A stretch of 45,519 nucleotides of DNA from Candidatus Dadabacteria bacterium. Lineage in GTDB: Bacteria > Desulfobacterota_D > UBA1144 > Nemesobacterales > CSP1-2. Where the stretch lies: the NCBI GenBank assembly GCA_040289575.1, contig PSLL01000008.1:64299-109817 (forward strand), in the 5' to 3' direction. The notes beneath the pieces are model-generated. The model was not told the origin of the DNA, did not search any database, and saw nothing but the letters and a program-made list of their open reading frames with translations. Below, piece by piece: positions 1 through 45,519 of the stretch (its first letter is position 1; every line of letters starts with the position of its first letter). A program made the translations under genes and the position numbers.

Positions 1-28
1 CTCATTAGGACGGAACAGGAGCCGTACC
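1..28 (+). ncRNA. Candidate 3' part of a pan RNA motif (panB leader), cut by the window edge
   Basis: Directly upstream of panBCD. CTCATTAGGAC-GGAACAGGAG resembles my recollection of panB leader motifs, and ACGG/CCGT can form a small stem. Not verified with a covariance model. Confidence 0.3.
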
Positions 29-47
29 TAGACAGATTGAAAAAGGG

Positions 48-88
48 AAAACCAGCTAGGGCTTATGCCCAATTAGCTGGTTTTTTTT
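48..88 (+). terminator. Intrinsic terminator-like hairpin upstream of panB
   Basis: AAAACCAGCTA-GGGC-TTAT-GCCC-AAT-TAGCTGGTTTT, ending in a T8 run (81-88). Confidence 0.7.
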
Positions 89-108
89 AACGTTGGCCTC
101 TAAGACAC

Positions 109-963
109 ATGGGTACGGAAATAAATGATTTTACTCTGCCTAGTGTCTATAAAATGAACAAAATGAAGAAGGTTACAGTCCCAGAAATTTGTGATATGAA
201 AGGTCGCGGAGAGAAGATCGTTATGGTAACTGCCTATGATGCTGCGACGGCGAACATAATTGATGAATCCGGGGTGGATATCATCCTTGTCGGTGATTCT
301 CTTGGAAATGTAATTCAAGGCCTCCCCGACACGCTTTCTGTAACTATTGACGAGATGGTTTACCATACAAAAATCGTTTCAAGGGGAATAAGGCGCGCTC
401 ATCTCTGCGGGGATATGCCGTTTATGTCATACCAGGCTTCAAAAGAGGATGCCATAAGAAGTGCTGGAAGGTTTGTAAAGGAAGGAAGGGCGGAATCCGT
501 AAAAATTGAGACGAATGAGAACTATCTCGACACAATCTATGCCATCCAGAAGGCGGGGATTCCGGTTATGGCTCACATTGGGCTTTGTCCACAATCGGTA
601 CTTGTAATCGGAGGTTATAGGGTTCAGGGGCGCAGAGATGATGATGCTAAGAGGCTCATTGAACTTGCAAAATCTGCTGAATGTGCGGGGGCATTCTCTC
701 TAGTTTTGGAGAGTATTCCCCAGGAGCTTGCAAAAAAGATAACAGAATCCATAAGCATACCAACCATCGGAATCGGAGCGGGACCTTTTTGCGATGGACA
801 GGTACTTGTCATAAACGATTTAGTGGGATTTTCACCGGATCCGCTTCCCAGATTCGTAAAAAGGTATGCGAACTTAAGGGAGGCAATGTCAAAAGCGGTG
901 AAGGAATTTGTGGATGAGGTAAAGGATGGAACTTTTCCCGACACCCGGCGTTCATACAACTGA
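109..963 (+). CDS. panB: 3-methyl-2-oxobutanoate hydroxymethyltransferase
   Basis: TAYD, ILVGDSLG, DMPFMSY, HIGL and IPTIGIGAG motifs. True start is probably ATG 154 or 163. Confidence 0.97.
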   Translation: MGTEINDFTLPSVYKMNKMKKVTVPEICDMKGRGEKIVMVTAYDAATANIIDESGVDIILVGDSLGNVIQGLPDTLSVTIDEMVYHTKIVSRGIRRAHLCGDMPFMSYQASKEDAIRSAGRFVKEGRAESVKIETNENYLDTIYAIQKAGIPVMAHIGLCPQSVLVIGGYRVQGRRDDDAKRLIELAKSAECAGAFSLVLESIPQELAKKITESISIPTIGIGAGPFCDGQVLVINDLVGFSPDPLPRFVKRYANLREAMSKAVKEFVDEVKDGTFPDTRRSYN

Positions 964-975
964 GGAGAGAATCGA

Positions 976-1815
976 TTGAGGGTTATAACCAGCTTAGGAG
1001 AAATGCAGAGTTTAGCAAATAGAACAAGAAGGGACGGAATGAAAATCTCTCTTGTTCCTACAATGGGGGCGCTTCATGAAGGGCATCTTAATCTCATATC
1101 TGAGGCTAGGAAAATGGGAGATGTTCTCGTAGTAAGCATTTTTGTAAATCCCACCCAGTTTGGACCTAATGAGGATTTTGCAAGGTATCCAAGAGACCTA
1201 CAGGGTGACTTAAGAAAGATAGAGAGTCTTGGTGTTGATATTGTTTTCACTCCAACTCCGGAAGAGATGTATCCCGAGGGATTTCAAACATACGTAGAGG
1301 TGAAAAGGCTACAAGAACATCTCTGCGGACCCTTTCGTCCAGGACACTTCAGAGGTGTTGCGACCGTTGTTCTTAAATTATTTAATATCGTAAAGCCTCA
1401 CTTTGCACTTTTTGGAGAAAAGGACTATCAACAATTAAAAATCATTCAGAGAATGGTCGAGGATTTAAACCTAGAGATTGAGGTTTTAGGATTCCCTATT
1501 GTTAGAGAGACAAGTGGACTCGCATTCAGCTCTAGAAACGCCTATCTCTTTCCCGATAAAAAGGAGTGTGCGCTTTGGGTATCGAGGGTCCTTCATAATA
1601 TAAAAAGGGATTTTGACAGCGGCTGTAGGGATGCAAAAGCTATGGCTGATAGGGGGAAAAAAACCTTAAGGGATGCGGGAATCAAAGAGATTGACTACCT
1701 AGAGATTTGCGATCCCCAAACCCTTATAAGTAAAGAAGTAGTCGAAAGCGGGGATTTGGTAGCAATAGCAGTGAGGCTCGATGGGACAAGGCTTATTGAC
1801 AATATAAGACTTTAA
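976..1815 (+). CDS. panC: Pantoate-beta-alanine ligase
   Basis: VPTMGALHEGH, SIFVNPTQF, RPGHFRGV, FGEKDYQQ and RLIDN motifs; TTG start after GAGGAG. Confidence 0.97.
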   Translation: MRVITSLGEMQSLANRTRRDGMKISLVPTMGALHEGHLNLISEARKMGDVLVVSIFVNPTQFGPNEDFARYPRDLQGDLRKIESLGVDIVFTPTPEEMYPEGFQTYVEVKRLQEHLCGPFRPGHFRGVATVVLKLFNIVKPHFALFGEKDYQQLKIIQRMVEDLNLEIEVLGFPIVRETSGLAFSSRNAYLFPDKKECALWVSRVLHNIKRDFDSGCRDAKAMADRGKKTLRDAGIKEIDYLEICDPQTLISKEVVESGDLVAIAVRLDGTRLIDNIRL

Positions 1816-1828
1816 TTAGGAGGAGACG

Positions 1829-2218
1829 ATGAAAAGAGTGCTTCTTAAATCTAAGATTCACAGGGCGACCGTTACAGAGGCCAACGTCAATTACGAGGGA
1901 AGTGTTACGATTGACAAGGACCTAATGGATGCTGCTGATCTAATCCCTTATGAGCAGGTGCACATATTCAATGTGATAAATGGACAGAGATTTTTTACTT
2001 ATGTAATTGAAGGTAAACCCGGCTCCGGTGTAATCTGTGCAAATGGAGCCGCTGCTCATCTCGCTAGGGAAGGGGACACGGTAATAATCGCAAGCTTTGC
2101 CTCATATAATGAGAGCGAATGTAAGAGGCACGAACCCAAACTGGTTTATGTAAATGGAAATAATAAAATCACTAAGATAAAACCGGAATCTGAAAAACTC
2201 AGGCTTGCGAAGAGCTAG
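1829..2218 (+). CDS. panD: Aspartate 1-decarboxylase
   Basis: [14 protein letters not shown] cleavage site and NGAAA motif; third gene of the pan operon. Confidence 0.97.
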
Positions 2219-2269
2219 GTCTTTAGTAGAGCCATAGAGATAAATCTTAACTATCTTTTTTGTGTTTAT

Positions 2270-3670
2270 TTATATACAACAGCTGAGTTTTGTAATATCT
2301 TTAGTAAATGAAAGTGCAGTGATTTTGATTGCCTCAGAGAGCGTCGGGAATATTGGAAGCGAACTTACAATATCATCAATGGTTGATTTATTCTTTACCA
2401 ACATCATCGCTTCGGCAATTAATTCGCCTGCGTTCGGTGCAAGGATATGCACCCCAAGAACCTGTTTTGTCTTTGGATGAATTGTCACCTTAATCAGCCC
2501 TTCTGTGCGGTGCATAATGATCGCTTTCGGCACATCGGCAAATGAGACAGTCCGACAGGCACATACACCTATTTTTTTTATTTGTTCATCTTCAGTGTAT
2601 CCTACAGAGGCAAGCTGTGGATCAGTAAAAATCGTATAAGGTACAGTGTTGTAGTTGATATTTTTCTTTGAGTTGGTCAAGGCATTCTCTGCGGCAAGTG
2701 TTCCTTCATGTCCAGCAGTTGGCTCAAGGCGCAAAGGTAAGTTAGCTACATCTCCAATCGCAAATATATGAGGCTGAGAGGTTTGAAAGGATTGAGTGAC
2801 TACAATAGCTTGATGTTTGTCAATCTCTATACCAGCTTTTTCCAGATTCAGTTCCTTTGTATTCGGGATTTTGCCAGCAGCTAAGAGTATTTCTTCACCG
2901 GATGCCTCTTCTTGTTTTCCGTTAGTCACATACGAAAGAATTTTTCGATCCTTGTCTTTGTGCGCCTTTTTAACTTCGACACCTGTTTTTATGATGATAC
3001 CCTCTTTTGTCAGTATCTCACTGAGGCGTTGAGTCAATTCTTTTTCAGCCCGTGGTAAGATAGATGGGCCGCGTTGTAATATAGTAACTTTTGTACCAAA
3101 TCTCGTATACATTTGAGCAAACTCAAGACCCACCGGTCCTGCACCAATTACAATCAGTTCTTTTGGTTGCCTTTCAAGTCTTAGAGCTTCGATATGGGTA
3201 ACAAAACCGACTTTGCCAATACCCTCGATTGTAGGGACATTGGCGGTTGAGCCAGTAGCAACAATAAATTTTTCTCCAAATAGATTTTGATTATTAACTT
3301 CTATCTCATTTTTAGAAATGAATTTTGCTCTTCCTTCTATGTACTTAACATACTCAAGACTTTTTAATACCTTTTTGTATTTTTCCTGACGCAATTTTTC
3401 TACCAAAGCAAGTTCATACTCAATAACTTTTTGAAAATTAAAGCTTTTTACTTCAAGCTCAATACCAGGAATACCATGATTCTTTGCCAGATGTAAAACC
3501 TCTCCAGCATAAAGAAGAGTCTTCGACGGAACACAACCCACATTCACACAGGTTCCACCAAGTGGCAGGCCAGCATTAATCATGGTTTTAGCTTGTAATT
3601 CATTGGCACGAATAGCTGCTGCAAAAGCACCTGCGCCGCCACCGATTATGATCAAGTCAAATTTTCCCAT
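2270..3670 (-). CDS. merA: Mercuric reductase lacking the N-terminal HMA domain
   Basis: GGGAGA FAD motif, GGTCVNVGCVPSK redox centre, C-terminal LSCCI vicinal Cys pair; mer context. Confidence 0.93.
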   Translation of the reverse strand: MGKFDLIIIGGGAGAFAAAIRANELQAKTMINAGLPLGGTCVNVGCVPSKTLLYAGEVLHLAKNHGIPGIELEVKSFNFQKVIEYELALVEKLRQEKYKKVLKSLEYVKYIEGRAKFISKNEIEVNNQNLFGEKFIVATGSTANVPTIEGIGKVGFVTHIEALRLERQPKELIVIGAGPVGLEFAQMYTRFGTKVTILQRGPSILPRAEKELTQRLSEILTKEGIIIKTGVEVKKAHKDKDRKILSYVTNGKQEEASGEEILLAAGKIPNTKELNLEKAGIEIDKHQAIVVTQSFQTSQPHIFAIGDVANLPLRLEPTAGHEGTLAAENALTNSKKNINYNTVPYTIFTDPQLASVGYTEDEQIKKIGVCACRTVSFADVPKAIIMHRTEGLIKVTIHPKTKQVLGVHILAPNAGELIAEAMMLVKNKSTIDDIVSSLPIFPTLSEAIKITALSFTKDITKLSCCI

Positions 3671-3691
3671 GATTTTATAAATGCCTCCTTT

Positions 3692-4051
3692 CTATATCTC
3701 ACAAGATTCGGGTTTACATGTCTTTCGAAGGTAAATATCCCAAACAGAAGCTGCGATCAGACCCACAAGTCCAATATAAACTAACAGCTTTGAGAACCAG
3801 ATAGCAACAAAGACAACTATGGCACTTACTATGACAAGGATTAGGCTTTCCTTCCTTCCATGAGACTTAAATGATTTATAAACACTTCCAATACTAATCC
3901 CAAGGAAAACTACAAGAAGTGGAATCAGAATCTTATCGTTAATTAAAAATCCAACACCAATGCTTGAAAGAAAAGCTAAAAGAGCCGGTGTTCCGATGCA
4001 ACATAGAGCTGCAAAGATTGATCCGAGTGAACTGATAATTTTAAATACCAT
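3692..4051 (-). CDS. merC: MerC-family mercury transporter
   Basis: Four hydrophobic segments, ALCC in TM1, AASVWD near the C-terminus and terminal Cys residues. Confidence 0.8.
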   Translation of the reverse strand: MVFKIISSLGSIFAALCCIGTPALLAFLSSIGVGFLINDKILIPLLVVFLGISIGSVYKSFKSHGRKESLILVIVSAIVVFVAIWFSKLLVYIGLVGLIAASVWDIYLRKTCKPESCEI

Positions 4052-4063
4052 AGCTTTCCTCCT

Positions 4064-4435
4064 TTACTTCCCTTCTTTACCAAGAGGAGTTGCTTTATAA
4101 TTACCAGAACTCTCTATAGTTTTAACTATGTCATCTACTGTAACTTTGCCATCTTCATACAGTACTTTAGCCTTTTTATCCTTGTAACTCACATCAGCAT
4201 CCACTATACCATTTAGCTTCTTTAAAGCAGTTTTTATGGTAAGTGGACACATCCTGCATGTCATACCATCTACTTTGAGTGTAACCTCTTGTGTATTTGT
4301 ACCCCTTTCACTCAATGCGGAGGTGTGAAAGCCTGTAAGAGCAGTGGCTAGAACCGCTACTAAGATAACTATGCCTGCAGTTACAATCTTTATTTTTATA
4401 CCCTCCTCATATCTTTTACCAAGAAATGTCCTCAT
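4064..4435 (-). CDS. merP: Periplasmic mercury-binding protein (HMA domain)
   Basis: Hydrophobic signal segment followed by an HMA fold with GMTCRMC. Start codon uncertain (see findings). Confidence 0.85.
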   Translation of the reverse strand: MRTFLGKRYEEGIKIKIVTAGIVILVAVLATALTGFHTSALSERGTNTQEVTLKVDGMTCRMCPLTIKTALKKLNGIVDADVSYKDKKAKVLYEDGKVTVDDIVKTIESSGNYKATPLGKEGK

Positions 4436-4530
4436 TTTATCTAATTACATCTCTATAGCTTCTGCCATCACTTGGTTTAAGACGAGTTCACTACCAGCAG
4501 TGAGGTACCACAAGTCCGCTTTTCCCTTTT

Positions 4531-4896
4531 TCATTTTTCAAGTAAGAGAAAACCGATGATATTTGGTAAGAGGATAAAAGCAACCACCAAGATAGCCGCT
4601 ATCCAGAGAATGATTCTATTTAGTTTTCTTCTTTTGGGATCTATCGCAGCACAACTTGTGCCGGAACTACATTCCTCTCCACCTCTATAAGCAAAGAAGA
4701 AACCGAGTGACAAGAATGCAAGGGATACTAATCCAAAAATCAACTTGTACTGCTCAAGCTTTGCAAAGAAAGCGGCTCCACCTAATCCAAGAACTACAAA
4801 TACTAAGGGACCTATACAGCATAGAGATGCTACGAATCCTGATATTATAGAGCCTATAGAAGCAAAAAGAGTAATTTTGTTGGTTCTCTCAATCAT
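4531..4896 (-). CDS. merT: Mercuric ion transporter MerT
   Basis: ASLCCIGPL in TM1, cytoplasmic C-x5-C pair (ECSSGTSC) and three TM segments. Confidence 0.9.
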   Translation of the reverse strand: MIERTNKITLFASIGSIISGFVASLCCIGPLVFVVLGLGGAAFFAKLEQYKLIFGLVSLAFLSLGFFFAYRGGEECSSGTSCAAIDPKRRKLNRIILWIAAILVVAFILLPNIIGFLLLEK

Positions 4897-5306
4897 CTTT
4901 ATCCTCCTTCGATTCTAGTACCTCTATTATCGGACATTCACCCATTGGGCCTTTACCGCTACACATTGCTACAAGCTTTGTAAGCGCCTTCTTTATACCT
5001 TGCAGAGTGCGGATTTTTTCTTGTATGTCTGCAATTTTTGCTTCCGCACGTCTTTTCACATCCGCGCATGTAGTACCGGGGTCAACCCCTTAATGATAGA
5101 AGCTCTGAGATTTCTTTCAGTGTGAATCCAAGTTCCTGAGCGCGCTTTATAAACTGAATACGGTTGACTATTTCCTCGGAGTATTGACGATAACCAGACC
5201 TCGGGCTTGGTGGTTTAGGTATATGACCACAGCGTTCATAGTAGCGTATAGTTTCAACATTGACATCTGCCTTTTTAGCGACCTGTCCTATGGTTAGATT
5301 CCCCAT
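4889..5306 (-). pseudogene. merR: MerR regulator with a +1 frameshift
   Basis: HTH ETIRYYER. Removing one G from the GGGG run (CCCC at 5086-5089) restores ...LRVDPGTTCADVKRR...AMCSGKGPMGECPIIEVLESKEDKDD*, 138 aa with the three Hg-binding Cys. Confidence 0.88.
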
Positions 5307-5323
5307 TTTTTACCTCCATTCAT

Positions 5324-5355
5324 ATTATAAACTCCGTACCTAGATACGGAGTCAA
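5324..5355 (-). promoter_or_regulatory. MerR-type promoter/operator
   Basis: TTGACT (5355-5350), 20-bp spacer, TATAAT (5329-5324), with the dyad ACTCCGTA-N6-TACGGAGT (5331-5352) across the spacer. Confidence 0.9.
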
Positions 5356-5536
5356 GTCTTCTTTGAATTTTTTAATTTTTTCTACTTCTTGTTAGAATTG
5401 GTGTAAAACCCTTGAGAATAGATAACATTGAAGAATTGGCTTCAATGCCTATGGTTCAATTTGATGAATTGGAAAGCTAGGGTTCTTTCTTATATACCCG
5501 AGTTTTTCTCTTTGTTCTCTGCCGTAAATCTTCTAT

Positions 5537-6028
5537 TTATTTCATAGTCTTATCAATCCCCAACACCCTTTTTAGAAACCTTTCTGCATTCTCTATATGT
5601 GTGCCTGCCCAGTATATCCTTCCGCATGAGTTGCACCGTCTGAATTTATTTTGAGTCTCCCATACGTAAGAAGGAATCTTATCCATTAGGGAATCTTTTG
5701 AAACCTCTTCAAGTAAAGCGTTACAGCGGATACATCTTGTAAAAGCACTTTCAAGTGTATCAAGTTCAAAAACTCGGATAAACTCAAGGATCTGTTCAGT
5801 CAGATGATCGCTCCATATAAGAAGATACTCCTTTATATTTTTTCTCCTCTCTATAGATCTGTCTCTTGTAAGAATTACCCACCCCTCAGAGATGGCACGC
5901 TGTATTAGAATCTCATCGGCGATATCCTTTTTGTATTCCGCGTCTACTCCGGCGAGTCTCAACCATTTGGCGAGCTTCCCAAGCATCGAGTCGGCAATAA
6001 AGTGTGTCTCAAGAGCCTTTCTCTTCAT
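5537..6028 (-). CDS. Mut7-C (PIN-like) RNase domain protein
   Basis: DSMLGKLAKWLR, LTRD, RCIRCN and CNSCGRIYWAGTH zinc-ribbon motifs. Confidence 0.88.
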   Translation of the reverse strand: MKRKALETHFIADSMLGKLAKWLRLAGVDAEYKKDIADEILIQRAISEGWVILTRDRSIERRKNIKEYLLIWSDHLTEQILEFIRVFELDTLESAFTRCIRCNALLEEVSKDSLMDKIPSYVWETQNKFRRCNSCGRIYWAGTHIENAERFLKRVLGIDKTMK

Positions 6029-6250
6029 TTGTAATATGATACCAACTTCTAATATAGGAGTGCTAATAAAAAGGGCTTAGAATCAATCCGCTTTGTTCAA
6101 TATGGCTTTTTGTTAAAAAGGTAGCAGGAGTTTATTATCTAGGCGGTTCATGGATGTCTCTGTCTGGATCAAGGTCAAGCGTCTAGACATGAAAATTGTA
6201 ATTAAGGCTCCGGACTCAGGTTCTTGGAGGCTAATTCGTTGATAAATAAA

Positions 6251-7849
6251 CTAGGCTGCCTTTTCCTGCAAGATATCTCTGGTTAATCTTTCGGCCTCAT
6301 CTATTCCTTCGGTTGATGCGGCAATTAGGCTCAGTGATTTTTCTCCAATCTCTAAGGTTAAGCTAAAGCTCTTTCTGTTTTTCTTCTCAAACTCTACAAG
6401 CGGAGTGATGACATTGTCTAAAAATCTATTGAAGGCATCCATTGTTCTTCTTCTTACCTTTCCGTAGCCCTTTATCATCTGCCCACTCTTTGCTATGAGA
6501 CATCCGATGTCGTAGTTTATTTTCGCAAATCTTTCTACACTGGTCTTATACTTTTTGATTAGTGAATGCTCTTTGTGGTAGCGATAAGAGTAAGGTCTCA
6601 TAAATTTAAGTTTGGTAAGGAGCCAGAGCCTCAAAAACCCCGAAAAAGAGGTAGTAACTGGTTTTTGTCCAAGGGTTATTTTTTTATTCTTAGGCCAGAG
6701 ATTTTGAAAAAAGTCAGTCTCGGTAAGGTAGATTATCGGGGCTACGAGAAAGTTTGGAAGGAGTCCATAAATCTCCTCGGCATCTGGTTTCAAATAGTCC
6801 GTAACGCGAAATGTCTGATCGGATCTCAGCCTCATCTCCTCTTTGATCCTTTTGAATCTCTCCGGCCTAATTTTAAGATCGGCTACCCGGATTCCGTCCT
6901 CATATGTCATCCAGAGGGCAAGGTTCTTGGCAAATATTTCGGTGAGCCTAAATCCGCCCTTCATTTCCTTATCTATATAATATGTGCTTTTGAGTTCATT
7001 CAAATACTTTTTTGCGTATCCTGCATCTTGATAGTCTATTAGCCTAAAAAGGGCTTCTGCCATAATTTCCCTAAGGTGGGTGGGATACTCCGCCTCGATT
7101 TCAGAGATTAATTTGAGATATTCATCTCCTGATTTAGGTGCTAATTTTTCGACCCTCTCTTTTTTAAACTCCTCCCAACTCTTCTGGAGCGCCGATTTTA
7201 GCTCGGCGTACTTACGGGATTTTACATAGTCCCATCCAATTCTAAATGCCTTTATGTTGCTCCCCACCGCGACCCCTGCTTCTTCTATCGCCTTTATGTA
7301 ATTGACCTCGGATATTGGCAGTGCCTCAGATGCCCCCAGTGCCCCAAGGAGTATTGCGTTTACTCCAAGCTCATCCATTCCATTTTCTTTGGCTATTTCA
7401 AGTGCATTGAATGCGATGAAAAGAGAAGAGAAGTTGGTTGCGAGTTTTTTCAGGTTTTCGTTTGAATATATACCGCTGCTTATAGGGGTTTTCTCAAGGG
7501 TAGAATAAATCCTGTGTGTGCTTGAGACGACTACCGTTCTCTCTGAGCCGTATCCGGTCTCAAGTGCCCTTCCCAGTTCAAGGAACTCTTGGGCTAGAAT
7601 CACATCTACATCTCCTGGAACAGGGTATTGAGAGAATATGATTTGTTTCTGATCTGAATTCACCCTCGGATGAGCTTCAAGATAATAGACCGTTGAGCCG
7701 CCGCGCTGAGAAAGCCCGGGGAGCCCTATTGCCTGAACCTCAAAACCCTCGAGGAGAAAGGCCTGGACAAGCCACTCTGTAAGAACCCCGCCACCTTGTC
7801 CTCCTACCGCCGGAATTAGGATTTTTATCAGTTCGCTGTTTCTATCCAT
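6251..7849 (-). CDS. iorB: Indolepyruvate:ferredoxin oxidoreductase beta subunit with a long C-terminal extension
   Basis: AVGGQGGGVL, PGLSQRGGSTVYY, LIDYQD, LWMTYED and IKGYG motifs. Start moved to ATG 7849 because the upstream codons fall in a repeat. Confidence 0.85.
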   Translation of the reverse strand: MDRNSELIKILIPAVGGQGGGVLTEWLVQAFLLEGFEVQAIGLPGLSQRGGSTVYYLEAHPRVNSDQKQIIFSQYPVPGDVDVILAQEFLELGRALETGYGSERTVVVSSTHRIYSTLEKTPISSGIYSNENLKKLATNFSSLFIAFNALEIAKENGMDELGVNAILLGALGASEALPISEVNYIKAIEEAGVAVGSNIKAFRIGWDYVKSRKYAELKSALQKSWEEFKKERVEKLAPKSGDEYLKLISEIEAEYPTHLREIMAEALFRLIDYQDAGYAKKYLNELKSTYYIDKEMKGGFRLTEIFAKNLALWMTYEDGIRVADLKIRPERFKRIKEEMRLRSDQTFRVTDYLKPDAEEIYGLLPNFLVAPIIYLTETDFFQNLWPKNKKITLGQKPVTTSFSGFLRLWLLTKLKFMRPYSYRYHKEHSLIKKYKTSVERFAKINYDIGCLIAKSGQMIKGYGKVRRRTMDAFNRFLDNVITPLVEFEKKNRKSFSLTLEIGEKSLSLIAASTEGIDEAERLTRDILQEKAA

Positions 7850-7873
7850 CTCTTTTGTTTGTATCCCAGATTT

Positions 7874-7963
7874 ATAACTATTTAACCACAAATAGATAGG
7901 AATTTACATAAGTAAAATAGTTCGAGTGCCATCTGCTGCGCTGATTTGTGATTGAATAGTTAC
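7874..7963. repeat. Small MITE-like element with 20-bp terminal inverted repeats
   Basis: ATAACTATTTAACCACAAAT (7874-7893) vs ATTTGTGATTGAATAGTTAC (7944-7963): 17/20 complementary. Confidence 0.7.
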
Positions 7964-7976
7964 CCGAATACGGGTG

Positions 7977-10115
7977 TTAATTCGACCATCCGTTTCTGGT
8001 GATTAAGTGAAGAAAAAAGCGGTTTATTTTATCGTTTATCTTATCAAAGAATGAAGGGTTATTGATTACCTCGACCTTGTAAAATGACGGACAAAGCACT
8101 GCGGCATGGGCGATCTCTCCACATAAACCGCAGCCTACACATGAGTGCTCAATATGGGCGATAGGATCATCTCTCAGTATGGTTGGACTTTCTTTAAGGG
8201 TCAGAGATGGGCATCCGTTATATCTCATACAGGAGTGGTCTCCCGTACATACCTCTGGATCAACGCCGAGTCTTGCCTGTACCGTGCGCTTCCCGGATTC
8301 AATGTTTCGCTTTATTACGACCTTTTCTCTTCTATTTTTTTCCAATTGGCATTCGCCTTTTGAGATTATTACCCTGAGCCCTTTATCCGCCTCATAAGCC
8401 TTCTTGAGTGTATCCATTGATTCCTTCAGATCGTATGGGTTGACCTTTTTAATCCATTTGACCCCTGCACCCTTTAGAGCCTTTTCAATGTCCATACCGA
8501 CGCCTTCTTGTCTCATGTTCCTTCCAGAAGTCGGGTTTTCATGGTGTCCGGTCATGGATGTCCAGAAGTTCTCAAGTATGATAAGCGTTGCATCCTGATT
8601 GTTGTAGACGGCGTTTGTAATGCTTGTCGTAAGCCCGCTATGCCAGAATGTTCCATCTCCCATAAATGAAATTACCCTCTTATTTGCCATTCGAGAGAGG
8701 GCTCCTGCAGATGCGAGTCCAATTCCCATTCCCGTAATTGAATTGCTAAGGTCAAACGGGGGAAGTCCGCTCATGGAATAGCACCCAATATCGGATGCGT
8801 AGTAGGATTTTCCATAATCGTCTTCGAGGATTTTTATTGCTGTAAAGATTGGTCTTTCCGGACAGCCCGTGCAAAAGATGGGGTTTCTCTTTGTAATAGG
8901 CTCTTTAAGGAAATTCGCCGCCTTCTCCTTGTGCTTCGCAATGCGCTCGCTCTTTTCTTGAATCCTTTCCCTTTCGTATGTGGAGGTTGTGTTCTTAAGA
9001 AGGAAACTGCCTATGCCCTTGATTATATGGTCTGGTGTGTACTCGCCTGCTTCGGGAAGAATATCTTTACCGAATATCTCAACATCACTCAGCCTTGCCC
9101 TCTGTGCGATTGCCCTTATCTGCTCTTCAATCAAATTGGGCATCCCTTCTTCAACTATAAGTACGGCCTTCTTACCGCGTAGAAAATTGATGATTTCTTC
9201 AGGGACAAGCGGATGTATAACATTCAGATTAAGTATGGGGATTCTGCTTTCGCCATAGAGGTTGGCTTCGCCCAGGTTATAAAGGCATCTCATCGTGGAG
9301 TTAAATATCATGCCGTGTGTGATTATCCCCAGGGTATTGTCATTGCCTTGTATGGTTTCGTTGAGTTTTCTTTCTAATATGAATTTTCTTGCGGCGGGAA
9401 TCCTTTCGGAGAATTTCTTTCTTTCCTGCTCAAATGTAAATGGTGGGAGTGGAATTTTATTTAAGTTTGTGGGCAGGTCGTTGAGCGGATTCAACATACT
9501 TATCTTCGGCCGCACATTGTCTTTGCACGTTATCTTTCCCCTTATATGTGCAACTCTTGTAGATAGGAGAAACATCACGGGCATATTTGTATATTCGGAG
9601 AGGTCGAATCCCTCCTCAACCATGTTTGCTAGGTGCTGGAGGTCTCCTCTTGGGTCAATTACAGCCATTGTGGATTTGAGCGCAAATGGAAGAGCCCTTT
9701 CCGCAACACATGTGCTATCACAACCGTAATCCTCTCCCACGATTATCATAGCCCCGCCGGTAACGCCCGATGAAGAGATGTGTGAGAGGGCATCTGATGC
9801 GACGTTTGTTCCTACGATTTTCCAGTTTACTGAGCCGCGAATCGGGTAATTAATAGATGCCGAAAGGAGCGCGGCCGCCGAGGCTTCGTTTCCTGAGCAG
9901 TCGAAGTATATTCCCATCTCCTTTAATACGGGTTCATAGGCGTCGGAGATAGCATCAATTAAGCCCGCAGTAGGCGAGCCAGGGTACCCACCTAAGTAGC
10001 TTACTCCGGATTGAAGAAAGGCTTTTAGAATTACAAGGGTTGCATCACCGTAGAAGGTTTTTCCATGACCGTATTTTAATTGCTCTATTATCTCTTTAGT
10101 GTAGTTACTGCCCAT
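7977..10115 (-). CDS. iorA: Indolepyruvate:ferredoxin oxidoreductase alpha subunit
   Basis: GYPGSP, FCTGCPERP, DIGCY, TPP motif GDGTFWHSG...N and a C-terminal ferredoxin (CTGDHSC...CP; CVGCGLC...CP). Confidence 0.92.
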   Translation of the reverse strand: MGSNYTKEIIEQLKYGHGKTFYGDATLVILKAFLQSGVSYLGGYPGSPTAGLIDAISDAYEPVLKEMGIYFDCSGNEASAAALLSASINYPIRGSVNWKIVGTNVASDALSHISSSGVTGGAMIIVGEDYGCDSTCVAERALPFALKSTMAVIDPRGDLQHLANMVEEGFDLSEYTNMPVMFLLSTRVAHIRGKITCKDNVRPKISMLNPLNDLPTNLNKIPLPPFTFEQERKKFSERIPAARKFILERKLNETIQGNDNTLGIITHGMIFNSTMRCLYNLGEANLYGESRIPILNLNVIHPLVPEEIINFLRGKKAVLIVEEGMPNLIEEQIRAIAQRARLSDVEIFGKDILPEAGEYTPDHIIKGIGSFLLKNTTSTYERERIQEKSERIAKHKEKAANFLKEPITKRNPIFCTGCPERPIFTAIKILEDDYGKSYYASDIGCYSMSGLPPFDLSNSITGMGIGLASAGALSRMANKRVISFMGDGTFWHSGLTTSITNAVYNNQDATLIILENFWTSMTGHHENPTSGRNMRQEGVGMDIEKALKGAGVKWIKKVNPYDLKESMDTLKKAYEADKGLRVIISKGECQLEKNRREKVVIKRNIESGKRTVQARLGVDPEVCTGDHSCMRYNGCPSLTLKESPTILRDDPIAHIEHSCVGCGLCGEIAHAAVLCPSFYKVEVINNPSFFDKINDKINRFFLHLITRNGWSN

Positions 10116-10246
10116 TCATTCTCCTAACTTAATATCCTAGCGGACTTCAATAACTCTACCAGGAAATGAGGAAATATTCCAGTGACTTGGGAGGTTGTTT
10201 GTAAATTTTTTATTTCCTAAGTGCCCATAATCTTTTATGAATTATG

Positions 10247-10696
10247 CTATTTAATTTGTTTTCTAGTGTAGAAATATTCACTCAGTACCTCTTCCTGCTC
10301 TTCGTTTACGGCGTGATACGGTCTTTTCTCCTTTACAAGGGCTAAGGCATTCTCTGGCTCCATTCCCATATAGACCAGATATGCAGCGAGCATCAAATTG
10401 GTTCTTCCCATCCCCGCATAGCAGTGGACTACAATCTGTCTCCCTTCTCGGATTTCGCTGTCAATAAACCTTACAAATTCTTCGATGTCGGTAAGCCGTG
10501 GGGCCTTAAAGTCTTTTATGGGGATATGTTTTACTCTAAATCCATAATAATTCCAAACATGCTCCTCAAGGTTTACAATTGTATTAATCCCCACATTCTT
10601 GAGAAATTCTAGGTCTTCTTCCAGACTCCGGAGTAAGCCCGGCCTTTCTATCCCCGCAAGCTTACCCGGAATTATCCAAGAAAATCTCTCAGGCAT
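10247..10696 (-). CDS. Dual-specificity protein phosphatase family protein
   Basis: FSWIIPGKLAG, PIKDFKAP and catalytic HCYAGMGRT. Confidence 0.9.
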   Translation of the reverse strand: MPERFSWIIPGKLAGIERPGLLRSLEEDLEFLKNVGINTIVNLEEHVWNYYGFRVKHIPIKDFKAPRLTDIEEFVRFIDSEIREGRQIVVHCYAGMGRTNLMLAAYLVYMGMEPENALALVKEKRPYHAVNEEQEEVLSEYFYTRKQIK

Positions 10697-10710
10697 GACC
10701 GGTTCTCTAA

Positions 10711-10838
10711 TTAGCCACGAATTGACACAAATGAAATAATTAGGATACAGAATACAGGAGCTAGAAGTCAGAAGTTTTTCTCCCTATATTCTGTCTACTG
10801 TTTTCTGTATTTTCCTGTTTGTGTTCATTCGCGACTAA
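10711..10838. repeat. Nested palindromic element with heptamer repeats
   Basis: Outer IR TTAGCCACGAATTGACACAAA...TTTGTGTTCATTCGCGACTAA. Inner 7-mers GATACAG/AATACAG/GAGCTAG/AAGTCAG face CTATATT/CTGTCTA/CTGTTTT/CTGTATT. Confidence 0.75.
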
Positions 10839-11551
10839 ATATTCACTACTGTTTTTAGTCGTGCCACAAAAATATCAGCCTGCCTCGTAGGTTCAGGGAT
10901 TCTATATCCTCTGGTGCACTGACGTGTGATTTTTAAAGCGGTTCTTAGGTCTATTTTGTGTCCAATTGAGACAAAAACGGGCTTCGTTTCCTTCTTGGTT
11001 CTCAATGCTGCTCCAATAGTATTCCCTGTGTGGGAGGCAACAAGTGGAGTCCACGCACCGTCGCTATCTGGCGGTTCATTGTATTTACCATAGAGCCTTT
11101 GCTTTGCCACGCCTATTGAAGGGATATCGAGTATCACCCCTATATGGCTCGCGATCCCAAGCCCGCGTGGATGGGCTATTCCCTGTCCATCTACCATAAT
11201 GAGATCGGGTTTATTTTGAAGCTTCATAAACGCCTCGATTATTGCGGGCCCTTCTCTAAATGCGAGAAGTCCCGGGATATAGGGGAACTGCTCATCAACT
11301 ATTGCTGATACCCGCTTGATCTCCTGGAGCTCGGGATATGAAAAAATAATTATGCCGCACACGAGTTTTTCTTCATCTCGGATCTGTGCGAGGTCTACAC
11401 CGGCTATTGTTTTTATCTCTTTGAATCCGTTTTGTGTAATGACCTTCTTTCGTAGGTCCCTCTGAATGGCTTCGGCTTCTTCACGAGAAGGGGGAGCACC
11501 ACGGGAGAGATTGACCCATCTTTCTTTTTCAGTGGAGTTCATAGATTTCAT
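10835..11551 (-). CDS. nfi: Endonuclease V
   Basis: AGVD, FPYIPGLLAFRE, DGQGIAHPR, IGVAK and YRIPEPTRQAD motifs. Confidence 0.95.
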   Translation of the reverse strand: MKSMNSTEKERWVNLSRGAPPSREEAEAIQRDLRKKVITQNGFKEIKTIAGVDLAQIRDEEKLVCGIIIFSYPELQEIKRVSAIVDEQFPYIPGLLAFREGPAIIEAFMKLQNKPDLIMVDGQGIAHPRGLGIASHIGVILDIPSIGVAKQRLYGKYNEPPDSDGAWTPLVASHTGNTIGAALRTKKETKPVFVSIGHKIDLRTALKITRQCTRGYRIPEPTRQADIFVARLKTVVNI

Positions 11552-11780
11552 TTATGACCCTTTTGAATCTAGGAGCGTATATTATCTCAAATGCCTCTTC
11601 CTTTCCAGGGAAGAGCTTTAGAGCGAAGTCTTTTACCTTTAGAAAGTGCTCTAAGGCTTCCTCTCTTGTCATTTTCCCCTGTGAGATAATGGATATTGCG
11701 AGGTCAACCATGAACCTTAATGTCCTTATCTTTTTATTCTCTTCCGCTATTTCCTGAGGAGTTAGTTTCTTTTCTTTCAT
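11529..11780 (-). CDS. Small helical hypothetical protein
   Basis: 83-aa ORF (LFPGKEEAFEIIYAPRFKR) overlapping the 5' end of nfi; protein-like composition. Confidence 0.7.
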   Translation of the reverse strand: MKEKKLTPQEIAEENKKIRTLRFMVDLAISIISQGKMTREEALEHFLKVKDFALKLFPGKEEAFEIIYAPRFKRVINEIYELH

Positions 11781-11909
11781 ATCATTCTTCTTTGTGAGCT
11801 GTATTTAGCCTTTAAATAATTATATTACCATTTCTCTATGAAGATGTCGCATATCAAAGTTTGACTTGCACTGACATTCCTCCATAAGGAATCATCAGGT
11901 GAGGAATAT

Positions 11910-12470
11910 ATGTCAATTCGGGTTGAACGACGACATTTTAACGTTACCGAATACAACCTCATGGGCGAGAGGGGCATTTTGTCTGAAGACGACCTAGTTG
12001 AACTTATTGAAGGTGAAATCCTAAAAATGAGTCCTATCGGTAGCCAGCATGCGGCATGTGTTGACCGTCTCAACTTACTTCTTGTCCATTTTGCGGATCA
12101 AAGAGCCATAGTCCGAGTGCAAAACCCTATCCAACTCAGCGATTATTCAGAGCCTCAGCCCGATTTTGCTCTGCTTAAGCCGCGTGATGATTTCTATGCC
12201 GAAATGTATCCCTTGCCAGCGGATGTGCTTTTGATTGTAGAAGTAGCGGATACTTCGTTAGAGTATGATAGGAATGTAAAAGTTCCGCTCTATGCGCGGG
12301 CTGGGATTCCCGAGGTATGGATGGTTAATTTACTAGAAAACCTAATTGAAATTTACACCGACCCGGTCAGTGGTTTGTATCAACGAATTCATATGGCAAA
12401 ACACGGTGAATCTCTAACACTGCAATTCCTCGCCGATGTTACATTCAGCGTTGACGATGTTCTCAGCTAG
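11910..12470 (+). CDS. Uma2 family (PD-(D/E)XK) endonuclease
   Basis: ELIEGEI, SEPQPD, LIVEVADTSL and K-x2-LYARAGIPEVW motifs; GAGG RBS. Confidence 0.92.
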   Translation: MSIRVERRHFNVTEYNLMGERGILSEDDLVELIEGEILKMSPIGSQHAACVDRLNLLLVHFADQRAIVRVQNPIQLSDYSEPQPDFALLKPRDDFYAEMYPLPADVLLIVEVADTSLEYDRNVKVPLYARAGIPEVWMVNLLENLIEIYTDPVSGLYQRIHMAKHGESLTLQFLADVTFSVDDVLS

Positions 12471-12636
12471 GTAGGGAATCTAACAAATATAGCTTTCTGT
12501 ATAAACTCGTGTTATGAAGATTAGCTCGAATCAAGTAGAACGTGATCAAAAGGCTTACACACTGGCAAAGGAATATCTTTTGCAGTTAAATGTTGAAGGT
12601 ATAACTTCAGATGCCCAAGGTAAACTGGAAAAGTAA

Positions 12637-13122
12637 TTAATTCAGAGTGAACTTGACTTTGTCAATTGCCTCTTTGGCAAGAGTGTAGTCGGGATAAACT
12701 TCTAGCGCTTTTTGGAATTCTTCGAGAGCCTTTTTTATCATCCCTTTGATCAGATAAACTCTGCCAAGATTGTAATGCGGATAGTGTCTAGGCTCATAAC
12801 GCTTTGCCTGAATGGCCCTTTCAAGCCATGGTATAGCTTCGTCGTATCTTTCAAGTTCAATCAGATAAGCGCCTATATCGTTATATGGATTTCCAAAATC
12901 TGGGTCAACCGCTATGGCCTTTTTGCATTCGGCTATAGCCTCATCGAGTTTTCCCTGGAAGCTGTATGTCCATCCAAGAAACGTATAGGCTTCTGCCGTG
13001 GGATATGCCTCTATTGAACGCTTGTAGTGCTCTATTGCAAGGTCAAACTCGCCCCTCCTCTGGTATTCATAGGCTTTTTGGAAAAGCTCTATTGCTATTG
13101 ATATAGGGTCCTTCTTTGACAT
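12637..13122 (-). CDS. TPR repeat protein
   Basis: About four TPRs (AEAYTFLGW, NPYNDIGAYL, PHYNLGRVY). Confidence 0.88.
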   Translation of the reverse strand: MSKKDPISIAIELFQKAYEYQRRGEFDLAIEHYKRSIEAYPTAEAYTFLGWTYSFQGKLDEAIAECKKAIAVDPDFGNPYNDIGAYLIELERYDEAIPWLERAIQAKRYEPRHYPHYNLGRVYLIKGMIKKALEEFQKALEVYPDYTLAKEAIDKVKFTLN

Positions 13123-13137
13123 TTATTTCCTTCTTGT

Positions 13138-13232
13138 TTAACCACAGAGTTCACAGATAATAAAATAGGTTCTTTCTATCTGTGTTCTTATCTGACTAAA
13201 CTCGCAGCGTAGCCTTAAACCTCTATGGCTAA
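13138..13232. repeat. ACCACAGAG-type palindromic element
   Basis: TTAACCACAGAG (13138) ... CTCTATGGCTAA (13221-13232), with an inner CACAGATA/TATCTGTG pair. Confidence 0.65.
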
Positions 13233-13272
13233 CGCCGCTCTCATTTTATTCTAGCACTCGGCGATATATGAG

Positions 13273-14100
13273 TCAAACATTGATGATAGAGGATAAATCA
13301 ACCTCGCAATCAATCTGTTCATAATCGACAAGGTCTTTGATTTTTGGATTTTCGCTGCAGAGAGAGCACTTGGGATCGCGCTTCACCTTCACGTCCATAA
13401 CGGACATGGTTAGAGCGTTAAATACAAGAAGCCTTCCGGCAAGTGTCTGCCCTATTTGTAGGATTTCCTTTAGTGTCTCGACGGCCTGTATGGTTCCGAT
13501 TATCCCTGCAACGGCTCCTAGAATCCCCGCTTCCTGACAGCTTGGAATCATACCCGCCGGTGGAATTTCGGAATAGAGGCAACGATAACAGGGGCCGCCC
13601 GCATGCGGTTTAAATACAGATACTTGCCCTTCGAACCTGAGTATAGCGCCTGAGACGAGGGTTTTTCTCTCAAAATAACACGCGTCATTTACGAGATAGC
13701 GCGTGGGGAAATTATCGGAGCCGTCGAGTACGATGTCGTAATTCCTTATAATGTCTCTTATGTTCTTTTTTGTTATCATCTCTTCATAGACAATGACGTT
13801 CACATCGGGGTTAAGCTTCTCTAATTTTTCCCTGGCCGAGAGCGCCTTGGGTCTCCCAATATCGTCTGTGAAATGGAGCACCTGTCTCTGAAGGTTGGAA
13901 ATATCTACCTGATCTGAATCGGCGATTCCGATGGTTCCAACACCTGCTGCAGCAAGATAGAGCGCAACGGGTGAGCCAAGTCCTCCCGCTCCGACACAAA
14001 ATACCTTTGAGCGAAGGAGCCTCTCCTGCCCCACGCCGCCTACTTCCGGAAGAAGTATATTCCTGCTGTAGCGATATATCTGTTCCTCAGTTAATTCCAC
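13273..14100 (-). CDS. moeB: MoeB/ThiF family sulfur-carrier adenylyltransferase (no rhodanese domain)
   Basis: RYSR, GAGGLGS, SNLQRQ, DNFPTRY, PCYRCL, SCQEAG and CSLC motifs; GTG start after GGAGGA. Confidence 0.92.
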   Translation of the reverse strand: MELTEEQIYRYSRNILLPEVGGVGQERLLRSKVFCVGAGGLGSPVALYLAAAGVGTIGIADSDQVDISNLQRQVLHFTDDIGRPKALSAREKLEKLNPDVNVIVYEEMITKKNIRDIIRNYDIVLDGSDNFPTRYLVNDACYFERKTLVSGAILRFEGQVSVFKPHAGGPCYRCLYSEIPPAGMIPSCQEAGILGAVAGIIGTIQAVETLKEILQIGQTLAGRLLVFNALTMSVMDVKVKRDPKCSLCSENPKIKDLVDYEQIDCEVDLSSIINV

Positions 14101-14121
14101 TTTACTCCTCCTAGTTAATAT

Positions 14122-14229
14122 CTAGACACGAAAAAGACAGGATACAGAACACGGAATACAGGGAAAAACCTCAAGTCCGTGTATCCTGTATTCTGTCTAC
14201 TGGTTTAATTCGTGTTCATTCATGGCTAG
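14122..14229. repeat. Second nested heptamer palindromic element
   Basis: CTAGACACGAA...TTCGTGTTCATTCATGGCTAG with 7-mers AAGACAG/GATACAG/AACACGG/AATACAG. Shares TATTCTGTCTACTG and GTGTTCATTC with 10711-10838. Confidence 0.75.
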
Positions 14230-14243
14230 TTAAGATTACGAAA

Positions 14244-14648
14244 TTAATTCAATTTCTTCCTCTTCAATGGAGAATCAAAATCCTTAAGAACCCATGCCCT
14301 GCCGTCTTTGTACTTTCCACCATGAATAGAGAGTATTATATATACCCATTCGGGCCATGCCCTCCCTCTATCAAAACCCGACGGACGCGATGGATGATCC
14401 GGATGAGAATGGTAGATTCCAAGGATATTCATCCCGTTCGACCTTGCCCAATCATCAGCCTCCTTGAACGAAAGCGGGTCGAGTTCATATCGGTCGCGTG
14501 CCCTTTCGCGGTTCAGATTCCTGCATTCTTTGAAGCTTGTTATCTTACCATCTTTCCCAATAAGGACACCACAGACCTCATTTGGGTATCCGGACTCGGC
14601 GTGTTTTATTACCCCATCATAGGCCGATTTAATTATCTTTACCACCAT
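14244..14648 (-). CDS. mec: JAB/Mov34 (M67) metallopeptidase, Mec-like
   Basis: YPNEVCG and YHSHPDHPSRPS-x2-D JAMM motif. The C-terminus appears frameshifted (see findings). Confidence 0.88.
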   Translation of the reverse strand: MVVKIIKSAYDGVIKHAESGYPNEVCGVLIGKDGKITSFKECRNLNRERARDRYELDPLSFKEADDWARSNGMNILGIYHSHPDHPSRPSGFDRGRAWPEWVYIILSIHGGKYKDGRAWVLKDFDSPLKRKKLN

Positions 14649-15589
14649 ATACCTCCGCTCAAATACCTGTATCCACCATCGGGAAGAATGGTTACAACTA
14701 CCCCCTCCTTCAAACCCCTTGCGTATTTAAGGGTGGCATAGACTGCAGCCCCGCTCGAATGCCCTACAAAGAGTCCTTCTTTTTTAAGGAGCTCTTTCAT
14801 GACCCTGTATGAATCCTCTGTAGATACTTGAATCTTCTCATCTGCAAATGTCGGGTCGTATATTCCTGGCACGATTGATGTGGCCATGTGCTTTAGTCCC
14901 TCGAGACCGTGCAGGGGTTCGGCGGGCTCAATGGATATGACTTTGATATTGGGATTGAATTCTTTGAGTCTCCTTCCGGTTCCCATGAGGGTACCGCTTG
15001 TACCGATCCCAGCAAGAAAGTGAGTAACTCTGCCGTGTGTCTGATTCCAGATCTCTGGAGCTGTCGTTTCATAGTGAGACATCGGATTTGCGGGGTTGTT
15101 ATACTGGTCGGGCATAAAGTATTTATCGGGATTTTCGGCTTTTAATTTCCTTGCAACCTTTATCGCTCCGTCCGATCCTTCAAGAGAGTCAGAAAGGATC
15201 ATCTTTGCTCCAAAAGCCTCAAGCGTTCTTTTCCTCTCTATGTTCATGTTTGCAGGTGTGACAAGCTCAACCCTGTAGTCGAGCGCAGCCCCGATCATCG
15301 CGTAAGCAATAGCGGTGTTCCCGGAGGATGAGTCCATAATTATCTTATCGCGTGAGAGTTTACCCGTGCGGATTCCATCGAGTATCATCCATAGAGCGGG
15401 ACGGTCTTTTATAGAGCCTCCGGGGTTAAACCACTCCGCCTTTGCGTAGACCTCTACGTCTGGACTTAAGCCATCTACTATTTTCTTGAGTCTAATAAGG
15501 GGAGTATTGCCGATTAAATCAATTACAGATTCGACCCTTTTTCTTTTTTCAAGAACCTTAATCTTTCTTGCTAAAGAAGAATCCATCAA
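14639..15589 (-). CDS. cysM: PLP-dependent cysteine synthase (CysM type)
   Basis: IGNTPL, NPGGSIKDR, SSGNT, GTSGT, HGLEGLKHM and SSGA motifs. Confidence 0.9.
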   Translation of the reverse strand: MMDSSLARKIKVLEKRKRVESVIDLIGNTPLIRLKKIVDGLSPDVEVYAKAEWFNPGGSIKDRPALWMILDGIRTGKLSRDKIIMDSSSGNTAIAYAMIGAALDYRVELVTPANMNIERKRTLEAFGAKMILSDSLEGSDGAIKVARKLKAENPDKYFMPDQYNNPANPMSHYETTAPEIWNQTHGRVTHFLAGIGTSGTLMGTGRRLKEFNPNIKVISIEPAEPLHGLEGLKHMATSIVPGIYDPTFADEKIQVSTEDSYRVMKELLKKEGLFVGHSSGAAVYATLKYARGLKEGVVVTILPDGGYRYLSGGIWW

Positions 15590-15822
15590 CGTCGCTCGAT
15601 CAGGAGTTTATAGAACGCGCCCTCTTTTTGGATATGTAATATCTGATGTCCTTCTTCTTTGACGCTTCTTGGAACATTTCTTAGAGGTTCTCCGTCCCTT
15701 AGTGTGACTTCGAGTATCTGCCCGGAGCGCATGGATTCGAGCTTTAATTTGGTTTTTACAAATGTCATCGGGCATATTTCCTTTGTTATATCAATCTTCT
15801 CATCGGCTCTTATCGCTTCCAT
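15586..15822 (-). CDS. tusA: TusA/SirA family sulfurtransferase
   Basis: DITKEICPMTFVKTKL motif, 78 aa; stop overlaps the cysM start (ATGA). Confidence 0.88.
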   Translation of the reverse strand: MEAIRADEKIDITKEICPMTFVKTKLKLESMRSGQILEVTLRDGEPLRNVPRSVKEEGHQILHIQKEGAFYKLLIERR

Positions 15823-15970
15823 TTTACTATGAACCCTTCCTCCGAAACCGCTAAGAAGCGTAATTGTATCTTAAAATTACCACAGAAATGGGGAAGATAC
15901 AAACACTACTGGTTGATCTTCCCAAAGTTCTTGTGATTGCCCTAAGTTAGGGCAAACCTTGTATTCGCTC

Positions 15971-16213
15971 CTACTTCAGCCCGTGTGTCTGGCTCGAACT
16001 CCAGCAGAAGGCGCACATTCCTTCCTTCATAATAATTCTCCTCTGACCGCAGCTCTTGCAGGTTCCCCATCTGGACTCACCTTCTTCAGCTGGTGTAAGC
16101 CGTTCGAGTTTTGGTTTTCTACCAACAGACTCGTGTCGTCTTCTGGTCAGAAGTCTAAATATTGCAAATATTACGACAATCAATAATATAAATGTAATGA
16201 TCTTTATCGCCAT
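15971..16213 (-). CDS. Small membrane-anchored protein with a C4 zinc-finger-like motif
   Basis: N-terminal TM helix, then CKSC-x11-CAFC; GAGG RBS. Confidence 0.65.
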   Translation of the reverse strand: MAIKIITFILLIVVIFAIFRLLTRRRHESVGRKPKLERLTPAEEGESRWGTCKSCGQRRIIMKEGMCAFCWSSSQTHGLK

Positions 16214-16222
16214 GTATTTACC

Positions 16223-16678
16223 TCAGATAGCATTTAGATTATCGTAATTAGGTCGGGGTTCTTTTAAATATCTCCTGAGCATCTCTATTAGTTTTGTATT
16301 GCCTAATCTCTCGGCCGCCTTTGCGTGGCTCCACGCTAAATCATATTGCTCGCGGAGTGCGTATATTTCTCCAAGATTCTTATGGGCATCGGATAAATTC
16401 GGATCAATATCGAGTGCTTTTTTATATAAATCAATAGCCGCCTCTACTTTCCCCTGAAAATAATAAAGGATGCCGAGGTTGTAATGGGCTTTTGCAGAAC
16501 TGGGATTTTCTCTAAGAAAACTCTTCTGAGTTTCTATCTCTGAATCTATATCATAGTTTAGAGAAAACTCTGCTAAGTTGTGAATAAAGCTCCTATTGTC
16601 TTTTCCTCTAGTGAGTCTTATCATTTGTATGGCTTTTAACGTTTCTGTAATCTTATTTTTGATTTGAGCAAGTGTCAT
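16223..16678 (-). CDS. TPR repeat protein
   Basis: AKAHYNLGILY and SDAHKNLGEIY repeats. Confidence 0.75.
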   Translation of the reverse strand: MTLAQIKNKITETLKAIQMIRLTRGKDNRSFIHNLAEFSLNYDIDSEIETQKSFLRENPSSAKAHYNLGILYYFQGKVEAAIDLYKKALDIDPNLSDAHKNLGEIYALREQYDLAWSHAKAAERLGNTKLIEMLRRYLKEPRPNYDNLNAI

Positions 16679-16714
16679 GATGTTAAACCGGAGGCGTTCT
16701 TATATACATCTCGT

Positions 16715-17368
16715 CTAAAGTGGATTCGGTTTCCGCAGGTTAAACTCAATCATCTCTTCATAATCAAAGAGAACCGCTTCTGCCACTGTAGCGGCACGCC
16801 TCTCCGGGTTTAGGGTTTCGTTTACCTCGGTTTTTAATTCCATCCAGTGGTTATAGATTTCCATCTGATTTTCAATTAGCTGATCGGCATCAATTTCCTT
16901 TACTTCTCGGAAATTTAGTTTGCAGGTTTGAAGCTCGTTGGGCTTTTTGGGGTCGTATATGGGCATGCCAAATTTGCGGCAGACAATCGGCCTCGATTCA
17001 TAGATTCCGCAGGCTCCATTATCATCAAGGGCGGGGCAGGGGAGCCTGAGGCCAATTGTAGAGATTTCGTCGCCATCGCAATCTAAATCCATCCGTCCAG
17101 ATCTTTCGCAAATCATCTCCTCTCTTTTCTTGATGTAGAGCCGGGCCTTTTCCTGTATCTTCTTACGAGTTTCAGAATCGAGCCTCTTTGCGGCCTGTGA
17201 AACGACGGCCGCGTCAATAAGCGTAATTTTAAACATCTGGCTACAGCATAGAAAGCAGCCCTTTCTACACTGCATCTGTCCAGGATAGAGGTTGAAATTG
17301 CGGTCGAATTCCCTTTCGGTTAAGTTGGCAATGAATCTGAAGCGGTCAAATACCTTTTTAATATCCAA
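16715..17368 (-). CDS. YkgJ family cysteine-cluster protein (Fe-S or Zn)
   Basis: CRKGCFLCC, CPAL, CGIYESRPIVCR motifs; TTG start. Confidence 0.88.
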   Translation of the reverse strand: MDIKKVFDRFRFIANLTEREFDRNFNLYPGQMQCRKGCFLCCSQMFKITLIDAAVVSQAAKRLDSETRKKIQEKARLYIKKREEMICERSGRMDLDCDGDEISTIGLRLPCPALDDNGACGIYESRPIVCRKFGMPIYDPKKPNELQTCKLNFREVKEIDADQLIENQMEIYNHWMELKTEVNETLNPERRAATVAEAVLFDYEEMIEFNLRKPNPL

Positions 17369-17375
17369 CTGTCTC

Positions 17376-17849
17376 TCACCTTCTATTGAGCATATCTACG
17401 AGCTTAATCTGATGAACCTGCTCAGAAGGGAGGACAGTGGTTCCGTCTAGGAGTCCGTTTAGTGCTTCGAGGAGTTTATCGAGGTCTATTCCGTAGTCCT
17501 TTGCGGCGGCTCCAAGTATGTGGTCTTCTTTAATGTTGCAGCTTGAACATCCGCCAAGATGAAACCCAGCCATAACTGTCTGGGCAAGTGGATGGAGCCT
17601 CAGCGCTTCGCCAATTGTCATATCCTTATGAAAATAAGGGGCACCCAATTGCCTTCTCATCTCCTCTTTTAAACCTGCAAGAATATCCGCCTTTAGTTGA
17701 TCGAGGGAATAGCCAACATGTCTTCTCAGGGCATCCGCTTCATCGCGGGCCTGCTGAACCTCATCTTTAAGTTTGCGTGTGCTTATAAGACTATATGCAG
17801 TAACGATGAGAGAAATACCTGAAATTATATAGGGGATAAGATTTTCCAT
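17376..17849 (-). CDS. Membrane-anchored DUF1858-like CxxC protein
   Basis: N-terminal TM and coiled coil, then DMTIGEAL...FHLGGCSSC...YGIDLDKLLEALN. Confidence 0.75.
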   Translation of the reverse strand: MENLIPYIISGISLIVTAYSLISTRKLKDEVQQARDEADALRRHVGYSLDQLKADILAGLKEEMRRQLGAPYFHKDMTIGEALRLHPLAQTVMAGFHLGGCSSCNIKEDHILGAAAKDYGIDLDKLLEALNGLLDGTTVLPSEQVHQIKLVDMLNRR

Positions 17850-17906
17850 GTTGAAACGCTTTCCTCCATTTTAGTTATCTACTTACGTTAAGCATATCTT
17901 GCACTT

Positions 17907-18002
17907 TGTTATACCTGAATGTTCCCTACTAAGAGCATGTGGGGACAAGCTTTATCGGGAAGGGAATCCATTACTTCGAATTTCCTGGTAGAGGGAATGA
18001 CA
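17907..18002. repeat. Degenerate GTCATTCCC/GGGAATGAC-type REP-like element
   Basis: TGTTATACC...GGGAATCCA...GGGAATGACA. Confidence 0.45.
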
Positions 18003-18052
18003 GCCTTTACTACAGCTCTAACATACCTCACGTCTTAGTACTGGAATAATTA

Positions 18053-18334
18053 TTATTTGGGTATAAATTCTTCTAGGGCTTTAGATAACTCGCTCGGTTC
18101 GATCTTTTCTCCGTTATTTAGCCTTTCAATAAACCCGTTTATTATTTCCTTTGCTCTGTCTTTTTTGAAATTCTTTATAAATCCATCATAGAAATGCTCG
18201 CCTGCAAGCGCTTTGTTTATTTCATTCTCTTTGTTGTGGTCATCAAGCTCTGTGAAATAGCAAACCCTATATTTATCCGTATATGTTGTATCTCGATATA
18301 TCATAAACATTACTTTGTCTGACTCAACGGGCAA
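18053..18334 (-). CDS. Hypothetical protein downstream of the PlsA-like gene
   Basis: YRVCYFTELDDHN...AGEHFYDGFI. TTG start 10 nt after GGAGG; the longer ORF start lies inside a REP. Confidence 0.75.
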   Translation of the reverse strand: MPVESDKVMFMIYRDTTYTDKYRVCYFTELDDHNKENEINKALAGEHFYDGFIKNFKKDRAKEIINGFIERLNNGEKIEPSELSKALEEFIPK

Positions 18335-18354
18335 CTCAAGTACACCTCCATTCC

Positions 18355-18382
18355 GCAGGGGCAAACAATTGTTTGCCCCTGC
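18355..18382. repeat. GTAG-type REP palindrome
   Basis: Perfect 28-bp palindrome GCAGGGGCAAACAA|TTGTTTGCCCCTGC. Confidence 0.8.
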
Positions 18383-18391
18383 AAATCAGAA

Positions 18392-21300
18392 TCATTCTTT
18401 ATTCTTAAAAGCAACCCTCTGCTCTTCGATAAAACCGCCGCTGCCGCGGACACCATTGGAGAATTCTTCTCTCAGCTTTACCTCAATCTCCTTGAGTTTT
18501 TCTTGTAGCTGGATCTTCTTCTGCTTGTTTTTGACTATATCCTCTTTGTACCTGCTGAGGAAGTAGTCAATTGTTTGAACCCTGATCTTTATTGATCCCG
18601 TGGGCTTGTTCTCATCAATGTCTTTAAAGCAGAAATAAGGGGTGCCGGAGTCTTCAACAATCTCCTCAACCACCGTGTATATCGGGGCATCGTGACCGCA
18701 TTTAAAGCTTGAAAGCTCAAGTGCTACAAGATTTGGATGCCTTGCAACGTACTTTGCCGCCCAGACCTTACGGCTTGTGTTTTCGCTGTATGAGTTTTTC
18801 CACACATCGGATATATCCATCGGGTGTGAGATTATCCCCTTTCTTACGTCCTCTCCAAAGAGCCTCTCGAGTATGTCGTCATCTATTGGCAGTGAATCCT
18901 CAGTAAAAACTGGATAGCCAAGCTTCTGGAACTCCTCCATAATTTCATGGTTGATTCCTGGGTCGTTGTGATACGGGCGTCCGAGAAGAACAATCCCAAG
19001 TTTATCTTCGGCTTCGAGTTTTTTGAGTACCTCGCGCCCGACCCCGCGTTGAATGTCGTTATTGAACTTATCAAGAGCCTTGTATCCCTGCTCAATAGCC
19101 CGTCTGTTTTCCTCTTCGGAAAGTCCTAATATGTCCTTGAACTCATCATACATCTGCTTTGCAAAGAGAGGAGGATCGTTGATATTAACAAATGTATTAA
19201 GAAAGATTATCCCATTCTGGGCAAATATGTCACCCTCTTTGATAAATGCGGCTTTAACGGCCGCGGGCGTAGTTGCTACTGTTGGACATGCCCTGCTATC
19301 CCATGTATTTAAGAGGTCTGAGGTTAGGGAGTCAATCATGGGAAAGAATATAATGTTAAGGGGTTTCTTTTTATGGTGATGGTATATAAGATTATGAACA
19401 TGCGGAATTCCTACCTTACTTGGGAAGCATGGGTCAATTGCGCCCCGTTTTGCCCCCTCTTTATAGAGCTCCTCTGTGGTGAAGTCGGAGTAAACTAGGT
19501 TCTCGAAGGGGATTCCCAGGCTCTCAAAATACGCGCTGAATACTGGGTTCTGAGAGTACATATTCAGCACCCTTGGGATTCCGATTCTCAGGTTCCTTCT
19601 ATTCTTCATAAGCTCTGCGCGCCTTTTCTGAGCCTTTGTGAACTTATACTTTGGAAGAGGGTCGGCGACTATTTCAGGACTAAATGACCTCCAAACCGTC
19701 TTTGCCGCAATCTCAACCAGGTTTGGATTTGCCTTCTTTGCGCTGTCCAGTCCCTTCTTTATGACCTTCATATCCTCAATATCTTCTACCAACCCTTTTT
19801 CACAGCTGTTTCCAACGATAAGGCGCTTAATACCTGGACCTGCCGGCACTTTGGATTTTGGACTTACTGTGACCTCCGTGCCCCCAATATTGACATCAAT
19901 AAATGTTCTAAGGCACTTGTTTTTACAGAAATAGCACCTTGTATCCTCGCTTCTATGAGTGTCATAAGTAATTTTTTCTACTGCATCGAGTCCAATAAAG
20001 TTCGTTCCCTTTCCATTTTCCCATAGGCGTATTGCTTCAATCGCCGCGCCAATTGCACCGCTTTCGCCGCAGTGTTCGTGTACAATGACCCTGGGTTTTT
20101 GATCAGAGCCTTTAAACCTGGATTCAATGAAGTCAACCTGGGCCTTTACCGCAGCGAGGTTGTTTTGGGTTCCACCCTGCAGGAGGAAGTTTGTCCCTAG
20201 TTTAGCGAGATTTGGAATTTGAGAGACATAGAGCCAGATATTTTTTGGAAGCACCGCGGCAAGCCCGGCCATAATCTCTTCGGGCTTCCATCCCTGCCGC
20301 TGAAAGTCAACTATGTCGGACTGCATAAAAACGGCGCATCCGTATCCGAATGTGGGCATTGCTTCGGCGCTGAAGGCGACATCGGCGAAATCCTCAACCT
20401 TTATCCCAAAACCCTCAGCCGTTCCCTGAAGGAAATACCCATTTCCAGCAGAGCACTGTGTATTGAGTTTAAAGTCCTTAACCTTTCTGTTCTTGAGTAT
20501 CATTATCTTTATGTCCTGTCCGCCGACATCGCATATAACGTCAACCTCTTTATAGAAGTGGAGACCTGCCTCTGTGTGGGCGACGGTTTCAACAAGGGCG
20601 ACATCGCCCCTAAGGACGTCTTTGAGGATATCCTTTGCGTATCCGGTTGTTCCTACACCGAGCACCTTGAGCGTCGCTCCCTGCTCTTCTACCTTGGCGC
20701 GGAGCTTTCTGAACATCTCTATTGTGTCTTCAATCGGGTTGCCCTTGGATAACTGGTATGCTTTAACCAATACTTCTCTGTTCTTGCTCATTAAAACCGC
20801 TTTGGTTGAGGTTGAGCCTCCGTCAATTCCTACAAAGGCCTCAACCACTTCACCCGGTTTGAATGTTGCGGGGATGAAGGGTTTCTTTTTGTACCTCTCT
20901 TTAAATGCCTCAAGCTCTTCTGGGCTTTTGCTAAGTCCCTGAGCCCCCTTCCTCTTCTTTTCCTCGGCTCTGCCAAAGTTGATGTAATATTCGAGGTCTT
21001 TTGTGCCTTTGTATAGTCCAACATTAGGCTCTTCTTGTTTCCCGAATTCAACGGCTCCAATTGCAGCAAAATACTGGGCATTCTGGGGAACCTTAATCAA
21101 CTCCTTGGGATCAATCCCCTCCGGAAGTTGAACGTTTCTCTCTTCCCAAATCTTAGGGATGTTATACCTCCACGCCTCTACCATGCCTCTAATGTAGGTA
21201 TTTGGACCACCGAGAAGAAGAACTACGGGTCTGAGTGTATTTCCACGTGTAAGGACTGCAAGGTTCTGCCCAACTATAGCCTCAAAGAGCGAGGCCATAA

Positions 21301-21895
21301 GCTCTTCTCTGGGGACTCCCATCTTTTGAAGGCTGTTTATATCTGTCTCTGCAAACACGCCGCACTTTCCGGCAACAGGATGGAGTTTTAAATCATAATA
21401 CCCCATATTGCAGAGCTGATCAGGCGGGATTCTGAGCTTTGCATTGATCTTATCAATAACCGCCCCCGTGCCGCCTGCGCATTTATCATTCATGCTTGGA
21501 ATCTTTTTCTTCTTTCCGGTCTCCGGGTCCTCTTTGAATATTATTATCTTTGCATCCTGACCGCCTAGCTCAATGACAGAGCCGACCTCGGGGTGGAGCT
21601 TTTCAACGGCAAGGGAAACGGCATTGACCTCCTGGACAAATTTTGCCCCAATCAGACGGGCGATTCCTCCCCCTCCGCTCCCTGTAATAAATATCCTGAA
21701 TTTGTCGGGTGGGAGTCCAATATCATTTTCGATTCTCTTTAGAAGCTCCATTGTCTTTTCGGGCTGTTTTGTGTCGTGCCTCTGATAATCCTTCCATATA
21801 ATTTCATCCGTAACTATGTCAACAACGACTGCTTTAACGGTAGTTGAACCCACATCCATGCCTATATAAAGGGGTTCATGAATTAGTTGTCCCAT
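18392..21895 (-). CDS. BadF/BadG/BcrA/BcrD-type double ATPase activase plus dehydratase-like domain (PlsA/Ger-like)
   Basis: Two ASKHA activase domains (GMDVGSTT/ELGGQD/KCAGGTG/KCGVF; GIDGGSTS/DVGGQD/QCSAGNG/GCAVF) and C-terminal PCFPSK, CPTV, FKCGHD. ATG 21895 follows GGAGG. Confidence 0.88.
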   Translation of the reverse strand: MGQLIHEPLYIGMDVGSTTVKAVVVDIVTDEIIWKDYQRHDTKQPEKTMELLKRIENDIGLPPDKFRIFITGSGGGGIARLIGAKFVQEVNAVSLAVEKLHPEVGSVIELGGQDAKIIIFKEDPETGKKKKIPSMNDKCAGGTGAVIDKINAKLRIPPDQLCNMGYYDLKLHPVAGKCGVFAETDINSLQKMGVPREELMASLFEAIVGQNLAVLTRGNTLRPVVLLLGGPNTYIRGMVEAWRYNIPKIWEERNVQLPEGIDPKELIKVPQNAQYFAAIGAVEFGKQEEPNVGLYKGTKDLEYYINFGRAEEKKRKGAQGLSKSPEELEAFKERYKKKPFIPATFKPGEVVEAFVGIDGGSTSTKAVLMSKNREVLVKAYQLSKGNPIEDTIEMFRKLRAKVEEQGATLKVLGVGTTGYAKDILKDVLRGDVALVETVAHTEAGLHFYKEVDVICDVGGQDIKIMILKNRKVKDFKLNTQCSAGNGYFLQGTAEGFGIKVEDFADVAFSAEAMPTFGYGCAVFMQSDIVDFQRQGWKPEEIMAGLAAVLPKNIWLYVSQIPNLAKLGTNFLLQGGTQNNLAAVKAQVDFIESRFKGSDQKPRVIVHEHCGESGAIGAAIEAIRLWENGKGTNFIGLDAVEKITYDTHRSEDTRCYFCKNKCLRTFIDVNIGGTEVTVSPKSKVPAGPGIKRLIVGNSCEKGLVEDIEDMKVIKKGLDSAKKANPNLVEIAAKTVWRSFSPEIVADPLPKYKFTKAQKRRAELMKNRRNLRIGIPRVLNMYSQNPVFSAYFESLGIPFENLVYSDFTTEELYKEGAKRGAIDPCFPSKVGIPHVHNLIYHHHKKKPLNIIFFPMIDSLTSDLLNTWDSRACPTVATTPAAVKAAFIKEGDIFAQNGIIFLNTFVNINDPPLFAKQMYDEFKDILGLSEEENRRAIEQGYKALDKFNNDIQRGVGREVLKKLEAEDKLGIVLLGRPYHNDPGINHEIMEEFQKLGYPVFTEDSLPIDDDILERLFGEDVRKGIISHPMDISDVWKNSYSENTSRKVWAAKYVARHPNLVALELSSFKCGHDAPIYTVVEEIVEDSGTPYFCFKDIDENKPTGSIKIRVQTIDYFLSRYKEDIVKNKQKKIQLQEKLKEIEVKLREEFSNGVRGSGGFIEEQRVAFKNKE

Positions 21896-21938
21896 TTTTA
21901 TACCTCCAGAGGGTTTGTGATTGAGGTTTGTTTTTTCT

Positions 21939-21966
21939 ATAGGGGCGTATCGCGATACGCCCCTAT
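21939..21966. repeat. GTAG-type REP palindrome
   Basis: Perfect 28-bp palindrome ATAGGGGCGTATCG|CGATACGCCCCTAT. Confidence 0.8.
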
Positions 21967-21974
21967 TAAAAAGA

Positions 21975-23738
21975 TTAATGGCGCCTTTCACCCTTCATTC
22001 GTTCTCCAACGTGCCGGACAAATCTTGCCGCTACCCCAATCACTCCCTTGTAGTGAGGGATGTGATAGAACGGCCTCTTCAATTCTGGATGCTCATCAAT
22101 GTATGCCTTTATCTCTTCTAGGGTGTAGCCAGTCTTGGAAAGCGCTTCCTGGAATTCATTCTTTGCCTTTACCTTTGCCTCTCCAAGTGCCATCTGAACG
22201 CGGCTGTGTGCGTTGACATCGCCCTCGCCCGATGTCTCAATCGGTATGTAAATCATGTCTTTATAAAGATTAACAACCGCAGACTGTGCGCCGTCGCTTT
22301 GGGTGCTCGGCATGCAACCAAATGGCTTTAGCGAGAGAACCATGTGGGCGAGGTCTTTGTTGCTGTAGTATATGTTCTTTGCCACCTCAAGATGTCCTTC
22401 TCCCCCACCGGCTCTTGAATTATAGAACGGATGTCCAAGCCTCTGTAATTCATACTGGTCTGTAAGGTCGTGAGGAAGGTTGCCTAAGGATTTCCTCATC
22501 CTGTTCCATTCGCGTCTGAATATTACCTCAGCCGCTGTGAGCATCGCATGCTTCTTTTTATAGTCCGTGTATTTTGAAAGCGCCTGGTCAAGCCTCCACC
22601 AGCCCGGCACATCATGGCCGTTTTTGGGAAGCCCTTTCCTGTCATTTAGAGACTGCTTCGCCTGATGTATCATGTACATGATCCATGTGCCAATAGGTTC
22701 AACAAGCACCTGAGCGCCCTCCCTCTCAAGGAACTTAAACATATTAAAGTTTCCGTCACCCTCTGTGGTCTGCGCCCAGAATTCACCGGTGATCTTAACA
22801 ATCGGCTTTACACGTGTGCGGTCAACCTCAATGCTGTTAAACCTGTCTCCAACCTCCCTTAAGGCGGCTGTGTATTCATCGCTATAGAGCTGGCTGAGGA
22901 ACTTGCCTATATACTCGGCTGAACCGGCAACCTTCGGGAACTTCCTTAAAAATTCTCCGACCTTGCCTTCGAGTTTAAACGGCTTGTGCTTTCTTAAAAC
23001 CTCGTGCAGATAGTCCATGCTCTCTCCAAGGACTCTATCGGTTTCGCCTTTATTTACTTCATAAGGTCTTATCTGATAAACGACATCGCTTATCAAGTCG
23101 CCCATATTCATGCCGTTTAACATCCCGAAGAAGAAATCCATATTCATCTCAAGCCCCGCATCCTCATCCGCTTGATCGAGGCCGCCTGTTTGCTGGAAGA
23201 GAATCACCCTAAAGCCGTCAAAGCCCGCATTCCTGAGTGCGAGGCGATATTCGGCCTCATACATTCCAAACCTACAAGGCCCGCATGCTCCTGCTGTAAC
23301 AAACACATACTTGTCAATAATCTCCTGTTTGGATAAACCCCTTGCCTCTAATTTCTGAAGGTACTGAACGAGGTTTCCGACCGTGAAGTATGTAGGATTG
23401 CACTGTCCGTTGTTTCCATACTCCTTTCCCAACTGGAATGCCGTTTTATCAGGGGTGGGAATATATTCAACATTGTATCCTAATCCCTCTAGTGCTCCGT
23501 GGACAAGGTGTTCGTGTTTCCACGTGAGTCCGCCGTAAAGAACGGTTGTGTAGGGTCTCTGGGATCTCGTAAAAGGACGCTCTATAGGTTTATGAAAATG
23601 GTGAACTGGCTTTTCCTCAATGCCCAGTTCCTTTTCAAGCCTGGCCTTTTCTTCTCGGAGTCTCTTCTGAATGAAGCTCTCAATCCTTACAAAGCTCTCC
23701 TGAGTATTGCCATTCGAATATCTATCTAAGTTGCTCAT
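21975..23738 (-). CDS. 2-hydroxyacyl-CoA dehydratase/reductase-like Fe-S subunit (PlsR-like)
   Basis: GQCNPTYF, GACGPCRFGMY, GEGHLEVAK and KPFGCMPS motifs; GGAGG RBS. Confidence 0.82.
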   Translation of the reverse strand: MSNLDRYSNGNTQESFVRIESFIQKRLREEKARLEKELGIEEKPVHHFHKPIERPFTRSQRPYTTVLYGGLTWKHEHLVHGALEGLGYNVEYIPTPDKTAFQLGKEYGNNGQCNPTYFTVGNLVQYLQKLEARGLSKQEIIDKYVFVTAGACGPCRFGMYEAEYRLALRNAGFDGFRVILFQQTGGLDQADEDAGLEMNMDFFFGMLNGMNMGDLISDVVYQIRPYEVNKGETDRVLGESMDYLHEVLRKHKPFKLEGKVGEFLRKFPKVAGSAEYIGKFLSQLYSDEYTAALREVGDRFNSIEVDRTRVKPIVKITGEFWAQTTEGDGNFNMFKFLEREGAQVLVEPIGTWIMYMIHQAKQSLNDRKGLPKNGHDVPGWWRLDQALSKYTDYKKKHAMLTAAEVIFRREWNRMRKSLGNLPHDLTDQYELQRLGHPFYNSRAGGGEGHLEVAKNIYYSNKDLAHMVLSLKPFGCMPSTQSDGAQSAVVNLYKDMIYIPIETSGEGDVNAHSRVQMALGEAKVKAKNEFQEALSKTGYTLEEIKAYIDEHPELKRPFYHIPHYKGVIGVAARFVRHVGERMKGERRH

Positions 23739-23779
23739 AATATAGCACCCTCCTAATATAAATTATTAGGAGTTTTATT

Positions 23780-23796
23780 CGCAAGAAGGGTGCCAG
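23780..23796 (-). promoter_or_regulatory. Sigma54 -24/-12 promoter
   Basis: Minus strand CTGGCAC-CCTTC-TTGCG matches TGGCAC-N5-TTGC, about 40 bp upstream of the PlsR-like start. Confidence 0.85.
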
Positions 23797-23879
23797 AAAC
23801 TCGATTTATTTCTAATCTATCAAAATTATTAAATAATTTGTGTTTTCTCAGGACCCCACTTAAGTTTTAGTTGCTATTA

Positions 23880-23930
23880 GTGTATAAAAAAGATACACAT
23901 TAACCGTTTTATCTGTTGCAGAAAGATACA
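23880..23930. promoter_or_regulatory. Candidate upstream activating sequences for the adjacent bEBP
   Basis: GTGTAT-AAAAAAG-ATACAC (23880-23898) and TGT-TGCAGAAAGAT-ACA (23914-23930). Both are TGT-N11-ACA and start 33 bp apart. Confidence 0.6.
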
Positions 23931-24087
23931 CAAACAGGGTTTTTGAAAATTAGGTGTATACTTTTGTCCCTAAGTTCGGTATAATCGTAGAGCAATGACA
24001 GTGCAAGGCGGACTTAAAAGCAAATACGAAGTATTTGAATGAAGAATGTAGATACAAATATATTTACGATAAAGTTGAGGTTTAAAC

Positions 24088-26106
24088 ATGGGAGTAGAAC
24101 AAATACTAGAAAGACTGAGGTGGTATGAGGCAAGGGAGGCGATTCTCAACAGAATCAGCCCTGAGTTAAACAGCGTTATAGACATAGATAAATTCCTCAT
24201 TGCCACCGTTCAGGAACTCGGAAAAATGATGGATGTGGACAAGTGCGATTTTATAGTTCCAAACGGGGATCAAGGCCTTAGGGTGGAGTATGAATATAGA
24301 AAAAACGGCTCTATCCTCTCGACTACAAACCTCGTAATCCCAATGCGGGAGAATGGGTGGGAGGCAGGATCAATAGGCACTATTGTAATTAATGACGTTG
24401 CCCAAGATAAATTTGACGAGAGGCTTAGGGAAATCCTTGCCAGAAACGGCACGCGCTCATTCCTCTGCATCCCGGTGGTATTTCAGGATGAGCTTTTGGG
24501 TATTCTGGGATTCCACCACTGTGAGAATCCACACACATGGTCGGAGAGTGAGATTAATTTCTTAAAATCCCTCACTCAGCAGACATCAATCGCACTTCAG
24601 TACACGAGGCTCTACACCCGGATGGAAAAGGAGGTAGAGATTACAAAAACACTCCTTGAGATTACGAATGAGATAAACTCGAAATTGGACTTCTCTGAAA
24701 TCACGTCATTTGTTCTGAGAAAGGCTGTGGAGTTGCTCGATGCGACTTACGGCTCAATCGGGGTTCTGAACACAAATGAGAGAAGACTCAGTATTACGAC
24801 ATTTTATCCTGAAAGTATTTCCTCTCTCAAGAATATAAGCCTAAATGTCCCTTTGGATGCGACCCATTATGATGAAATATTGGACAAAAAAACCGTATGT
24901 ATAGCCGGTGAAGAGGCTTCCTCTGCGGCATCGGTCTATCTTATGAATGCCCTCAGAGGTAGGTCTCTGATTATAAGTCCTATTGTTATTGATGATAAGA
25001 CATACGGAACCCTCAATCTTGTATGGGATGCCAAAAAGGATATTTTTAAACCCCACGAGGTTGAGCTTGTAAGCGGAATCACAAATCAGATGGCTGTTGT
25101 GCTGGAGAAGAACAGGCTCTCTTCGGAGCTGATTTTGCTTAGGAGAGAACTCACGGGGATAAGTGCAAGCGAGATGATAGTGGGTGTGAGTAAGAAGATT
25201 GAAAAGTGTGTAGAGATTGCGCTCAGCGTCATAGACAGCGATGTGACCATTCTACTTGAGGGTGAGACCGGAACGGGAAAGGAGTTGATAGCAGATTTCA
25301 TACAGAAAAACAGCAATCGAAGAGACAAGCCCTATATCAAGATAAATTGTGGTGCAATCCCTGAAACCCTGATAGAGGCGGAGCTCTTTGGGTATGAGAA
25401 GGGGGCATTTACCGACGCAAAAACGCAAAAGATAGGGAAATTTGAGGTTGCAGATGGGGGCACCATATTCCTTGATGAGGTGGGGGAACTGAGCCTTAAC
25501 GCTCAGGTGAAGCTCCTTAGGGTTCTCCAAAATGGAGAGCTTTTTAGAATCGGGGGCAACCAGCCTATAAAGGTCCACGTTCGAGTTATTGCGGCGACAA
25601 ACATTGACTTACAGGAAGCCATAAAAAATCAGAGATTCCGCTCGGACCTCTACTATAGGCTCAATGTTTTTCCAATACTTATTCCGCCTCTTAGAGAGAG
25701 AAAGGAGGATATACCGCTTCTTGCCCATCACTTCCTTGAGATTTATAAGAAGAAATCAAGGAAATTGATTATAGGCATATCCGACAATGCGATGGAGCTC
25801 CTTAAAACCTATGATTGGCCCGGAAACATTCGTGAGCTTGAAAACGTCATAGAGCGGGCGGTTATTACGTGTGTTAGGAAGGTGGTGACAGTAGATGACC
25901 TGCCTAAGAACATAATAGACTCTGCTAAGAAGGAAACCGATAACAAGATCGTGGTTGAGATCGGTTCGACAATGGATGAGATAGAGAAGCGCGTAATTGC
26001 GGAGACTCTGAGTTACACCAAGGGCGATAAGAAACACGCGGCGAAGATTTTAGGAATTACGAGGAAAACGCTTTATAGGAAGCTGAAGGAATATAATATT
26101 AGATAA
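24088..26106 (+). CDS. Sigma54-dependent transcriptional activator (two GAF domains, AAA+, Fis HTH)
   Basis: [39 protein letters not shown] and [11 protein letters not shown] motifs; two N-terminal GAF-like regions. Confidence 0.93.
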
Positions 26107-26122
26107 AATTTCTCATCCCATT

Positions 26123-26839
26123 TCAGCCGTATGTTTTTATCTTACGTATAGATTCGGGTTTCTCCAGCCATGAGATGATCGACTCGAATATCAACCTCCC
26201 GTCCTCCCCACCCAATATTTCTTCGGAGCATCTCTCAGGATGAGGCATCATACCGAGTATGTTTCCTCGGGGGTTGCAAATCCCCGCTATGTTTTCGATT
26301 GAGCCATTCGGGTTTGATTCGTATGTAATTCTTCCCTCTTTATCGCAGTATCTAAAAATGACGTTCAGGTTTTTTATATCATCGGGAGTCGCGAAGTAGT
26401 TTCCGTCGCCGTGTGCAATTGGGATTCTCAAAATGTCTCCAACTTTCATAAGATGTGTAAATGGTGTGTCGTTGTTCTCTACACAGATACTGACCCACTT
26501 GCAGACAAACTTTAGAGAACTATTTTTCATAAGTGCACCGGGTAGAAGACCGGCCTCAACAAGAATCTGAAACCCATTGCATATTCCAAGAACTAGTCCG
26601 CCAGATAAGGCAAATTTCTCCACCGATTTCATAACCGGAGAGAACCTTGCTATGGCGCCTGTGCGAAGATAATCGCCATAAGAAAACCCACCCGGAAGAA
26701 TCACGCAATCAAATCCATCAAGGCTTTTTTCCTCATGCCACACGAATTCACATCCCTGGTCAAACACGTGTTTTATCACATGATAACAATCGTGATCACA
26801 ATTTGAGCCTGGAAAAACGACTACACCGAAGTTTAGCAT
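26123..26839 (-). CDS. purQ: FGAM synthase glutaminase subunit
   Basis: [25 protein letters not shown] and MMPHPER motifs. Confidence 0.97.
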
Positions 26840-26851
26840 TTTTAAACCTCG

Positions 26852-27103
26852 TCACTCAATTTTTATAACAAAATCCTCAATTACCGGATTCGCAAGGAGC
26901 TTTCTGCACATCTCCTGGACCCGCTCTTTTGCCTTCTCGGCGCTCTCATCTTTTATCTTCATCTCGATTAATTTCCCGATTCTGGTTTCTTGAACCTCAT
27001 TGTATCCGAGGTTATGGAGCGCCGTGAGAACCGTTTTCCCCTGTGGATCGAGGATTACAGGTTTGAGTTTTACTTCAACCTTGACTGTAAATTCTTTTGC
27101 CAT
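26852..27103 (-). CDS. purS: FGAM synthase subunit PurS
   Basis: LDPQG and LLANPVIED motifs; start taken at ATG 27103. Confidence 0.93.
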   Translation of the reverse strand: MAKEFTVKVEVKLKPVILDPQGKTVLTALHNLGYNEVQETRIGKLIEMKIKDESAEKAKERVQEMCRKLLANPVIEDFVIKIE

Positions 27104-27147
27104 CGTAATACCATTTTTGCCGCCATATGTGACATAATACCTTACAA

Positions 27148-28008
27148 TCACGCATCGTCATGCGCCTGAGCGTATTTGCCCTCCAGGATTTCTATGAGTC
27201 TTTCGAGTTCGTCTTTTGAATAATACTCGATCTCAATCTTTCCTTTCCCATTTTTATCTATGATTTTGACCTGAGTGCCGAGCGTTTTTTTGAGTTCGTC
27301 TGTAAGATGCTGTATATATGGGTCTACGTCATAGAGCCTAATTACCTGTTCTTTCTGCTCGGATAGCTTTTGAACGAGTTTTTCTGTTTTTCTTACGGAG
27401 AGTTTATCTCTTATTATGGATTCAAGAACCTCTTTTGACCGGCTGTAGGAGGGCAGGCTAAGGATTGCCCTTGCATGCCCCGCCGTGATTTCCCCTCTAA
27501 TCAGGGCCTGCTTGACCTCATCGGGGAGTTTAAGGAGTCTGAGTTGATTTGTTATTGTAGACCTTTCTTTTCCAATTCGCTTTGATATCTCATCGTGTGT
27601 AAGCCCAAAATCCTCTATGAGTTGCTCGTATGCGGTGGCTTCTTCTATAGGGTTTAGGTCTTCCCTCTGGAGGTTTTCAACGAGGGCGAGTTCAAGGGCT
27701 TCCCTATCGGATACATCTTTTATGATTACCGGGACCTTTGTAAGTCCGGCCCTTTGTGCCGCCCTCCATCTTCTTTCCCCGGCTATGATTTCATAACCGC
27801 TTTCGCTCTTTCTTACGACAAGAGGCTGTATGATTCCCTTTTCCTGTATTGATGCCGCAAGCTCTTCGATTCCTTCTTCATCAAAATCCTTTCTCGGCTG
27901 AAATGAATTTGGTCTCATCTCTTCAATGCCGAGGAGCATATAACCATATCCTGCCCTCTCTGTAGGGATAAGGGCATCAAGCCCTCTACCTAAGGTTACT
28001 TTTTTCAA
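27148..28008 (-). CDS. parB: Chromosome partitioning protein ParB
   Basis: LGRGLDALI, QPRK, IIAGERRWRA and ENLQREDL motifs. Confidence 0.96.
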   Translation of the reverse strand: MKKVTLGRGLDALIPTERAGYGYMLLGIEEMRPNSFQPRKDFDEEGIEELAASIQEKGIIQPLVVRKSESGYEIIAGERRWRAAQRAGLTKVPVIIKDVSDREALELALVENLQREDLNPIEEATAYEQLIEDFGLTHDEISKRIGKERSTITNQLRLLKLPDEVKQALIRGEITAGHARAILSLPSYSRSKEVLESIIRDKLSVRKTEKLVQKLSEQKEQVIRLYDVDPYIQHLTDELKKTLGTQVKIIDKNGKGKIEIEYYSKDELERLIEILEGKYAQAHDDA

Positions 28009-28792
28009 CCTCTTGACCTCCGTTTCTTAATATGATTTCTTGAGCAAGTGAAATATAGCTTCTTGCTCCAATTGATTTTGCGTCGTAGAGTATGACGGGT
28101 TTTCCGTGGCTTGGGGACTCAGCAAGCCTGACGTTTCTTGGAATTATTGTTTGAAAAACCTGGTCCTTAAAAAAGTCCTTTACTTCATTTGCTACCATGT
28201 GACAGAGTCTGTTTCTTGGATCGAATATTGTAAGCACATAGCCCTCGATTTCAAGATTGGGATTCAGCCTCTGTTTAATGAGAGCTAGAGTGCGTTTCAG
28301 TTGTCCAAGACCTTCCATTGCGTAGTATTCGCACTGAACGGGAATGAGAACGGAATGGGCGGCTGTAAGCGCATTTACTGTAAGAAGACTCAATGAAGGC
28401 GGACAGTCAATGATTATGAAATCGTATTCCTCTTCTATTGATCTGATTGCCTCCTTTAGCCTCCATTCCCTTCTTTCAAGATATATAAGTTCAATCTCTG
28501 CCCCTGTTAGATCCGGATTCGACGGTGAGACCCCGAGATAGCCCTTTAGGTCCTCAGGTTCTACTTCTACTATAGTCTCTCTTATGTCTACCTCGCCGAT
28601 TACGGCATGGTATATGCTTTTTTGTATATTTTCCTTATCTATCCCGACGCCGCTTGTAGCGTTGCCCTGGGGGTCAAAATCAATAAGAAGCGTCCTCCTC
28701 TGAGCTGCGGCAAGAGAGGCGGTGAGATTCACAACGGTTGTTGTCTTTCCGACGCCTCCCTTCTGATTGGCGACACAGATGACTTTTCCCAT
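27986..28792 (-). CDS. parA: ParA/Soj ATPase
   Basis: NQKGGVGKTTT, DPQGNA, DCPPSL and IPRNVRLAESPS motifs. Confidence 0.96.
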   Translation of the reverse strand: MGKVICVANQKGGVGKTTTVVNLTASLAAAQRRTLLIDFDPQGNATSGVGIDKENIQKSIYHAVIGEVDIRETIVEVEPEDLKGYLGVSPSNPDLTGAEIELIYLERREWRLKEAIRSIEEEYDFIIIDCPPSLSLLTVNALTAAHSVLIPVQCEYYAMEGLGQLKRTLALIKQRLNPNLEIEGYVLTIFDPRNRLCHMVANEVKDFFKDQVFQTIIPRNVRLAESPSHGKPVILYDAKSIGARSYISLAQEIILRNGGQEVEKSNLR

Positions 28793-28913
28793 TCTATTGA
28801 GCCTTTGGGTTTAGGATTTGGGCTAACTTCTCCCTGAGTTCTTATCCCGTTTATTATAATTAGAAAAAAAACAGAAAGCCAATTGTCAATAGTTTTTGAA
28901 ATTTTTGAAACTA

Positions 28914-28943
28914 TTGACAGGGTTTCATATAAAAATTTATAAT
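28914..28943 (+). promoter_or_regulatory. Consensus sigma70 promoter pointing toward prkA
   Basis: TTGACA (28914-28919), 18 bp, TATAAT (28938-28943). Confidence 0.65.
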
Positions 28944-29146
28944 TCTAAGGAGTCGAGAAATATATCCCTAAACGTTCTTTGTCAAGGAAGACGGCGGGGT
29001 AAGGTAGAAATATAAAAGTATTTAGAAACAAAAAAGAAAGATTAATAGTTTTTATTTTATATCTTGTGGTTTTTTAGAAGTAAGTTGAGTGAATTTTTGT
29101 TTATCTAATCTAAGCATACTCATTTACTAAGGAGGTATCTCCAAAG

Positions 29147-31213
29147 ATGAGAGAAGGAAGGGAGCTTTCATCTATAGTTAAAGAAATTTTGCATCCTGAG
29201 AAATTTCAGGAGCTTCACTGGGAGGGGAGTTTTGATGAATATCTTGACATTCTCTATAAAAATCCTAAGATTGCACGCACATCTTTTCAGAGGCTCTATG
29301 ACATGATCCTCTCCTACGGAGTAGAAGAGTACACGGAGTTTAAACAGAAGGTGATTCACTATAAGTTCTTTGACGATCCAATCTCGCATGGCAGAGATGC
29401 GATCTTTGGACTCGATAAGTATCTGATGAGGCTTGTTGATGTAATAAAGGCGGCCGCGCGCGGATACGGACCAGAAAGGAGAATCATACTTCTTCATGGT
29501 CCTGTAGGAAGTTCAAAGAGCACACTCGTGAGGCTCTTTAAAAGGGGGCTCGAAGAATACTCAAAGACCCCGGAGGGGGCGGTTTATTCCTTTTACTGGC
29601 AGATAGCCGACGCGGATGGTTCTATAGAAAAAATAGACTGCCCTATGCACGAAGACCCTCTAAGGCTCATTCCTGAGGAGGCGAGGGAAAGGATTTTTGT
29701 CGAGATAAATCGTGGAAGAAGCGAGGAGGAGTTCATAAGGGTAGAGGGAGAGTTCTGCCCCGTCTGCCGGTTCTATTACAACCAGCTTATGGAGAAGTAT
29801 CAGGGGAATTGGGAAAAGGTTATATCCAACGTAAGGGTAAAAAGGATTATCTTTTCGGAGAAGGACAGGCTGGGAATCGGAACATTTCAGCCCAAAGACG
29901 AAAAGAACCAGGATTCAACAGAGCTCACCGGGGACATTAATTATAGAAAAATCGCCATATATGGCTCTGATTCCGACCCCAGAGCGTTTAACTTCGATGG
30001 AGAGCTAAACGTGGCAAACCGCGGCATCGTTGAATTCATTGAGATTCTAAAGCTAGATGTTGCGTTTCTCTATGATCTCTTAGGAGCTACTCAAGAACAT
30101 AAGATTAAGCCAAAGAAGTTTGCCCAAGTAGACATAGATGAGGTGATAATCGGGCACACAAATGAGCCTGAGTACAAAAAACTCCTCAATAACGAGTATA
30201 TGGAGGCTCTAAGAGACCGGACTATAAAGATTGATGTCCCATATATAACAAGGCTCTCGGATGAGATAAGGATATATCAGAGGGATTTTAATTCAGAGAG
30301 GATTAAGGGAAAGCACATTGCTCCACATACACTTGAGATTGCCTCTATGTGGACTGTGCTTACGCGCCTTGAGGAGCCCAAAAAAGCCGGAATCACGCTC
30401 ATGCAGAAACTAAAGCTCTACGACGGCAAATTGATACCCGGCTTTACCGAAGACACCGTGCGGGAGCTGAAGAAGGAGTCTGAAAGGGAAGGGATGGAAG
30501 GAATATCGCCTAGATACATTCAGGACAAGATCTCAAATGCCCTTGTAAGTGATGTGAGCAGGAGGTGCGTAAATCCCTTTATGGTTATGAGTGAGATCGA
30601 AAGCGGACTTACTCATCACTCCCTCATCTCAAGCGAGACTCAGAGGAGGAGATACAAAGAGCTCCTTACACTTGTGAGGCAGGAGTATGAGGAGATCATC
30701 AAAAACGAGGTCCAGCGCGCCATTGCTGCCGATGAAGAGGCGATTGCAAGGCTCTGTGCAAACTACATTGACAGCGTAAAGGCCTATATAAGAAAAGAGA
30801 AGATAAGGAATCCATTTACGGGCGAGGATGAAGAACCCGATGAGCGGCTCATGCGTTCAATTGAAGAGAAGACCGACATTCCTGAATCGAGAAAGGATGA
30901 TTTCAGACGTGAGATAATGAACTACATAGCCGCTCTTGCCCTTGAGGGCAAGAGGTTTGATTACAAATCCAACGAGAGGCTAAGGCGCGCCCTCGAACTC
31001 AAGCTCTTTGAGGATCAGAAGGACTCGATTAAGCTCACGAGCCTTGTGACCAACGTTATTGATAAAGCGACACAGGAGAAGATTGAAATTGTAAAGAGCC
31101 GACTGATTAGGGATTATGGGTATTGTGAGTCCTGCTCAGGGGATGTTCTCACATATGTGGCAAGCATATTTGCAAGGGGTGACATAAAAGAGCATAGAGA
31201 ACATAAAAGATAA
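29147..31213 (+). CDS. prkA: PrkA/YeaG family AAA+ serine protein kinase
   Basis: [29 protein letters not shown] and EGISPR motifs. Confidence 0.95.
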
Positions 31214-31290
31214 TCATTAGTCTAACATGGTTGAAAGTTAGTGCTTGAAGCCTCTTAACTATCGGCTAATGACTATTAACTTTCAGCTAA
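31214..31290. repeat. Heptamer-repeat hairpin
   Basis: TAACTAT/CGGCTAA/TGACTAT/TAACTTT/CAGCTAA; TGAAAGTTAGTG can pair with TATTAACTTTCA. Confidence 0.55.
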
Positions 31291-31304
31291 TTTAGGAGGC
31301 GAAC

Positions 31305-32408
31305 GTGGCTCTTAAGATCGAACAGGATTGGGGAAGATTTAGAGAAATAGTAAGAGGAAAGGTCAAACAGAATTTGAGAAAATACATAGTCCATTCGGAA
31401 TTAATCGGAAAGAAGGGAAAAGACCTTGTGAGCATTCCAGTGCCCCAGGTAGAGATCCCCCACTTTGTGCATTCCCCTGAAAAATCTGGGGGTGTAGGGC
31501 AGGGACAAGGCGAGGTGGGGACACCCATCGGCATAGGCGAGGGCGACGGAGATGGGCATGCGGGCAATCAGCCGGGACAGCACATACTCGAGGTTGAGCT
31601 TACCCTTGAGGAGCTTGCCCAGATTTTAGGAGAAGAGCTTGAACTTCCAAATATAGAGCCGAAGGGTAAAAAAAACATAAAATCTTTTTCAGGGAGATAC
31701 ACGGGAGTTCATACAGCCGGTCCCGAATCGCTGAGGCACGCAAGACGCACATTCAGAGAGGCGCTCAAGCGTCAGATTACCTCGGGTTCTTACGATCCCA
31801 TAAATCCTGTAATTATCCCGATTACAGAGGATAAGCGATACAAATTAAGGGAGACTGTTGAAGAGCCGGCATACAACGCGGTCGTCATCTATATGATGGA
31901 CATAAGCGGCTCTATGGGCTCCGAGCAGAAGGAGATCGTGAGAGTAGAATCTTTCTGGATTGACACTTGGCTTCGATATCAATATAGAGACATCGAGACC
32001 AAGTACATCGTCCACGATGCCGTAGCACGCGAGGTTGATCGCGACATATTTTTCCGAGTAAGAGAAAGTGGAGGTACTATAATTTCTTCTGCATACAAGC
32101 TCTGCCGGAAGATGATAGAGGAACGTTATCCGCCGGATGAGTGGAACATATACGCTTTTCATTTCTCAGATGGGGATAACTGGTCTCGTGATGATACTCA
32201 TGAGTGTATCGAGATACTGGAGGAGGATCTCCTTCCAAAGGTCAATCTCTTCTGTTACGGACAGGTTGAAAGCCCTTATGGGAGCGGCCAGTTCTTCTAT
32301 GATTTAGAAGATCATCTAAAGGATAAGGATAATCTCGTACTCTCTAAAATTGCGAACAAGGATGCCGTATACGATTCGATAAAACAGTTTCTTGGGAGGG
32401 GCGGATGA
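31305..32408 (+). CDS. yeaH: YeaH/YhbH (DUF444) vWA-like protein
   Basis: Gly-rich linker, [12 protein letters not shown] and FSDGDNW motifs. Confidence 0.93.
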
Positions 32409-33907
32409 TTTCTTCTGAACTCCAAAAATGTAGAGAAGAGATTGAGATTCACGCACGCGAGTACGGACTAGATTTCTTTGATGTCATATTTGAGGTGATT
32501 GATTTTGAAGAGATGAATATGCTTGCCTCTTATGGCGGGTTTCCCGTGAGATACCCGCACTGGCGATTTGGGATGGAATATGAAAGGATTTCAAAAAGCT
32601 ACACATACGGTCTTCATAAAATCTACGAGATGGTAATAAATAATAATCCGTCTTACGCCTATCTCCTCAAAGGCAATACGGTCATTGATCAGAAGCTCGT
32701 CATTGCGCATGTCTACGGGCACTCCGACTTTTTTAAGAACAACTTCTGGTTTTCTGAAACCAATAGGAAGATGCTTGATGAGATGGCAAACCACGCCATA
32801 AGAATCCGACGGTACATTGATAAATATGGGTATGAAGAGGTTGAGAGTTTTATAGACACCTGCCTTTCAATCGAGGACCTTATTGACATTCATTCGCCTT
32901 TTATAAAGCGTCAGTTCGACAAGAAGAGTTTTCTTGAAGCGGACGAAGGCGGGAGAAAGCCGATATCAAAGCTCAGAAGCCCGAGCGAGTATTTAGAAGA
33001 CTACATAAATCCGCCGGATTTTATAGAGTGGCAGAGAAAGAAGGTAGAGGATGAAAAAATCAAGAAGAAAAAGTTCCCTGAATTTCCTGAGCGAGATGTG
33101 CTCCTATTTCTGTTGGAGAATGCTCAGATTGAGGAATGGCAAAAGGACATCCTCTCTATAATTCGGGAAGAGAGCTATTACTACGCCCCACAGATACAGA
33201 CAAAGATTATGAATGAGGGATGGGCTGCCTACTGGCATTCAAAGATTTTAACCGAAAAGATTGTCACGGATAAGGAGATCATAGATTATGCAGACCATCA
33301 CGCGGGAACGCTCTCTACGAGACCAGGCGTTCTTAATCCATACAAACTGGGGATGGAACTTTTTAGAGACATAGAAGACAGGTGGAATAAAGGGAAATTC
33401 GGAAAAGAGTATGAAGAATGCGATGACATTGAAGCAAAGAGAAACTGGGATAGGAATTTGGGGCTTGGGAGAGAGAAGATTTTTGAGGTAAGAAGGCTCT
33501 ACAATGATGTGACTTTTATTGATGAATTTCTCACTGAGGATTTCTGTAGGGAGCACGGGCTTTTTACTTATGCGTATAACCGCTCTACTGGCATGTATGA
33601 AATTGAAAGCCGTGATTTTAAAAGGATTAAAGAAAAACTCCTTTTTATGCTTACAAATTGTACAAGGCCGATTATCGAGGTTGTAGAGGGGAATTATATG
33701 AACAGGGGTGAGCTTTATATTGTTCACAGGCACGAAGGAGTAGATCTAAAACTCGACTGGGCAAAGGACGTGCTCAAACAAATATTTAAAATCTGGAAGC
33801 GACCTGTTCACCTTGAGACTGTAGTAGATGGAAAGCTGAGGGTATTTACGGCCGAGGGCGGAAAAAAGGGGAAAGAGGTTGAGGTCGAGTCCTTTTTAGT
33901 GAGATAG
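32405..33907 (+). CDS. spoVR: SpoVR/YcgB family protein
   Basis: [27 protein letters not shown] and NPYKLG motifs. Confidence 0.94.
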
Positions 33908-33909
33908 AT

Positions 33910-34779
33910 TTATTCAATATTTTGTACCTGCTCTCTCATCTTCTCCATTTCGGAGCGGAGTTCCAGTATAAGGTGCGAAACCTCGGCGTCTTTTGATTTT
34001 GCAGATATTGTGCCTGATTCTCGATTCATCTCTTGAAGAAGGAAATCAAGCTCCCTACCAATTGAGCCGCCCTTGTTCATTGTGTCTTTAAACTTATTTA
34101 CGTGTGCTTTGAGTCTTACAATCTCTTCAGTGATGTCGCTTCTTTCGGCTAAAAGTGCTGCCTCTTGATAAAGCCTCGTCTCATCAATCTGTATGTCCTC
34201 TAATATTTCTTTCATGCGCTCCCTTAATTTTGCTAAAAAGCATCTGATGAGGTCTTCTCTTTTGGACTCAATTCTCCCAATCAGATTCTCAACCTTTTTT
34301 ATTCTGAATCTTAAATCCTCCTCTAGTTTTTTCCCCTCTGATTTCCTCATCTCATCCAGATTCCTTATAGCTTCTTCCATGGCTTCTTCTATCCTTGGAT
34401 AATGTTCTTTGCTGAGTTTAGATTTCTCTTCGGAGGAGAAAAGCTCTTTTATCATTAAAATATGCTCAAGCCTTGTTTTCTCTTTTATGCCTAGTTCCTT
34501 TTTTAATTCTTCGAGTGCCTTGTGAGATTCTTTTGCAAACTCGATGTCTATGGTAGACGGCTTATTCTTTAACCCTTCTGCCGCAATTGTGATTCTCACT
34601 TTTCCCCGTAGTATGACCTTCTTTGCAATCTGCAAAAGGACCGCTTCAACTGCGAATACCGTCTCCGGGAGTTGAAAGTTAATATCAAGGAACCTGTGGT
34701 TTTCGGCTCTTGCTTCGACCACGACTTTCCCTATATTAGTTTCTGCCTCGCCCCTTCCAAATCCCGTCATACTTTTCAT
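33910..34779 (-). CDS. yicC: YicC/YloC family endoribonuclease
   Basis: SMTGFG, NHRFLD, DITEEIVRL, LDFLLQEMNRE and REQVQNIE motifs. Confidence 0.94.
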   Translation of the reverse strand: MKSMTGFGRGEAETNIGKVVVEARAENHRFLDINFQLPETVFAVEAVLLQIAKKVILRGKVRITIAAEGLKNKPSTIDIEFAKESHKALEELKKELGIKEKTRLEHILMIKELFSSEEKSKLSKEHYPRIEEAMEEAIRNLDEMRKSEGKKLEEDLRFRIKKVENLIGRIESKREDLIRCFLAKLRERMKEILEDIQIDETRLYQEAALLAERSDITEEIVRLKAHVNKFKDTMNKGGSIGRELDFLLQEMNRESGTISAKSKDAEVSHLILELRSEMEKMREQVQNIE

Positions 34780-35312
34780 GTATTTACTTCCTTTTCTAGA
34801 TCGATGATGTATTTTTCTCTAATCTTCTTAAATAGTCTTCTCATTTCTTCAGTCCTATAATCTGGATATGTCCATTCAAGGGTATGGAATTCCTTATTTT
34901 TGTATACAAGTGTCAGGTCTGCATAAACTCCTCGTCCTAGATAGGGACGATGATAGTATCCCTTTCCGCTAGAGAGAATCAAGTGTTCAAGGGCAATGTA
35001 TCCGGGGTCTATATTTATTCTTCTCTTACCTCCGATAGCAAAAATTTTCTCAACTTGATTTGTAAATATTTTTACATTTACCAACTCATCCCTTTTTATG
35101 AGTTTTCGGAAGCTGATGATTTTTCTTGAGAGTTTATTCCCCATTTCCTCTTCATAGTAGGAGGTGAAGTTGAATGGGAACTCTTCGCTCATAAAATCTA
35201 TCTCTCCGAGTGTCTCGACGAGTTTTTGGATGCACTCGTCAAATGGAGCATTTTCGCTGTATATAAGCCCTATAAAGAGCTTTACTGGTCTTGGCTCAAG
35301 AAGCTCGCTCAT
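34776..35312 (-). CDS. DUF4416 family protein
   Basis: YYEEEMG, RRINIDPGY and WTYPDY motifs. Confidence 0.85.
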   Translation of the reverse strand: MSELLEPRPVKLFIGLIYSENAPFDECIQKLVETLGEIDFMSEEFPFNFTSYYEEEMGNKLSRKIISFRKLIKRDELVNVKIFTNQVEKIFAIGGKRRINIDPGYIALEHLILSSGKGYYHRPYLGRGVYADLTLVYKNKEFHTLEWTYPDYRTEEMRRLFKKIREKYIIDLEKEVNT

Positions 35313-35423
35313 TCTCTAATAAGAATCGGTAGAAAGGGGGATTTGTCAAGCGAACTCTCGGCCCATTGAGAAAACAGAAAATTCCTTCATAATTTTTGGA
35401 AACTCCATTAGGAGCAAACTCAA

Positions 35424-35945
35424 TTGAAAATCGTCGTATGTGTTAAACAGGTCCTGGAAGTGAGTGAGATAAAATTCAATCCAGAGACCAAAACTATAGT
35501 AAGAGAGGATGTTCCGGGCACGGTAAATCCATTTGATAGGCGTGCCGTGACTGAGGCTTTAAGGATTAAAGAGAAACTTGGCGGAGTGGTAACTGTAATG
35601 ACAATGGGACCGCGTTAGACAAGGGAGGCACCGGTTTGAGTGCCTCGCTATGAGGGCGGATAAAGGGGTGCATCTGGTAGATGGTGCCTTTGCGGGCGCA
35701 GATACACTGGCAACAGGGTGCACCCCTTTCTGCTCCTCTAAATATAGGGGGCTTTGACCTAATTCTCTGCGGCAGATACAGCACCAATTCGGAAACGGGT
35801 CAGGTGGGACCTGAGGTCGTGGAGATTCTTGGAATTTCGCATGTAACAGGTGTAATGAAGAGTAGAATTCATTGATAATAGAATATTGTTGAGAGAGAAG
35901 CGACGAAGGGTATGAGGTTATTGAATGTGAAACCCCAATGTTATC
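35424..35945 (+). pseudogene. etfB: Decayed electron transfer flavoprotein beta subunit
   Basis: MKIVVCVKQV...NPFD...TMGP, then out-of-frame AMRADKGVHL..FAGADTLAT, DLILCG...ETGQVGP and EGYEVIE. Several frameshifts and stops; no etfA follows. Confidence 0.85.
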
Positions 35946-36106
35946 CCCGCTATTGTAGAATCATTCAGAAGGGCTAAATGGATAATAAAAAATAGAAGAT
36001 AAGGTTGGTTTAGAGCAAAACTTAATATCATTTTTAACTATATTGATATAGAATTTGAGCAATTATATTTATTATCTTAACTATTAACTTTAATTACTTA
36101 TAGTTA

Positions 36107-36526
36107 TTATGATTTTTCCTTAGATTGCGCGGCAATGGATATGTGTTCGGCCCCTGCCTCCTTTGCCATAGATAAAATCCTCACCGTCTCACCCAAAAGG
36201 GCATCCTTATCTCCCTCTAAGATTACAGACTTTTCGGTGCCTTGTGATAATGCCTTCTTTAACTCCTCTTTAAACCTGTTTTCCGAGACCCTCACCTGGT
36301 TTATATAAATCTCATGATTTGTTGTAAGTGTAATCACCACACTCCTCGATGTAGTCTCTGTCTTTGATACCTTGGGCAGGTTTACCTTAGCCCCAGACTC
36401 AATAAGAGCGGAGCTCGTTATCATAAATATGATAAGCAGAACCAAAAATATATCTGTCAGCGGCGTGATGTTTATCTCTGCAACTATCTCTTCATCCGAG
36501 CTTCCGTCCAGCTTCCCTATTGCCAT
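36107..36526 (-). CDS. exbD: ExbD/TolR biopolymer transporter
   Basis: EINITPLTDIFLVLLIIFM motif. Confidence 0.92.
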   Translation of the reverse strand: MAIGKLDGSSDEEIVAEINITPLTDIFLVLLIIFMITSSALIESGAKVNLPKVSKTETTSRSVVITLTTNHEIYINQVRVSENRFKEELKKALSQGTEKSVILEGDKDALLGETVRILSMAKEAGAEHISIAAQSKEKS

Positions 36527-37157
36527 TTGCTCTCCTCCCTTCTTTATACGCCTCTAGAAACTTCACAGAATTAATTTTTACCACTGTGTTTATCCTTGCG
36601 ATCTTAGTCTGAAAATAGTTATATGCAATCACAGCCACTATTGCCACCACAAGCCCCATTGCAGTAGCAATAAGGGCTTCAGAGATACCGCCTGCAACCA
36701 CAGAAAAACCCCCTGTCCCCATCTGTGCCATGTTGTGAAATGACTTTATTATCCCCACCACTGTCCCAAACAACCCTATAAATGGAGCACTACTGCCGAT
36801 TGTTCCCAAAATCCAGATGTTTTGTTTGAGTTCTTGAATCTCTTCAAACTTCTTCTCCTCTAATTGGTCTGAGATCTGTCTGAGTGTCTTGTCTTTCCCG
36901 GATGATAATAAGAAATAGTATATGCTTGCCAGAAGACTCTTTTTATACTTACTGCATATAAAAAGGGCGGAATCGAAATCCCCTTGGGATACTAAAGGGA
37001 CAACTAGATTTGTAACCCTTTGGGTAGAGGGGACTACACCCCTTAGGGCAAAGAGCCTCTCAGATATGACCGCTACAATTATAATTGAGCAGAGAATCAG
37101 TGGATATGTGGCAATCCCGCCCTGCTCTATCAATTTTAATAAATTCAAACCTTCCAT
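36492..37157 (-). CDS. exbB: ExbB/TolQ/MotA proton channel
   Basis: APFIGLFGTVVGI and GISEALIATAMGL motifs. Confidence 0.92.
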   Translation of the reverse strand: MEGLNLLKLIEQGGIATYPLILCSIIIVAVISERLFALRGVVPSTQRVTNLVVPLVSQGDFDSALFICSKYKKSLLASIYYFLLSSGKDKTLRQISDQLEEKKFEEIQELKQNIWILGTIGSSAPFIGLFGTVVGIIKSFHNMAQMGTGGFSVVAGGISEALIATAMGLVVAIVAVIAYNYFQTKIARINTVVKINSVKFLEAYKEGRRANGNREAGRKLG

Positions 37158-37443
37158 ACCTTCAGTGTCCTCCTAAAATCTAATATGATTAACTTAATAA
37201 AATGACCTTAATCATTGCTCTCCGAATTAGTACATAATTATATCCGATACCGTCCTTCTATAAAAATGTCACTTAAGTTATTTATATAAGTAAACCATTT
37301 TGTTTCCTTTTATTTCTTCCCCATTTACTTTGCGGAGAGATAACGCGACTCGAAATAATATATTTGTTCTAGCCACACGCTATCTATTGAACTGTTTTCT
37401 TGAAATTCATACTTTTAACGCTTATTCTATTTGCTGAGTATTT

Positions 37444-37466
37444 TAGAGGCGGGTTTCCAACCTGCT
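37444..37466. repeat. Degenerate GTAG-type REP
   Basis: TAGAGGCGGGTTTCCAACCTGCT resembles the copy at 43503-43530. Confidence 0.45.
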
Positions 37467-37505
37467 TGAGAAATGAAGGCAAAAATCAAGGAGTAACAAA
37501 CCGTA

Positions 37506-37991
37506 GTGAGGATCATTGCGCTTTTGGTTGGTTTATTGTGCCTTTCTGCATGCGTTAGTGTTTCTACGTCACCTGTGTCTTCTGTAAAGCACACTGAGAA
37601 ACTGCCTGATACCTCTCCTGCTCAGGTTGTAAGCGATTATCTTGAGGCTCTAAAGAATAGAGATTTTGGAAAAACCTATGATTTTATCTCCAGCGGATAT
37701 GCGGCTAATCTCGATAGGAAAAGCTACGAAATAAATATTAAGCAAGACCTTGATAAATACCATTGGACTTTATTGGGCTATCAGGTCTTGGGGGTTCAGA
37801 TACTCGGGGACCAGGCTTTTGTCCTTACCGAACTTGAGGTGCGATTTAAGCCTACTAATTTAGAGAAAGAAACTCAGAAGAAGTTAAGGGTTCAATACGG
37901 GCTTACTGCATTGGAGAAAAAATGGAAGATATCACAGTCCAATTGTATCCTCAACTGTGTATCGGCAGAAGATTTTGCCGGGTCTGGATAA
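37506..37991 (+). CDS. Hypothetical lipoprotein (NTF2-like fold possible)
   Basis: Lipobox LSAC; P-x2-VV-x2-YL-x-AL-x3-DF-x3-Y helix and a C-terminal WKI; AAGGAG RBS. Confidence 0.7.
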   Translation: MRIIALLVGLLCLSACVSVSTSPVSSVKHTEKLPDTSPAQVVSDYLEALKNRDFGKTYDFISSGYAANLDRKSYEINIKQDLDKYHWTLLGYQVLGVQILGDQAFVLTELEVRFKPTNLEKETQKKLRVQYGLTALEKKWKISQSNCILNCVSAEDFAGSG

Positions 37992-38004
37992 AAAAGATTA
38001 GAGA

Positions 38005-40347
<2,343 letters not shown>

Positions 40348-40351
<4 letters not shown>

Positions 40352-41955
40352 AAAGGGCTTCTAGGGGATGGATGGTTGTTATACTGATTGCGACCTTTCT
40401 CTCGATTGTCTTTTTGATTCCTACATTTCTGGGCGATAGGCTTCCTAACTGGTGGGGAAAGGTTTTTCCTCAAAAGGGGCTCAGGCTGGGACTTGATTTA
40501 AAGGGGGGTATTTATCTTGTCCTCGGGGTAAGGGCTGATAGGGCTGTAGAGCATGAAATTGCCAATATGAAGCAAACAATAACGGATGAGCTAAATAAGG
40601 ATCAGATTCTTCCAAAGGGGTTTGATGTACGGGATAAAACGCTTACCGTGAGCTTCTTCTCCGACAGTGCCCGCGAGAAGGCAGAAAAGCTCAAGAGCAA
40701 CTTTGAAAACATCGCCGACATTAACGAAAGCGACCAGTCCATCAGCTTCACACTTAAGGACCAATATATAAGAGAGACACAGATAAAGGCTATTGATCAG
40801 GTAAAAGAAACGATAGAGGACCGCATTAACGAATTTGGTGTGGTTGAGCCGATTGTGCAGAAGGCCGGTACGGATAGGATAGTAATTCAAGTCCCCGGGG
40901 CTAATCCGTCCGATAGAGAGAGGATTATAAACATAATAAGGCGTGCCGCAGTGCTTGAGTTCAAAATCGTAAAGGATGCGGGTCCGAATGAAGAAACCCT
41001 TCTTGCCAAATACGGCGCTAAATCCCCCGATGACCTTCTTATCCAGGGACTCAAGCTCTATCCCGGCGATGCTACGGGAGCCGGACATGAAAACGAAAAG
41101 TTCTTCATCGCAGAGCGCGACTCTCAGGTTACAGGTCAATATCTCTCTGATGCGAGGCTCATATTTGATGAGTATGGAAGGCCGGCCGTGGGCTTCAGTT
41201 TTAACCCCGAAGGAGCCTCCAAATTTGCAAAACTTACGGGGGAGAATGTTGGCAAAAGGCTTGCCATAGTACTTGACGGGGTCGTAAAATCGGCGCCCGT
41301 CATTCAGGAGAGGATTTCTTCTCAAGGAAGGATCACAGGGAACTTTACGATTGATGAGGCAAAGGATTTGGCGCTTGTTCTCCGCTCAGGCGCGCTTCAG
41401 GTACCTGTGGACATCGAGCAGGAGCAAACCGTTGGACCTTCTCTTGGCAGGGATTCGATTCAGAAGGGAGAGCTTTCAATGATTGTAGGTGCAATCGCCG
41501 TTTTCTTATTCATGATTATCTTCTATAGGCTTCAAGGTCTGATTGCGGATATTGCGCTGGCATTTAATATGTTCTTTATCATGGGATTCCTCTCCGCTTT
41601 TGGGGTGACCCTTACACTTCCCGGAATCGCAGGGCTCGTTCTTACTCTGGGAATGGCGGTGGATGGAAATATACTCATATTTGAGAGAATAAAAGAGGAG
41701 CTTCGAGCAGGGAAATCCCCTATTGCTTCAATTGATGCCGGATACGAAAGGTCACTCTGGACAGTTATTGACACGCATATAACGACCCTTCTTACGGGTG
41801 TAATACTCTTTTGGTTTGGAACCGGTCCTATAAAGGGTTTTGCTATAACCCTTTGTATCGGTATAGTTTCCACGCTATTTAGCAACGTGATTGTAGCCCG
41901 TGTGATTACTGATTTGATTTACGAGGAAAGAAAGGTCGAGGCCTTAAGTATTTAG
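40348..41955 (+). CDS. secD: Protein translocase subunit SecD
   Basis: LGLDLKGG, LRSGAL, VGPSLG, TLPGIAG and GPIKGFA motifs. Confidence 0.96.
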
Positions 41956-41960
41956 AAAAA

Positions 41961-42022
41961 GATGCACGATGCAGGATACAAGATACATGATGTATTTTAT
42001 CCCGGATCCTGAATCATGCATC
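41961..42022. repeat. Heptamer-repeat hairpin between secD and secF
   Basis: GATGCAC/GATGCAG/GATACAA/GATACAT/GATGTAT facing ATCCCGG/ATCCTGA/ATCATGC/ATC. Confidence 0.75.
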
Positions 42023-42048
42023 ACTAACAATCGGGAGGTTTTAATAAT

Positions 42049-42966
42049 TTGGATTTAATCAAGCCTGATGTCAATATTAATTTCGTAGGAAGGATGAAAA
42101 CAGCGGTTTTTATATCATGGGCGTTGATTCTTATAGGTGTCGGCTCTTTTATATACCATAAGGGTCCGAACTGGGGCGTTGAGTTTGTCGGGGGAACTGA
42201 GGTTCACGTAAAATTTGCAAAACCTATAAGACCAGACGATATAAGAAGCGCATTGAGTTCTGCCGGATACCCTGCCGAATCCCTTCAGCAGCTCGGGCTT
42301 CCTCAAGACAATGAGTATCTCATAAGGTTTTCCCATGAGGTTGTGGCTTTTGAGAAAATCCAGGAATTTCGGGGAAAACTGGAGGGAATATTTAAGAGTG
42401 TTGTTGGAGAAAATGGGGCAAGTATTCTCAGAATTGATTACATAGGTCCTAAGGTCGGAAGGGAACTCATACAGAAGGCGATAATATCGGTAGTACTCGG
42501 CTGGGTTGTGATACTTCTATATCTGATGATTAGATTTGAATTTGAATTTGCCCTTGGTGCTGTGATTGCAATCATACACGACATATTTATAACAATTGGG
42601 GCGCTCTCACTTTTAAATAAAGAATTTACGCTTACTATAGTTGCTGCGATTCTTACCGTGATTGGGTATTCGGTAAACGATACAATTGTGATATTTGATA
42701 GAATAAGGGAGAATCTCAAAAAGGTCACTAAGGTCGGATTCAGGCAGCTTGTAAATGACAGCGTCAATCAAACGTTATCCAGAACCATTTTAACGGTTGT
42801 AACTGTGTTCCTAGTTCTGGTCGCGCTATTTCTTTTAGGCGGCTCGGTAATCCATGATTTTGCCTTTACGTTGATTGTCGGTGTTGTAATTGGAACTTAT
42901 TCATCTATATTCATAGCAAGTGCATTTGTAGTTTACTGGAAATATAAAAAGGGCGTGCTTACTTGA
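42049..42966 (+). CDS. secF: Protein translocase subunit SecF
   Basis: GVEFVGG, GYSVNDTIVIFDRIRE and GTYSSIFIA motifs. Confidence 0.96.
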   Translation: MDLIKPDVNINFVGRMKTAVFISWALILIGVGSFIYHKGPNWGVEFVGGTEVHVKFAKPIRPDDIRSALSSAGYPAESLQQLGLPQDNEYLIRFSHEVVAFEKIQEFRGKLEGIFKSVVGENGASILRIDYIGPKVGRELIQKAIISVVLGWVVILLYLMIRFEFEFALGAVIAIIHDIFITIGALSLLNKEFTLTIVAAILTVIGYSVNDTIVIFDRIRENLKKVTKVGFRQLVNDSVNQTLSRTILTVVTVFLVLVALFLLGGSVIHDFAFTLIVGVVIGTYSSIFIASAFVVYWKYKKGVLT

Positions 42967-42977
42967 TGGTTGGGTAG

Positions 42978-43484
42978 ATGCATTATCTTATTTTTATGCT
43001 TTTCCTTATTGTAGCACTCGTGGGTCTAATCTCTCTTATATTTGGGCTTCCGGGAAATTTTATTATACTCGCCGATTCGGTGATCTATGGCTGGTATGGA
43101 GGATTTAGAGAGATTACATTAAAGGTCGTTATAGTTTTAATCATTCTGGCGATCCTGGGAGAGATATTTGAATTTGCCCTCGGCATAATCGGGGCAAAGA
43201 AACGCAGGGCGAGCAAGAGCGCGATTGTTGGTTCAATTGCGGGCGGAATCGTTGGAGGTATTTGTGGAGCACCATTTCTTTTTGGCATCGGTTCGGTTCT
43301 CGGTGCTTTTTTGGGTGCCTTTGCCGGTGCCTTTTTGGTTGAGTTCTTTCGTGGAAAAGGATTGAATCAAGCGATAGAATCTGGGCGCGGGGCTTTTATT
43401 GGAAGGGTAGGTGGGACAATTACAAAGGGTGCTATAGGCATGGTGATGATTGCAATAGCTATAGTGTCCGTGGTGAGAAATTGA
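42978..43484 (+). CDS. DUF456 family membrane protein
   Basis: LPG motif, GAKKRRAS and Gly-rich TM segments. Confidence 0.8.
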   Translation: MHYLIFMLFLIVALVGLISLIFGLPGNFIILADSVIYGWYGGFREITLKVVIVLIILAILGEIFEFALGIIGAKKRRASKSAIVGSIAGGIVGGICGAPFLFGIGSVLGAFLGAFAGAFLVEFFRGKGLNQAIESGRGAFIGRVGGTITKGAIGMVMIAIAIVSVVRN

Positions 43485-43502
43485 AGTGCGTTCCGTGTAA
43501 TT

Positions 43503-43530
43503 GTAGGGGCAGATTTCAAACCTGCCCTGT
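43503..43530. repeat. GTAG-type REP
   Basis: GTAGGGGCAGATTTCAAACCTGCCCTGT imperfect hairpin. Confidence 0.65.
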
Positions 43531-43584
43531 GTGCTATAGAAAAAACAGAAGTGGTATGGATTGTTTTATAAGGAGTCAAAACTG

Positions 43585-44604
43585 ATGAAGGAAAGGCTAA
43601 AAGAGATGAAGATTGAGGCAGAAAAGGAACTCAAAGCAACTTCCGATGAGGTTGCCCTTCAGAACGTAAAGGCGAAGTTTCTCGGAAGAAGGGGGGTTAT
43701 TACGGAGTTTCTAAAAAGGATGCCCGAGGTTCCGGAGGCAGAAAGACCCGAGATGGGGCGGCTTATAAATGAGGCAAAGGGGTTTATAGAAGAGCTTTTT
43801 AATAAAAGATTTGAGGAGATAAAAGAGGAGAAAAAGAACCTCGTGCTTCTCAAAGAACGTGTGGACATTACGCTTCCGGGTCGTGGGATTCGTCTTGGGG
43901 AGAAGCATCCCGTAACTCAGGTAATGGAGGAGATTGTATCTATTTTTGAGAGAATGGGATTTGATGTCGCGCAAGGCCCGGAGGTTGAGCTTGATTACTA
44001 TAATTTTGAAGCCCTCAACATTCCCAAAGACCACCCGGCAAGGGATATGCAGGATACGTTTTACATATCGGATGAAATAGTCCTTAGAACCCATACGTCT
44101 CCAGTTCAGATCAGGGTCATGGAAAAACAGAAGCCTCCTGTAAAAATAATCGCCCCCGGCAAGGTTTACAGGTGCGACAGCGACATATCTCATACCCCTA
44201 TGTTTCATCAGATAGAGGGGCTTTTGGTTGATGAGCACATAACATTTGGCGACCTAAAAGGGGTACTCACCGAATTTGCAAGGCTCATCTTCGGCTCAAA
44301 TATAGGGGTCAGGTTCAGGCCGAGCTTCTTCCCTTTCACGGAGCCTAGCGCTGAGGTGGACATCGAGTGCATAATCTGCGGAGGAAAGGGGTGCAGGGTG
44401 TGCAAGAACTCCGGATGGCTTGAGATTCTCGGATGCGGAATGGTAGACCCTGAGGTGTTTAAGAGCGTCAACTACGACCCTGAGCAATACACGGGGTTTG
44501 CTTTCGGAATGGGTGTTGAAAGAATCACGATGCTTAAATTTGGTATAAACGACATCAGGTTATTCTTTGAAAATGATATTAGGTTCTTGAGGCAATTTTC
44601 TTAA
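43585..44604 (+). CDS. pheS: Phenylalanine-tRNA ligase alpha subunit
   Basis: [29 protein letters not shown] and [10 protein letters not shown] motifs; ATG 43585 follows AAGGAG. Confidence 0.98.
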
Positions 44605-44645
44605 TTTGAACATGCCAATTTTAACGCCTGTATTGGCCAGATGAA

Positions 44646-44836
44646 TTATGCAAAGACTAAGCGACCCTTGGGTTTAGGAATTGGACGCTCCATTTCATTA
44701 GTGGTCTCAATCCACTCTTGAATGACCACTTCCACATTGGCTAGAGCCTCCTGATACGTTGCTCCATCTGCTGCACATCCAGGCAACTCTGGAACCTCGG
44801 CAATAAACGCTCCATCTTCATCGCTCCAATAGATAA
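44646..44836 (-). pseudogene. hicB: HicB-family antitoxin lacking its native N-terminus
   Basis: IYWSDEDGAFIAEVPELPGCAADGATYQEAL...RPIPKPKGRLVFA; the sequence upstream is hicA-derived. Confidence 0.75.
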
Positions 44837-44898
44837 GGAATGTTTGTGTCGGATGTGCCACGCAAGACCTGCTCTAGAAGTTTATCGCGTCGGTACAT
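44836..44898 (-). pseudogene. hicA: HicA-family toxin N-terminal fragment
   Basis: MYRRDKLLEQVLRGTSDTNIP, then an out-of-frame junction into hicB. Confidence 0.6.
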
Positions 44899-44917
44899 TC
44901 TTTTTCGTACTCAACAA

Positions 44918-45175
44918 AAGCTTTTCGCTTTGATCTTTCTCAATCTTTCACTCATATTCCGTCATAGCAAATATGGGATGCCGAGATGAGAAGCATGATG
45001 AACAAAACTCTAACCGCGACATGCCAAGCAGTTGTGTGGCTTTACCGCTGGATATAGTTCCCCGCCAATATAAATCCAGTACGATCAACTCCTGTGCCGC
45101 ATGCTCGATGGGTTGATTTAACTGGTGCAATAGTGCAACCAATTCTTCTTCTAATTCGAGTCTGACAGTGCTCAT
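44918..45175 (-). pseudogene. UPF0175 family antitoxin-like gene, decayed
   Basis: LYWRGTISSGKATQLLGMSRLEF. A +1 and a -1 indel plus TGG>TGA restore FVHHASHLGIPYFAMTEYEWKIEKDQSEKL. Confidence 0.7.
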
Positions 45176-45519
45176 CGTTAGATATATCTAATACAAAAAC
45201 TTTACTGTGGAATAGACCTTGGTCAAGGAAAAGTCGCATTTCACTTCCAAGATGGTATCTCAGAAAGCTCAGAAACTGTCTGGGAAATCGAAAACATTCG
45301 CACACCGACACTATATGCTAAATCTCCTAACAATAGCTATAAGTTTGGAAGAATCTCTTTTAATATGTCTTTCTTTTTGGTAATTAGTTGGAGAAGTAAC
45401 CAAAATAGATATGTAGAAACAAATTAAATAGATTCTCTTTTCTGTGATTAAATCTATATTCCACTAATGTGGTTTTTGTCTGGCCAAGCAAGTGTCTTAC
45501 TATGGTTCAATCTATGATG

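Follow-up and report, generated by a model that had tools for sequence, protein, structure and literature searches.

We found that a divergent gene arrangement in an uncultured soil bacterium is best explained, with moderate confidence, as a sigma-54-dependent activator and the operon that it gates, the latter encoding a split ATP-driven Fe-S reductase of the PlsA/PlsR/Ger family, for which a lipid ester is the leading, though tentative, substrate. An activator of its own that senses a ligand would provide a handle on the function of the enzyme and on its inducing signal. Judged from their sequences, the two enzyme subunits, designated R587 and BBD1199, appear to be distant cousins of the enzymes that convert ester membrane lipids to ether lipids.

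The window, that is, the whole 45.5-kb stretch of DNA analysed, contained the open reading frames of all three proteins, and the sequence-only reading of a two-GAF sigma-54 activator divergent from two enzyme genes was confirmed. The activator (672 aa; 24088..26106, plus strand), classed as a sigma-54 enhancer-binding protein by Pfam, motifs, and orthologues, has the build GAF-GAF-AAA+-HTH. On the minus strand lie R587 (587 aa; 21975..23738), the PlsR-equivalent second catalytic subunit, and then BBD1199 (1199 aa; 18392..21991), for which the ATG at 21895 (Met33) is the probable true start; alignments of its homologues start at residues 28-43. The reductase-like gene had been read as preceding the activase gene, and this order was identical in 76/76 related loci holding both genes. 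The enzyme pair is widespread, being found in Acidobacteriota, Actinomycetota, and SAR202-labelled records.

In the activator, Pfam placed two GAF stretches (GAF1 at about 32-170 and GAF2 at about 190-345), Sigma54_activat (3.8e-69), AAA_lid_14, and HTH_8 at 629-669. The AAA+ domain (364-530) contains Walker A at 392, Walker B at 462, and, at 439, the sigma-54 contact loop, which reads GAFTDA instead of the canonical GAFTGA. GAFTDA was kept in 5/6 activator orthologues, L091 having GAFTGA, and was also present in a second activator of the host genome. It is not among the tolerated variants listed in the available text of one paper (GSFTGA, GAYTGA, and GAFSGA; PMC6615313).

The consensus -24/-12 promoter expected between the genes was borne out. 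TGGCACCCTTCTTGC (23781..23795, minus strand; -24 TGGCAC, -12 TTGC) is the sole TGGCAC-N5-TTGC in the window, and 100 shuffles gave 0 matches. Its 3' end lies 43 nt upstream of the R587 ATG, with the ribosome site AGGAGGGTG in between. TGGCAY-N5-TTGC was retained in the relatives L002, L053, L089, and L090, and L091 has TGGCAC-N5-TTGG. The candidate UAS boxes were present as well, as three GTATAC-type blocks conserved in relatives. Candidate box 1 (23880..23899) is a GTGTAT-N7-ATACAC palindrome, TGTGTATC-TTTTTT-ATACAC, centred about 96 bp upstream of -24. Candidate box 2 (about 23922..23934; operon strand, TTTGTGTATC) and candidate box 3 (23953..23969; operon strand, GGACAAAAGTATACACC), the latter about 167 bp upstream of -24, are of the GTATAC(AC) type. 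All three formed conserved blocks when the intergenic region of the window was aligned with those of the congeners L002 and L053, and candidate boxes recurred in the three more distant relatives L089, L090, and L091; box 3 was present in L089 and L091 and altered in L090. In L090, whose activator is 57% identical, TGTGTC-N6-GACACA takes the place of the box 1 palindrome.

The activator very probably controls the R587-BBD1199 operon. Comparison of sequences provides strong evidence for the predicted link: among 120 genomes of the phylum, R587 occurred in six, and the double-GAF sensor (E<=1e-100) occurred in those same six; furthermore, the two genes were adjacent and divergent in 6/6, which represent 4 genera and 2 families. 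The promoter and the candidate boxes were conserved in the 5 other genomes, down to an activator identity of 57%. The host genome has rpoN and about 13 sigma-54 activators. That the activator is a mere neighbour with another target, a different activator serving the operon promoter, is very unlikely. Such an arrangement would fit the number of activators in the host genome and its 36 further TGGCAY-N5-TTGCH sites, and it would also fit the palindrome type, which showed no genome-wide enrichment (8 sites vs about 14 expected), and the non-canonical contact loop. However, it is opposed by the perfect co-occurrence and divergent adjacency, by the boxes, which co-vary with the most diverged activator (L090), and by the retention of GAFTDA in the orthologues. 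In 78 loci from other phyla, no such activator was found beside the enzyme pair (0/78); the proposed conservation of the activator beside homologues thus holds within the lineage and not elsewhere. The earlier statement that such loci have no described dedicated regulator was too broad, because the available text of a review mentions, for E. faecalis, a regulator of the TetR/AcrR type located upstream of pls (PMC9702350), and that of another paper places hadAIBC in C. difficile under sigma-54/LeuR control (PMC6615313).

R587 had no Pfam match even at E<=10, no NCBIfam match, and no PDB sequence match, and a PDB profile search was empty, whereas the best Foldseek and VIA matches of its AF2 model (pLDDT 88.6) were HadC, BzdO/N, MbdO/N, and DCCP (Z 8.4-9.8), the top 8 VIA rows all being HAD, BCR, or DCCP chains. 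Hence, the description of this protein as dehydratase-like is valid at the fold level only. Cys113, Cys155, and Cys475 are invariant and Cys152 is nearly invariant. BBD1199, which had been read as a double-activase/dehydratase gene, indeed showed two BcrAD_BadFG stretches (2.4e-67) and DUF2229 (PF09989; 1.3e-50, residues 802-1034) in Pfam; between the two activase ATPase domains and the DUF2229 catalytic domain lies a CxxCxxxC...C linker. Its C-terminal half (AF2 pLDDT 79.1) has an HAD/BCR/DCCP-like fold (top 10 VIA rows, Z 8.2-12.1), and the activase-type reductase 7yyl_E matches residues 42-248. Eleven cysteines were conserved in 57/57 and 10/10 rows, with the paired cluster cysteines Cys171/210 and Cys513/552 among the positions so conserved.

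Together, R587 and BBD1199 are colinear with single-chain BBD proteins of about 1400 aa (21-32% identity, all cluster cysteines kept), a class assigned to PlsA/Ger by architecture and length only. BBD1199 matches residues 1-1000 at 25-32% identity, and R587 matches residues ~1000-1410 of 17 of these proteins at 21-27% (BLASTP E 1e-15 to 6e-33), with the motifs Cys-x-Pro, G-x-C-R, and P-F-x-C-(M/L)-P in common. R587-BBD fusions in either order occur in other organisms (e.g. P0149, P0273, and P0180). As to family and mechanism class, we are highly confident that the module belongs to the HAD/BCR superfamily, is driven by ATP, and has the PlsA/PlsR/Ger architecture. In the available texts of two papers, the BBD enzymes with demonstrated function are PlsA/PlsR and Ger (PMC13159169, PMC12838417); the former, as far as available, also describes two PF01869 plus PF09989 as conserved in all alkyl-ether producers, and the accessible part of a preprint already names BBD-only matches Ger homologues (10.64898/2026.06.23.733905).

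In a tree of 28 R587-type rows and 14 unnamed proteins of about 1400 aa with the PlsA/Ger architecture, which has a long branch between the groups, the R587-type clade stood apart (SH-aLRT 94 and 96; branches about 1.6 each). PF06050 (HGD-D) was absent from R587 at E<=10 and from BBD1199 at E<=0.001; fragments of it occur in some of the ~1400-aa relatives (P0321, P0332, and P0313). In Solibacter-type genomes, the pair coexists with a second, PlsA/PlsR-sized A-then-R pair in 5/5, and the same was seen in at least 5 of the 18 genomes of the Solibacter-type order that bear DUF2229. This coexistence indicates that the R587/BBD1199 pair is a paralogue and not an orthologue, and it argues for a non-identical function. 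Orthology with PlsA/PlsR or Ger was not supported, on the grounds of the coexistence, the separate clade, and the low identity; the match to these systems that had been proposed stood for the ATP-driven architecture and not for orthology.

Downstream, the gene for s103 (18053..18364, minus strand), a small conserved protein with a core of about 85-92 aa and no Pfam, NCBIfam, or PHROG family, starts 27 nt after BBD1199. It was found downstream of BBD in 22/80 loci across three phyla, and also in L090 and L091. It is followed by a 203-nt gap, in which no terminator was called, and by three minus-strand genes recognised by Pfam and NCBIfam that form a possible operon tail: a DUF1858/'hybrid-cluster-protein-associated redox disulfide' protein (17376..17849; TIGR03980), a CxxCxxCC protein (16715..17368), and a TPR protein (16223..16678). 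Their order was the same in L002 and L053, and DUF1858 was also present in L090; TPR came after s103 in 9 acidobacterial loci, or 11/80 with L002 and L053.

In the proposed mechanism, a small ligand or redox cue would act on the activator at its two GAF domains, and the activator would bind the three GTATAC-type boxes 95-170 bp upstream. At TGGCAC-N5-TTGC, its use of ATP would convert the closed complex of the sigma-54 holoenzyme to the open one, switching on R587-BBD1199-s103 and perhaps the three downstream genes. From knowledge of the family, the fused BcrAD/BadFG ATPases are expected to hold a bridging [4Fe-4S] on Cys171/210 and Cys513/552 and to receive an electron from a ferredoxin-type donor; ATP hydrolysis would then drive the transfer of this electron, at very low potential, to a heterodimeric core, predicted to consist of the DUF2229 domain (Cys855/902/1098) and R587 (Cys113/155/475). 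In the least certain step, a membrane glycerolipid may have its acyl ester carbonyl reduced by way of a ketyl radical toward a vinyl or alkyl ether. The earlier claim of a sigma-54 switch on a radical or ester-reducing module was upheld as to control, by adjacency and co-occurrence, and as to the ATP-driven architecture.

The lipid ester substrate itself is a tentative assignment, suggested by analogy. No lipid-synthesis genes recurred beside the enzyme pair in 80 loci; AccA appeared in 8/80, each time adjoining DnaE. It is possible, though somewhat doubtful, that the same regulated ATP-driven reductase acts, as with DCCP, on a small molecule or soluble metabolite instead of a lipid, and that the lipid resemblance reflects ancestry. 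DCCP chains scored as well as HAD/BCR chains (R587, Z 8.6-8.8 vs 9.8; C-terminal half of BBD1199, 10.3-10.7 vs 12.1), and the paralogy beside a PlsA/PlsR-sized pair, the redox-type downstream genes (DUF1858 and CxxCxxCC), and the housekeeping or variable neighbourhoods elsewhere are in line with this alternative. So are recurrent fusions: R587 is joined to a GltD-like NADPH oxidoreductase in at least 17 clusters, a fusion with no PlsA/Ger counterpart in the literature surveyed, as far as its text was available, and to ferredoxin modules. On the other hand, each catalytic half has three invariant cysteines, besides the nearly invariant Cys152 of R587, which is consistent with a single [4Fe-4S] in each half, as in HAD enzymes; the nearest colinear relatives are proteins of PlsA/Ger architecture, and no candidate substrate pathway lies nearby. 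In DCCP, six cysteines on one subunit serve an [8Fe-9S] cluster.

It is improbable that the pair is a classical 2-hydroxyacyl-CoA dehydratase or aryl-CoA reductase that is fused to its activator, works in fermentation or in the breakdown of aromatic compounds, and is induced via the sigma-54 activator by its own substrate. The fold matches to HadBC, BzdNO, and MbdON and the precedent of hadAIBC would agree with it, but neither protein belongs to HGD-D, no benzoyl-CoA reductase NCBIfam match exceeded its cut-off, and no CoA-transferase, CoA-ligase, acyl-CoA dehydrogenase, or ETF was found among the recurring neighbours (80 loci) or in the window. The wide distribution of the pair also speaks against it.

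Compared with known systems, the activator shares its build with FhlA and NifA and differs in its target operon, its GAFTDA loop, and its scores, since neither the FhlA model (residues 128-671) nor the NifA model (188-608) came near its equivalog cut-off. For both catalytic halves, HadBC with HadI (PDB 3O3M) gave the top structural match (Z 9.8 and 12.1) and, by analogy, may share ATP-driven electron injection; it has a small separate activator, a CoA-thioester substrate, and HGD-D membership, whereas the ATPase here is a fused double domain. This fusion also distinguishes the module from DCCP/DCCP-R (PDB 6ENO, 7YYL; same fold class, Z 8.6-10.7), and the cysteine pattern may do so as well. Ger (Thermotoga maritima Tmari_0479; Desulfatibacillum alkenivorans SHJ90043) has the BBD core in common with the module; according to the available text of PMC13159169, it is a single chain in which BBD is followed by fragments of PF06050 and PF09989 (BBDHDDH), whereas the module is divided between two genes, lacks PF06050, and has a second subunit of greater length. 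PlsA/PlsR (Clostridium perfringens CPE1194/1195; single-ORF PlsA in Enterococcus, Lactococcus, and Bifidobacterium) likewise consists of tandem BcrAD_BadFG ATPases, DUF2229, and then a second reductase-type subunit, and by analogy probably shares the ATP-driven HAD/BCR-type chemistry. The 11 BBD cysteines and the three of R587 are common to the ~1400-aa class of this architecture, but the gene order here is reversed (R then A), and R587 is longer, at 587 aa, than the 422-426-aa R partners in L092 and L093.

The sequence-only reading had placed a double-GAF sigma-54 activator divergent from two catalytic genes with a promoter between them, and this arrangement was confirmed by the ORFs, Pfam, and the promoter being the sole match in the window. 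The activator gene begins at 24088 on the plus strand and encodes 672 aa with two GAF stretches, Sigma54_activat (3.8e-69), AAA_lid_14, and HTH_8 in Pfam. The minus strand carries R587 (21975-23738), encoding the putative second catalytic subunit (587 aa); BBD1199 (18392-21991), encoding 1199 aa with two BcrAD_BadFG ATPase stretches and DUF2229 in Pfam; and the small ORF s103 (18053-18364). Because the homologue alignments start at residues 28-43, the first 32 codons of BBD1199 are probably untranslated, the likely start being the ATG at 21895. For R587, neither Pfam searched to E 10 nor NCBIfam gave a match, and phmmer and profile searches of PDB were likewise empty; an ESM Atlas query returned its own kind alone, with PF09989 in 13% of one cluster.

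The s103 product is a conserved protein of approximately 90 aa encoded directly after BBD in three phyla, and its invariant residues in the family alignment include F20, Y23, Y28, N44, E48, G55, and G85-E86. It matched no known family, a PHROGs search was empty, and a complex prediction with R587 and the DUF2229 half scored 0.00, giving no answer. A TPR protein gene often follows s103. In the window, two genes (16715-17849) stand between s103 and the TPR gene, an arrangement confined to the lineage of the window. One encodes a CxxCxxCC protein and the other a protein with DUF1858 (TIGR03980, "hybrid cluster protein-associated redox disulfide domain"); both products are possible electron-transfer helpers. 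At 13273-15589, a ThiF-family E1-like enzyme, a JAB-domain protein, and a PLP-dependent (PALP) enzyme are encoded in a row (Pfam), which looks like a cysteine or thiocarboxylate pathway of the sulfur-carrier-protein type. The sequencing runs listed for the window were four DNA runs from soil, belonging to two studies, and two of the four are possible sources; the listing included no RNA run.

The motif TGGCAC-N5-TTGC occurs once in the window, as the sigma-54 promoter TGGCACCCTTCTTGC (minus strand, 23781-23795), and in 0 of 100 shuffles. This promoter ends 43 nt ahead of the R587 start with a strong ribosome site in between, and the genome encodes sigma-54 together with approximately 13 activators. 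When the intergenic region was aligned with those of two congeners, islands of identity were observed at the promoter, the ribosome site, the palindrome TGTGTATC-N6-ATACAC, and two further GTATAC(AC) boxes. In one congener (L053, 5146-7504), the boxes and promoter still adjoin R587, and the activator gene is set apart from them by a 2.3-kb insert, which carries three ORFs of no family and a gene for a Uma2-family endonuclease. A genome-wide search for the operator palindrome gave 8 sites against approximately 14 expected; therefore, no regulon could be defined. A GTGTA-N9-TACAC palindrome at G000:C26:9231-9249 in the same genome lies approximately 300 bp upstream of another TGGCAC-N5-TTGC site (9545); this could be chance, or a related activator could have a second target there. 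The sigma-54 contact loop of the activator reads GAFTDA and is kept in five of six orthologues; one other activator of this genome (G000:C29:14252-14944) also has GAFTDA instead of GAFTGA. Among solved structures, those nearest to the GAF domains were GAFs of the sensor-kinase and bilin types (best E 3.2e-9).

The proposal that the activator controls the module was supported by adjacency, by occurrence in the same 6 of 120 genomes, and by conservation of the promoter and boxes. Class-level and phylum-level searches gave one identical set of 120 genomes, and R587 was present in six of them, the window's own included, spanning four genera and two families. A 355-aa query covering the two GAF domains found orthologues (E<=1e-100, 49-90% identity) in precisely these six; the seventh match was a GAF protein at 21% identity (E 1.5e-11). 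A full-length activator orthologue was divergent from and adjacent to R587 in the flanks of all three further genomes (86, 66, and 57% identity). The promoter was kept as TGGCAY-N5-TTGC in two of the three and read TGGCAC-N5-TTGG in the third; the palindrome was kept, with both arms altered in the most diverged genome (TGTGTC-N6-GACACA). Because the six genomes are kin, they count as some two to four independent cases. Nevertheless, the adjacency and co-occurrence, taken with the conserved promoter and operator, make it the clear reading of these sequences that the double-GAF activator would be the dedicated regulator of the R587/BBD1199 operon. This link between regulator and operon is the solid and new part of the module's story.

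Beyond this lineage, 592 R587 relatives were confirmed in a scan across species genomes, and the best 80 loci were examined; most were from Acidobacteriota and some from Actinomycetota, and a single record was labelled Ignavibacteria. In 76 of these best 80 loci, R587 was followed by a co-oriented BBD1199 homologue; the two genes lay <=300 nt apart in 59 loci, 300-2200 nt apart in 16, and 7 kb apart in a single locus. Past R587, the remaining four loci had <=841 nt of DNA. Except in the two congeners, identity at these loci was 63-73% for R587 and 67-82% for BBD. Upstream DNA of at least 3 kb was available in 72 of the best 80 loci, yet a sigma-54 activator of any kind was found at only 2 of the 80, namely the two congeners. 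Synteny with the activator held within the phylum (6 of 6 genomes with R587) and was absent from the other 78 loci. The two probable congeners (L002 and L053) stand under unlike public labels, Spirochaetia and Ignavibacteriales, which look loose because the phylum of the window organism is represented by only 120 species genomes in the searched set. In the best 80 loci, s103 came after BBD in 22 and a TPR protein in 11, and the other recurring neighbours were housekeeping or variable, such as DnaE-AccA (8-9 loci) and an LMF1-family membrane protein (11). In this set, 12 Terriglobia-type loci (among L007-L021, L028, and L077) had a glyoxalase/VOC-family gene inserted between the R587 and BBD genes; L028 has a SnoaL-like gene there too, and L021 has two glyoxalase-family ORFs. 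Radical-SAM genes were absent from the neighbour clusters found in at least 4 of the best 80 loci.

An AlphaFold model of R587, built on an alignment of 34 full-length sequences picked from search matches, was confident (pLDDT 88.6, pTM 0.85). Foldseek gave HadC, MbdO/N, DCCP, and BzdNO as the best matches with a probability of 1.0 and TM values of only 0.3-0.5. In a second structure comparison, the top 8 rows all belonged to the fold group of 2-hydroxyacyl-CoA dehydratases, benzoyl-CoA reductases, and double-cubane cluster proteins (HAD/BCR/DCCP; Z 8.4-9.8, 274-286 residues aligned), and single-domain flavodoxin-like proteins came next at Z approximately 7. A model of the BBD1199 C-terminal half (pLDDT 79.1), for which 22 of the 59 full-length matches were used, likewise gave HAD/BCR/DCCP proteins in the top 10 rows (Z 8.2-12.1, then 6.3). 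The two family profiles did not match by hhalign (probability 0.5%); the kinship of R587 with the BBD C-terminal half is one of fold and motif position. Proteins of 1580-1880 aa join R587 and BBD in one chain, with either of them first (35-55% identity). In at least 17 clusters (P0283-P0300, P0158), R587 is instead fused to a GltD-like NADPH oxidoreductase (Fer4_20 and Pyr_redox_2) with a 2x[4Fe-4S] ferredoxin domain, giving proteins of approximately 1265-1310 aa. These fusions hint that the R587 clade may receive electrons through an NAD(P)H-linked route.

Weaker matches (E 1e-28 to 4e-4) were proteins of approximately 1380-1480 aa with BBD, some with PF06050 fragments. BBD1199 aligned to the first ~1000 residues of this ~1400-aa class at 25-32% identity, and R587 to the remaining ~410 at 21-27%. 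Cysteines 113, 155, and 475 of R587 and their flanking motifs are kept in the class, and 11 BBD1199 cysteines are common to 57/57 and 10/10 rows; three of these lie in DUF2229 and two in each ATPase domain, and the others form a CxxCxxxC...C set. For the second-subunit domain, a quick maximum-likelihood tree (43 rows, no named anchors, SH-aLRT support only) separated 14 rows of the ~1400-aa class (support 94) from 28 R587-type rows (support 96) by branches of approximately 1.6 each; P0277, a mis-cut row, fell outside both on a branch of 8.8. The window R587 and two order-level relatives grouped together (support 99), nested among acidobacterial and actinobacterial sequences. This nesting and the 6/120 distribution suggest that R587 was acquired by transfer in this lineage.

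Five genomes labelled Solibacter or Solibacteraceae (G120-G124) each carry two systems, one with an R587-type BBD and another with a BBD of approximately 1000-1037 aa followed by an ORF of 422-463 aa with a weak DUF2229 match. At L092 (2215-6485) and L093 (2059-6326), this second pair (~1000 aa, then ~425 aa) has the size and order of PlsA/PlsR. In BLASTP, the L092 BBD showed 40-43% identity to the ~1400-aa class versus 24% to BBD1199, and its partner 34-39% to the C-terminal part of the class versus 22% to R587. Among 61 sampled genomes of this order, DUF2229 was found in 18 and both size classes, called crudely from ORF length, in at least 5 of those 18. The window's own genome has the R587 type only. 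Survey counts of "Ger/PlsA homologue" may mix two paralogous systems, and the coexisting pair is a warning against scoring each BBD match as "Ger" in genome surveys.

The R587/BBD1199 clade, of putative function, occurs very widely: 8000 of 8000 scored candidates were matches, and clustering at 50% left 1977 representatives. It is strongly conserved across phyla (63-82% identity). A lipid ester is the leading guess for its substrate, a tentative one and not a finding. Rather unlikely, in our estimate, is the bolder reading in which the clade would be a second, distinct lipid ester reductase and the activator the first dedicated sensor for ether-lipid formation; the target might then be the sn-2 ester, or a lipid class other than that of the coexisting PlsA/PlsR-sized pair. 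The Acidobacteria bearing coexisting pairs are diether and tetraether makers. The bacterial ether and tetraether lipids known as brGDGTs are widely used palaeoclimate proxies, and which enzymes form the ether bonds of these lipids in soil bacteria, under the control of which signals, is to our knowledge still unsettled. If the second-reductase reading holds, the regulator-operon cassette, probably gained as one unit, would be a compact inducible system in which to prove the enzyme function and identify the environmental cue. As a candidate ligand-sensing switch with a defined promoter and operator, it makes function and timing approachable by reporter, binding, and expression experiments.

A literature search found no paper joining sigma-54 with ether lipids or plasmalogens, nor, in a coarse search, with plsA, Ger, or HAD. 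In related systems, a review places a TetR/AcrR regulator beside pls in E. faecalis (PMC9702350), and sigma-54 binding to the hadA promoter was shown and its control by LeuR predicted (PMC6615313). Halamka et al. proposed that "PlsAR homologs" convert esters to ethers in S. usitatus (PMC10087280); either Solibacter pair could be meant. A 2026 preprint reports BBD-only "ger" matches in Acidobacteriota and other phyla, the available portion mentioning no partner gene (10.64898/2026.06.23.733905). Single-chain PlsA and Ger, as described, have the architecture and size of the ~1400-aa class (PMC13159169, PMC12838417, PMC8788747), and the class is likened to them by published architecture and size alone, not by named sequences. 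Taken together, the suggestion of an ether/plasmalogen-type module stands as to superfamily, since the R587/BBD1199 enzyme belongs with PlsA/PlsR/Ger by architecture, fold, and cofactor sites; judged by sequence, it is a distinct paralogous clade and not a PlsA/PlsR orthologue.
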